From the NCBI RefSeq assembly GCF_037975245.1, contig NC_092564.1, positions 11,359,891-11,423,890 on the forward strand: a stretch of 64,000 nucleotides of DNA, in the 5' to 3' direction. The translations under genes were made by a program, and so were the position numbers. This document shows positions 1 to 64,000 of this stretch, piece after piece. How positions within the stretch are numbered: the first letter of the stretch is position 1; each line of letters opens with the position of its first letter. The DNA comes from Apostichopus japonicus. Taxonomy: Eukaryota. The notes beneath the pieces are model-generated. The model was given only the letters and a program-made list of their open reading frames with translations, was not told where the DNA came from and did no database searches.

Positions 1-19
1 TATACAACCGTCTACCAAA

Positions 20-29
20 CAGTATTAAC
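20..29. repeat. Left target-site duplication of the Foldback element ('cagtattaac')
   Basis: The identical decamer occurs at 4565-4574 immediately outside the right TIR. A 9-bp reading, 'agtattaac', is also possible. Confidence 0.7.
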
Positions 30-1200
30 GGCCAGGTCGATAACGCGGAAACGCGGAAACCGCGGAAATCGATAAACCGGGTTCGGTAATAGAGATACCG
101 GGTTCGATATCAACGGTTTCCGCGGTTTCCGCGTTATCGACCTTGCTATATAGCAAGGTCGAAAACGCGGAAACCGCGGAAACGAGAGGAATTTGTCAAG
201 GGAGGGTGACGAAGTCTTTTGGGCGCATTTCAGCCTATATTCGCCAAAAAGGGGTGCGGGTTTAAAGCTATTTCAGTAAATGTAGGTCGAAAACGCGGAA
301 ATCGTACTTTTACAATGGACGAGTTAGATTATTTTGTCAAGGGAGGATAAAGACGTTTTTTGAGCGCATTTCAGCCAATATGCGCCAGGAGGGGTGGGAA
401 AGGGCTAAGGTTTTTTTTTATACTAAATGCAGGTCGCAAACGCGGAAATGTTTTTGTACACAATGAATGGCGAAACTAGAGGATTTGTCAAGGCGGAGGG
501 TGAAGAGTTTTCGGCGCATTTCAGTCAATATGCGCCAGGAAGGTGATGGAGTTGTAGGCTTTTCCCCTAAATGCAGGTCGAAAACGCGGAAATGTTTTTA
601 ACAAAGGCGGAACTAGAGGAGTTTGCCAAGGGAGGGAAATGAAGTGTTTTTGGCCGGCGCATTTCAGCCAATATGCGCCAGCAAAGGTGTGCGAGGTGGT
701 TTGAGGCTTTTACACTAAATACAGGTCGAAAACGCGGAAATGTTTTTAACAAAGGCGGAACTAGGGGAGTTTGTCAAGGGAGGGTGAAAAAGTGTTTTGG
801 CGCATTTCAGCTGTAATGCGCCAAGAAGGGGTGGGGTAAAATAATTTATTTTACTAAAAGCCGGTCGAAAACGCGGAATTGTTTTTTACAATGGTGAAAC
901 AAGAGAAACTAGGCACGGTGAAGATGTTTTCTGAGCGTATTTCAGCCAATATGCGCCACGAGGGGGTGCGGGAAGGGTGTAGCCTTTTTTAATACTAAAT
1001 GCAGGTCGAAAACGCGGAAATGTTTTTAACAAAGGCTGAACTAGAGGAGTTCGCTAAGGGAGGGAAATGAAGTGTTTTGGCCGGCGCATGTCAGCCAATA
1101 TGCGCCAGCAAGGTCTGGGGAGGTGGGTTGAGGCTGTTACACTAAATACAGGTTGAAAACGCGGAAATGTTTTTTTAACAATGGTGAAACTAGAGGATTT
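30..1200 (+). repeat. Foldback left arm: palindromic ~170-bp terminus plus about seven ~144-bp CpG-rich tandem subrepeats
   Basis: Unit starts 'aggtcgaaaacgcggaaat' fall at about 160, 287, 431, 575, 722, 862, 1004 and 1150. The terminus 38-150 is itself a palindrome, with 'gtcgataacgcggaaacgcggaaaccg' facing 'cggtttccgcggtttccgcgttatcgac', followed by 'ccttgctatatagcaagg'. Confidence 0.8.
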
Positions 1201-1483
1201 TGTGGTGGTTATTCCAGACATTAATCAAAGAAAATGTGACGTAGGCTATTAATATCAGAGCTTAAGTATTTCGCCATGGCATAAGTCTCAGCATACCGGT
1301 TCTTAAGCTAATAATTGAGTAGAGCTTGATATAAGTACTTCATACCCGACGAATCTAAGTGTTTTCTACATAACGATATCTCAAATAACAAACTTAAAAG
1401 AAAGAGAGTAAACACAAACGGAGGTACAATGGAAATTTTTTGATATAAACACGTATAGAACTAAAACATTAAGCTTTTTCAAG

Positions 1484-2345
1484 GTCCCGTAACACTCATT
1501 AAAGAAGTAATGATTTAGCGGTAATTTAAATCGGTCAAGCACTCTTTGGACTGGGCAAGACGCATTATGGTACTCTTCTACAATGTCATTAGAGTTCATG
1601 TTACCCAATGGTTTGGTGATCCAAGGTGTGCTGCATGGATTAGGGCCCAGAGCGTGTTCGTGGTCCCGTTACACTCATTAAAGAAGTAATGATTTAGTGG
1701 TCATTTTAATTGGTCAAGCACTCTTTGGACCGGGCAAGACGCATTACGGTACCCTTCTACAATGTCTGTAGAGTTCATATGACTCATTGGTTGGGTGGTC
1801 CAAGGCGTGCTGGTCTTGATTAGGACCCAAATGTTTTTCATTCGTTGTCCCGTTACACTAATTTAATAAGTGATTATTTAGTTGTCATTTTAATTGGTCA
1901 AGCACTCTTTGGACCGGGCAAGACGCATTATTCTACCCTTCTATAATGTCTTTAGAGTTCATATGACCCATTGGTTAGGTGGTCCAAGCCGTGCTGGTTT
2001 TGATTAGGGCCTTAAGGTGTTTTTCAGGTCCCGTTACTTTCATTTAAGAAGTGATTATATAGGGGTCATTTTAATTGGTCAAGCACTCTTTGGACCGGGC
2101 AAGACGCATTATGATATCCTTCTTCATTGTCTTAAGAATTCATATGACCCATTGGTTAGGTGGTCCAAGGCGTGCTAGTCTTGATTAGGGCCTAAAGTGA
2201 TTTTTCGTCAGGTCCCGTTTCCGTTACATTAATTTAAGAACCGATGATGTAGTGGTCATTTTAGTTGGTCAAGAACTCTTTGGACCGGGCAAGATGCACT
2301 ATGGTACCCATTTACATTGTCATTAGAGTTCAAATGACCCAGATA
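1484..2345 (+). repeat. Internal tandem repeat in the Foldback core, 5 units of ~181 bp
   Basis: Units beginning 'gtcccgttacactcattaaagaagtaatgatttag...ggtcaagcactctttggaccgggcaagacgcatta...' start at about 1484, 1663, 1847, 2028 and 2210. Confidence 0.8.
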
Positions 2346-3073
2346 AACCTCTTTTCCACGACCAAATGTTGAACATCTTGTAAGAATGCATTCGTCTTGT
2401 CATAAGTGTTACGTCGGTACCATTGTCGAATAAGTAACTGAATAGGTAGCAGTTACTCATTCGCGAACGTCGAACGAGGAATTAGTATCTAACTTCACAC
2501 CGGTATTCCAATACTGGGGAAGATGGCAGGGTTGCCAGTTTTATTGTAACGCAATCGGTCAAATAATTGTAAATGTGACTGTCTTACTTCTAATAGTTCG
2601 CAACTTCAAGTTCATACACTTCCTCCGAATCGTCCCCCAAAACATAGGTTCTATGTATTCTTTTCATAAACGATCAAAAGCTCCTTTGCCGTCCCCTAGC
2701 TGTGAAAATTCTCTAGTTCCGCCATTGTACATACGCACCTTTATATATACCGACGGGGTGGCCCCAGAGGGGGAGGGAGAAGCGGGGTAACAGTCCCCTT
2801 CCCCTCGTCGGGGAGGTCTAGCCCCCTGGTAGGGGAAATTATGATTTCGTCAGGGAGCAATGAAGAAAAAAATATATTATTGTGTATTTCTTATCATCAT
2901 AATGATCATTCTATGATAAAGATAAATGTAGGAAAATCAGTCCCCGACAGGTGTCAGCCGCACCGACATACGGGCTTCAAACTTCTCTCATATACCAAAA
3001 AAGACACCACAAATTACCGCGCGCTTCGGCAATATTAGATTTATATATACATAGATATGTATCTGTATGTGCA

Positions 3074-3081
<8 letters not shown>

Positions 3082-3104
<23 letters not shown>
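3082..3104. repeat. (TA)n microsatellite abutting hairpin element copy 1
   Basis: Direct read of the sequence. A second AT-rich run lies at 3283-3350. Confidence 0.9.
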
Positions 3105-3282
3105 GAGTAGGTTGGCGTCTATCTTGGCGCAGAGTGCTCTATGTCCATTGGACAGAGCGGAATATATGTTGATACTAGATGAGACTAGTGGAACACTAGT
3201 AGATTGTCTGAAGATCGCTATAAAGCGTGAAACTCCGAGTTACAACTACTAGTGTTCCACTAGTCTCATCTAGTATCAACAT
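3105..3282. mobile_element. Small hairpin/palindromic element, copy 1 (truncated left arm), nested in the Foldback core and embedded in (TA)n
   Basis: The 56-bp head 'agagtaggttggcgtctatcttggcgcagagtgctctatgtccattggacagagcg' precedes palindrome arms 'gatactagatgagactagtggaacactagtag' and 'ctactagtgttccactagtctcatctagtatc'. The same module occurs at 26205-26420. Confidence 0.7.
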
Positions 3283-3309
3283 ATATATACATATATATGT
3301 ATGTGTAAG

Positions 3310-3345
<36 letters not shown>

Positions 3346-3479
3346 TTTTTTTATTAATATTACAACGTGCACACAATTGTTTCCGGGGACCTTAGCTCCT
3401 GTGTCGGAGAAATCCTGGAACCATCCCTGCATACCAATTGGACGTTAACAAACATTACTGAGTTTTCTGCCTGTATTTA

Positions 3480-4564
3480 GTGAAAAAAAGCTTCAAACCC
3501 AAACCCTAATTCTTGGCGCATGTTGGCTGAAATGCGCCCAAAACATTTCTTTACATTTCCTGCATGCATTTAGAGTATTTCCGTCATTGTTAAAAAAAAT
3601 TCGCGTTTTCGACATGCCTTTAGTGAAAAGACCTCAACCTCACCCCTTTCTGGCGCCTATTTGCTAAAATGCGCCCAAAACACCTTTTCACCCTGTCTTA
3701 ACAAAATCATCGAGTTGTGAAAAATGTTGTGAAGAAAAAAAAATTCGCGTTTTCGACATGCCTTTAGTAAAAAGACCTCAACCTCACCCCTTTCTGGCGC
3801 CTATTTGCTAAAATGCGCCCAAAACACCTTTTCACCCTGTCTTAACAAAATCATCGAGTTGTGAAAAATGTTGTGAAAAAAAAAAAAATTCCGCGTTTTC
3901 GACCTACACTAACTGAAAAAAGTCTCATACCCCCACTCCATCCTTGCACATATCGGCAAACACTTTTTTCCGCGTTTTCGACCTGCATTTAGTGATAAAA
4001 GCCTCAACCCCCTCCCCTCACCCCTTCCTGTCGCATTTTGGCTGAAATGCGCAGATCAAAAACATTTCTTTTCCCTCCCTTAGCAAACTCCTCTAGTTCC
4101 GGCTTTTCTTGAAAACATTTCCGCGTTTTCGACCGGCATTTAGTGAAACAAAATCTTCTATCCCCACCCCTCCTGGCGCATACTGGCTGAAATGCGCTCC
4201 AAATTTTTTCACCCTCTCTTGACAAATCATCTAGTTTCGCCATTGTAAAAAAAAAACATTTCCGCGTTTTCGACCTACACTACCCTCCCTTGACAAAATA
4301 ATCTAACTCATCCATTGTAAAGTACGATTTCCGCGTTTTCGACCTACATTTACTAGCTTTAAACCCGCACCCCTTTTTGGCGAATATAGGCTGAAATGCG
4401 CCCAAAAGACTTCGTCACCCTCCCTTGACAAATTCCTCTCGTTTCCGCGTTTTCGACCTTACTATATAGCAAGGTCGATAACGCGGAAACCGCGGAAACC
4501 GTTGATATCGAACCCGGTTTCTCGATTTCCGCGGTTTCCGCGTTTCCGCGTTATAGACCTGGCC
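3480..4564 (-). repeat. Foldback right arm: inverted copy of the left-arm subrepeat array plus terminal palindrome
   Basis: 'cgcgttttcgac' unit starts fall at 3603, 3751, 3893, 3970, 4122, 4263, 4333 and 4447. The terminus 'ccttactatatagcaaggtcgataacgcggaaaccgcggaaaccgttgatatcgaacccgg...' is the reverse complement of 100-200. Confidence 0.8.
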
Positions 4565-4574
4565 CAGTATTAAC
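4565..4574. repeat. Right target-site duplication of the Foldback element ('cagtattaac')
   Basis: Matches 20-29 exactly. The element is bounded by 'ggccagg...cctggcc'. Confidence 0.7.
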
Positions 4575-4732
4575 CCCTCAGTACTCTTTATCATAACTGA
4601 AGGTTCTGCTGTAGAAACAGGGTCCCAATCCTAATGTCAAAATTACGTTATCATGTATTAAAGTATTCAGAGATGCCAAGGTCAGATGTTTTTTAGGCGG
4701 GTGAAAATTGTCTGGTGCTGTTGGTTACGTAC

Positions 4733-4828
4733 ACCATCTAAGCGGAGCACCACCATGGGTTGGCACGAAGCGTACAAGAAAATTTTGGGATCTTACGGCC
4801 CCTCCGATGGCCGGAAACATCACTTCCC
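4733..4828 (-). repeat. ~95-bp dispersed repeat, copy A (module '...aagtgccatttcc..aaaattttcttgtacgc..cgcgccaac.catggtggcgct.cgcttagatagt')
   Basis: The reverse complement of 4733-4828 aligns with the copies at 10770, 11450, 11926 and 29231. Confidence 0.7.
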
Positions 4829-6001
4829 GGGTCATCTAAGCTGAATCTATACTGTTTCCTTATATGTATTGTGTCTATTTTTTTTTCATTCCAGAGGAGA
4901 AAATTTCTTGAAATAAAAAAAATCTCTGAAATTTTGCGGACGCTGTAGCGTTCACGTGTGTCGTAACGGTATATTATTTTTCACGAATCGTATAGGTAAC
5001 GTTGCTTTCAGCCGGGCATATTTAGCACGATCGGCTTTGAGTAATTTCCGATCCTGGCGGTTCTGAGATAATTCGCATTTTGGTGTGATGAAATGAATTT
5101 CACGCTAGCAATGATACACTTTTACAGGAAAAACTCTGTGGGCCTACAATGGGGGAGATTCTTCAAAAATGCGGGAGTTTTTTGGAAATGCGGGAGATTC
5201 GGACAGGTGGGCGGGTGAGCGCTAGACGACCCGAAAATGCGGGTGACACCCGCCCAAAGCGGGTGACTTGGAAGCACTGAGTATTACTCGTGACTTGTGC
5301 GGTACCAAACACATGTTACATCCGAGGCATTTTTACGACTGGAGGGGGGGTGGGGTGCTCATCTTTTGACATTTTTGGCATTCCTATGCAAACTGTAAAA
5401 GTAGTATGCAGTTTTCCCTGCATACACTGTTTTGTCTTATCTGACACAGTCTTCAATTTTTCACATATATTAGGGGTAAAAAACATCTTTCATTTGGAAT
5501 ACAGAACATTCATTCTTTGATGCTGTACTGAATATAGGTTATATTGTGACTATTTTTAAACGAGATTATTAAAGTCGAGACAAACTCCGAATTTCTTGTT
5601 TTGTCATTTGTTTGGTCTTACGTCACCTTAAGCTTCCAAAGACATAAAAATAATGTAGTAATAATAAAGTATGTCGTGATTAAAATCCCTCAGGCTGGGA
5701 AAAAGAACAATAGGCAGAACCATTTATTCGAACGAGACCCCCCAAAAAGCGAATTATTATAATTAATTAGCGATGTCAGGGCTTTGCTCACACGAAATGT
5801 CATCTTCTGCTTACATACATGGTTTCCTTTACGTTGTTCGCAGTCGATGAATAATAAAAAGAACAAAAAACCAAGCGTTTTCGGTAAGTTGTTAGTAGCT
5901 TTCTTGTAAATTACAAGTGTGCGACAAAGGTTTCCAGAATCGAATACTAGTAGTCCTTCTTTTTTTCTTTTGTGAATACTCCCTCATTTTAATAAAAATT
6001 A

Positions 6002-6003
6002 TT

Positions 6004-6070
<67 letters not shown>
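6002..6070. repeat. (AAT)n microsatellite
   Basis: Direct read. It generates the poly-Ile pseudo-ORF 5917-6180. Confidence 0.95.
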
Positions 6071-7016
6071 GGCAGATGTTTTCACGACCACGAATGTGGC
6101 AGAACCCCGCAAGGGCTTACGGATTACAATGTTCACGTCGGGTGGCTTCAACATTGCTTCTCAAATTTGGAATCTTTTGAAGTTAGAAAGTCATTTACAG
6201 ATGGAAAAAACCGTATAGATTGCTCTTGGATGAAAAATCCACCTTACTATGGCCCGGCCGGGCGATCAAACCTAGAACCTTCCCGTTGCTAAGCCTCGTC
6301 ATTGCTTCAAATACCACCGTCGGTTATCCACTCGGCCACAGCAAGGGTGATATTGTTTCATTCTTCATTTTCTTATTCCAAACAATATATTCGTAATTCG
6401 CATTACTTAAGCGTTATAATTGGATTCATTCTGCAATTTCATGCAAAACCTGTCTACATACAATCTACTTTACCCGGTATATTTATTAAATAAATGTCCA
6501 CACTCTCTATACACTCCTGCAAAAAGTGAACTCTGGATTTTCCGCTGGAGGAAAGGGAAGAGGTGGGGGAGGGGTGTGGGAGGCGAATTCGTTATGTGCC
6601 ATTATAGTCTTTTGGAGAAAATCTCAAAGTGACATTTCATTAGTACAATTTTCTATTATTTAACTAAAAGGGTTCCCTCTAAAATTTGAGAAGAAAAACA
6701 CAGAACGTATTTCAAGAGAGCCTCGCTGGAATTTGTGATACGGAATGCAATTAAGAATCCATTTGACAATGTGTCGGCGGAATGTTTTGAGGTATAAATT
6801 AATGGTTTGCCCACTCAAATCAAAGTCCCATGTCCTACTGCCTCTCATGATTAGTTCCCCTCTCCTCTCCTCCGAATTCTCCTCTACCCTCCAGAAAAAA
6901 AAATAGATATAGTTTGAAATGTATAATTTTATTTTTGTTCTTAGAAATGCAAATCGTTTGCAATTTTGGATAAATAACAATCACTTTAAAACACTTGGAT
7001 ATTCTTGTTGTTGTTA

Positions 7017-7091
7017 TATTATTATTATTATTATTATTATCATCATCATTATTATTATTATTATCATCATCATCATTATTATTATTATTAT
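7017..7091. repeat. (ATT)n/(ATC)n microsatellite
   Basis: Direct read. It generates the poly-Tyr/His and poly-Ile pseudo-ORFs. Confidence 0.95.
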
Positions 7092-9083
7092 AGGCATCAA
7101 ACTACCACTACATCTGAAGTAAGATATGAATATGATATGCAGTTACTTTTTGTTAGTTACCAACATCAAAAACAGTCTTCCCAACTCCAAAATCGTCAAG
7201 GACACTCATGATTACGTCATTCTGCTATCATATTTAATTGGTTGAAAGAATCTCTTATATATCACTTACCGCAACTTTGAGGTTTTTCTACTTTTAAAAG
7301 ACATAGTAAATGAGAATGATCCCTTTCTTAAAGACTCAGTAAAAATATGAGAACAACTGACCTCGGAGACACCCGAGACAACTTAACTACCTACGTGACC
7401 AATTTTTGGCTCATTCTTGCTTAGGGTCATTATATTTCAGCGTCACGTGTACTTGTTTCATCACGCAGATACAGAGATATATAGACGAGGAGGGCTGATA
7501 GAAGAATAATTTTTCTAAACAGTAACATAAACTGTCGTCCCCGATATATTCTATTTTAGTCCACTACTAACCATCATAACAGGATATTCTTTATCTTTGT
7601 AATCAATCTCAGTGCCTTTTGATTACAACTATACCTACTAGCGTATCGAGAAAGTCTTTTCTAGGATAAAATACTGACCGAGAAATTGTGTAAGAGCAAC
7701 AGGGCGTAAATAATATACTATACCATAAAGAGATCATTGTGCCACTGTTTAAGTGCAGTGTGCTTATAGACCTATGTGTTACATCAGGTTGATGTGGTTG
7801 TGTATCTACCTATATTGTATCGTTTACTCTAGAATACTTTAATTAAAGGGACACAAGGAGATCAACAAATGCTGCGGAAGGTGGCTAATTCTGGGAGGGA
7901 GGGGGGGGGGGGGATCAAAAGTTCGAATAGCAGTTGGACATGTGATTTTGATTTGAGGGAGCAGAACAGCAAAAAGATACGCCCCGACAAAATGGTACTC
8001 TGCGTATTTTCTGTACGACAAATGCCATGATTCGAATGAGTTAGACTTTCAAAGTTGTACCAAACAATAACAGTTGTTGCTTATAGCGGAGTAGTTGATA
8101 TACTTACGGACCAGCAATGTACTGTACATGCTTTGGTTGTATAATACATTGCCAGGGAGTAAAGGTGAATATATATATTGCGGTTGTTGCTTCATCTTGC
8201 ATGTTCTTTAGCACCCCCCGACCCACCCACCCCACCCGCTCTCCCTATTAATTATATTTCTCTTATGACGTTATTTCATCGATTTCACTCCCCCATCGGT
8301 TTTATTTCTTTGAGAGATGACGTTCCTTTAAATATCAGACTCATTAATTACAGTAGCTGGACTACCACGTCTAGCACACAAAACATTCGGGCATCTATTC
8401 AGAATCTATTCTAAAATTAATGGAAATATGGTTTTATGGTCTCAAATAATTCTTCACATGCCTTATACAAAGTTGTCAATGACAGAAATCTTGAATATTA
8501 TCATCAAGAGAGTGTCCCGTTTTTTCCCCTCATTTCTAAAACAAAGGGTTAATATCAATAATTGAATCCGGACTCATAACTTATTAGCCGACCCCATTGT
8601 TTCAGGCTTAAAGGATCATTCCATGACAACTATATATGCAGGCCCGTCGCACCCGCTACGGTAGGTACGGTATTTACCGTACCACTTTTCAGCTAAAAAC
8701 AAAGAGAGAGGGGGAGAAGAAAATAGGTGAGGGAGTTAGAAAATACAGTTCGAATCAATAAAATGCACGAGTCTTCATGACCAAAGCCGACCCTCTGTAC
8801 CATCATTGTGTCCTATGATGCGATGAGCCCCGGATGAGCCGGCACGAATTATTCAACGAATCTCAAGTTGTAACTGGGGCGATAGGGGCCTACGATTCGA
8901 GTCGCACCGAATTTCCCCAAACCCCCGAATTCCCCCCATTTCCCTAAGAAGGTGTCAAACCCGGAGATGTTTTACTTAGTTGAGCAGTGTAACAGTAAAT
9001 ACCGTCCGGATAATTAGGGCAACGTACAATGTATAGGGCGTGTCCCCGCGCTGCGCTACACCGGCAACTCAACGCAAAGGAAA

Positions 9084-9635
9084 GTGCCAGCCAGATTAGT
9101 TTCTGGTTCGGCCGCGGATATCATGCCTCCAGAATCAGTGGAGGACTACTTCAGGCGAATATACCTGGAGGCAGTTGACACCATTGTCAACTGCATCCGC
9201 GATAGATTTGATCAGGAGGGTTACAAAATCTACTCAAAACTACAGCAGCTGCTTCTCAAAACGTGTAACCAACAACATGTTGACGAAGAACTGTTAAAAT
9301 TCGTATGTGACTTTTACGGCGAGGATCTCCGTAAGGGCGAGCTCAGAGTCCAACTAGAAACCCTTGGGGAAACCATGGAAGCTACGGCCAAACAATCAGA
9401 GTGGACTTTGCCAGAGGTTGTTGACCACATGCGAGGGTTGAGTTTCGGTAATCGTGAGCTCCTCTCACAAGTGTGCACGCTTGTCAAACTAATTTTAGTG
9501 ATGCCTGCGACAAATGCAGTAAGTGAACGCTCATTTAGTGCTATGAGTGTAAAGAGTTACTTAAGGTCTACAATGACCCAGCAGCGACTCAACCACCTTA
9601 TGATCTTACATGTACACAAAGATTATGCGGATTGA
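9084..9635 (+). pseudogene. hAT-superfamily transposase remnant (C-terminal hAT dimerisation region only)
   Basis: The translation ends '...LVMPATNAVSERSFSAMSVKSYLRSTMTQQRLNHLMILHVHKD', the signature hAT C-terminal dimerisation motif. ZMYM1-like, ZBED-like and P52rIPK-like proteins all share the '..SERSFS....K..LRS.M...RL..L..L..' pattern. No upstream ORF encodes the BED/RNase-H-like catalytic part. Confidence 0.7.
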
Positions 9636-10346
9636 TTGAATCTAGTTGATGCAGCCAACGAATTTACCAGTGCCAAAGACCATCGACGCTCGGTGTTTGG
9701 TACTTTCCATTGATTTGAGTTCGCAGTAGAACGCTGCACACTAACCGATAGCCGGTGCTCCTTTTAACAGCGCCCATGCCCAGGAGCCCATGCTCTTCAG
9801 TATAGTAGTCGTTGTGATACCGGGAGCTTATAGGAGCATTAATTCCAGGAAGAAAGAGGGCTAAATTATACGAAAAATGCTCACATTTGCTGACCCTACA
9901 ACTCTAATCCTCAACCCTAACAAAGGATACAGTAGATCATCCTATACAACTGAATTGCTACAGGCAATCGGGTAATATCCTATATTCTGCGCCCCAACTG
10001 CAGAAAGAACAATGCTTGGAATTTGGAAATTGGAAAAAGTACTGCAGTATGGAGAGGATTCCACCCAGGTGTTGGTTGTCACCAACGCCGTAACGAAATA
10101 ATCATTGTTAACGTTTATTGCATAATTTCAAAAGCCTCACAGAGACTAACCGCACTCGGCGAAATCTTTGCTCACCCACAAAACATTTTTGAGGCCCTAA
10201 CCTCAAAGGAAGGTAGACTAATTGAGGAATCATTTTAGATAATCGTAACACTCATAAGAACTAGCAAAATTATCAAATTCGGATAAACTGTAACTATTCA
10301 GGTGCGTATCCAGGGGGGGACGTTGGGGGCGCGCGCCCCCCAGGTA

Positions 10347-10476
10347 AGGAAAAGAGGAGAGAAAAAAAAGAGAAGAAAAAAGGGAAAAGGAGGGGAAAAA
10401 AGAAAAGGAGGAGAAGAAGGAAGGGAAAAGAAAAAGAAAAAAGAGAGAAAAGGGAGAAAAGGGAGAAAAGGAGGGA
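10347..10476 (+). repeat. ~130-nt pure polypurine (GA-rich) / polypyrimidine tract
   Basis: The + strand is almost exclusively A/G: 'aaggaaaagaggagagaaaaaaaagagaagaaaaaagggaaaaggaggggaaaaaagaaaagg...'. It generates mirror-image spurious ORFs on both strands. Confidence 0.9.
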
Positions 10477-10769
10477 GCAGAAGATAGCCAAGACCTCGGG
10501 AAGAGAAAGATCCCTATTATATACACAGGGTAGCCAGTGACAGATCAAGGATTACGGAGGGGGTGTGCGCCTCACCCTACCCCTTACCCCGACAACTCCA
10601 TTTTGACGTTCCGTTTTTCCTCTCTCACTAATGTACTTGAACTCGACCGAGTCGTCGGGGAACATAACGCATTTCGGGAAGGGGGCGACCGCCCCCCGAG
10701 CAAATTTTCTTTATGACATCGCTAGTAATTTCAAAATAGACAATGCTTAGATGCAACTTACAAGGCCTG

Positions 10770-10864
10770 GGAAGTGTCATTTCCAGCGATCTGGGAGGCA
10801 TTTTCGGCCAAAATTTTTCTTGTACGCTTCGCGCCAACTCATGGTGGCGCTTCGCTTAGATAGT
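10770..10864 (+). repeat. ~95-bp dispersed repeat, copy B
   Basis: 'ggaagtgtcatttccagcgatctgggaggcattttcggccaaaatttttcttgtacgcttcgcgccaactcatggtggcgcttcgcttagatagt'. It is followed at 10893 by a solo MITE terminus 'cctacgcctatg'. Confidence 0.7.
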
Positions 10865-11449
10865 TTGCCTACAGGCTTCGCCCCCGTCTCCTACGGGACC
10901 TACGCCTATGAGTGAAGTGTTCGGTTTCGATATACCTGATATCGGAAATATCTGCTATTTTTCTGTTCCTTCAACCAAGTTTTGTAAAAGCCATTATAAG
11001 AGGTTGCAATATTTCTACACCAATAAATTAACTGTGTCGGAATTTTCCAAAATTTCCTCACCAACATTCTTCATCATACTTTCCTCTACTCGTTCAATTT
11101 TCACCTGTCTGTTAGGGGTTCAAGGAGGTTTTTCTATATTGGTTGTCTATAGATTGAATTTTGTGCAACATTATGGGTATGTTTTCAAGTGATTTTATTC
11201 ACGAGAAAAGGGAATTTTCAAATTCTCAACAAGTAATGGGCTTAAAACCTTCAAAAGTGGGGCTTTCGGATATTGTGGGCCGTGACGTAGAATAACCTAC
11301 AAAAGCAATGATCCATAGGACATGCAATCAGGTCGAACATGATGTGTGACTGGTGACAATCTTCAAAAAGGTTATGGATGGAAAAAAACTTTTGGGAAAT
11401 ACTTGGTTCTCAGGCAAAAGTGTACATCTAGTTGCTCATTTTCAAGCCC

Positions 11450-11544
11450 GAGAAGTGCCATTTCCGGTGATCTGGGGGGTATCAAAACCAGAAATTTTCT
11501 TGTACGCTCCGCGCCAACCGATGGTGGCGCTCCGCTTAGATAGT
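11450..11544 (+). repeat. ~95-bp dispersed repeat, copy C
   Basis: 'agaagtgccatttccggtgatctggggggtatcaaaaccagaaattttcttgtacgctccgcgccaaccgatggtggcgctccgcttagatagt'. Confidence 0.7.
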
Positions 11545-11925
11545 AATTCGCGCCCCCGGGTTAGAAAATCCTGGATACGCGCCTGCTATTACAGTACAGG
11601 CAGTTCTGAACCTTTCATTTATTTTTACTGGCGTAACGACGGTGCGGCCGTCCCGCCACTAAGTTGGAAAAGACCTCCAGCCCGTCGGAATTTCTACCAT
11701 TCATACCCCTACTATAAGACCCTAGCTAGTAGCTATACCGCCCTGCATACACTTTGTAAGTTCAAAGTGCTATATGCTCTTCCGGTGCAGCTGTGAAGGA
11801 CATGGGCGCGAGAAGGTAGAACATCCATGACTAAAGATGGGATTCTTCAGTTCATGTAGTTATAAATGAAAAAATACTGAGTTCGCAGGAGGAGAGTGTA
11901 CAACATCGTGGCCAAATTTTGCCCC

Positions 11926-12018
11926 GCAAGTGCCATTTCCAGCCATCTGGGCGGTTAGAAGATTCAAAAATTTTCTTGTACGCAGCGCCAACCGATGGTG
12001 GCGCTCCGCTTAGATAGT
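11926..12018 (+). repeat. ~95-bp dispersed repeat, copy D
   Basis: 'gcaagtgccatttccagccatctgggcggttagaagattcaaaaattttcttgtacgcagcgccaaccgatggtggcgctccgcttagatagt'. Confidence 0.7.
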
Positions 12019-13195
12019 AAATCGAACCGGTCAACAAAAATACCGTACCACTTTCAAATACCTTCCGACGGGCCTGTATATATGTACATATTAAACTATA
12101 GTAACTTGAAAACGGAAGTAGCCATATACAAATATTGCCTGCAGACTACTAAGACACAGAAGCGAGTTCAATAAGACAATAGATAATTAACAATGCCGCG
12201 AGAGTTTGAAACAAAGTTTTTATTATGAAGTTAACATATTCCGGGCGTGTGAGTGACAACTTCAAGAATTTGAAATAAAGTCGTCCGATTAATTTGATAT
12301 GTGACTCTCAGAAAATGCTGCGCTTTTAAACTACCGTATATAATGTATAGTGAACTGGACCGTTCTTAATATCTGAACTAAAAAGGACCAGTTCGGAACT
12401 GATGTTGCGAAAACTTAATCAGACGGAAGGAGAAAGCCCTCGTGCAACTGCAGAGATGAACAATGGTTACTGTATGTATAATTCAAACCCGAAAAGTATA
12501 TATTCCATTCGAGGAACAGATAGTATTCCTTAGATAATTACACGTACCAGTTTGTGTATAGCCTGTGTGAAGTGGAGTAAAACCTATACAGTTTTGTTTA
12601 CGCCTTCTCTGAGTACAAATCAACCATATTTATACAGATCGGGTGAACTCTTATTATGTGTACAGTTTTTCAACTTAATGAAAGTGTCAAGGAAAATTTC
12701 AATATCGCTGCATTAGAAGGATGATTTACGGGATTTTGTTTTTATTTAAACCAGTAACATGAGTAACTTTTAATGTTCCTGATTGATATGGGAAGTTTAT
12801 TTCAATGTTGGAACTGCTTGTTTTAATGGAGTAGCGGATTTGGGTTGTTGTTCTTTCCATTATCACTTACATATGCGATCGATAGTTGAGTAATTACGTG
12901 ATGAGGATTTGATAAGTCATTGAGTACTTTCGATAGTGTTGGACATTTTGTCGTCATCGATATTTTTAATTCAAGAGAAAGCTCTTAAGAACAACCTTTG
13001 TGATGCCAATGTAATAAGAGCATTATTTATTTAGCTTGGAAATAAAACGTTTTGCAACTTGAACAATTTTGCGACTTATTTAATGTCAATTTTGTTTTTT
13101 GGTTAATCCATCTCTACATAACACTACGGGGAACTATTTATTCTGCTACCAAACTACGACTGTGAAACAAATCCTAAAGGGATACTTCAAGCATC

Positions 13196-14497
13196 ATGAA
13201 TATTCATTCAAAGGGACCCAATCACGGCCGAAAGAAAGCCATTCGGAATGCAGAAATAGAAGCACATCTTCGAAATAACGCAGTTGACGCAACTCTTGAG
13301 GTACAAATTGCAACATTAAACGAAAAAGAACGAAAGACCACCAGAAAGTTACAGACGCAATCTCGTAGTCTCTTAGAGTCGATACAAAGCGTCAAACTAG
13401 GACGCAGACAGCGTAATAAATCACTTCCGCGTAATTCGATGGTCCGGTCACGGAGTGGAAGTTTGACATCTTCTATCCCGAGACCCAGGACCTGCTTAGC
13501 TGATACATTCAATGTCGAACAGGGAAATGGCGTAGAAGTATTAAAGCTGCCTTCCATTGGAACGAAGTCTTTTGACAAAAATCGAAGTCTGCGCAGACTT
13601 AACTCTTCAGCACTGCAAAGGCGACGATTCAGTGAAAATGACGCGCTCGTTGAGTCACTGCGACGATTTAATGCGTTACGCATCGATGATTCGAATAATG
13701 AGTCTAGTAATCAAGACGACGGTCCGGAAATCTTACCTGTTGAACTGCCGAAATCGGCCAGACTTAGGGGCCGATCAGGGTCCTGTTTTGGGCGCCTGAT
13801 ATCTCATGCTGTTCCAGAACAAAACGACGACATTGTAATAGATACGGATCCACTCGAGAAAACCTATTCGACCATTAACTGTGCCGAAGAAAATATTTCA
13901 GGATCACATGACAACGAAATAAGTACTCAGAACCTTGACAAACAGTTAGAGAGTAAGACAAACAGATTAGAACAAACCGATAACCGCGATTCTGATATCG
14001 ATGCTGAAACGTGCACCGGGGATGTTGATGATGAAACGAAGTCTGAATATGAAGATGACTTAGCTAAAATCATACCCAAAATTGTGATTTCCGAGCATAA
14101 AAATAATTTGCCATCTCCGCCGAATGACGACAGAGCCAGTTCAACAAAAAGATCAGAGAGATCACTGCTATCTGCGAATCCGAGAAGACGTCTCTATGGA
14201 ACGCCGTCTGCACAGTCTGACTGGAGTAGGAATAAACCACTTCGTGAGGCCCGAAAGAAAAACACCTCCATATTGCCCTCGACATTCGCTGCTCTTTCCA
14301 TGAGTCGGAGGTTTTCGAGTCCAGATCCCTCAGAAGATGCAGTAAGAGCTCAACAAAGATTCCTAGAAAAGCTTAATCGTAGACGACGAAGCGAACAGAA
14401 TGAACTAGCGCAAAAGGTTCAAGAATTTATGAAACAATATACGCTTAGTAATAAGGAATTAGTTGATGAAGAAGGGGATAATGAAATAACTGAATAG
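13196..14497 (+). CDS. Intronless 433-aa ORF encoding a Ser/Arg/Asp/Glu-rich low-complexity (predicted disordered) protein with short coiled-coil segments and many RRxS-type motifs; hypothetical protein
   Basis: The reading frame is 1302 nt long, uninterrupted and non-repetitive, in roughly 38%-GC DNA where random ORFs rarely exceed about 80 codons. The ATG context is 'catcATGA' with A at -3. It matches no repeat family in the window. No domain was recognised by eye. Confidence 0.55.
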   Translation: MNIHSKGPNHGRKKAIRNAEIEAHLRNNAVDATLEVQIATLNEKERKTTRKLQTQSRSLLESIQSVKLGRRQRNKSLPRNSMVRSRSGSLTSSIPRPRTCLADTFNVEQGNGVEVLKLPSIGTKSFDKNRSLRRLNSSALQRRRFSENDALVESLRRFNALRIDDSNNESSNQDDGPEILPVELPKSARLRGRSGSCFGRLISHAVPEQNDDIVIDTDPLEKTYSTINCAEENISGSHDNEISTQNLDKQLESKTNRLEQTDNRDSDIDAETCTGDVDDETKSEYEDDLAKIIPKIVISEHKNNLPSPPNDDRASSTKRSERSLLSANPRRRLYGTPSAQSDWSRNKPLREARKKNTSILPSTFAALSMSRRFSSPDPSEDAVRAQQRFLEKLNRRRRSEQNELAQKVQEFMKQYTLSNKELVDEEGDNEITE

Positions 14498-17400
14498 AGT
14501 GTGAGCCCAGAGAGGTCATCAGTGGACATGACGAGGTCAAATCAAAAGTAAGAATATCTATGTGCCATATATGAATATGGTGTCATACACGTACCTAAAT
14601 AGTCAACAGTGCCCAAACTACAGGATACGCTATAACCGATTAAACTCAGACGGCGTTCCATAAAATACATTTACAACAGGACTGCAACAACATAGAGACG
14701 GTTACGCACTGATGGAGAACATTATATATGTTAGAAAAGTCACGTAATGGACAATCATTACACTGTCAGTGTCAGCCGTCTGAGCATTCTTTCTCATCGA
14801 GAGATTTCAATTGTCTAACTGAACACACAAGCTCAAATTGTTCAAAAGGAGCTCAAAGTGATCAATAACGATGACCTTTATGTATTTACGACTTTTACAA
14901 ATAACTCTAATTTTCTTATTTCTTGTTCTTTCTTTCTTGCTTTCTTTCTTTGTTTACCCTCCTTTATTTTGTCTTGATGTATGGTCACCTTTAAACACTT
15001 TAAAAATGTATTATGTTTATGGAACATAACATCATGTATATAACATTATATAGTAAACACATGGAAAATAACAAAATATGTCTCAGTATGCGTACGGCGA
15101 TAAATATTGACGCCATTAAGGCTTATTGCGATTAGTTGTCCGTTCGACAGGATATTCAGCAAGAATTATCGCTTATAACCCTAAATTTTAAAGATCTAGA
15201 AAACTATAGATTTCAAGTTAATGTATAGTAAAGTGTATGATATTAATGAGTAATGCATCGTGGTTTCTCTAATCCTTTACCGATGTTCTATTTCTATCAG
15301 CTTTACAGTCATCGATCAAAGATAATTTCTGTTTCCTGTAATTTCATGTTTTATCTACTAATTATAATTATCTTCCACATTGTTTGTGTTTGGCCTTGTG
15401 TTTGGCCTTGTGGATTCTTCACGTCAAGTCTTCAAGTCATCAACGTACTAACAGCATGACATTAATAGTGAATGCCATTTACGTGTACACAAGTCAGCGT
15501 CTGTCGTGTAGCGCACCGTAAGTCACACACAGTTTTGTGAATAAAAGTTATGCTTATTAGGGAGAAACCAAATAATATAATTAAACTGTAAGCAATTAGC
15601 AGAGGTTCGACTTGTTGTACCCCCCCCTCCACACCCTCTCCCCTACCCACCAATACCATCATATCACACACGATGTCTGCTACAGCAATGTTCATGTTCA
15701 ATATGATAAATATCCTGCAGTTAAGAAATAGAAATCATGAATACGTATACAAATCATTTATAACAAAATCCGGTGTTTAGGTAAGTCAACGTGTCAGGGT
15801 AAATCTGTCTCTTCAATAGTCAATTTGTTAATGATACATTACTTTGCTACCTTAACAGTTGCATATCGAGTATGAACAACTACTATGAATCATTATGAAA
15901 AGAATAAATCGTTATGGACTCTTAGTAAGTTATCTTGTACTATTCTATTCGTTATATAATTTATTCAATATTCACTACTAATAAAATGTGTGATATTCTC
16001 TCCAGCATTGATACAGTCTCTCCTCCCCCTCTCCCTCTCCCTCCACCTCTCCAACGCCCTCTTCCTATTATTTTTATTTTGTTATTATGGGGGGGGGGTC
16101 TTTTCTTTCTTCAGTGTCTGCGAAAATATTAGACGCAATCACACGATCGCGATCACACGATTTCGTTTTACAACGAAATATACCTCATTAAACGACAAGC
16201 ACTGCTATCAGGTCCGTAGCTAGGTGATGCTCAGGTGGAGGATAGTGGGAGGGTGGGGGTGGCACAATATAACAATCAATGTATCACCTGTACGCAAAAG
16301 GTTCGCCGTAAGTCTCGAATATATATTGTGTATACATAACCGATGCATGTTGCAGTAGGGATCCCCGCTGCCCCTTCCTAAGTTAACGTCCCTATTATAT
16401 ATATATATACGATATTTCCATGCAATCTCTCACTTGGTTATAGAAGCTAGTTAGGTTTCGTCCTGTGGTCAGTTTTGTCTGCATTGCAGGGATCATACAG
16501 TCGTATGCTGAACAAGAAGTGATAGCCTGTCGTGAAAACAGGGATATATTTAGGTTCGATGCACTTTTCTTCATAACAAAAATTATGGCAGGATCGGATT
16601 TAGCATAATCTATTTATTAAAAAATAATAGAACACGACATATACCAATAAACTATATTTTCCCGAGCCCTTTCGATATTTTCCAGGACCCTCTAATTGAC
16701 CCCGTAACCCCCTAAACAAAAAACAACACGTTGTATTCATGAAGGTGGAAGGTTATTTGAGGTCAACAGTAGTCAACGTGTCTACGATAAGTTCAAAACT
16801 CAGCCTCTGTGAACGGTCTCACATACAATGTTAATTCACCTAAGTGATTTCAAGAACATTGTTTTGCTGCAGGGAAGCTGAGAAATGAAGTCAAAGACTG
16901 AAAACCATGTAAGTTCGGTGAAAAACAAGTGGTATGTTCGTGTCTGTCACTTTGAATGTTCTAATATCAAGTATATGTAGGCTACAGCTGTTATGTCAGA
17001 ATAAGTCATGCGCATGTCAAGACAAATTGGAATTATATTGTTTGAAAATTGAAAAAGATTCGACATTTACGTCATTACTTGAAATGAAAGCTGACTTTTG
17101 TAATGAATTGCATTGTTAATGAGATAACTTATGGTATCAAAAGATATATAAAAATGAAGCCTTCAATCTGATTTAATTACTTCAAGAATACTGGATTTGA
17201 ACATCATTCTTAGCCTTAATATCGCATTAATATTTGCCGTGATACGAGGAAGTTAGACGAAGGTTGGACTAATGAAGATTTTTTTATCCTTCTTTGAGGA
17301 TTGTTTTTTTTTACTACATTCTGTTTTCACGTCACGTTTCAATGGGTTTTCTTGTTACATTGATTGTATAAGACATTTATTTGCTCAAGAGTGTGACATT

Positions 17401-19589
17401 TATTCACGAGAATAGAGACATGTGAAATGTAGAATTACTAGCGGCCTATTGACAGCAGTGCAATTATAAAATAATGTATCCTAAGAATTGTCATGCACGT
17501 TGCTTAATGTGAGGAAAAAGCTCAGTTTAGTCTTTCATTGATACAATTACTAAATAGAAACCCACACTTTATGTAATGTCATATAGCTGTGTGAAATGTA
17601 CACTTGAATTAATTATACGATGATCCTTATCTATATGGTATTCGTCAGTGAGAAACTCCTACTGACAGCCTTCTGGTCATCGGTCAAAGAAAGAAATGAC
17701 TTCACCCAGGGGGGGGGGGGGAGAATTTGAACATTGATCACATTAATTAATATGCAGTGCTACATTTAGAGTAATGACACCCAAAGGGGGGATTCAGTTT
17801 GGCACGATTTTTGCATACGTTTTCAAGAGGACAATGACTTCTTAATGGAATGTCTATTTCACAGTACAGCCAAAGAATAATGTAATGATAAAAGATTCGT
17901 TGAAGTAAAAAACAAAATCATTTCATATATACCAAACTAAACTTCAAGTTGGATCAATATGGTGTCAAGCAACAGACTTGAAGTAAGTTTAGCCTCGGGG
18001 TAATATTTCTAGAAATCTTACATATAGTACAAAATGTCCTATAGTGTACAGTACATAAAAAATATATAACACCGTAACACCTGAGAAAACGTTCTTGAAC
18101 TACGTTTCAAAAGTATCTATCCATTTTTGCCAGAATTTTTCAAACGTGAGGTGGGACACCCGCCCCCCCCCCATCCCCGGTTAAGGAACCCTCGCCTGGA
18201 CGATTTAACATTTATCCCACTCCCAATACAAATATGTGGTTACGCCCCTGGCTAGGATAATGTTTAGAATAATTAAAATTGCATTGATATTGCATTATGG
18301 CACCTATTCATGATAGCTGGGGATTTTAAACGTGCATGTAGAACACAATCCATTGTTTCTGTTTACTCGTATAGGTCTGCATACAACCATCAGACGACGG
18401 TATAAACAACATGAAATGGTTGAAATCAATGTTCTTTGAGGAATTTATCAATTCACAGCTACTGTTTCTCTTTCATTGATAAGCTGTTTAAAAAAAAAAA
18501 AAAAATGCTGTTTGGTTCGGACCTTTCCATTTCTTACGGCCAATAATTGAAAAAAAAACAAGCGCCAACTTTGTCATTTGTTGCGATTAAAACATCAAAC
18601 GCGCAACGCTTGTCATATTGGGTTATATATATACAATCCGGGAATCCCGAAATATGATATATATTGTGATTTATATAGACTTAAAAACACAACCTTATTT
18701 AAATCAATATGTAGTTGTGATTTGTTTTTACCTTGTCGATACATCAAACCTGAGATCAATTCCACTTTATTGACCGACTTGAAAGTGATACCATATATAC
18801 ATGTCCCAATTTCACTCTGTAGTTTTCATTATGACTCATAATGACATAAAATAAAAACCTGATTTCCCCCCATGCATTTATAGTGATATTTAGTACTGAT
18901 TGCTTTTATCTGACTATAACATTAATTCCCTCTTGTAAGCATTGTTCATGTGATTTTGTTATATATTATCAATATGACCTATAGCAAGTTACCCCCTTGG
19001 TCACTTGTTACTATTTATATACTGCACGATTGACTTTTTCCCTCGGAGATTCCCCTTGGCCGAGTTTTTAACCCAATTTTTTTAGTGATCCAAGTTTATT
19101 ATGTAATTCTCAAGTTAAACCTCGAAAACCTGAAATAACGAAAAAAATCAGATGAGTAGCAATTTATGTAATGGAGCACTGGGACACACGCATCCTCCCA
19201 TGTGATCCTATAGTAGTTTTGAACTAGAAAATACTGCACTTAGGCAGCTGATGGAGAAGATTGGGGGGCGAGGGGGGCGGGGCGAAAGTTCCCTCGTTTC
19301 GTCTTATATTTTACGAATGTTAAAGTTAGTCCATTACATGATCTTTTCTTACTTGTCAAGCTTGTTTGAGTTATAACATCTCTTTTGATCGTTTATTAAA
19401 ACGATAAGAAGAATCGATTCGTCGATTTAAAATTGTTCAAGACAGCTTCTTCTCTCTTAAAACTTGTCCGTCACACTTTTTTTATTTTCTGTCAGAATCA
19501 GTATTACATTTAGGGAACAGAAATGCAAAACATTGTTCGACACAGAAGATAAGGAATGTCAGCTATAACGGCCGATGGAATTAAATTAT

Positions 19590-20085
19590 GCTACACATCT
19601 ATGGCAAGCCATGCGGGGCAAACACTGCATAATATATCCGCGTATTAATTCGAATATATACGCGTATTAATTCGAATATATGTGTTATAGCCTACATGTG
19701 TAAAGTTTCGCTTTTTGAAGCGATCTCACGAGACCCGCCAAAACATTTATCGTTGGCATATGTACACAGCAAGAGCGGAAATGGTTTTTTTCGTGTAACT
19801 CTAATTAATCCGTGCATATATTGGATTTAATCCCCATATCTATTTTATTTAATACGTATATATATTCGAATTAATACGTGTATATATTCGAATTAATACG
19901 TGTATATATTCGAATTAATACGTGTATATATTCGAATTAATACGCGGATATATTTAAGCCATATGATTGGCTAATAATATATACGCGTATATATTCCAAT
20001 TAATACGCGTATAAATTCCAATTAATACGCGGATATATTATGCAGTGTTTGTCCCACATGGCTTGCCATACACATCAGGCTAGAG
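19590..20085. mobile_element. Small foldback-type MITE: ~100-bp inverted termini containing 23-bp tandem subrepeats (2 copies left, ~7 copies right), ~160-bp unique core
   Basis: Left arm 19590-19690 reads 'tatggcaagccatgcggggcaaacactgcataatatatccgcgtattaattcgaatatatacgcgtattaattcgaatatat'. It is the reverse complement of right arm 19850-20085 '...atatattcgaattaatacgtgtatatattcgaattaatacgcggatatattatgcagtgtttgtcccacatggcttgccata'. A possible 6-bp TSD 'cacatc' flanks both ends. Confidence 0.65.
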
Positions 20086-20544
20086 CCAAAGACGTACATA
20101 AAATTCTACCCCCCCCCCCACCCCCCTTCCTTCCTCACTCGCCCAGTTGCTAGTTAATTTCCATAAGAAAACGGTTATTCAATGGCCTGAATTGAAATAA
20201 ATTCAGCTGCATGATTTTATTCAACCTGCGTGTTTTCCTGACTTTAATAAATCATATTTGAAACAATTAATAACAATATTTTTTTTGTGCGTTTAGATGC
20301 CACCACTCCATTCAAATCACAAATCATGCGCATGCCAAAATGGAATTGATCAAGTTATCACAGACAACTTATAACTGATAATTTCTCGAAAATGGAAAAT
20401 GTGTAAAGAGATTATATCGATTGTGATTCAACGATTGCTTAATATGCTAACATTAGTTTAAAAAAAGTACCAAATAAAACTTGCAACACACTTTCAGACA
20501 TTTCCTACTTTTTTTATCGTTTGGCAAGATGAACGACATCTGCT

Positions 20545-20721
<177 letters not shown>

Positions 20722-22018
20722 GGCAGAAACGTTGCCTAATCTACGAGGACCCTTTTCATTACTTTAATTCATTTTATTTATATAATACACCCGATAGCAT
20801 TATGCCATTTTGATTTTATTCCTCTGACAAGTCTGATATCCCAGGATAATAAAACGTATACTATATAACTATTTCTAGCAAAATGAAGAAACATAACAGA
20901 TTCAAGTAATTCCCTCAAGAATAACTGTGACTCCTTTGGTCATAAATAATCAAACTAAATCAGTTTGGCTGGGAGCAATTGTTATCTCCCAAAATGTTTG
21001 TGCAATTATGGTTACTTCTTCGTTTCTCTTTATTGTCTGTACACGTGACCAAGATTGGACACGAGGTTATAAAATCTTAACCACACTGTCTGTGTTTGGT
21101 GTATATGATGAGTGGCATACCTTCGAGCCATGTGCTGTTACTGTAAATTATATTAAATTATATATTGTTGATATGGAGATCTATTAATGTAATATTTAGT
21201 CTCTAAATCGACATTTGTTAGATTTGCTGAACCTGTTTGACATCATGAATTTAAGCTTGACAAAGGGAAGTCTGAAAAAGACGTAGAAGGTATAATAGGG
21301 GGAGGGGGGGGGGGGGTGGTAGTCAAAGATGGCAGTGTCAGTATAGCGTGTTCGTTACATTTGAATTTAATATCCACGCCCATCTGAAATTTATAAAATT
21401 GATCTTTAATCGTTATTGGTATTGTTATTTTGTGAGGTTTCAGTCGGGTGATTAAAACGATTTATAAATGCCATCCGTCTTCATATCTGCTCAATAAGTC
21501 CAGACTCATCCTTAGTCAGGCATTCGATCATGATGCAGGGACGACGGGGCCTGATGGGGGGGGGGTGGACAGGGGCATTATTCCCCTCCCCTCCCAGTTC
21601 TTTATCATATCTAAAGAAAAACGATAGCAACAATAGTGTTCATCGATTAAATAATAATATAGTATAAAGGCCTAATCATTCAACATTTGAACAAGCCTTA
21701 ATTTGCACAACAAGCATACAGCACCGCACACGACGGTACAGCCGTACTACAAGAAATGCCCAGACCCCATAATGACAACTCTTTAGAAGGGCAGGGGAGA
21801 GAGCAAGAATTAGTGAACTTGGCTCTTAATCTATGTACAGCGTGATAAATTCGCAGGATTAACAGTAAAATAAGGCGTTTAATCCTCCACTGCTTCACAA
21901 CTGAACCCCAACCCAACCATCTGTCCATATCATACACCTATAGTCTGAACGATACAAACAAGGATATTACCATTTTGAAACGTTACAAGTTTGAAGAGTA
22001 AATAATATGTGAGAGAAC

Positions 22019-22385
22019 CAAGGGCGTAGGAACCGGGGGGGCTGGGGGCGCCAGCCCCCCAGTGAAAAATGCGGAGGGGCGGAAGTATCATTCCGCCCCC
22101 CCCCGCTTCTCAAGTCAGAAAACCCCTTTTTCATTTCAAAATGAGAAAAAAAATCTCATTTGGAGCACCAAATTGCATCTAAGGCCAGGTGAAAATACAA
22201 AATTAAGTTTACAAAATGGAGTGGGTGTTGAAGTGTGCTATATTACACCAAATTGCATCTGAGGCCACCTGGAAATGCAAAAAATTCCAAAGGGGAGGGG
22301 GTTTGCCCCTCCCCTTAAACCCCTCCCCCAGGCCGGCCATAAGTCTTCAGCCCCCCCACTCAAAAGTACCTTCCTACGCCACTGG
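22019..22385. mobile_element. hAT-like MITE, copy 1 (367 bp), TIR 'caagggcgtagg'/'cagtggcgtagg', perfect 8-bp TSD 'gagagaac'
   Basis: The TSD lies at 22011-22018 and 22386-22393. The interior holds G/C homopolymers and GGGGAGGGG..CCCCTCCCC hairpins ('aaggggagggggtttgcccctcccctt'). An 8-bp TSD with a CAG..G terminus is the hAT hallmark. Confidence 0.7.
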
Positions 22386-23983
22386 AGAGAACGGTCGCTC
22401 ACACGCGGCTATTTACAACATATATTTACGCTTCTCGTCGAATAACAAATCATGTTTTATTTTGTTGATTTATTAAATTGGGGAATTCTTTATACGTCAA
22501 TTGACCAGTATTACTTAATAAATAACTGCAGTCGACTGGAATGTTCCATTTTCTCGCCATAAGAGATGCATGCTAACATGTATGTACCATGGATACATCA
22601 GCGGCAGGTATAAATCTGTAATGTGCATCCTGAATGGAGCATTTTCAGATTAAATATATAGTCAAACGTTTGAGATAAAATGTCAAATTGTAATGAATAA
22701 GTCGAAATATTAGTATTAAACTATTGTAGGATATAGTGGAAGTTTTGGGATAAAGTAGTTGAAATTATGAAATGGGAGATTAAAATTTATATATGACGTA
22801 ATGACGTAATTTGGAGAAACACAATATCGAGATACAATAATCGAAATTTTCAGTAAAAAAAGTGGAGAATAAAATTGTCGAAATTTTTGAAATAACTATT
22901 ATCGCAATAACTGTTTGTATGAAATAAATGAAGAAAGAGCTCAAAATAAGTCGAAAAGTCTAAATTTTGAGATAAAAGGTAGAATATTTGGTATAACATG
23001 TTGTCAGGTAATATTTTGAAAGTTGGAGAAGAAAGATCCAAAAAGGGATTAAAAGAGATTTTTTTGCCAAGAAGTTCAAAAATGTGGCGAAAGCTTTAGG
23101 TCATGAGGTTTGCTAGGCTCTAGATACATTAATAAAAGAGGTTTGACCTCCTCTATAATGTTTCATTCTATCATGCATTTTACCTCTTAAATCACTCAAA
23201 GCAGTTTATCAAATTTATACACACAAATAAACATACCTAGACATATGATGTGACAGTTAGTATTGGTATTTAACCAAGTGTTTTCATAATTGTATAGACG
23301 ACCCCCACCTACCCCACATGAGAAATATAATTACATACAAACAGTCAATACATAAACACATTATAATGGATTCCCGCGCAACGCACACACACACACACAA
23401 AACGTGTTGCCTTAAAGGTCAAAAGTATTGCGTTGAAATTTTAGAAATGTTACAGGTGTACAAACAAATTAGTAATTATAGGTGTTTTTGTTCATGCCAT
23501 CTCTGCCATCTCAAATTGACTCCTAAACAATTCAAAATGAAGGTAATATCATTTAGAAAAATGATATTATTGGATGAAAACAAATCTTTACTCAGTGAGG
23601 TTGACTGTAAGAGAGCCTTGAAAGGGTGTGACAACATTTTGATCACATTAGGTGCTACAAGGATAACGAAAGGGGTGGGCGGAGTGGGCTGAAAGGGGGG
23701 GGGGGAGGACAATGCTGAACGGATGATCTTTAATTGAAGTAAAGACATGAAGCAGATGAGGGTGAGTTATTTATATGCTTATTTGAATCATGTACGTCAC
23801 ACCTGGCCTTTTACTGAGATGTTTCTCTCAAAAACAAGTCAGCTACTCGGTCGTAAAAGCAAGACTATACAGTATGAAATGTTTCCCCGGAAGGAATAAG
23901 GGCGGTATTGAAGAACTTTGCATGCATAGACTCCGGATGTCTCACCTGATTAATTTGCAGATGACGTTGCAATGGTCCCTACC

Positions 23984-24363
23984 CATAGGCGTAGTAGGCG
24001 AGTGGGCTGAACCCCCCCCCCACCCCATCCAAATATTTTTTTTTGGTGAAAATTCGGGAAATATGCGGCGAATTTTTCGGGCACCTACTGAAAGAAAAAA
24101 TAAATTGGAATGTGTTTTTCAATGGTTAAACTGAGATTATTATTACGTTATTATTGTAATAACTTTCCCGAAAAATTCTAACCAATATGGAAGGGGAATA
24201 ACACGGCAAATGACTGTATGTAATTGGCATGCGATGTAATAACCGATGCATGCCTGTATGATATGCGCAATAACATGTTGAACGCGCGAACAATTTTGGT
24301 TATATTTTGCAGGCAAGTCGTTACAGCCCCCCCCCCCAACCATATTGGGTTCCTACGCCTATG
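23984..24363. mobile_element. hAT-like MITE, copy 2 (380 bp), TIR 'cataggcgtagtagg'/'ccataggcgtaggaa', degenerate 8-bp TSD ('tccctacc' vs 'gttctacc')
   Basis: The termini 'cataggcgtag' at 23984 and 'ctacgcctatg' at 24352 are mutual reverse complements. The interior poly-C/G tracts at 24015 and 24335 mirror copy 1. Confidence 0.6.
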
Positions 24364-26134
24364 GTTCTACCTAGCTGTACCGCTTAAAATTGGTCACAGG
24401 GGTTCTACTCGTAATGCGTAAGGTTGACATGTAATATACATTTTGAATAGTCGAATGAGAACTTTTATTTCAAGATACGTGTGTTCCTTGTACGCTTTCT
24501 GCCGTGCAAGACATTATTTTCGTAATAGAGATATTTTGTTCTATTGAAAGTCAATTTATACGTTCCCCCTATCAGCGTAATGGTACTACTCAAAGCTTCA
24601 TTTACATGGACTTTTTTAGGGGGATGTCAATTTCTGTATCAAGCGCAAGATAATATTATCAACATTTACTAATTTAATAGTTATACCAAGTGTGACAATT
24701 TTAATGTTCCTTTGATACTCTTTTGTACTCTTCCAGTTGAACCATTTTTGTAACATTGACATAAATTGCAGACCCTTTACAATAATATTTTAGTAACAGC
24801 AACTTCCTTGAGAAATGATGGTCTGCCGTCGCTGGCCAAAGGATTTGCACCAACGAAGTCTTCAGATTTGAGTACAGCATTTCTGTATATGTTGCCGTGT
24901 TTGACGAATCTAACCGTAATAATTATTACCGACTTTGCGATCCGCGCTTTATAGACATTGCCGACTTTGCAATCCGAGATGGCCTTCACTAGTTTACAAG
25001 GAAACCAAAAAAAAAAGGCGCTATTTGTTCTAGAAAACAGATTGTTTTCACCAGAGGCGATGAACAGTACTTGTACCTTGCTTTTATATATTATTGGATT
25101 ATTATAGCCATTGGATAATTTCTATTGAGAAAATTCAGTTGAAACAATATACTCGTAGCTATAACACTGGTACAGACATGGTGTACCAAATAAAATTAAA
25201 AATGCAAACAAGCGTACACTTGGCAATATTTAATTAAAGATATCTTAAGACTCTTCTTGATTCATTATTCTACAAACATATTTATTTACATTCCATCCTG
25301 CACTGGATAGAAAACACGTAATATTCAAATATTGTTCTTTTTAACACCTTGTCTAAGGCGAGGATGAATTATTTCTCAACTTTTCAAGTCACTTGATCAT
25401 GGTAAAGTAATAATGATTTTGGCAATGAAGCAGGCAAGTTTTTTTTTTATATTGAATTAATTAAAAACAACAGAAACATTAAAATTCCATAATTTGGGGC
25501 ACTATACAACGCTATTAACAACCTTTTCAGAGAATCGCTTCAGGTCTATTTTCCTCATGATTTCGTTCTGCGTTAACTCATTGCCAACTCATTTCGTTTC
25601 CTGTGTGCAAAACCTCTGATGTTTAATTCAGATCACTAAGATTGATGATTTTCAATCAGATTTATATTATCTTCATTCTCTTATAATCTTGCTAGAATAT
25701 TTGATTTACGTCTTCTCTGTTCATAGATTTATATCTGAATGGTAAATAGTCTATCGTCGTCTGCAGCTTCAGCAGACGGGACATCTACGATCTACGGCGA
25801 CGTGCGCGATTCTCGCTGCTCTGAGTATTATACTCACTTCCTCTGTAGGCTCTGTGTTTAAATAAACACGCAACAGTCGAAGACGAGAAAAGAGAGCAAA
25901 CAGTCAGTAGGGACAAATATAATGCATGCAGCGTATTGGAGCTTGTTTCCTCGCATCATGCAGTGATTGTGCTCCCCCCCACTCCTTCCTTTGTATAATT
26001 TAACCACCACCTCACATATAGAAACGTGAAGTTACAGGACGCGAATATAGTGCCCATTATTGAAAGTTGTGGTTGCCCCCAATTCAATTCCTGTCTACGG
26101 ACCAGTATATAGGCTATACCTTTGGTGCATACCG

Positions 26135-26135
<1 letters not shown>

Positions 26136-26204
<69 letters not shown>
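26136..26204. repeat. (TA)n microsatellite, left flank of hairpin element copy 2
   Basis: Direct read of the sequence. Confidence 0.95.
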
Positions 26205-26208
<4 letters not shown>

Positions 26209-26418
26209 TAGGTTGGCGTCTATCTTGGCGCAGAGTGCTCTATGTCCATTGGACAGAGCGTAATATATGATGAGACTAGTGGAACACTAGTAGTTGTTAC
26301 TCGGAGTTTCACGCGTTATAGCGATCTTCAGACAACTGTTGTCTGAAGATCGCTATAACGCGTGAAACTCCGAGTAACAACTACTAGTGTTCCACTAGTC
26401 TAATCCAGTAGTATCAAC

Positions 26419-26420
<2 letters not shown>
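26205..26420. mobile_element. Small hairpin/palindromic element, copy 2 (full ~70-bp perfect arms) flanked on both sides by long (TA)n
   Basis: Same 56-bp head, then a perfect palindrome centred at about 26338: '...actagtggaacactagtagttgttactcggagtttcacgcgttatagcgatcttcagacaac|tgttgtctgaagatcgctataacgcgtgaaactccgagtaacaactactagtgttccactagt...'. Confidence 0.75.

Positions 26421-26506
<86 letters not shown>
26421..26506. repeat. (AT)n microsatellite, right flank of hairpin element copy 2
   Basis: Direct read of the sequence. Confidence 0.95.
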
Positions 26507-26512
<6 letters not shown>

Positions 26513-27408
26513 GCTTATAGCTGTATAGGGAATTACAAAAGTTCACCTATAATTTATATTACAAAGTCTATGCCGTTCTTGGTTCAATTTACCTATTTTC
26601 GAAAGCAATATATTCTACACATAAATGGACCTGGGTGAGTTTGCTCGCTCAGGGGTCGCATTTCAAAGTTACAGTACATGTTAATTAATATTACCAAGTG
26701 AATTTACCGTATGTAATATTTTTAAGCGCTACATTTTGCTTGCCACTGGAATATCCCTTTAAAGTTCATCATAAGCTCTGGTTCTTTCGGGGAAAATACG
26801 ACTTACGATTAATATGCATCATAGTCTTGACGTCATCACAATAATATCGATCACCCACACCATTCTGACAGCCTGACAGATTTACAAAGTGATACCAAAC
26901 TCATAACCAACAACTCATAACTTTTCATTAAGCCATGCTATCTGGATAAGGAATTTCAACATCTATGTAAGAATTTCGCAGCATATTTTCAGTTCTCAAC
27001 GATTCAATGGATTTGAGAAACGCATATGCCAACTGACAGCTAGGCGCGTTGCTGCTGGGTTCTGAGTGAAAATAAAATGTGATCAAGAAAAAACATTAGT
27101 AAATCGATAGAAATCATCCCTGGGCATCTAATGAAAGGTCTATGTGTAACCTTGAGATAACTATTAGATACAATTAGCATAGTAACTGTAAGTTTGGCGA
27201 GGTTAAAATAAAAAAGAAGTATTTTGGTCACGTCTTAGACGAATATTCATTTGAATGGAAGAGACCATTGTAGACTTTATACCGTAGGCCTGTATATCGG
27301 TAAGTTACGTATAGACTTACCACAGATACAGTAAAATCAGAATTGTCTTCTATATGCCGATGAATAGATCATATCAAGTAGTATTAATTGTTATTATGTT
27401 GTAACAGC

Positions 27409-27796
27409 CAGTGGCGGACTGGCCACACGGGCAATGCCCGGTGGGCCGGGGAGCCTGGTAAAAATTACAGCCCATTTTCACAGTAGTTAATAGAGTTTTA
27501 AACATATTTTTTTTACGTTTTAACTTTCCTCATTTTAATCAAGTGTTGCTTCTGGAAAATTATTTTTGGGTCATTTTTATAGGATTATTGTAACCTACAA
27601 AATTGAGAAATATAGCATCATATTTTGCATCTAGGCATTCCTTAACTTCAAAAAAAAAACCAATGGGGAAGGAGACACCCTTCCCCTTAGACACCTCCCC
27701 AGGACGGCGATCACTTTATAAGTAGCATATCAATGAATAATGGGCCGGTCTAGGTGGAAAATGCCCGGGCCGGTTTTAAGACCCAGTCCGCCCCTG
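27409..27796. mobile_element. hAT-like MITE, related family (388 bp), TIR 'cagtggcggactgg'/'caggggcggactgg', perfect 8-bp TSD 'gtaacagc'
   Basis: The TSD lies at 27401-27408 and 27797-27804. The interior contains the 'ggaaggagacacccttcccc' hairpin. Its terminus shares 'CAGTGGCG' with the 22019 family. Confidence 0.72.
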
Positions 27797-28029
27797 GTAA
27801 CAGCCCTGTGGGGTGATCATTGACTGAATATTTGAAAACAACAAACAGATGGAAACCCACGCCACGGCAACCACGTGCACCGACGCTGATTATCGGAGAG
27901 ACAATCAGCCAGTGAAACTCGGTGTAGTATACACATGGACGTCCTCAGTGGAAGATGCATGTGATGAACCCCCCCCCCCCCACCCTTCCGAACAACAAAC
28001 AGTTGCGCCCTCGTTAAAAATATCAATTC

Positions 28030-28540
28030 ATACAGATACCTACCACTGGCGGATCCAGGGCCTTTATTTGGGAGGGGTCAAAGTGGCATTAGAGTGATAT
28101 GGGGGAGGGGTCTAAGGGGAGGGGGTTTCTATTGCTGAATGCCCTCAGATGCAATTTGGTGCGACAAAAGTGTACAATGGTGATGTTAATTTACTTCTAA
28201 AAAAAATGTTTCCCAGGTGTAATTTTCTAAAATATTTATAAAACAAAGTTGGGATCATCTTTCTCAAGAAATTTTATTTCTCATAGGTTATAAATTTCTT
28301 ACAACCAGCCTGTAACTGCAAAATGGTGTTAAACTGTAAATCCTCATTCTCATACATTTACATAGCTCCCAACTCTTGGGAAGGCAAATGCTGGTCCACG
28401 CCACGAATCGCCGTCCTGGGGATTGGCATGGGCGGCGATCCTGGGGGGGAAGGGGGATATATCCCCCCATGAAAATGGGTGGAGGGGATGTAATACACCA
28501 TATTCCCCCCACCAAATGCCAAGGATAAGAATTTTTTCAT
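28030..28540. repeat. Cluster of degenerate fragments of the same MITE family (inverted orientation), rich in GGGGAGGGG/CCCCTCCCC hairpins
   Basis: The reverse complement of 28032-28175 aligns to the right half of copy 1 ('caccaaattgcatctgag...cccctcccctta.acccctccccca...ccgccagtgg'). The terminus 'taccactggcggatcc' equals the reverse complement of a 'ggatccgccagtgg' TIR. 'ggatcgccgcccatg' is shared with 29355. Confidence 0.5.
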
Positions 28541-29230
28541 GCCTTCATTTATGCATCATCGTGAATGTACGGCTCTTTTTAGCTTCATTTCTCGCCTACC
28601 ATAAACGCAGTGCGATCTTTTCAAATAAACCGTCTTTATAAAGCAAGAATAATTGACTGTAGGCTTCATTGGCCCTATAACAACAAAATGTATTATTGCG
28701 CCCACCGTATTGATATAGTACATATATGCACCCTCATAGTATTCATATAGGCCCTATAGTAGGCCTACACACGAACATGTTCCCTCGAACAGCTGAGAAT
28801 CTCATGTTACCAGGGTAATGCTTAATACACGTTTCACCTGGATGCCCTAGCAATCGGTACCTAGGAATGTAACTATGTGTAAGTTGTGTATTGCATGTGT
28901 ATAGGCCTATAATAGCCTGCATGATACCATTTTCTTCATTGAATAATATAAAAGAGCTCTCGAACATTCTAACGTAGCGCCTGAAACAAGATTGACAGGG
29001 GCAATTTTCCCAAAATAACACCCGAAATTAAAAAAAAAAAAGTATTTTGGATCCTGATTTTGAGATATTTCGGACATGATATCCCTATTTTCTTTCTTCA
29101 GGGAGTCTTCCACATTGTTAAGCTTTTAAGCTTTATGGAAGACTTCCCTCCACTTTGTACTTTTGTGGCAAACAAATAAATAAAAAAAATAAAAAAAGTT
29201 GGGTATTATATATGCCGCTTGGAAACCTCG

Positions 29231-29325
29231 GCAAGTGCCGTTTCCGGCCATCTAGAGGGTTTGTAAATCCCAAAATTTTCTTGTACGCTTCGCGCCAACA
29301 CATGGTGGCGCTACGCTTAGATAGT
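29231..29325 (+). repeat. ~95-bp dispersed repeat, copy E (followed by MITE-family GC-hairpin fragment 29340-29420)
   Basis: 'gcaagtgccgtttccggccatctagagggtttgtaaatcccaaaattttcttgtacgcttcgcgccaacacatggtggcgctacgcttagatagt'. Confidence 0.7.
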
Positions 29326-32300
29326 CAACAAGGTCATATCCCCCCACTCGGAAGTTCGGATCGCCGCCCATGGGGAGTGGTATAAGGGGAGAGGGAGGGG
29401 GTGTTCCCCTCCCCTTTTGATTTTTTTTGGAATCCTGGTGATGCCTACATGTAAAATAGTGGCACTTAGAAAGGCTTTGGTCACCCAAAATCTTCTGAGA
29501 AATATGCATTTTTTTTGTGTGTAACATCAATAAATTGAATAGTAGGGTGATAATTCATTCTTTCCCGTGGCATGAAAATGTTCGCTGCTCGCCCCAATGA
29601 AAAGAATTATAGGCTAATTTGAGGTTCAAATGATGCTGTAAAGGAGGTTTTATACTCTATTATGCTAAATGCTAAAGAAATGATGGTTGCTAGGTCAAAA
29701 TTTGATGCAAATTTTTTAATGTATACTTGACAATTACAATGCGGTTTTTTCCGACGCTTGTGCCGGTCAGCGGGTTTGGGTGTTAGAATGCGGGTCTAAA
29801 AATTTTTATCACTCACTTATAAGGCGCTTCACGGATCTGCACCATCTTATCTGAAGGACCTTCTTAAACCACGATCAGTGAGCTACTCCATACGATCTCA
29901 TGACAGTTTGATTTTAACTACCCCCCGTACTCGCTGCAAGTCCCTTGGTGACCGATCTTTTTGTGTCTATGCCCCCAAATTGTGGAATGCACTCCCATTT
30001 TCTATTCGCAATTCAAGTACTGTAAGTTCATTTAAATCCAGTCTTAAGACTCATTTTCACACGTGTATATAATTAATCTAGTTTTACTCATTTTCACACG
30101 TGTATATAATTAATCTAGTTTTACTTATTATCTCATTCTTTTTGTATTTATCTCTTACTATTGTTTTATCCTATTTATCACAGAGTGGCATGGTATATAC
30201 TGACTTCGTTGTCTCCATCGTTATTGGATTTGTTTAGTCTTTTAGGGTTATCTGTTTTTAAGATTGTTACCTCTTTCTTATGATTAACTTGGTTTCTTAA
30301 TTTTCTTTAAGTTTTTTACCTTTACTCTTTTAAGTTTGTACAGCGCCATAGCTTTTGTTTTTACATATATATGTGCGCTTTAGAAATGTTTAAATAATAA
30401 TAATAATAAATAGTCTACCACTGCTATTCCTTTCGATTTTTTTAGTTTCCAATCATATGATTTAGCGGATGTTCGGAAACACTTTTTGGCTCACCTTTGG
30501 GGGGGGGGCATGGCCCCCCTTGGCCCCGCCAGTGATACCTACCTGTATATGGAAAGCTTAATGTTAAACTAATGGTTATTCGTTAAAATACAACCCAGCT
30601 ATATCGACCGATACGGTGATGGTTAATCGGTTCAGTTTTGACGGTTAACAGTCTTTGCTTATAGTGTGGTGTGCGGAGCGAGGAATTAGGCAGCGTTAAT
30701 AAATGCACTTAAGGTTTCAAATGCAAACAGACAATCGACGAGAACTGAGGACTAATGAAATGTACTGTTGATCAGAATTTTATTATAAGATTTGTTAAGG
30801 AAACCTCCTTAACTTTTACACATAGATAACAAATAAGACAACAATAAGATGGAACAGGTTTATCGGAGACATCAAATGGTGCTTTTAATACTATAGTCTT
30901 ATAAGACTCTTAATTATAATTTTTATAAACTTGGCGTTATTTATATCATGACAGAAAAAGAAACGAAGAGCTGTTTATTATTTACTACACTATACCAGCA
31001 GGCTGTCACACTGTTGTGGCCTACAGCCAATCACAGTCCAGGCTGTCACACTGTTGTGACCTACATCCAATCAGGGTCACAAGTTCAAATGAACACATCG
31101 CGCACTTTTGATTGACAGGCTCTTCTGTTTGGTTATATTGCTAATGTTTACTATGATGCATTGTTTATAACATAATGAACAATAAATGAACATTTTATAC
31201 TTCAAAAAGCAAGTTATAAACATCTGAAGAAAAACTAACATTGTCAATAACTCTGTTCAATGATAAATAGGATGTGAATGTGAAGAATAAAAAAAATCTG
31301 GAGAAACTCTATGAATCTCACTTTATCGAATACCACGAGCCCGCCCCCCCCCCCCCAAATGTTTAAAATAATTCAGGTTTTAATTTGATTTCTTTCTTTA
31401 AAGTTGGACAGTTTTTAAACAAATAAATTGGCGATATCACAACATGACACAGACATAAATGATCTGCACTATATCACAAAACTTATAAACAAATTTTAAA
31501 GCAAAATTGGCAAAAAGGTTACCATAACAACAAAGAGGAAAACATAAACAATCAAGAAATGCAAAGAACATGTAATATAAACAATGGAGGCTATTCTAAC
31601 ATTATTTCTACTTAATCATCATCCTCATTAGCTAGAAACAAAATTATCTAGTAGGAAAACCTTGATTCAAGTCTAAAGAATTTGAGAGCTAAGTGCCAAA
31701 AGTAGCTGATCAACTATGTGTGAAAGAAGAAAGAATTATGAGGCTTGATACATTAGCTGAATACATTATTGTTTGAAATCTTCAAAAACCTTATAACATA
31801 TCGCAATATTAAATACATAACACTTCATCTTGACCGACTATGTACTGACAGTAGAGATATACCTAGTAGGAGCAGGAAAGTTTACCCAAAGACCAACACT
31901 GTTCTCAACATTCCTCAAGAAAAACAAAAACATTAAGTTGGCAAGTTTCCTTACATACATTCGTCTGAGTTGGGATCAAATTCGACTGAGGTCAAAATAT
32001 TGACAGCAAATAACATAATCTTGATTTCAAGGAAAAAAAAATTTGGCAAGGAATTGGAGTCTATTTTTGAGATTAAGTGAACTGAAATCAACAAACGGTT
32101 GATTTCTCATTTCTCTGAATCGTCAAATAAGATGTTCTTCGTCAGAATATATATGGTAACATGTGTTAAGACTAAACATGTTGTGGGGGATGTTTACTAA
32201 TGTCATACAAAATCAGAGCTTATCATGTTCTCAGGCTTGAAGAGAGAGTGAGGGAGAGGTCAGATGGGGTGGAAGAGGGTCAGATGGGAGGAAGGGGTCA

Positions 32301-34906
32301 GATGGAGATAAAAATCTGTTGATATAGAGTAATTCGGGGGCCAGGAGAATTAAAGATTAGTGTATTCTCATTTTCAGAATATTATAAAGAAACATGAAGA
32401 GAGCTAAAAGGGGGCCAGTGTACATAATTTCCACTCCCTTTCCCTCCCCCCCTTGGGGGCTCCATCTGGCTCTCAATGCCTCTACCTTCCCTAACAATCT
32501 CTGGATGTAACGTATTTGCACGGAAGAATGACTCTAAGCACTATACCATCTACCAAAAGTACCCTAATTAGCATTGATAACATGCTGTGAAAACTCTCTG
32601 TTTGTTGAGACAGCTAACAAGTGTGATTGTGATGATTTTATCTAAATAAAATACTGAGATTTTGCAATTCAAGTAGTTGAATGACTATAATTTGTCTTAT
32701 AATGGTGGTGAATGGAATCACAAAAGATGACTATAATTATTATAATTCATGCAGAAAAAAAAAGAAAGATATATCATGCTCAGATAATAATGCAACATAC
32801 TGACATTGCACATATGAATATATGTTAATGCATATTAAAGTCAAACATTTCATAAACAAGCAGTATATACCGGTTCGAATACTTTTTTTTTTTAAATAGG
32901 TTTTGGTCTATTGCACTCCTATATTAAGGCTATATATTAGGACTAACAACTTTACTAACAATTGCAAACTTGCACCATTTCACATGGAAACAAATTTGAA
33001 AAAAAAAAAATATGTCGTGGACAGACCTATGATTACTCGTTAACACATGTAAAAGTACCTACTGGACATTTGGAAAATGCAATAACAAATGTTTTGGTAA
33101 TGGCTTCTGGCAAGTATTCTCAAAGCATTCATTATTTTAATGTCCTGATATCTCTTCACATCAAATGTTATACACAAATTCAACCGCAAAAGTAGCTGTA
33201 ACTATGACAACATGTATATTTAGAGTATTCTATTGCACAGTCTGAGAGTACTTCAAATCAGTTCCAGGAATTTCCTGGCGAATACAATTCTATACACTAT
33301 TTATATTAGCATGGTATGAAACTTCATTTTGGGCTATGAAGTTGATTGCACTGAACTTTGTCCTAACAGAGATTGTAATAATCTGTCGTGTGTATAAATA
33401 TAGATGTATATGTTGGTTGAAAAATTAATCAAGAAATAAATATTATATCCACATTTTCATAGTATTTTGTTTTACGTAAACATTAAAGTTTCACTCTGTT
33501 ATATATATATTCAGATTGCACATGAAATTTCTGCCTATTTGCAGTATTTGTGTTAATTAATTTGAATTAAGTCGTATAAGTTAATATGAATGAAAAAGGA
33601 ACCCTCTATGGGACATCTCTTTGTGAGAGTTATATAAAAACAACAAATTTCTAAATTTATTGGAGAATAAGTTTTTTGGTCACAGAATAATTTTACGGAC
33701 AACTTCTGCAAATACATATTTTTGGTGATACTGTGATATCTGACTGCATTGTTGAACATAGTAACATCGTTCAATATGATAGAATAATTAGGCATGCTCT
33801 TTTCTTCTAAACACACCACAATTGCAAAGATGACAATATCAAGCACTTAATTAATCATCTCAAAATGAAATTATAGCAACGAATTTTTCTTTTTTTCTGA
33901 TTGCAATATCTTATGGTGTATTTCTAAAACATTAGGAAGACCAAATTTGGTAACAAAGTTGTAATAATTTTGGAGTGAACAATAAAAAGAGGAACATATA
34001 GAAACTCAATGATAATAATAATAATTTTTTATTTGGCGAAATCAAATAAATTTCTTTTCAACTGAAGTCATATCTGTGCAACACATAAGGAACTTAAAGA
34101 AGCAAATCCTCTTAAATTGAAATGACAGTGATTTTAGACCAAAAACAAAGAAAGAACAATGGAAACAACTTTCAACAAGGGGAAAACTTACAAGATAAAT
34201 GCAGAACGTAGAACCTGCGACGACTATATGTCTAGACTTGTTTTATTTATCAACGGCATGGCGGTGACAGAATGGAGAACCTTTTGTAGAGGGCAGCCTA
34301 CAGTTCTGTCCAATTTTGGTTCGGCCACTACAAAGAGTCCTTTGAGGCGAAACAGGTGTCACCCTATAGATGAAATTCAGAAAAGGAGAAAAGAATTATT
34401 TTACAGAAACTGAGATTTAAGAATTTAAGGGCTGAAGCAAGGCAGAGTTATAGCATGGCTTTAAATCAGACCAAAATCGAAACAGGAAATGGGGCAGTGC
34501 CAGTAATGTTTCTATAGCAATCCTGGGTTTTAAGATTTGAAGGAGGGACTTTTTGGCAGAAGTTTAGTCATGATACATTATAGTCCAAGACAAAACACAA
34601 GGAACCATGTAGTGTTGGTAATGTTTCTACAACTATTCAACAGCGGTTTTCAAGTTGTTAACCTCTTAATTATCCTGATTATCCGGGATGCTCCTTGAAG
34701 GCTAAATCGAAATCAATCGGACGATGACATCAGCTCGTCACAACAAAAAATTAACACGATTTATGGAAACACAAAAAAACACAGGGAGGTATAAGTCAGT
34801 ATACACAAAATGCTAGTTTCTTCAAAAAGATTTTTAAGTTACTCTTATAGGGGACTGCCCTTTCATATGCATGTGTTGTTATTTTCTATGTGATTTTCAG
34901 TTGCAC

Positions 34907-35033
34907 TTACTTTGAAGTATTTTTCGCAGAGTGAGGACTAACAGGGATACTCTCTAACACCGAGCTTAGATTTCTCTTGGCTACGTTAACCTCGTCGGCA
35001 AGATCTTTCTCTGGAGTGGCAGCAGCAGATAAT
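34907..35033 (-). CDS. Candidate terminal exon K of the - strand gene (tentative)
   Basis: Acceptor 'ctctttag|ATTATCTGC'. The only open frame is '(R)LSAAATPEKDLADEVNVAKRNLSSVLESIPVSPHSAKNTSK*', which is exactly the phase required if exon J ends at 38671. No canonical AATAAA lies nearby. Confidence 0.3.
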
Positions 35034-37099
35034 CTAAAGAGAACAAATAAATTTAAATTAAAGACAAAATACCAATAATAACAAACAAAAGCTGGCTACA
35101 AACATCCCACATATTCCCTTCTTCCCAAATCCTTCCATCATTTTAGAACCAAATGCAGTATACAAACTAAATGCAATTATTTTCCAAAGTTCACTGACAA
35201 AGTGTAGTCACAGACTAGTGGTCAGGTGGATAAATACTCATATATACGCATGCCCAGGAGATGACCAAAATTAAAAAACTTTTGACCTTCAGGTGACCAT
35301 CTGTTATATCATAAAATGAGCCACAGGTTTAATCGACCGTGACCTAATAATTAATGCATCGTTAGTCTTTGGTCAGGGTCATTTGGGAGAGAAATTGAAC
35401 TCTCGTGGGATTATTCCACTGTCAAATCCAACAAATACCTTTTTACTTTTATTCGGATATACAGACCAAAATGGTTCGTTTTATCAAATTTTAATTCCTT
35501 TCAGCTTCGTTACATTTATGCCATTAATTTGAACTGGTCTTGACCAATGAAGAATAGCCTGGAGGCTTAAACACACACACACACAAGAAAGAAACAGCTA
35601 AACAGAATGACCAACCGAGAGAGAAATGAACAGCCATGGACATTAGTGAGTTCATCAATGGTAATCCGGCCTTGCTTATTATGAAGGTGCTTTGGACTTT
35701 TTTTCAAAAGAAAATAGTTAGGACATGCAGTACTTTCAACAATAAAGTGTAAAATAACCAAACGTTAGAAAAGGCAATTATGCATATTACTTCACAATGC
35801 CTCTAAATGTAGTCAATTTCCCATTTCCTATCAATTTCCCTGTCAAAAAAAGTCAAGCATTGCAAGAGGGCATGAGTACAGGCCACTTGTTTGATAATAC
35901 AAAGCGCAATTTCTTCATTTCACATCCAGGATATTAATAATTTTCACTCAGTTATTCTGAATACGTAGACCTTGAAATTCACTGAAAATAAATCCATTTA
36001 GGGGACTAACATATCCTTTTTTACCAAGCACATTACAAGCATACAAGGTTTCGTTAAAGAATAGTTGCAAATTTTCCAAGCAATCGTCTTTTTTCGTTGG
36101 AATGTCAGGATATCACATAAATTTTTCACCTTCAGCTGAAGGCAATTTTCCAAAGGAAAAAATCAAAGTGGTGGAAAATGTTTACAGAAAAGGCAGAAAA
36201 ATGGGAACATGAATACTTTTCTTCCACATGTTACAATTAGCATATTCTGAGACAGAAAAGATAGATAGATAAACACAGAAATATCATACAGAGGTATTTC
36301 ACACAGCCCTGCTTAAAGCAGCATTTTGCGTCCTTTTCTATGATTTTTCTCAACCGTACTGACTCCACTATGCCATAACGAGATACATAACTAGCTTATC
36401 TATTTAAGTCTTACTTCAAATTGGGGCATAAAAGTAAAAAATTTGCAACTTTCAACTTTGTTTTTCTCCAAAATATTTTCCGTTGGGATCCCAATAAACC
36501 TCACCCAGAATATGAATATTTAAACACTACGAACGTCATTGACCAACACGTAATGCAACACCATGCTTGATTTGTGTAGTCTATATGGCAGTTGTACAAG
36601 TGAGTTCCATAACAACTCCCTGGTTGTACCAAAGTCTTGGATCTATATTTAGCAACGGCTCATAACTAAACCTGCATCGCTGATTGGTTGAATTCAAACT
36701 AGTGGGTTTGGGGGAACTGTAAGAGATTAATTTTAAAAGTGGAATTTGTCGTGGACACTTTTCTCATTATCTTCAAATATCCTTAATTACGCAGGGAAAA
36801 ACTAATATCTTAGTTTGCTGTTTTGTGATTGTTATATGTAAAAAACTTGATGGACATGTCAAAAAAGTAGAAAATGGCGACCAAACCCAAAATGCTGTTT
36901 TAATAGCTGCTTTCTTTCAGAAAAATCACTGAACAATGTTTGAGCCCTGATCTAGTTTGAATCTAGTATTGAAATGTAATAACCAAGATCACTATGAGGG
37001 AGGAACCTCAACCAATGACAACTTAATTAAAGGGTCACAAAAGTGGTGTCGGTGATTTTTTAACTAAAAACAAGTGGTATGACCACTGACATCTATTTG

Positions 37100-37625
37100 C
37101 TGCTCATTGCCGTTCACTTAATCTGAACCCTGCAATGGTTGTTCACACAAGTAGGGTATTATGAGGGCTATACCTCGGAGGCCAGAGGAGATGAGAGAAG
37201 GCTTTAAGAGGTTACTATGACCAAGTACTTAATTTGAATCCTGCAATGGTTGTTGACACAAGAAGGGTATTATGAGCGCTATGATACCTCCGAGGCCAGA
37301 CGAGATGAGAGAAAGCCTTAAGAGGTTACCAGTCAGAGGTTATTACAATGAACTTACTTAATTTGAATTGCATGGTTGTTCACACAAGAAGGGTATTAGA
37401 ATGGTATTATGATGGCTAAAGATCGGAGGCCAGACGAGATGAGAGAAGGCTTTAAGAGGTTACTATGACCAAGTACTGAACAGAAGAGGTTACTATGACC
37501 AATCTGAACCCTACAATGGTTGTTCACACAAGTAGGGTATTATGAGGGCTATATCTCGGAGGCCAGATGAGATGAGAGAAGACTTAAAGAGGTTACCAGT
37601 CAGAGGTTAGAATGAATCACAGAAT
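37100..37625. repeat. Tandem satellite, ~125-bp unit x ~4.5 ('gaaccctgcaatggttgttcacacaagtagggtattatgagggctata.ctcggaggccaga.gagatgagagaaggctttaagaggttac...')
   Basis: Unit starts fall at about 37120, 37237, 37365 and 37490. It lies downstream of exon J of the - strand gene, intronic only if the tentative exon K is real. Confidence 0.85.
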
Positions 37626-38107
37626 TATGACAAGATTCTCAACATCGAGAGCAAGAAGATGAAGAGAAACGTTTATTGTTATAGGAGAGACTGTGCAATG
37701 GATGGCAGAGTATATTTGGTGGTCACTGTAGGCTATATTGTGTATATGGTGGTCACTGTAGGCTATAGTGTGTCAGAGGTCACTACCACTAATAGTACAG
37801 CCGAGTGTCTTGTGGTCAAACTTCTTTTCACACCATACTATCACCCAAGTAGAACAAATAGTGTATTGATTGTACTTCACTCAAACATTCTTTAGGGTAA
37901 ATAGTCACCAGGGCCCATATGCAATGGGGGTGGGATGGGGGTGCACGCACACTTTTTCGATGGCTCTTGTGCTACAGGAGACATTAACTTTAGCTTTGTC
38001 AATTGTCGCATACGGTTGCAAAATACAGTGAATTCAAGGAAGCAACCTTAATTAAGCAGAAATAGATCCTCCTCATATGACAGTGTTCAATTAAACTTTG
38101 CCAACCT

Positions 38108-38310
38108 TTGGTAAATGCTGCACTAAACCATAGAAAATTCCGCACACATGCCTGTCTGCAACTCTCACAATTTTCCCAACCTTCCGTAAACACACCAGTG
38201 ACACCACTTACCCATAGAAAATCCTGCACACATGCCTACGTGCCACTCTCACAACTTTCCCAACCTTGGGTAAACACACCACTAACCCATAGAAAGTCCT
38301 GCACACTTTA
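38108..38310. repeat. Tandem repeat, ~75-bp unit x ~3 ('acccatagaaaatcctgcacacatgcct.cgtgc.actctcacaa.tttcccaacctt..gtaaacacacca')
   Basis: Direct read. It generates antisense pseudo-ORFs 37999-38229 and 38108-38338. Confidence 0.8.
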
Positions 38311-38670
38311 CCACAATTTCACATTATTGTGGGTGTAAGACACTTTGTACTGTGATGACATTGTACTGTCGTGAAATGTCATCACACACCCATACCCAAA
38401 GGTACAGGGTGTTTTAACATCATAGCCAGCACCATACAGTCATTGGTAGAAGTGTATACTACTGTCATAGGTTACCCTGTACTCTATGCACAGACTATGT
38501 TCAGTTTGATCAAACTAGAATCGTAACTTGTATCGTGTGCCTTCTACGTGCAGTGCTGAAGTATATCATGATTTGTTAGGGTTAGTAATGAAAATATGAT
38601 TTCCAACAATGTTGAGGTAAAATGTTTAATTTCCACAATTATCCACTGGTGATGGATGATGAGCTTATAC

Positions 38671-38883
38671 CTTGACAGATTTTGCACCATTGTGGCACCG
38701 TGTAACTTGCTGGTATCATTGTCTTTCTGTCTCAGCAGGGAGGCCAGCTCGGCGGTCAGTGTGGTCTCGTCTCTCGTCCACAAGGATGAATCTTTATAGT
38801 CCTCGGTATCATCCTCTTTATTAAAGTCAGGAGTATTAGGAATTTGGGTAGAATTTACAGTCGCAATTGTCTCATTGATTTGA
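38671..38883 (-). CDS. Exon J of the - strand gene (acidic, N-glycosylation-sequon-rich tail). It is either spliced at 'AAG|gtataag' or it is the terminal exon reading through to the stop near 38544.
   Basis: A strong polypyrimidine acceptor 'ctacttttccttttgatag|T' restores the frame from exon I (GT+T=Val). Translates as '(V)QINETIATVNSTQIPNTPDFNKEDDTEDYKDSSLWTRDETTLTAELASLLRQKDNDTSKLHGATMVQNLS'. The nearer 'atatacag' acceptor would hit an in-frame TAA. Confidence 0.5.
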
Positions 38884-40589
38884 CTATCAAAAGGAAAAGT
38901 AGATGGCAGAGTAAGAAAACCAGTTATCTGTATATTCTTCCCCCACCCCACCCCCCACCACAGTATTCTTTTCTTTCCAGTGTTACTACTACCATTGCAC
39001 CATCTTGTTGAAATGTATGAGAGTATGGGATTCATCACACAGGCTCATTAGTAGAGCTGCATGTACAATTGGTGAGATGGCGCTGTTCCTGAATCTGATA
39101 AAGGAATGTTTCCAATCCAATCTCTCATAAAGTGGTATGAGACAGGTGTGGATCACAGGGGGGAAGGGGAGGGGGGTAGCCTGTAGTACACACTCCCTTT
39201 TCCACCACATGCAAGAAATTCAAAGTAGTTAGTATACCAACCTTGCAAGTAGACCTAGAATAAGGGCATAATTTATTGCCTTAATATGCCTCAGGTTGCA
39301 TCATTTCACTTCTAATCTTTTATACTTCCTTCCTGGAGGGGAAGGACCCCAGGACCCCCTGAAATGACAGCTTCAGCAGACCACACACCCCTATCTCCTT
39401 AAAATCATCGTCCATCCCCCTGCCCCCCCTCCCCGAAAGGAAAGCACACCTATCCGCATATCGGTAGTGTTAGAAGTTAGAACACATTACATGAGCAAAC
39501 CATGTCTAGACCAATGGTGGAAATGCTTTGATTTTTTTATCTTCCTACCACTTCAAATCGAATCAGGAGTAATTATGTGATTTGCATCAATGTGGTTCTT
39601 GTCACTGCCTCTGCGTTGCACATATCTGACTTTGTTATTGCTTTATAATGTCTATGACAGTTAGAGCAATATTGCTGGAACTTTTAACATTTTTTTCCCT
39701 TCTTCAAACCTTTTTTGATCTTTAGTTTCCCTCCTATAGGTGGCAAGGATGTCACACTAGATCTGTTACCTTTTTTTAAGTCTTTGAATAAAACATCATA
39801 TCTTCTCCTTTGACTTACTTCAAAACATTTACATTTTATAGCTTTAGGGTTTCTTCTTTACTTTAAGGGCAAAATTTTTGGAAGGAGTATATATTTGCCA
39901 TTTCATTTCCTCTTTTGTATAAAGAGCCAAACTTAATATGGATTAAGTTACTTGTTACCATAAACCGCTTAGAGGAAGCAATTTCCTTCAGGCAATGACT
40001 TAGTGCCGGGTTCCATGAGAAGTATCAAGATAGGATATTTCACCCGCATCAAATTTGCCCTCCTTTATCTCTTTCATGGAATGAAAGAACGAAAAGTATA
40101 GTCAGATTTGCAGATTTTTTTAATAGGGGTTTTAATATCTTCAGTCTTTAAGCTGTCATAAATATTAATAGTCTTTCAAAATGATCTTCATGAAGAAAGG
40201 TGGATTTGAAATTTTTTTTCACTTGGATCAAGTTACAACTGAAATTGTCAGGTGACAGCTGACAGACAGTTCTCACACATTGTTAGAGAACTGTTCAAAT
40301 ATTCCACCTAAGGGAAATCAGCCAAGTTTATCATGCAATGTAGATTTCTGTCCACGATAAAGAAAAATCCAATCAGATGGCAACATGTTTTAAGCCTTCA
40401 AATGAATCTTTGTCACTTTTGCAAAACAAGACAAGAAAGTTTAGTCTCAGACTAGAAAACATTCATAAAAAAAAAGGTTGCTAGATCAAGACGAGCTTGC
40501 ATAGCCTCTTATCTAGAAAGGGCTTTAGTGGTTATGAGCAACTGACACTCACTTTGTAGTCATTATTACAGCAAACTGCAACTAAACAA

Positions 40590-41090
40590 ATACCAGCACA
40601 CGCTAAATGTATCATTTGTATTTACTTGAGGGGAAACGGTACCATTTGTAGTTACTTGACGAAATATTTAATCGATACTATTACTTGAGGAGATATTGTA
40701 CTATATAGTTACCACAGAGTAATACCTGAAGTTCCTGAACCAACAGTTACCAATAATACAGTATTTAGTTTCTTTTGGGAACCATTTTAACCATGTATGT
40801 ATACTCACTTGAGGGTAGAAAGATATAAGCACCATGTGTAGATACTTGAGAGAACATTGTACCATGTATATAAACTGTAGGGAATATAAGATATATTTAC
40901 TCAAGGAAACAGTGCACCATATGGTAACATTATGGGAACATGATTTTATACCCTAGAGTTACCTGATGGAACAGTTACCAATACTGAGTAGTTTACTTTG
41001 GTAGCATTTTACCATGTGTGGACTTACTTGAGGGTAGAAAGAGAGATATGCACCATGTGTAGTTACTTGAGGGAACATAGATGTCATTTA
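40590..41090. repeat. Tandem repeat region with recurring 'tacttgagggtagaaaga(g/t)ata(a/t)gcaccatgtgtag(a/t)tacttgagggaaca' modules (two ~190-bp higher-order units)
   Basis: The 'ttacttgag' motif recurs every 40-60 bp. The higher-order units at 40700-40880 and 40920-41090 are about 80% identical. It is intronic to the - strand gene. Confidence 0.75.
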
Positions 41091-41099
41091 GTCCCTTCA

Positions 41100-41800
41100 C
41101 ACTACAAACGCATAGCTCACATGAAGTATCAGGCCAGTTGATATTGGGAGGGGCTTGGATAGCTGCTTCTGATCCTGAGTGGTGTATACTCTCATCCTAT
41201 GAGGTTATCTATCTCTGCGAGATCAGACTCAACTCAAAAAGGGAGGTCTAGTTTGCTAGATCTCATCCTGATGAGTCCATTCTGTTGTCTCGAGTACAGC
41301 TCACTTACAGGATCAGAACAGAGGAACTTTCTATGCTGAATATGATCCTCAGCCATGACCATTTTCCCAATAAAGGATCCATCCAGCTCTCAGGTCAGAT
41401 TTGATCCAATCCAAAAATGGAGATCTGGCCTAGAGTTGTAGCTCAGTGCAATAATAGATCTCTTGTAAGACCGGATCAGATCCAATCTTTACGGGGTAGG
41501 TGGATCTGATCATGAGTCCTGCTTGTTCCTACACTGAACTGTATCTCCCTGGCAAGATCGTCCCCACCCCCCCCCCCTCACAAGAGGAGAAATGGATTGC
41601 TCAATTTGATCTCAGAGCCCCGTGAGTTCATCAATTGCTCTTGTTTAGGATCAGACAAAATCCCAAAGGGCGATCTATGGATCTGATCCTGAGCAGTTCA
41701 CACTATGAAAGATATCTCCTTTGCAAGGATCAGCTTGTCTCAAGAAGGAGAGAACCTAACTTCCTGGGTGTCATCTTGAGTTCATTTGTTTTTATCCTAA
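41100..41800. repeat. Degenerate satellite built on 'gatc(c/a)(t/g)ga' / 'ggatcagatcc' cores (~100-120-bp units)
   Basis: Short modules recur, including 'tgatcctgag', 'ggatcagaac', 'ggatcagatccaatc', 'ggatctgatcatgag' and 'ggatctgatcctgag'. It is intronic, directly upstream of exon I. Confidence 0.6.
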
Positions 41801-41956
41801 TATATATATATATATTTTCTAATTCTATCACAGGATCCTGATTTTTCTTTCTCGATGGGGAATGTATGATAAATGGATACAAGGATCCTTAGACAAAACG
41901 AAACAACAATACAGAGAACTGAAGTGGCTAATGTTGATAGTTTGTAGAATACTCAC

Positions 41957-42074
41957 ACAGGTTGTATAGGAGAGAGTTTCAGGGGACTACCACCTCTACA
42001 GGTTAGGCATTCTTTGGGTGATGGAGGAACTATGCTCTGTGATCTGTGTCTACCATATTGAATGCCAACATTTG
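41957..42074 (-). CDS. Exon I of the - strand gene (Ser/Pro-rich linker)
   Basis: Acceptor 'ctttcag|CAAATG' and donor 'CCTGT|gtgagt'. Translates as '(A)NVGIQYGRHRSQSIVPPSPKECLTCRGGSPLKLSPIQP'. It ends in phase 2. Confidence 0.6.
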
Positions 42075-42398
42075 CTGAAAGATAAGAAGAGTGACGAAAT
42101 GTACGGGCCCAATATCTAACACAAAGAGGTGAACATTTCAAACTTGAGACATATTATTGTCAGAATCATATTGTTAGAATCAGTTTGCTGTATTTTAAAG
42201 CTAATGGAAGGCCTTTTACTGCAGACTATTACTAAATAGAAAGTGACATAATCTACAATAGTAGAAATATCATTTACCAGGGTTTAATAAAGATTGTATA
42301 TTGGGGCAGACCTCTGTTAATATAGTATATAAATTGCATTTTGGGAAGCTGGGATGAAGGAATAAACAATAAAAATGTCATGTTTAAAATTGAACAAA

Positions 42399-42605
42399 CC
42401 TGATACAATGGTAAAGATTACTATGGTGAGGGATGGGTAATCCAGACTGTGGCCGTGATTGATTTCTGCCAAGGCATTCAGAGGAACCAAGAAGATGACG
42501 AGAAGTCTGGAGGTCACCGGAGTACCAAGAAATGTCAGGATGAAAGCGGCCAAGAAAAAGAAACACGCATGGAAGACGCATGTCACCAGCAGGTCAAGAC
42601 TATTA
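42399..42605 (-). CDS. Exon H of the - strand gene: hydrophobic transmembrane hairpin exon
   Basis: Acceptor 'gtttacag|GTAATA' and donor 'GTATCAG|gtttgt'. Translates as '(G)NSLDLLVTCVFHACFFFLAAFILTFLGTPVTSRLLVIFLVPLNALAEINHGHSLDYPSLTIVIFTIVS'. It has two or three membrane-length hydrophobic runs. Confidence 0.65.
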
Positions 42606-44313
42606 CCTGTAAACGCATAAATTATAACAAACAATAAAACATAATTTACATGGTCAAAACTATAAACATGCGATTAACAAAATTGAAAAACAAACACATG
42701 CTACAAATAATAATATTGGGTAGGTCAATATTAAGCATCTGTTAGTATGTAATACAACAGAAAGGGAAAATGAATTACATAAAAACAACATAGGTCAAGA
42801 TTTTTTACCTATGAATATATATTAAAAATTCATGACACAAGCAGGGTCCAGATCATATTGACTTATATTGCAATAACAACAATGTATTTAACACAGGGAA
42901 TAATGTCTTCCCATTCAGCTGGCAGGTTTGAGTTTTGTGAATTTCCTAAAGTTAAGAAAAGAAAAATACTGAAAATTGTATGGTTTTGAAAAAAGAAAAC
43001 CTATTCTTCATCTTACGATTTTTGTCACAATTTTGCCACATTTGACAGGGGCTACAACTAATCCAGGTCAAGAATTAATATTTTAGATTCAATGAAGCCA
43101 TTTTTGTTCTGTAATTTTTAATTTTCTGATTAATATGGATCCGTCTGAAACAAATGTTTTCACTTAATTTCTACATGGGCTAGGCCCCAGGGAAAAAACA
43201 TAACTTAGAGCAAAGGGTTGGACAAATGAAAACTCTTACCTAGATTGAGCAAGGTGCCAAGGGTAGGCCAATAGGGTACTCTGGCCAGATGTGGTCCACA
43301 GGCCAGGTATTGAGAACCCCCCTCCTCCGCCCCAGTCTAGAATACCTTGGGCAACAACAGAATTTTGTCTTTTCTAGCATGGTTAATCTATATTGTAATC
43401 ACATGTCTACATTACTGTAGATACTCATATACAGGTAGTGATGGCATTTTGTAGCTACAACGAAATGTCGTTAATCAAATTTCACGTCAAGCCGTTTCTC
43501 TGCAACAAACTTTTCTTTTGATATGTTGGTCAGGTCAAACTAGGGGGTGTTTTGGTTCGAAGGCTTCTTATACAGCTGCAAGGCCATATGACATGCTCTG
43601 CATATAAGATGTAAATGTGGCTGTGACTACTTTACACACTTCAAACAAATAAATATCCTTAAAGGGTGTGTATGACATTTGGTTTGTTCAGAATATACCT
43701 TAAAGACACTGCTCCATCATTGCCTCTATCACATTCAGCAGTTAATTTTACATTATCCCTTTAATTTTATGGATCGTCACAGTTCATGAGTAACTACCAT
43801 GGGGTCATGGTGAATTAGTGATTACCCGTTACCTTCTTCCAAAAGGGGTTCAAATCCAACCATGAGAGATAATCTTTCATGGATCTGTTGCTGTTAGTTT
43901 GATATTATTTGCTGATCTCCCTTAAATCATTTAAGGTTGTGACTGACAAATCCAAAACATCCCAGGGGTAATGAATACAACACAACCACCCAGAGAAGAT
44001 GGGCAATTGCAGTTTATGTACAATCCTGTCCCAATGTTACCGATAAAATCGCAGTCAGGGTGAGTCCATATCTTGATATCTGGCTGCAATCAAACACATT
44101 CAACAAACAAAAGAAGCTAATTGTGTCTTCCTTTGGACAAATATTTTCAAACTTTGGAATTCAGAGTGCAAAGAGATTTTAGGATTGACAAGTCCAAACA
44201 TTACTGTTCTTTCACAGTTAAACACTGAACATTTAGTTTTTCACATCCAGCTTTTGAAAGTCAGAACAAGATCATTGGATTCAGTGAGGCCCAATGGGTT
44301 TCCGTGTACATAC

Positions 44314-44493
44314 CAGCACCACCGAGAAGAGAGGTGACCCAGGTCAGTTTCTGGTCAATGCCTACTTTCATCTCTCCGACGGTACCCAGCAAGAATGAGA
44401 CCGTTTGGTTGACCACTAAGAGCTTCTCTAGTGTTTCTTGGTAATAATTTGAGCTACCTTTCTGGAAGCTAAGGACCTCGTTGAAGTTACTGT
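44314..44493 (-). CDS. Exon G of the - strand gene
   Basis: Acceptor 'ttctttcag|ACAGTA' and donor 'GGTGCTG|gtatgt'. Translates as '(D)SNFNEVLSFQKGSSNYYQETLEKLLVVNQTVSFLLGTVGEMKVGIDQKLTWVTSLLGGA'. The phase is consistent. Confidence 0.65.
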
Positions 44494-45391
44494 CTGAAAG
44501 AACCAAATGAGACTTAATGTTGCAATGAGTCAGAGAATTACTGGGACGATTTTACTATACAAACGTACAGATGTATTGTAGTTATGTCCCCCAGAAACTG
44601 AATCATTTGATTGTTTTGGGGGTATGCAAAATGCATAACCTGACCGTAGGTGCTTCAAGCATATAAACGAAGATGAATTTACTTTGAGAGGAAAATATGC
44701 CTCTTCTTTGCCTGCATTTAATTTGATATAACTTGAGCAAAGGCTGAATGAATGCACGACAAGAAATTTTGGAGTCACAAATAATAAAAGAGAGAGAAAA
44801 GAATATGAACCTGGGCATAGTTGCACAAATAAACAGTTTCAATAAGAAATGGTCGGTCTATCTATGCTTAACGGAATATCTCGTTGGCAGACGAGAAAAC
44901 AAGTTTTTAATGAAAAGGGTGAAAAAATCCACAATACTAGCTCAAACCTCATCTTAATATATTCCACACTGTTAGCTGAAAACCCCATCTAAATAATTCT
45001 TTTTCCGTAACTCAAGATATGTTTGAATGAGGGGAACCTATTTTGACTGGTTGAAACCTCCTTTACCCCAGGAAATGGATCATAAAAAGTGGACTGTAAT
45101 GATGACATCATTTACTCTGATGTTGCCAGATACAAAAATTATCAAAAAACTTAAACCAGTAATATCTTCGCCATAGAAAATCCTATAAGGATCGATGCGC
45201 CTTTTGCCTAAAGATACAGAAAATTTCCAGACATTTTATCAAGTAAACAACTTCAGCCATCCAGAATTATCTTAGACGATTTCCCATTCAGTTCTGGGTT
45301 TTGACTCCTGAGTATTTGACCCTAATACTCACTGCCCATTAGGGGGAGGGGGGGGGGGGAAGAAATGATTTGATATTGCTGATTGTCTCAC

Positions 45392-45508
45392 CTAACTGCT
45401 CAATAAGTGCCTTTGTTCGGTTCTGAATCCTGGCTAAATCCTTCATGAGGTCCTTCCTGTACTGCTGACGATCAATATCTTGTTCTGAGAGTTGATGGTT
45501 GGCATTAT
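45392..45508 (-). CDS. Exon F of the - strand gene (coiled-coil-like)
   Basis: Acceptor 'attttcag|ATAATG' and donor 'CAGTTAG|gtgaga'. Translates as '(D)NANHQLSEQDIDRQQYRKDLMKDLARIQNRTKALIEQL'. The phase 1 to 1 transition is consistent with exon E. Confidence 0.62.
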
Positions 45509-46122
45509 CTGAAAATATCAAGATCTGGATATTTAGATCAAGCCAAGTTGGTGAATATATGGGAGGGCAGAGATGAAAGTAAAGGCATCTTGAGGGATGG
45601 AGTAGTGGAGAGGAAGAAAGACATAACTTGTATTCATGTGCTCCTTGGCCAGAGTATTATGGGCATCCCCATCCACTCACCCATCTGTAAGGATCTTGGC
45701 ATTCTAAGCTGGTATCAGTGTGTTTATTTCTTTAGATTACAAGCCAACACAAATTTCAGCGCAGCCATTGTTGCCACGTTTACATCTGCTACTTGGTGCT
45801 AAGCATCCTAAATAATATGATTACAAACTGATTGTTACAAACATATGATGGGATCAATTTAAGCTGTTCTCGGACTTTTTATGAATTAGATAATAGGCAT
45901 TACCAGTCTTGTAGTAGTAGTACAACAGCAAGAATACAAGTAATCATCTCCTTGGTATGAGTACCAGTTTACACTTCCAATAGTATTTATACTCAATTTA
46001 AAAAAATTCTCAAAACGCACAAGGAGTGGAAATCTGAGAGGGTGGGCAAGAGTACTGGCAAAATATGCTAGAATATGAGTAACAGACTCATCACTAGTCT
46101 GGTCACTACGGATATGGCTCAC

Positions 46123-46240
46123 CAAGTTTTCTACTAATGTTAAACGCCATAGCAGCCAGTTCCTTGTGTCCAGCTGCAATCAAAGCTTTCTCGGTCATTA
46201 AAGTCTCTACACTACCGGCGAGGCCATCCTGTAGTTCCGT
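46123..46240 (-). CDS. Exon E of the - strand gene
   Basis: Acceptor 'ctctgtcactccag|ACGGAA' and donor 'AAACTTG|gtgagc'. Translates as 'TELQDGLAGSVETLMTEKALIAAGHKELAAMAFNISRKL' plus 1 nt. It ends in phase 1. Confidence 0.6.
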
Positions 46241-47388
46241 CTGGAGTGACAGAGAAATGGGAGATCGGCAATGCTATCAACTTTTGCACTGTGATGTGTA
46301 CCAACTATCATATACAAAACATATTTACTGGTGTGTTTATGTAAGGGTGTGCACGTTTGTTTTGTAATCTGACCGAGGACTTGAACAAAAGAATTCCAGG
46401 TCCTGGGTTGTGATTTCTAAAGAATCACCACATCCTCAGAAGAATTCTAAATATTGTATAGGGTATTGTTAAGGTTAGGGTACGTGGATTTGAACAATGG
46501 AAAAAACAATGGAGTCCTCGGTCTGAATGTAAAACACATCTGTGTGCGTGAGAGCGTGTGTAACAAAATTAATTACTGATACTTTTGCTCTTCACAACAC
46601 TGTCCTCTTTTGCAAATTAAGGGATATTGTGTCAAGCAACATGTATCCATCTCATTACTTTTAAAAACGATACATTTTCAAACAGTTTGGGTTTTGGTTA
46701 AATGCTTTAAGCTGAAATGATCCTTGGCCTCATTTCCCACTTTCACATCATCTCAAATATAAGAGTAAGACATGGTCAAAATCATCCAATTACCAAATTG
46801 TATAAAACCTACCAACTTATTTGACTGGCAGAATCCATCAACTACAATCAGCCTTAATGCCAGATCAGTTAAAACTTGAAGTTACTTCAGTTTAAATGCA
46901 GTCCTCAATTTCTCTGTTTAGGTAAGCAACTTTTCCTTTTCTTTTTGAACTAAAACAAAATCATGCCAGTTGTCATTGATGGTGTAATATAAAGCTCAAA
47001 GCCACTTCCTTTTATATGTCATTTTATTTCATTTGGAGTTTTACATTGTTTCTAGCAAATTTGTTAACGATATAATGTACTGTTTATGAAAATGTTAACA
47101 AAACAAAGTGGTTTCAACTATGGAATGGACGATTACTTTGAAACTTTTCCAAAAACCTGAATGAACCTTTATCTTGAACTTCCAATGTTTACATGAATCA
47201 TGGTTATACATTTCATGTTGCATTATGTATTGAATTTGCTTTTATCAGGTGGTATAGTTTTAAATGAAATATTAATATATCATATCTGAAAACAATCTTT
47301 ATATTACTTTTGTCTACCTAGACTTACAAACGGAATAGTTCCCTTTCAAACAAAACCGAGGTGAAATGGTTTGTTTTATTTCCTGTAC

Positions 47389-47493
47389 CTGAGTTAATTT
47401 CATAGATTCTTGAGCTGTCATCATCTCTTTGTGACCCTGGGTCATACCCTCTAGGGTTTCCTCTGCAACTGACACAAGTTCCTGTTGATGTTG
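47389..47493 (-). CDS. Exon D of the - strand gene (coiled-coil-like)
   Basis: Acceptor 'tgtttacag|CAACAT' and donor 'ACTCAG|gtacag'. Translates as 'QHQQELVSVAEETLEGMTQGHKEMMTAQESMKLTQ' (35 codons). Confidence 0.6.
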
Positions 47494-48308
47494 CTGTAAA
47501 CAAAAATGATGAAAACAAAAAATAATTCATTCACTTATACAAAACTTGCATCTATTTAACATTGACTCCTTATCAGAGGAATTAACCTTTGTTGGACATC
47601 TCTTGTAATAATATAGTCCTTAATCATATTTATGAGCAAATTGCTACTTTAATATTTCTTGTCAAAGCTTGTATCATCCTTATTCCAACTTCGACTACCT
47701 GATGATTAAATCTTGTTTCCTATTAGAGGGAAATCATCACATTACTTCTAATATCATAATTTGTATGACAGAGGTCTGTAATTCCCGTGCATTCTTTAGT
47801 GGCCTGACCATTATGAAAGGTAGACTCTTTGGATGGGAGGGGATTAAATGCCTGGCATCACTTAATTTATACCAACCCTGTTGGAGCTGATTTATGTGAG
47901 CAGATAGAAGAAACTGTGTAATCATCAACCCGCTGCACTTCTGATATCAGAAAGAAACTGGTTTAGAAGCAATAATTAATAGGTTCACTGCAATTGATCC
48001 AATAAAGCTACTTCAAATACCTTTTGGGCAGTAGCATAAATTTGTAGATTTTGTCCAAAGGGAGGAGGGTTAGAAAATCCAAGTACTTAGTCTACTACAC
48101 TTCTAGTAGTAGAATGACAATAAAGCCCCCCCCCCAAAGAAGACATGCCTTGGGTGCATACATGGGCAAAGTTGTGATAAAAGGTCACCAGGTCATTCTA
48201 GACATGCTACAGTGAGGATGCTGTGGTTTTTAGGGAACAGGTGAGGTGAGAGAGCACTTATATGTAAATTCAACATCTTTTGACCATATTTAGGACATAA
48301 AATATCAC

Positions 48309-48494
48309 CTTTAGATGTTCCATGAGATAAAGTTGATCTTCGGCGCTGCTAGCCAGCTGACTAACAGCAAACTGTGTCTGTCTTTGGAACTGTTGCTGTC
48401 TTACAGAGTAACAGACTGACCTAGCTCTATTGCTGACTATGAGGTAAGCGTTCCATGTATCAGGATCCATCGGTTTGGTGCATTGTGCCACGGT
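48309..48494 (-). CDS. Exon C of the - strand gene
   Basis: Acceptor 'tgtctttag|ACCGTG' and donor 'CTAAAG|gtgata'. Translates as 'TVAQCTKPMDPDTWNAYLIVSNRARSVCYSVRQQQFQRQTQFAVSQLASSAEDQLYLMEHLK' (62 codons, phase 0). Confidence 0.65.
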
Positions 48495-48748
48495 CTAAAG
48501 ACAACATGAGAGAGAGAATAAAAAGGGCATTCTGTGAAATTTACACTGTCAAGTTATCAGATTAAACATGCTCTTCAAATACAAAGTTCTTTATGTGAAA
48601 ATAAGTTCAGTGACCTTCACAGCTTTGGTGGGTGAACTAGCTAGTTTTGAGCTATTGAATAAGAAATTTTGGCTTGATTTTCCATTTTTGAGTATGCAAC
48701 CATTTCTTTTCAATGCACTGCTATTCTTGGAGGCCTACTGCTACATAC

Positions 48749-48877
48749 CATGTCTGGATTGCAGGGATATACTGTTCTTCCTTCGGCTTGGGATTGACAG
48801 TTCAAGAGAGCTACACCCAGTTTGGCTAAGTCTTCCTCGGATATAGCTGTACATGCAGACTTAAGCTCTGAGACCAC
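48749..48877 (-). CDS. Exon B of the - strand gene
   Basis: Acceptor 'aattttcag|GTGGTC' and donor 'GACATG|gtatgt'. Translates as 'VVSELKSACTAISEEDLAKLGVALLNCQSQAEGRTVYPCNPDM' (43 codons). It is in phase with exon A. Confidence 0.65.
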
Positions 48878-49009
48878 CTGAAAATTGAACAAATCAATCC
48901 TTAATTGTAAATCACAACCATCCCCGACTAGTTAGTAATACTTAATGGATTGCTTAAAGGCATTGAAGACTCGACCCAAACCGTGTGCGGCCATCTGAAA
49001 AAGTTAACT

Positions 49010-49320
49010 TTCTGTTGCTTGCAAGTGACATTTTGTTTGTGTCGCTACAAATGCAGACAGTAATGAAATGTGATACCTTGTTATCTTTAGCTGGACCTGA
49101 GATGTCCATCGCTGTATTGTTTGTATACTGTGCTGCGGGTATTGACCGCATCTGTATGTACTGCTAGACACTAGTGTCTAATTATCGACAGTAGCAAGTT
49201 GTTTACGTATTTTCTGGGATCGATGGTGGTGTTTAGCACTTCTGTTACACCTCATTCGAAACTAGGTCAAATTACCGACATCAGACATTTCTTTTTGCGC
49301 GAGTCTTCACACCCTTCAAT
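49010..49320 (+). repeat. tRNA-related SINE-like repeat, copy 1 (~155-bp core 49165-49320 plus ~150-bp 5' extension)
   Basis: The core is '...gtattttctgggatcgatggtggtgtttagcacttctgttacacctcattcgaaactaggtca...gagtcttcacaccc'. It contains a box-A-like 'tggtggtgtttagcac' and a box-B-like 'ttcgaaact'. It matches the copies at 51113-51415 (-) and 51425-51578 (+). Confidence 0.6.
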
Positions 49321-50058
49321 TACCAAAACTCCAATCAGCTTACACGCATATTCTCAAGTTTATTCAAATTCTTAAACACTTTCCAACTTGGTAAACAGCA
49401 ACAGACTCTCTGGAAGTTTGAAACTCTTTCATACCTGTAGTTGTTAAGATCTGAGCCGACTTTGTCCCTAAATTCCCAAACTCTGCAGAATGAACCACTC
49501 ACACATATTGACAAGATTACTAATAGGTAGGCCTAAGTATCAGCAACTAGCCTATGATAAATTTCCATAAACTACTTCTTCATTGAAAAGGTAAGACTGA
49601 GAAACATACATATTCAATTAGGCCTTATAGCTGGAGGATATGAGCTTTGATTCACTCTTAGACTGATGAGTTAGTTCTATGAAAGTATGATCTCATTTTC
49701 AAAACATCCCACTTGGAAGCACTTCTAATTTTTAAAAAAATATTTGGTGGTGCTTACAAATGGAGAAACATTTTCAAGCACATTTTGATCGATTTAATGT
49801 TGCCTTCATCAGCAGGGTATACTGTAATTAATTATTGGCCTATCCGAAAAAGTTACACATTGGCATTACCTAGCTTCCTTAGGCCTCTAGGCTAAAGTTG
49901 GGCCAAAGTAAGACTAACAAACATGAAAGTCATGAGGCCAAGGTAACTGATCTACAGACATAGGCTAGTCTAATTATGCAATAGTAATTAGTATAGCTTA
50001 GGCTATGCCTAGTACCAAAGTGAAACTTCTATTCGACTTTTAAGTTCTTTCGTATTAC

Positions 50059-50325
50059 CAGCAAATGACACTTGTCTAGTTCTGACATCCTGGCTATCAA
50101 ATCCCTTCCAGATGCAGCAAACTTTTCGTCGATCGTTTGCATTTCAAACTTGCTGTTTCTCAGCTGCAGGCTTTCAGGATGATTTGATTTGGATGAATCA
50201 GCCTGAACATTTTCTGTTGGTGAATCGTCATCAAGGTTACTGCCGAAAAACCAGTCCAAAATAGATTCAGACTCTGCAATTAACACAAACAGTAAGATGA
50301 TATTCAACAATTTCAGGAAATACAT
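50059..50325 (-). CDS. Exon A (first coding exon) of an uncharacterised secretory/coiled-coil/TM protein gene: signal peptide plus N-terminal region
   Basis: Translates as 'MYFLKLLNIILLFVLIAESESILDWFFGSNLDDDSPTENVQADSSKSNHPESLQLRNSKFEMQTIDEKFAASGRDLIARMSELDKCHLL' (89 codons, phase 0). The donor is 'CTG|gtaata'. A hydrophobic h-region follows the Met. Confidence 0.65.
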
Positions 50326-51112
50326 TTTCCACTTTAGTAAGACAAATATTTATTAGCAGTAAAAGGTTTACTTGTGGATGTAAAGCGTTAGCTAAGCTAG
50401 TATAGGTATGCTAATAGGAAATGTGCATCAAGGGTTTAGGCCATTAGCCTGCTACTAGGCCTACTATTCCGTAGTTATTACAGCTCTACGTTAACGCGTA
50501 ATCCTGCTACGCGTCTATGTAAACAATTCCACCTGTACATGTATGGACATGTTGTATGGTATTAGTAGTTCATTCGGCGGAAAACACACAACGTGCCCTT
50601 TTGTTATGGTATGTCTATGTTCAAATTTCGTTCCCCTCAAAACGGTGGCGCTATTTGATTTCTTGGTCTAACATTTTCTCAAAGTGCCTGTGCTCTGTCG
50701 TATGAACATTACCGCAGTTTATAATGGGGAAACTGGGGAAACTATACTTAAGCTGGTTTTGTTCATTATATTTTATTTTCATAACATATTTATGTTGATT
50801 TTTGAATCAATCATTTTTCCCATTCTTTTATTGCAACTTAATCCAAACAATGTCAAACCTTCATCTACATTGTTGGTTTATAGATTTACATAATCTCAGC
50901 AATTGCGAGACATCGTGAAGAGATCAATGTACAGTAAGCCTACACAATTTCCAAACAAATAGATAATATCCACAATTACAGATTACTCATTAATTCTTGT
51001 TAATTGAATAATTTATGTAGTCAAGCATAGTACAGAATGTCATGAACCACACATTGATGCACATAAGATATCCCGAATGGAAAGTTCTTTGACAATCGGA
51101 TTTGCATAAACT

Positions 51113-51415
51113 GAAAGAGTAACTTAAAGGGTGTGAAGACTCGCGCAAAAAGAAACGTCTAATGCCGGTAATCTGACCTAGTTTCGAATGAGGTGTAGCA
51201 GAAGTGTTAGACACCATCATCGATCCCAGAAAATACACACACAGCTTGCTACCGTCGGTAATTAGACACAAGTGTACAGTCACTGCATACAGCTGCGGTC
51301 AATACCTAAAGCACAGTGTAGCCTATAGACGATACAGCGATGGACATCTCAGGTCCAGCTAAAGATAACAAGGTATCACGTTTCATTACTGTCTGCATTT
51401 TGTAGCGACACAAAC
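51113..51415 (-). repeat. SINE-like repeat copy 2, inverted relative to copy 1. With copy 1 it brackets exon A and the 5' flank of the - strand gene.
   Basis: The reverse complement of 51113-51415 aligns to 49010-49320 over about 300 bp at roughly 85-90% identity. Confidence 0.65.
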
Positions 51416-51424
51416 AAAACGACT

Positions 51425-51578
51425 GTACACTAGTGTCTAATTATCGAAGGTAGCAAACTCTATGCGTATTTTCTGGGATCGATGGTGGTGTCTAACACTT
51501 CTGTTACACCTCATTCGACACTATGTCAGATTGACCGGCATTAGACGTTTCTTTTTGCGAGAGTCTTCACACCCTTTA
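51425..51578 (+). repeat. SINE-like repeat copy 3 (core only). It forms a ~150-bp-arm palindrome with the adjacent copy 2.
   Basis: 'actagtgtctaattatcgaaggtagcaaactctatgcgtattttctgggatcgatggtggtgtctaacacttctgttacacctcattcgaca...gagtcttcacaccctttaatg' is the reverse complement of 51113-51262. Confidence 0.65.
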
Positions 51579-52078
51579 ATGAACGCATTGCTATCTGACT
51601 ATGACATGCTCAAGAGGGTTCGAATTTTAATGATCCCTATTATTCTTTAAAAGAGAAAGACTACACCGACAATATCATTGTCTTTTTCCGACTTCGATAC
51701 AATTACACAGTGTACAACAATCCCTTTAATTGGGGATCTTTCCTTTCAAAGCAAGATTACCACACTTTACTAAAATCAAATCAATACGCCCCCCCCCCCC
51801 TTTCTCGACTTATGTCAGAAGTCAAAGCTCCCTTTCTATTGATATAAAATTCAAGGTGATTGGACAAAATGTATGCTCGCATATTTAAGTCCCCAATGAC
51901 AAGCCTGGTAAGCCTTGGCAGAATAGCTATACTAAGCTTTGTTCCCAAATGCAATATTGTTTGTGCATGCACTAGTATTCGTGTATTGCATTTCTTTGGC
52001 AACTTGATAAATCGATAAAATGGAATGTAGTTGAAGTTCGTAATAATTATTATTATGACCTTTTTAAAAAAAAAAGTA

Positions 52079-52342
52079 CCCAGCAAACACAAAAACGTTT
52101 TTAAAACGTTATTAAAACGTTTCGTCTATTGTTTTGATAACGTTATTTGTGGTGTAATAAATATGTCACGAAAACGTTTTCAGGCTATTATTTCAAAACA
52201 AGTTTTCGTTAAAACATTAATATTACATTAATATCTCATAAAAACGTTATGCCGACGTTTTTTTAACACCACATTTAACGTTATAAAACATATTTTAGAG
52301 GCTCTTTTAAAAATTTTATGATAACGTTTTGTGTTTGCTGGG
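52079..52342. mobile_element. MITE (264 bp) with 20/21-bp TIR 'cccagcaaacacaaaaacgtt' and an AACGTT-rich core
   Basis: The left end reads 'cccagcaaacacaaaaacgtt' and the right end 'aacgttttgtgtttgctggg'. The palindromic hexamer AACGTT occurs about 12 times inside. The TSD is ambiguous because of flanking poly-A. Confidence 0.55.
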
Positions 52343-52599
52343 AAAAAACGTCTATTTGAAAATTGCACAGTGTGACCATTCTTGTCTGTTGGCCCAGGGA
52401 GTTGTTATGGAACTCCCTGGTTGGCAAATAACCTTCGATAATTGTAACTCTTTGAACACAACGAGAAAAAAATGCATAACCCGGCTGCAATGTGCGTAAC
52501 TCTGAAGTCGTGTGGGTTCTTGAATACGCCAAAAACCAATTACGCTTTGAATAAAAATGAGTAAATAAAGCGATCTAATTGTGTATACTAACGTGCCAC

Positions 52600-54115
52600 A
52601 TGAACGCTGAAAAACAAATCCTTTAAGAAACACGAGGCAACTTCGAGTACTGAATTCCGTGCAAGCTTGCCATATTATGCATGATAGATACAACATGCCT
52701 TCTTTCCAAGATAAGTATCTTAACTTGCTTTTACCGATCGACAGAGGAGGATTCAGTTTGAGCGACATTGAATTAACAAGAGATGCTCTTATAATTAAAT
52801 TTTGTAGTAAGATATTAAGTAATAACATTAATATTATATTACAAAAATTAATGTTGTATTTTTTCAAATATGTATGAAGATATGAGCCTTGGGCGTGGTA
52901 TCTTTCAAATTACTCCTAACCACAAGTCTGTTCATAAGCTAAGCCCGTATTACCGTGAACTCATGTTAGCATGGGATCGGCTAATTCAAGGCCGCTTCTG
53001 GCTACCAGAGACCAGAGAAGACATCCTCAATCAACCTATCTTTAGTAATACCCTGATTGTTGACAATGATAGTCAAACACTTTTTAATCTTCATTAAAGG
53101 TGGTATCGTTTCTGTCAGTGATCTGATGTATGAGATTATACCCACTTCTCTGCCAGCCAAGGCCGTGCATGAGTGCATTGAGCTTGGTAATCCCGATAAC
53201 CCCCTTACCAAGTAATCGATGTTCAGAATTATATCGATGTCATTCTCCACGCCTTCCCCTCTGACTGGTTAGGTGATATATTTTCTTCTGATGCAATTGT
53301 ATCTACGCATTTTACTGTATTCCTACTGTAAAATTTCAAAATGGCAAAAACATTATTGATGCCTCCCCAGTTTCGTGAAGAATAGCTTCACGCCTTTTGC
53401 GTGACAATCTTACATCGCCCAAGGGCGAAGAATACTGGAAGCAGCATTTTCCCAGTCTTGATTTTTCTAATAGATGGAGTAACATATATTGTTCTCCAAA
53501 GTGTTTCTTTGATGCCGATATCGACTTCAAAGTATTACATAATATTCTTTACACTAACGACAAATTGTACAAGTTTGGATTAACCGATTCTCCTTACTGC
53601 ACCTTTTGCAAAACCACGAACGAAAGTACTATTCCTCTTTTTATTGAGTGTTCTGAAGTCGAAAATTTATGGCACTTTTTGGTTAATAAGTTGAGTACTT
53701 TACATCCGGTAGTTAACTAAGATGAATGGAAGGGGTTGTCCCTTCTGGGTCTTGGCCGTAAAAACAATTGTATTGTAGGAATTTTGTGTGACTTCATCTT
53801 CAATATATATAAGTGTACAATTTGGAATTGTAGAATATCTCGCCTTAATAATAACTATCTTTGTAATATTGAAAAAAGTTTTTCACAATGTACTCAAGAA
53901 GAAAATTCGTTTACTTTTTGATGTGTACTACCACCAAAACAAGATCTCACGGTTTTTAATATATTTACACAGAACGATATTGTGCTCTCTAAAAAAGAAT
54001 CGAACAGCTATACTTACCATCTGGATAGGGGTTAATTTGTATAGAGTACGTGTTGACGTAAGCATGGTCTGGTCTTTTAACTTTGCTTTAGACATTGTTG
54101 TCTTTTGTATATAAT
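52600..54115 (+). mobile_element. 5'-truncated, frameshifted non-LTR retrotransposon (LINE; CR1/L2/RTE-like) 3' portion: RT C-terminal region plus zf-RVT-like tail
   Basis: The segments 'RGGFSLSDIELTRDALIIKFCSKIL', 'HKLSPYYRELMLAWDRL...ILNQPIFSNTLI' and 'WKQHFPSLDFSNRWSNIYCSPKCFFDADIDFKVLHNILYTNDKLYKFGLTDSPYCTFCKTTNESTIPLFIECSEVENLWHFLVNKL' match the conserved C-terminal 'ILNQPLF.N' and CCHC-like zf-RVT pattern of LINE ORF2. They sit in three different frames. Confidence 0.7.
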
Positions 54116-54295
54116 CTCTTTTTTCTGTGGTGATTAATAATTTAGTTTTCTCTTAACTTAAACGTGAGTAAATGTTAAGATAATTATTATTTAATGTTCT
54201 ACATAAATAATAACATACTTAAGTTTTAATTCTGTAAAACATACCTTTGTAAATAATGTTGACAATGGGTGAGCCAGTGGGCTCATCTCCCAATT

Positions 54296-55186
54296 AAAGA
54301 GGCGCGATGGCTTGGCGCACTGTACGAGCTAATGATCGAGATCCTCTTTGGGATCCGTGGTTCGAACCCCGGTGATGACGTCTTTTGCCGATCTTTTACA
54401 GCTCGTGCCTACACGGGGAGCTGTGAGTATTAGTTAATCCATCTAATATCTCAGTCCATACAGTGGCGCGATGGCTTGGCGCACTGTACGAGCTGATGAT
54501 CGAGACTCTCTTTTGGATCCGTGGTTCGAATCCCGGTGATGACGTCTTTTGCCGATCTTTTACAGCTGGTGCCTACACGGGGAGCTGTAAGTATTAGTTA
54601 ATCCACCTAATATCTCAGTCCATACAGTGGCGCGATGGCTTGGCGCACTGTACGAGCTGATGATCATCTCTCTTTTGCATCCGTGGTTCGAACCCCGGTG
54701 ACGTCTTTTGCCGATCTTTTACAGCTCGTGCCTACACGGGGAGCTGTAAGTATTAGTTAATTCACCTAATATCTCAGTCCATACAGTGGCACGATGGCTT
54801 GGCGCACTGTACGAGCTGATGATCATCTCTCTTTTGCATCCGTGGTTCGAACCCCGGTGACGTCTTTTGCCGATCTTTTACAGCTCGTGCCTACACGGGG
54901 AGCTGTAAGTATTAGTTAATCCACCTAATATCTCAGTCCATACAGTGGCGCGATGGCTTGGCGCACTGTACGAGCTGATGATCATCTCTCTTTTGCATCC
55001 GTGGTTCGAACCCCGGTGACGTCTTTTGCCGATCTTTTACAGCTCGTGCCTACATTGGGAGCTGTAACTTAGTTAATCGGCATAATATCTCAGTCCATAC
55101 AGTGGCGCGATGGCTTGGCGCACTGTCCGAGCTTTTGAGCGAGACTCTCTTTTGCATCGGTGGTTCGAACCCCGGTGACGTCTTTT
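54296..55186 (+). repeat. Tandem array of six ~162-bp tRNA-like (SINE-head-like) units directly 3' of the LINE
   Basis: The unit reads 'acagtggcgcgatggcttggcgcactgtacgagctgatgatc...ccgtggttcgaa(t/c)cccggtga(tg)acgtcttttgccgatcttttacagctcgtgcctacacggggagctgtaagtattagttaatccacctaatatctcagtccat'. It has D-arm-like 'gcgcgatggcttggcgc' and T-loop-like 'ggttcgaatcc'. Unit starts fall at about 54301, 54466, 54626, 54788, 54947 and 55107. Confidence 0.8.
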
Positions 55187-55614
55187 TCCTAACTGTTCTT
55201 TCAGTGTCATGCACGGCCATTCACTCTGGTATTTTAAAATGTATTAGTACCCTACTCCCTAGGGCCTATCTATTAAAATCTGTTTCAAGTTGGAAGCATT
55301 GTGAGGCACAAATAAAATCGTGTGTCACAAAAAGTCATGTACACAATTGGGTTTTGAATGTGCTGAAAATAAAGTGAAATAAAGTAAATCCCAACGTTAT
55401 ATGTCGATCTTCGTCAACTTATCTGCTTGGAGGCCCCAAAGTCTCCTTACTACAAAAGCTATGTTAATATTTGTATATTTGTTTTTGTATTTGTTTCATC
55501 ATTATTTACAGTGTGACGGGAAGTCTCCTATAAAGCCTGCAAGGCTTAAAAAAGTAGGACACTCCCCAAAAAGAAAAAAGAAAGAAAAGCTTTAGAATAG
55601 AAAAAGGAAAAAAT

Positions 55615-55830
55615 ATAACAAAGGGGTCACCTTTTTTTTTCTTCAACAAATTATATTTTGACGACATAGTGAATTACCCAAAAAATACAGTCCTTTTGGC
55701 GTTCCATTGTAGACTCCTTATACTACAAAAGCTATGTTAACATAACAAAGGGGTCACCTTCTTTTTTCTTCAACAAATTATATTCGACGACACAGTGAAT
55801 TATCCAAAATATACAGTCGTTTTGGCGTTC
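55615..55830 (+). repeat. Tandem duplication, ~125-bp unit x ~1.7 ('ataacaaaggggtcacctt.ttttttcttcaacaaattatatt..gacgaca.agtgaatta.ccaaaa.atacagtc.ttttggcgttcca')
   Basis: Direct read. 'tactacaaaagctatgttaa' also occurs at 55444. Confidence 0.8.
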
Positions 55831-55867
55831 CATAGGAAAACGACTTTGACAAGTCTATGTTCCTATG

Positions 55868-56790
55868 GTAGCATACGCCCATTAACAATCCCCATTGACT
55901 TACACACTAAATCACAAAAGTAATGTGGTCTCTAAGTCTAGATAGAAGTTTTCACTAGCTAAACGCTACCCATCACCGGATAGCTGACAAGTTGGCCTTT
56001 CATGGCACCATCAATTTTCCGTATCATGACAATGTAGATTTTTTGCTTTCCGAGCCGGAAGCTTTCGTCACTTGTAAACAAACCTCTTCACTCAGTGGTA
56101 AACAAGTTTCCCACGCTGCTCCTGGGAGGCCTAAAGGGGTCTAAAATTGCCTCAATCGACCCAATTTTCTCACCACATGTACTTCCATTCATGCCCTTCA
56201 ACATGCAAGCCACAAAAAAACTAGATTATGATTGATAACAGGTCACAAAAGATGTTCTCCTGCTGCTTTTCGGCACTTTTCCTGAAGGAGAACAATCGAG
56301 CGGATTTATATAGACTCTAGTAAGAGTATGCCACCTTAAGTAGCATACGCCCATGAAAAGCCCCATTGACTTACACACTAAATCACAAAAGTAATGTCTT
56401 CTCTAAGCCTAGATAGAAGTTTTCACTTGCTAAACGCTACCCATCACTGGATAGCTGACAAGTTGGCCTTTCATAGCACCATCAATTTTCCGTACCATGA
56501 CAATGTAGATTTATTTTGCTACGAGAGCCGGAACTTTTCGTCACTTGTAAACAACCTCTCCACTCAGCGGTAAACAAATTTCCTACGCTGCTCCTTGGAG
56601 GCCTAAAGGGGTCTAAAATTGCCTCAATTGACCCAATATGCTTCCATTCATGTTCTTTAACATCAAAGCCACAAAAAAGCACATCCTAATTGATAACATA
56701 GCAAAAAGTTGTTCTGCTCCTAATTGGCACTTTTCCTGAAGGAGAACATTTGCCGCGGATTGATATATACGCTAATAGGAGTATGCCACC
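55868..56790 (+). repeat. Two tandem copies of a ~440-480-bp unit immediately upstream of the MARS1-like start codon
   Basis: Unit 1 spans about 55868-56345 and unit 2 about 56350-56790, both delimited by 'gtagcatacgccc...gagtatgccacc'. Identity is roughly 85%. Shared long stretches include 'ccccattgacttacacactaaatcacaaaagtaatgt' and 'ctaaacgctacccatcac.ggatagctgacaagttggcctttcat'. Confidence 0.85.
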
Positions 56791-57019
56791 TGAAGCTACA
56801 GAGTAGGGATGAATCTGAATCCTGGGATGAATCCTGTGATAGCTTCAGGTTGGTCTTCCGCTGCTTATTTTCAAATGGTATCAATGGGCTCCATAACGTT
56901 TGAATACCACCCCGTTTTCTGATGCAATATTTGTTTCAATGTTTGTAGGTTTTCATCAGGAACAAGTAAGAGTAGTAGTACATATACTCTGAGAAATTTA
57001 GGAACTAAGTTCACGCAAA

Positions 57020-57122
57020 ATGAAGCTCTTTACAGATAAAGGGAATCAACATTCTCTAAAGATTTTAGTTGCCGCAGAACTAGCCGGAATCAGTCTGGAG
57101 ATTGAACATGTGGATAGCGCAG
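57020..57122 (+). CDS. MARS1: Methionyl-tRNA synthetase (cytoplasmic MetRS) exon 1: start codon plus N-terminus of GST-like domain
   Basis: Translates as 'MKLFTDKGNQHSLKILVAAELAGISLEIEHVDSA' and aligns with human MARS1 '[34 protein letters not shown]'. The donor is 'GCAG|gtatag' and the ATG context is 'gcaaaATGa'. Confidence 0.8.
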
Positions 57123-58781
57123 GTATAGCAGAATTATACTGGGAGGCATTTCGCTACGGAATTAAAACATATGTAATTGTGTACAGTACTAGGCCAGGCC
57201 CTAGGCTACAGTAGGGCTATAGAAATCCATCAAGCTTTGCAGTATCGCAGCCTAAGATAAATGTTAAACTTTTAAGACGTATACATAATCAGTATTGTGT
57301 AAGTGCAAGGGAATATAAAATAGTAAGTAGTTTATTGTGAAAATTTATTGTCTTGTACTTGTTATCTTTATTTTTGGTGGGCTTCTTGTACAAGCTACGG
57401 CTTCCAAGCCCTTCCACCATTTTCTCTCCGTAATTTCCATCATTTTTCTTTTATATGATTTATTACCTATTATTTTCTTTGCATGGTATTGTCTTCACAG
57501 TCCTATTATTATATAAACATTGTGAGGAAATGGAAAAATAAATGAAATGAAATGAAATTTTCTCTGGCTAAAATGATCAGCTCGTCATAACATTAACAGT
57601 GCCACTATAAATGTATGTTAAATTGTAGAGGCTTGATCTGTGACATTCATGACCAAATAGGATAAAGTGGTGTATTTACATGAGGCGGATAATCATCTGG
57701 TAATCTGAATTATTTACCATGTTGTAAATATCAACATTTAATTGTTCTACTGATTCTACTGGGCTTAAAACAATATAAAATGTTGATTTAAGCTGTTTCT
57801 GCTAATAATTGGAAATATTACTTTGTTAGTAATCTTTCTGCCTGATGTGATTTTCCTGTTGGTGCTCACATCTAAGCGGTTGTAATTGTGAATTGAAGAA
57901 CAGGGAGGGAGGAACATTTGTTTTGCCACAGCTATTGTCTGACACGTACAGTAGGGGGACACATGCTAAACACACTAAACAAGAATGCTTAAACAAATTA
58001 TGAAGGAAAGTAACTTTCTTAGATTTATGGTACCTCTTTTATTTATTTATTTTAAAGTTGCAAATTATAAGTTTCTCCAAAGCTGTTGGCCTAAATATCT
58101 TGATTATTTCAGTAATTCACTGTTAATCAACTTGTTACTGTTACCATTGTTAAGTATTTCAATGAAAAAAAATCATTTTAAAAACACACAACTCAAAGAA
58201 AAAATTAAAATATATTTTTTATCCTGAATACATAACTACTGTTAGTGGCCTAAACAAAAAATAAATAGCTTTTAGAATTATACAATCAGTAATACTGTAC
58301 TTTATAAATCTGTTACCTACAAGTTAAAATTCAGCTAAAAACATTAAAAAAACACAGCCTTTCTCTCTTAAAATTCACTACAAATCTGTCCATTAACATT
58401 TAGCAAGGACAGACTGCGGCTCTTTTTAAGAGAAATAAAAAAAATGTGTTCCGTCATTTTTCTTTTAATATTATTTTTCAATTTATAAGGTTATTCCAAC
58501 AAACTTACAGCATATTCCATGTACTCCAAACAAAACTAGTTGTTAAATACGCCACAGAAGGTTCTTTCCGACACACCTTTTTCTATGGTTAAAATGACCA
58601 TTTTTTTTTATGGCATAATGGCAAGAACTACAATAAATGTGAGGAAATTAATAGTCACCAACTTTAGGCACTGGGAAGAAGAATTTGACAATTTTTAGTC
58701 TGTTTTTCTTCTTTCTGGATTACAAATTAAGTTAATTGAGATCAGATATGGTGCATAACCTCTTTCTCCTTAATTTTGCAG

Positions 58782-58872
58782 CCATAGTTGTGCCTTTTCT
58801 GAAGAGAAATGTTTTACCAGTACTAGAGGTTGAGACAAATGAATATCTGTTTTCTGCCAATGCTATTACAAG
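58782..58872 (+). CDS. MARS1: MetRS exon 2
   Basis: Acceptor 'ttttgcag|CC' and donor 'AAG|gtatag'. Translates as '(A)IVVPFLKRNVLPVLEVETNEYLFSANAIT', matching human '[29 protein letters not shown]'. Confidence 0.85.
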
Positions 58873-59380
58873 GTATAGTATGCATACAATGATGTCATGT
58901 AAGCTACTGTATTAGTTTAGTAATGTAATCATACAGTAGTATTTACTGCATGTTGAAGACCGTAGTTACTGTACCAAACATTGTGTATACGGAATATATG
59001 AGAAATATTGTACATGTTGTAAATGCATTATAATTCCAAAATTTTGCTTTAAATAGGTTTCTTGTAGTGGTGAGGCGGATAATACCAGTGACTAACTATA
59101 CAGTAGTTTTTCTTTGTTAGTCATGATTATACTGTACGAGAATAAAGTCCCATGGGCATATCACTGTACATAGAATTAGTGGAAATTTTGCAATTTTTTG
59201 ACTTTGTGAAGTTTGAAATTTCTGCAGAAAGTGCTGGCTTATGCTACAGTAGTTCATTTATAAATTTGGTACGTAGCTCTGTTATGAACAGTCTTGAAAC
59301 AGTTGTGTATATGAATGTAAATAAGCTGTTGACAGACTTTCTGGGACACATAAATTATTACAATATTTCATATATTCCAG

Positions 59381-59462
59381 ATACATACTTGCTACTGTGG
59401 GGAAAGACTCTGAAGATATCACAGTGTCCACCTGGCTTGAATGGGAATCTACAGACTTACAG
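59381..59462 (+). CDS. MARS1: MetRS exon 3
   Basis: Acceptor 'tattccag|AT' and donor 'CAG|gtatac'. Translates as '(R)YILATVGKDSEDITVSTWLEWESTDLQ', matching human '[27 protein letters not shown]'. Confidence 0.88.
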
Positions 59463-60141
59463 GTATACCTTTAGAGGAATTCAATTTCCTTTAGAACTAA
59501 AACAAAATATGGTTTCAATAAATATTGTACAGTATGTCAGTACTGTAAGCTGTATGAAAGGCAGGTCAAATTCAAAGAAAGTATGTTTCATAGATAGTTA
59601 CACTAAGTAAGGATGTTAAACAGTGTTGAATTTAAGTGGCTTTTAAATCTCATTTTCTTGAGAGGGAATAAGACAATATTAACGTTACAAACTTATTTGT
59701 GCGTAACTTGTCTGGTCTTACTGCATTTCTGCATATACATCTCAAAATGTGGTTGTTTGAAGCTACATTGTAATTATTCATGGCTAGGTGAGCCCTCAGC
59801 TACTCCAGGGAATAGGACGCAGTGGGTAGTCTGTAATGTAAACTCAGCTAATATGGTTTCCTCTTTCATTGTGTTCTTAAAAAGTCAAGAATGCTTGTGC
59901 AGCTAAAAGGTGAGCACCCAGTGGATAATGAACCTAACTTAAAGGCGTTGCAAAAATGAAACTAACTGGCACTAAGACATAAATGATAAATAAATGTTAA
60001 TTAGATTTTTGTGGCTCATCTGCAATGATCTGATCATAAACATGATACAAATTGCTGGTGTATGGTACATTGTTTTAGCCTGGTTTTCATATTGTTCAGA
60101 ACCATTCTCAATTACATTTGTTGGTTTTGTTCCTCATCCAG

Positions 60142-60261
60142 GCAGCACTATCATCTTACCTTCCTGCTTTGTATGGTGGAGGCAAAGCGGATTCTCAGAA
60201 ATTACAGCCTCATTTATCAAAACTAGACAATAGTCTTGGTGGAGCCCAATTCATTGTCCAG
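60142..60261 (+). CDS. MARS1: MetRS exon 4
   Basis: Acceptor 'catccag|GCA' and donor 'CAG|gtaatt'. Translates as 'AALSSYLPALYGGGKADSQKLQPHLSKLDNSLGGAQFIVQ', matching human '[45 protein letters not shown]'. Confidence 0.85.
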
Positions 60262-61041
60262 GTAATTTGCTTCCTTCCTTCCTTGTTCAACAAAGAGGGC
60301 ATTTGCTAATGAAGCTAACTGCTGTGCACTAGAAGGAACATTTTTTATGTAACGGGCAGGATAGCGAGTATAGCTGCTTTCACTTCTTAAATGGCGAGAT
60401 AAGTTGAGGAGTTTTTGAGGCTATTTTGGAGGTAGGGCAGATCGTCAATATAGACTCTTATCATATGGAAGTAGTGTTCTCAGTGTTCCACTGGTTGTTG
60501 TTTCATATGGAGGTTAAGCAACTTCAACTATAAACATTTGAAATTAGAAAACAACATGGATTTGTGATTAAGATCATAATTGTCACACTGGAAGATTATA
60601 AAGCCCTGTTGCCTTAAAAGTTGAGCAATCTTGGAATGCTTACACTATTTTGCTAGTTGCACTAATCTGCTAACAAATTCACAGCATTGAGCATATTGAG
60701 CATACACAATGCATTCAAATGAAACAGTGCGAGAAATACTTATATGTTTTCGGTGAAGCAGTGACAGGATTAAGACAAATGTGTCTGTAGCCGACATATT
60801 GCGTGGTTGTTACTCAAGGCCTATTTCACTGTTGGAAAAACATTTTCATAATTGTAATAAGTAACAAAACAACACTGTACTTGTTGCACACAAAAACCTT
60901 CCATAATTCCATCTGGTTTCTAAATATGTGCTTGCAATAAGCCGAACCTGTTCTACCAATCAGGTATTCATTCAAGTCTGCAAACGTTTTTTAATTGTGT
61001 TTATATCTTTATTTTCACAAGATCGTTTCTCTTTAACACAG

Positions 61042-61329
61042 GACCAACTATCAGCTGCCGATGTTTGCCTTTTTGCTGCCCTCTATCCGCTGTATGCCAA
61101 CAATAAATCATGCTTTGAAAATTTTTCAAATCTGAATGCCTGGTTTACCAAACTTCATGCTGAACCACCATTTGGAGCTTCTGTTGCCAAGGTGACAGAA
61201 GGAAAAGGCAGCAGTTCACTGAAAGCCTCCATCCTTGCTCAACCATTGGTCAACACTCTTCCAGTAGCGAGGAGTGTGTCTAATGAGAAAGGAAAGTCAT
61301 CAAAAGATAAAGAAAATTCAACGACAGAG
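61042..61329 (+). CDS. MARS1: MetRS exon 5 (end of GST-like domain plus linker)
   Basis: Acceptor 'aacacag|GAC' and donor 'GAG|gtgagg'. Translates as 'DQLSAADVCLFAALYPLYANNKSCFENFSNLNAWFTKLHAEPPFGASVAKV...', matching human '[52 protein letters not shown]'. Confidence 0.85.
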
Positions 61330-61522
61330 GTGAGGCTTACAATTTAAAGATTTATTGTCTTCTTAAGAATATTTCTGCTCTTCTCACTGGTTTGTTTAAG
61401 TATGATTGTTTGAAGTATTTTCTATAATACCAAATGGTTCTCTTGTACATAATGTGTTTTATCAAAGCATTTGGTTGCCATAGTTACTGATATTAACATG
61501 TGTTCATGATCAATTTTTACAG

Positions 61523-61629
61523 GAGGTAGTTGCTAAGGAATTTTCTTTGGAAGAAGTCAGAGCTGCTAAGGAAACTTTTCTAACAGGAAAGAAGGTTGCT
61601 CCCAAACCAGTCCAAAGGAATCATCCACT
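61523..61629 (+). CDS. MARS1: MetRS exon 6 (linker)
   Basis: Acceptor 'tttttacag|GAG' and donor 'CACT|gtgagt'. Translates as 'EVVAKEFSLEEVRAAKETFLTGKKVAPKPVQRNHP', aligning with human '[30 protein letters not shown]'. It ends in phase 2. Confidence 0.8.
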
Positions 61630-61971
61630 GTGAGTTAATGAACATACTTTTCTTAGAATGCTATTCTCTTTTCTTGGAAAGGATTATTTGACCAAAAGTT
61701 TACAATGTTGTCCTGAAGTTGAAATCCCTTAAGAAGTGAAAAAGAAGTGTTTTTTTGTCAGATTTTCTTTAGTGGGAAAAGAACAAAGAAATAAAATTTG
61801 CATTCCTTTGCTCTCCCATGGTTTAAAACTTCCCAGTCAGTATCCCATGTTGTTTTTTACTAGTTTCTTAGTGTATTTTATGAGCATTATCTTGAGATTA
61901 AGACAAGAATAACGATGAGATCAAATCAAACCGTTCGTAATCTTTTACCAGTATTTTGTGTTCTTTTGCAG

Positions 61972-62088
61972 ACTACCCAGGAAAGATGCTAAGAATGTTC
62001 TAATAACCAGCGCTCTGCCATATGTCAACAATATTCCTCATCTCGGAAATATAGTTGGCTGTGTTCTGAGTGCCGATGTCTTCTCCAG
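61972..62088 (+). CDS. MARS1: MetRS exon 7 (catalytic-domain start, HIGH-type motif 'PHLGN')
   Basis: Acceptor 'cttttgcag|A' and donor 'CCAG|gtatgt'. Translates as '[38 protein letters not shown]', matching human '[33 protein letters not shown]'. Confidence 0.93.
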
Positions 62089-62575
62089 GTATGTGGTTGG
62101 TCAAGTGGTTCAGTTTGTTTTCATGTATGGCATTTCCTTAGCTCAACTGAATTGGAAAGAGACCTGGATTTGATTTTGTGATGAATAATTGTAATGTCAT
62201 GATTGCAACAGTTTTAAATTTGATAAATATGGCAAATGTTATTGTCAAATATGTAAGATTACAACTTTGTGTGAGTTCAGCATCTAACGCTCCTTCAGTG
62301 TTTATATTTGTAATTTTGGATCTATACTAATCAAAGTTCTTTGGGATGCCGAGACATTTGTGGAGGTTAAAAGACAATTCTGAATAATTTACCAAGATAT
62401 TTCGAACACTATATGAAGACTAGTGAATGATTTCCAGATGTTGTAATTAATATAAAAAGAAGTACCTTTACAATTTTAGCCTTCATAAGCATCACATTTT
62501 AAGCTATCTTAAATTATGCATCTAGCTTTCCATTGAACTTTAGCATAAGAAGTTGTTGATCTGTTACTGCCATAG

Positions 62576-62779
62576 GTTCTGCAGGATTCGTAACTACAAT
62601 GTCCTATACATCTGTGGTACTGACGAATATGGTACTGCGACAGAGACCAAAGCCCTGGAAGAAGGCCTGACTCCTCAACAGATATGTGACAAGTACTTCA
62701 AACTACACGACCATGTGTACAGGTGGTTCAACATCGACTGTGACCACTTTGGCCGAACTACCACGCCGCAACAAACAAA
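62576..62779 (+). CDS. MARS1: MetRS exon 8
   Basis: Acceptor 'gccatag|G' and donor 'CAAA|gtaaga'. Translates as '[68 protein letters not shown]', matching human '[65 protein letters not shown]'. Confidence 0.95.
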
Positions 62780-63390
62780 GTAAGACAAACACCACGATCA
62801 TGAAAGTTCTGATATTTGAAGCTTACAGTTCACAGAACTTTAGGTCTTTACATAAATGCAACCGTCAAGCAAAGATTCAGTTCAGCTGAGTTCACTGTCC
62901 CTTTGATCTATGTATCATGTGATACCCTCAGCTAATTATGTACTTTTACTCTCCCCGATAGTCAGCTTTCTACATTTATGTTCCATCCTCAATGACCTCC
63001 TCACTAAAGGCATCCTCATCATCAAATTCATGCTAACCGTGATTCGCTAACATGATAGTAGACTCACACGTCTCCTACGACAGCATAGATGTTGGAGACG
63101 CCTTTGTCGTTTGCCATCAATTAAAAAAAAATGGCAATTGAGATTACCCTCCTTCTTTCAGTGTTTCTTCTTTGTTTTCAATTATTGCTGTCAATAAAAA
63201 CATTTTCCAGAGTACATTGATGACAAATAAGGAGTAGTTTGCGAATAGTGTTTTATACACATTGCCTACCATAGAACGAATTAATTGGTACCTCCAAAAA
63301 GGATCCTACAAATGAAATAAATTTTGATGTTAAATTTACTGTTACATTCTTAACTAACTTTGACAAGTTTTTACTCTTTTTCTTCTCTAG

Positions 63391-63592
63391 AATTGCTCAA
63401 GACATTTTCTGGGGACTTCACAAAGAGCAGCACTTACTAGAGCAGAAGGTCGAACAGCTGAAATGTGAAGATTGTGACCGATTCTTGGCAGACAGATTCG
63501 TGGAGGGGACGTGTCCCTTGTGTAACTATGACGATGCAAGAGGTGATCAATGCGATAAATGTGGGAAGCTCATTAATGCAACAGATCTCAAG
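63391..63592 (+). CDS. MARS1: MetRS exon 9 (zinc-knuckle connective peptide). The gene continues beyond the window.
   Basis: Acceptor 'cttctctag|A' and donor 'CAAG|gtaagt'. Translates as '[68 protein letters not shown]', matching human '[68 protein letters not shown]'. Confidence 0.95.
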
Positions 63593-64000
63593 GTAAGTTT
63601 TCACATTTCATTATGCACCATATATCTACTATTAAACTATGCTAACTGATTATTTCTCTTTAGTAGGAGTGCTTTCAGGCTGGTTTGGGTCCTTTCATTA
63701 GGTTTATCTCAAATTAAAGACAGTGTGTGGGTTACTGAGAATGGGTCCTGGGCGATATGGGCATACCATTTAGTGGAGAAATAAAATTCCAAAAGAGGTG
63801 TTCAAAGTTGCTAATTAAATTTGGCAGTTATAAAACCTGATAAAGAAAGCTGCAAGCTCAGACAGGATGTTATGAAAGGGTGCCCTCAATATCTCTGTCA
63901 ATTCTATCACTATGCCATGAAGTCACTTCTAATACCAGCTACAGCTTGTATAATATATAGTATATAATATATATAATATAGTATATATACCTTGTATAAA

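Follow-up and report, generated by a model that had tools for sequence, protein, structure and literature searches.

Among the elements that live on multicopy genes, the Tx1-clade LINEs Dewa, Keno, Mutsu, Kibi and Koshi are target-specific, as Kojima and Fujiwara reportedly described in 2004, Dewa being found in the tandem tRNA-Leu arrays of zebrafish (PMC4494074, PMC3706591). Other non-LTR retrotransposons are specific for tRNA genes, such as NeSL-1_TV in tRNA-Pro, LIN15_SM in tRNA-Arg and LIN25_SM in tRNA-Glu (PMC4640811); tRNA genes are also used as safe havens by TRE5 and TRE3 of Dictyostelium and by the Dada DNA transposons (PMC3706591). tRNA-related sequences are found in tandem families as well, such as PolIII/TAN in Cynops, OAX/satellite I in Xenopus, Rana/polIII and Hy/polIII, to which one can add the SINE-derived sSat1-3 of squamates (PMC10702118). 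Finally, sea urchins harbor tRNA-derived SINEs (SINE2), such as SURF1/SINE2-4c_SP and SINE2-3_SP (PMC3747384).

The locus studied here belongs to an echinoderm, Apostichopus japonicus, and was analysed within a stretch of 64,000 nucleotides, hereafter the window, where a decayed LINE is joined to a tandem array of tRNA-like units. We give a probability of roughly 0.6 to the following reading: an old, 5'-truncated LINE of the L1 group, targeting tRNA in the manner of Tx1/Dewa, would have inserted at a degenerate tRNA-derived tandem array. The original prediction saw the array as a product of the LINE; judging from the sequences compared below, the causal arrow most likely points the opposite way, the array being the target.

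The ORF2 remnant of this LINE, 5'-truncated and decayed, occupies 52716..54035 on the + strand and was delimited by collinear tblastn matches with P0122, P0127 and P0129. The C-terminal ~435 residues alone, i.e., the C-terminal third of the protein, are left (residues 858-1292 of the 1293 of P0129 and 84-524 of the 524 of P0122 map onto 52716-54032); it has lost its APE and RT domains. Translation and tblastn both show the remnant spread over three frames, with in-frame stops and frameshifts, and its stop codon is the TAA at 54033-54035. By eye, LINE similarity perhaps goes back to ~52640; further upstream, sequence comparison gave no LINE similarity. The zf-RVT (Cys/His) domain of ORF2 lies at 53520..53672 (+ strand) and was detected in the frame +1 translation with Pfam PF13966 (E 3.1e-6, 28.2 bits for a Pfam cutoff of 27.5 bits). 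The truncated LINE of the original prediction is, thus, real, and so is its zf-RVT domain; the end of the C-terminus, announced at about 54110, was misplaced.

An exhaustive protein search with the zf-RVT region retrieved 1906 library proteins at E<=1e-3 (best 7e-29, 51% identity), unlike a word-based protein search with the LINE C-terminus, which gave no match. Among the relatives is PIK62472.1, annotated as a “pol-like protein” of A. japonicus. Two others, P0129 and P0133, carry Exo_endo_phos, RVT_1 and zf-RVT domains; the ORF1 of full-length relatives has a zinc knuckle (zf-CCHC); the relatives are collinear with human LINE-1 ORF2p (E 2e-80), and the 3' tails of the lineage are A-rich, of the form AATAAA(A)n. 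With an APE, an RT, a C-terminal Cys-rich domain and an A-rich tail, the LINE can, on sequence grounds, be assigned with good reason to the L1 group (L1/Tx1) of non-LTR retrotransposons. No further copy was confirmed in the genome contigs and viral contigs where a search pattern could be built.

Downstream of the stop codon, the 3' untranslated region extends over 54036..54300 (+ strand); the terminal 53 nt (54247-54298) align at 79% (E 1.7e-6) with the corresponding 3'UTR terminus of a related LINE, that of locus L002. A terminal hairpin shared by the lineage, GGTGAGCC-AGTG-GGCTCATC, is found at 54268..54287 (+ strand), with an 8-bp stem and an AGUG loop. This hairpin is present in 7 loci, 110-330 nt past the ORF2 stop, and covaries: 98.2% of the cells are paired, compensatory changes are seen in 4 of the 8 pairs, and the covariation score was reached by none of 500 shuffles. 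It is followed at 54292..54301 (+ strand) by the LINE tail AATTAAAGAG, a poly(A)-signal-like motif with a very short A-rich tail, the counterparts of which are CAAATAAAAGAG(A)n in L005 and CCAATAAA...AAAAAAAGAG in L002. As the hairpin and AATAAA form a 3' module conserved in the 7 loci, the LINE end can be set at 54299-54301, directly on the first unit of the array, the position of the junction being ambiguous by 1-2 nt. Since the 3'UTR reaches ~54300, the gap between LINE and array is 0 bp and not the ~180 bp previously proposed.

The 3' flanks of the related copies are the key to this junction. In L002, the LINE tail joins a piece of tRNA-Ala (positions 20-71 of the Rfam tRNA model, 27.7 bits, E 1.2e-4), which is identical at 49 of 53 positions to an intact tRNA-Ala located 460 bp downstream. 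In L005, the tail joins a fragment that the Rfam model sees as a 5'-truncated tRNA (positions 22-71, 18.1 bits, E 0.052). In L008, it joins CTGGT-CTTGTAT-ACTAG...GTTCGAA, a 34-nt stub with no Rfam match that we read by eye as an anticodon arm (anticodon TGT) and a T loop, covering consensus positions ~27-57 of a tRNA-Thr-like sequence. The 3' flank of L006 is non-tRNA. Tails, therefore, join tRNA sequence directly in three of the four other informative copies; with the window and the by-eye L008 included, tRNA or tRNA-like sequence stands at 4/5 informative junctions, always in the same orientation, the junctions supported by tools being those of L002 and L005, and 4/5 coming from short metagenomic or unassigned contigs. 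The flanking tRNAs differ from copy to copy, and the junction falls at tRNA model positions 20, 22 and ~27 in L002, L005 and L008, respectively, and at position ~1 of the first tRNA-like segment, or head, in the window. Independent copies flanked by one target class would define a target-specific lineage, from a small sample in which L008 is read by eye. As the tails of the relatives are joined to genuine tRNA genes, the tRNA-like array looks like the target of the LINE.

One could also imagine that the tRNA-like part came with the LINE transcript, either as a 3'-transduced flank or because the reverse transcriptase copied a (pre-)tRNA before switching to the LINE RNA, the array then expanding from this piece. 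The fragments of L002, L005 and L008, which begin near positions 20-27 and reach the tRNA 3' end, are what is expected from a stop of the reverse transcriptase inside a tRNA followed by template switching. However, the CCA end is absent, gene-type trailers with T-runs and without a second poly(A) come after the fragments, and the second, intact tRNA-Ala of L002 is placed as in a genomic tRNA cluster; the flanks are, thus, genes rather than retro-copied mature tRNAs. In the window, moreover, the first head is complete instead of starting from ~22, and further units and spacers come next. We consider this origin very unlikely and return to the array as a target.

How does such a LINE compare with the described ones? 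Dewa, Keno, Mutsu, Kibi and Koshi integrate into multicopy RNA genes or repeats and are, like the element studied here, APE-encoding LINEs of the L1 group; just as Dewa is found in tandem tRNA-Leu arrays, the 3' tails of the present lineage adjoin tRNA genes and, in the window, a tandem array derived from tRNA. Unlike Dewa, which is reported in the tRNA-Leu spacer, it has its junctions inside the tRNA (~20-27) or, in the window, on the first nucleotide of the head, with several tRNAs concerned (Ala, Thr-like and others). Its host belongs to the echinoderms, and marine samples provided the relatives; the likeness to Tx1 would be one of target and domains. Insertion inside tRNA genes is shared with NeSL-1_TV, LIN15_SM and LIN25_SM, but NeSL-group elements use a restriction-like endonuclease, whereas the present lineage has an APE and the layout of L1 ORF2p. 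TRE5, TRE3 and Dada are also mobile elements that use tRNA genes; unlike our LINE, TRE elements insert some distance from tRNA genes via Pol III factors, and Dada elements belong to the DDE transposons and have target-site duplications of 6-7 bp.

The tandem array spans 54301..55190 on the + strand, as established by TRF, self-BLAST and alignment. TRF reports a single array at 54301-55186 (period 159, 5.5 copies, 94% matches, score 1481), and self-BLAST gives an extent of 54295-55197. The T-loop motif CCGTGGTTCGAAYCCCGGTGA is found six times and the body motif five times, every one within the array for 0 expected from shuffles, which means five full units and a sixth consisting of a head only. 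These are head-to-tail copies of one unit, with a head at both ends of the array; alignment places units 1-6 (+ strand) at 54301-54464, 54465-54628, 54629-54787, 54788-54946, 54947-55103 and 55104-~55190. A tandem array had been rightly predicted, but as six units of ~162 bp; the full ones measure 164, 164, 159, 159 and 157 bp and are not uniform.

Each full unit comprises a head of ~81-86 nt, the tRNA-derived part, and a body or spacer, all aligned on the + strand. Head 1 runs from GGCGCGATGG to GACGTCTTTT (54301..54386); heads 2-6 are at 54465-54550, 54629-54709, 54788-54868, 54947-55027 and 55104-55186. Body 1 (54387..54464, 78 bp) begins right past a first T4 run and contains a second one; bodies 2-5 are at 54551-54628, 54710-54787, 54869-54946 and 55028-55103. 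The bodies harbor a 9-bp hairpin, TTACAGCTC-N13-GAGCTGTAA, perfect in units 3-5 and carrying a single mismatch in unit 1 and again in unit 2; the body fold z-score being only -1.26, we make no structural claim. A homology between the body and the downstream flank of L005 was considered and discarded as not significant (score 28 vs. 22 +/- 3.7 for shuffles).

The sequence “ccgtggttcgaatcccgg” is exact in unit 2 alone, units 1 and 3-5 reading ...gaaccccgg and unit 6 cggtggttcgaaccccgg, and the anticodon region differs between units by indels. Heads 3 and 5 are 100% identical, heads 3 and 4 98.8%; identity is 99-100% at the centre and drops to 88-94% when edge heads are compared with the rest. 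In this hierarchical, nested pattern, the units are of unequal age, the central ones being the youngest and the edge ones the oldest. The array has a GC content of 51% and a CpG o/e of 1.12 (vs. 0.71 for the window). As for its surroundings, a GST-domain gene starts 1.8 kb downstream, at ~57.0 kb of the window; the hAT ORF gene of the window is not multicopy; several other tandem arrays occur in the window, and the genome is rich in short arrays of 140-470 bp. A MITE around the array was rejected, as the sole candidate for terminal inverted repeats, a 15-nt AT-rich pair (54248/55496), lacks a target-site duplication.

The tRNA-like character of the heads was assessed with a promoter consensus made of box A (TRGCNNAGTGG), box B (GGTTCGANNCC) and a downstream T-run. 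The pattern search found the first box B/T-loop, GGTTCGAACCC, at 54359..54369 and the further copies at 54523, 54685, 54844, 55003 and 55162 (start positions, + strand). Box B (GGTTCGAAYCC), in the T-arm stem, is perfect in 6/6 heads, and the six occurrences, all in the array, compare with 0.14 expected. A box-A-like TGGC lies 35-60 nt upstream of box B and a T4 run 13-16 nt past it; box A itself is partial, TGGCTTGGCGC or TGGCGCGATGG, at best 9/11 by eye. The composite pattern (box A-like, box B, T4) is found in this array alone and has 0 matches in shuffles. The T arm is of the type CCGTGGTTCGAAYCCCGG: over 21 nt, that of unit 2 is identical to the T arm of the L005 tRNA fragment, TCCGTGGTTCGAATCCCGGTG (score 42 vs. 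a shuffle maximum of 26; nhmmer E 4.8e-4), and the others share 20/21 (units 1 and 3-5) or 19/21 (unit 6). The units are very probably tRNA-derived, and the heads may still bind TFIIIC or Pol III.

The heads are not recognised as functional tRNA genes. ARAGORN with default settings found no tRNA in the window; the Rfam tRNA model found none at its gathering threshold or at E<=10 in the array, in one unit or in a 5'-truncated stretch; relaxed ARAGORN matches the array at ps80 only, a setting that yields 0.37 hits/kb elsewhere in the window, i.e., a background rate. The cloverleaf expected by the original prediction, even under relaxed detection, finds no support from ARAGORN or Rfam. As for a parent tRNA, Thr, Tyr, Ser and Leu-like candidates were compared, and none was convincing.

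Could the heads, then, be functional non-canonical small RNA genes under selection, such as a retrozyme repeat bearing a ribozyme, a C/D-box-like RNA or an unusual tRNA? All six heads keep a Pol III-type layout, CpG is not depleted, and there are weak Rfam C/D-box-like matches (E 5-10), which we treat as chance. Against this, no Rfam family is found at E<=1, be it tRNA, hammerhead or another ribozyme; the head folds no better than shuffles (z-scores +0.96 and -0.53); recent duplication explains the likeness among units; and the anticodon region varies. A hammerhead or other ribozyme had been suggested by a CTGATGA motif and was discarded, with no Rfam ribozyme family at E<=10. We regard such genes as extremely unlikely and keep degenerate tRNA derivatives as the preferred nature of the heads.

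The original prediction took each unit for the head and body of a tRNA-derived SINE, tandemly amplified at the LINE 3' end through a switch of templates in the course of target-primed reverse transcription (TPRT), or for a satellite from a SINE mobilised by the LINE. The units do carry box-B and box-A-like Pol III motifs, as do SURF1/SINE2-4c_SP and SINE2-3_SP, and the array follows directly on the LINE tail; satellites derived from SINEs are known, as are tandem families related to tRNA, among them sSat1-3, PolIII/TAN, OAX and Rana/polIII (PMC10702118). However, two T4 terminators stand between head and body in units 1-5 (GACGTC-TTTT-GCCGATC-TTTT). Pol III terminates at T4 runs, and transcription would, hence, stop before the body. 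Neither blastn (word 9) nor nhmmer --max found any similarity between the unit and the LINE 3' region (54036-54300), so that a kinship of the two 3' tails finds no support; the units, 88-100% identical in a nested manner and, therefore, of unequal age, do not fit a single event of reverse transcription, which leaves the birth of the array by template switching without support.

The 64 kb window holds no second copy of the unit, and a body copy proposed at 29279-29329 was rejected (weak nhmmer match, E 0.57; sequence unrelated on reading). Metagenome DNA scans for the unit were empty, one of the two patterns being ill-designed, and the array ORFs are absent from the protein collection. Body read-through, a LINE-derived tail, dispersed copies (within 64 kb) and a CR1/L2 partner, the hallmarks of SINE2 in echinoderms, were all missing for the array. 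The tRNA-SINEs known from echinoderms have CR1/L2 elements as partners (PMC3747384), whereas the LINE here belongs to the L1 group, and its relatives join ordinary tRNA genes of differing identity. The SINE claim is, thus, quite unlikely to be right. With the PolIII/TAN-type families and sSat1-3, the array shares head-to-tail repeats of ~70-360 bp and a tRNA-related segment with Pol III boxes, and short loci with few, variable units are known there too. It differs from all of them in having no known parent SINE, 5.6 units seen at one locus, Pol III terminators right past the tRNA-like part, an echinoderm host and a direct junction with a LINE tail.

Simple chance also has to be weighed, i.e., an ordinary LINE lying beside coincidental tRNA-like motifs, or a local minisatellite arising there. 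The frequency of short arrays in the genome and in the window speaks for it, as do the lack of a supported cloverleaf and L006 with its non-tRNA flank. Against it, no nucleotide separates the LINE tail from the first head; three independent relatives (L008 by eye) have tRNA at the corresponding junction and in identical orientation; the composite promoter pattern is absent from shuffles; and the T arms match a model-recognised tRNA fragment exactly in unit 2 and at 19-20/21 in the other units. tRNA genes make up, as a rough estimate, some 1e-4 to 1e-3 of an animal genome, a share so low that three tRNA junctions are far beyond chance. We, thus, hold coincidence to be unlikely; the original prediction was right to see more than that in the adjacency.

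The preferred reading can be worded as a mechanism. The LINE lineage would use target-primed reverse transcription to insert, in one and the same orientation, into tRNA genes and sequences derived from them, with a nick presumably beside a G|GCG(Y) motif in the region of the D-stem. Its 3' module consists of the 8-bp hairpin with AGUG loop, AAUAAA and then an A-rich tail, often ending in AAAGAG. The array would have grown and been homogenised at the DNA level, via unequal exchange or slippage; it may have preceded the LINE or expanded after its arrival. Counting against this reading, the junction in the window is at the first nucleotide of the head and not at tRNA ~20-27, and every model fails to recognise the heads of the window as tRNA. 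Upstream of the LINE 5' end, the window contains no array or tRNA sequence, and its evidence is, therefore, that of the 3' side of the junction.

A bolder version, to which we give somewhat less than even odds, is that of an undescribed APE-type (L1/Tx1-group) lineage of echinoderms and other marine animals, inserting sequence-specifically in the D-arm region of various tRNA genes and of the degenerate tandem repeats descended from them, and guided by its 3' hairpin/AAAGAG tail; the array would be a pseudo-tRNA “landing pad”, persisting and expanding by absorbing insertions harmlessly. The zero-distance adjacency would be explained by a known kind of process, namely integration directed to multicopy Pol III genes. 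Should this be confirmed, the lineage would add an APE-type LINE landing inside tRNA genes of several identities, tRNA-gene insertion having been described so far mainly for RLE-type elements, plus Dewa in tRNA spacers. It would also offer a defined 3' RNA module (covarying hairpin and AAUAAA) for studying the choice of template and target by L1-group reverse transcriptases. The array is a further case, in an echinoderm, of tRNA-related tandem repeats, ordinary by itself.

The LINE of the window is a remnant, whose ORF2 was aligned by tblastn over three frames at 52716-54032 with residues 858-1292 of P0129 and residues 84-524 (the last) of P0122, two related ORF2 proteins. In-frame stops are present, nothing LINE-like is found upstream of it in the window, and this copy is 5'-truncated and old. 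A zf-RVT-like C-terminus ending at about 54110 had been proposed; the domain stands (frame +1 translation against Pfam zf-RVT, E 3.1e-6), and the end moves to ...YHLDRG followed by the TAA stop at 54033-54035. An exhaustive HMMER search returned 1906 relatives, with identities of 51-53% for the best, and among them is a "pol-like protein" annotated in A. japonicus. The full-length relatives P0129 and P0133 (~1300 aa) combine Exo_endo_phos, RVT_1 and zf-RVT, with an ORF1 bearing a CCHC knuckle upstream of ORF2 in P0129's element; over 870 residues P0129 aligns collinearly with human LINE-1 ORF2p (E 2e-80), and we therefore deal with an L1-group LINE.

Contigs encoding related LINEs were fetched to compare their 3' ends. 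Over the final 53 nt ahead of the array (54247-54298), the sequence matches the 3'UTR end of the copy on contig L002 (79%, E 1.7e-6), and a hairpin, GGTGAGCC-AGTG-GGCTCATC and variants, lies 110-330 nt past the ORF2 stop in 7 loci, followed on its 3' side by (C)AATAAA and then an A-rich tail. In the alignment of the 7 loci, pairing holds in 98.2% of cells and compensatory changes affect 4 of the 8 pairs, a covariation matched by none of 500 shuffles and by no slid register; hairpin, (C)AATAAA and A-rich tail form a 3' module conserved in this lineage. The window hairpin (54268-54287) is followed by CCCAATTAAAGAG, directly after which head 1 begins with its first G (the array units being made of a head and a body, or spacer), so that the LINE and the array are separated by a gap of zero in place of the ~180 bp put forward in the original prediction.

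For Tandem Repeats Finder the units form one array spanning 54301-55186, with a period of 159, 5.5 copies, 94% matches and a score of 1481, and self-BLAST sets its limits at 54295-55197; together with the zf-RVT match, these results confirm a LINE remnant followed by a tandem array, with corrected coordinates. The six units of ~162 bp first described are five full units (164, 164, 159, 159, and 157 bp by alignment) plus a sixth reduced to its head; GGCGCGATGG opens the array and GGTGACGTCTTTTT closes it, which puts an 81-86 nt head at both ends. The T-loop motif (six occurrences) and the body motif (five) are confined to the array, with 0 expected from shuffles. The array has a GC content of 51% and a CpG o/e of 1.12 versus 0.71 in the window. 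Directly 3' of each head come TTTT, 7 bases, a second TTTT, and then the 78-bp spacer; the latter contains a 9-bp hairpin, which units 3-5 carry without mismatch, and folds no better than shuffles (z -1.26).

One possibility raised at the outset was template switching during target-primed reverse transcription; the unequal age of the units, whose heads are 88-100% identical, argues against a single event of this kind. Heads 3, 4, and 5 share 98.8-100% identity; for heads 1, 2, and 6 identity is 88-94%, both to these three and among themselves, a nesting that is typical of stepwise unequal exchange rather than of a single event. The units had also been read as tRNA-SINEs lying next to a LINE 3' end. 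SINE transcription must run through the body, and here two T4 runs lie between head and body, which speaks against SINE identity; the body has no similarity to the LINE 3' tail, and no further copy of the unit was found elsewhere within the 64 kb window. Judging by the terminators that follow the head, the unit looks closer to a tRNA gene plus trailer than to a SINE. The SINE reading is further disfavoured because the partners of echinoderm tRNA-SINEs are CR1/L2 (PMC3747384).

How tRNA-like are the heads? Box B, GGTTCGANNCC, occurs six times, always within heads (0.14 expected); the stem that holds it, CCG(T)GG/CCCGG, has a single bulged T, and the composite TGGC...box B...TTTT is exclusive to the array, with 0 matches in shuffles. 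ARAGORN with default settings found no tRNA gene anywhere in the window, Rfam at gathering threshold no family in the window, and the Rfam tRNA model at E<=10 no match on the array, a single unit, or a stretch cut like a 5'-truncated tRNA. Relaxed settings brought no help: ARAGORN calls the heads only at ps80, with inconsistent anticodons and a background of 23 hits (0.37/kb) in the rest of the window. As head folding is also no better than shuffles, a cloverleaf is not supported; the T arm and the Pol III-type layout are what the sequence supports, and the units are probably tRNA-derived. Also present in the heads (54301-55190) are C-box-like CTGATGA and GTGATGA, along with CTGA motifs; the weak Rfam hits to C/D-box snoRNAs that result (E 5-10) are probably due to chance.

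The 3' junctions of related copies were informative in this respect. On L002 (...AAAAAAAG|AGAGCGCTCGCTTTGCATGCGAG...CTCCA), the flank is a 5'-truncated tRNA (positions 20-71, 27.7 bits, E 1.2e-4 with the Rfam tRNA model), which shares 49 of 53 bases with positions 21-73 of a tRNA-Ala(AGC) that is intact and begins 460 bp downstream, at L002 4143. This contig holds a tRNA cluster, with one tRNA-Ala gene disrupted by the LINE (3631-3683, anticodon TGC) and one intact (4143-4215, anticodon AGC), 460 bp apart. On contig L005 (...AAAAGAGAAAAAAAAAAG|GCGTCCGTACGTAAAACGCAAGGTCCGTGGTTCGAATCCCGGTGGAGTCA), Rfam again takes the flank for a 5'-truncated tRNA, at model positions 22-71 with 18.1 bits and E 0.052, the T being read as a bulge, and the head profile detects it (E 4.8e-4); its T arm is identical to that of window unit 2 (21/21; score 42, shuffle maximum 26), which gives independent support for a tRNA origin of the heads. 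On contig L008 (...AAAAAAAAAAAA|CTGGTCTTGTATACTAGGGGCCGTCAGTTCGAA, where the contig stops), the flank aligns with tRNA consensus positions 27-57 and can be read by eye as an anticodon arm (anticodon TGT) plus T loop; Rfam gave no match on this 34-nt stub, which is too short for the model. The L006 3' flank is not tRNA, and the remaining related loci stop inside the hairpin or poly(A), or short of both. A tRNA or tRNA-like sequence is thus present at 4 of 5 informative junctions, in a small sample mostly from marine contigs, counting the window and the by-eye L008, with tool-supported tRNAs at L002 and L005 only. Junction tRNAs are all in the LINE's orientation and their identity varies by copy; the flanks have no CCA and continue into gene-type trailers, which indicates genomic genes rather than a part of the element. 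The three junctions backed by a tool share ...AG|(A/G)GCG(C/T), and the head contains GGCGC twice, first from its opening base and again at base 14, which would fit a sequence cue for integration.

A non-random association between LINE and array is supported, and we consider a tRNA-targeting L1-group LINE lying beside its target array to be the best explanation, with a probability of roughly 0.6. The site of LINE integration would have been a tRNA-derived tandem array, or one unit that expanded later; the window junction is at the head's first base, as against tRNA position ~22, and no target sequence is found upstream of the truncated LINE. In its behaviour, the lineage resembles target-specific non-LTR elements of the L1/Tx1 group. 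Tx1-clade families prefer particular multicopy sequences (PMC4494074), and zebrafish tandem tRNA-Leu arrays host Dewa (PMC3706591); known RLE-type elements are specific for tRNA-Pro, -Arg, and -Glu genes (PMC4640811). The array itself resembles tRNA-related tandem families, such as PolIII/TAN, OAX, and Rana/polIII, as well as squamate SINE-derived satellites (PMC10702118).

Downstream of the array are tandem duplications at 55612-55833 (2 x ~127 bp, 92%) and 55868-56795 (2 x ~472 bp, 85%), which makes the 2.5 kb before the next gene a patchwork of three unrelated short arrays. That gene apparently starts at 57021-57130 (MKLFTDKGNQHSLKILVAAELAGISLEIEHVDSA, then a GT splice donor), ~1.8 kb downstream of the six-box-B array, and a later exon (60928-61347) encodes a GST C-terminal domain (Pfam E 8e-5); the product is a GST-fold protein, possibly of the aminoacyl-tRNA-synthetase-complex type. 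At the other end of the window, a ~141-144 bp repeat forms two inverted arrays, 115-1203 (+) and 3444-4500 (-), with up to 92% identity between arms and a different 184-bp tandem array between them (1475-2341); the layout is foldback-like, perhaps that of a composite transposable element. The ORF at 9084-9635 is intact and has a hAT dimerisation domain. It shares 98% identity with a product of a 1.9 kb Logan contig (public sequencing run) and 88% with a protein of Holothuria leucospilota, and is not multicopy in the protein collection; a conserved and domesticated gene of hAT/ZMYM type seems likelier than an active transposon. A 433-aa Ser/Arg/Asn-rich ORF (13196-14497) has no Pfam domain; the public record calls it as a gene, in reversed orientation on NCBI contig MRZV01000063.1 of GCA_002754855.1, and published work lists MRZV00000000 as the A. 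japonicus genome. The long microsatellites at 20548-20714 and 26136-26509 are perfect (AT)n runs that reach 83 repeats, and one of them gives rise to a spurious 110-aa "IYIYIY" ORF.
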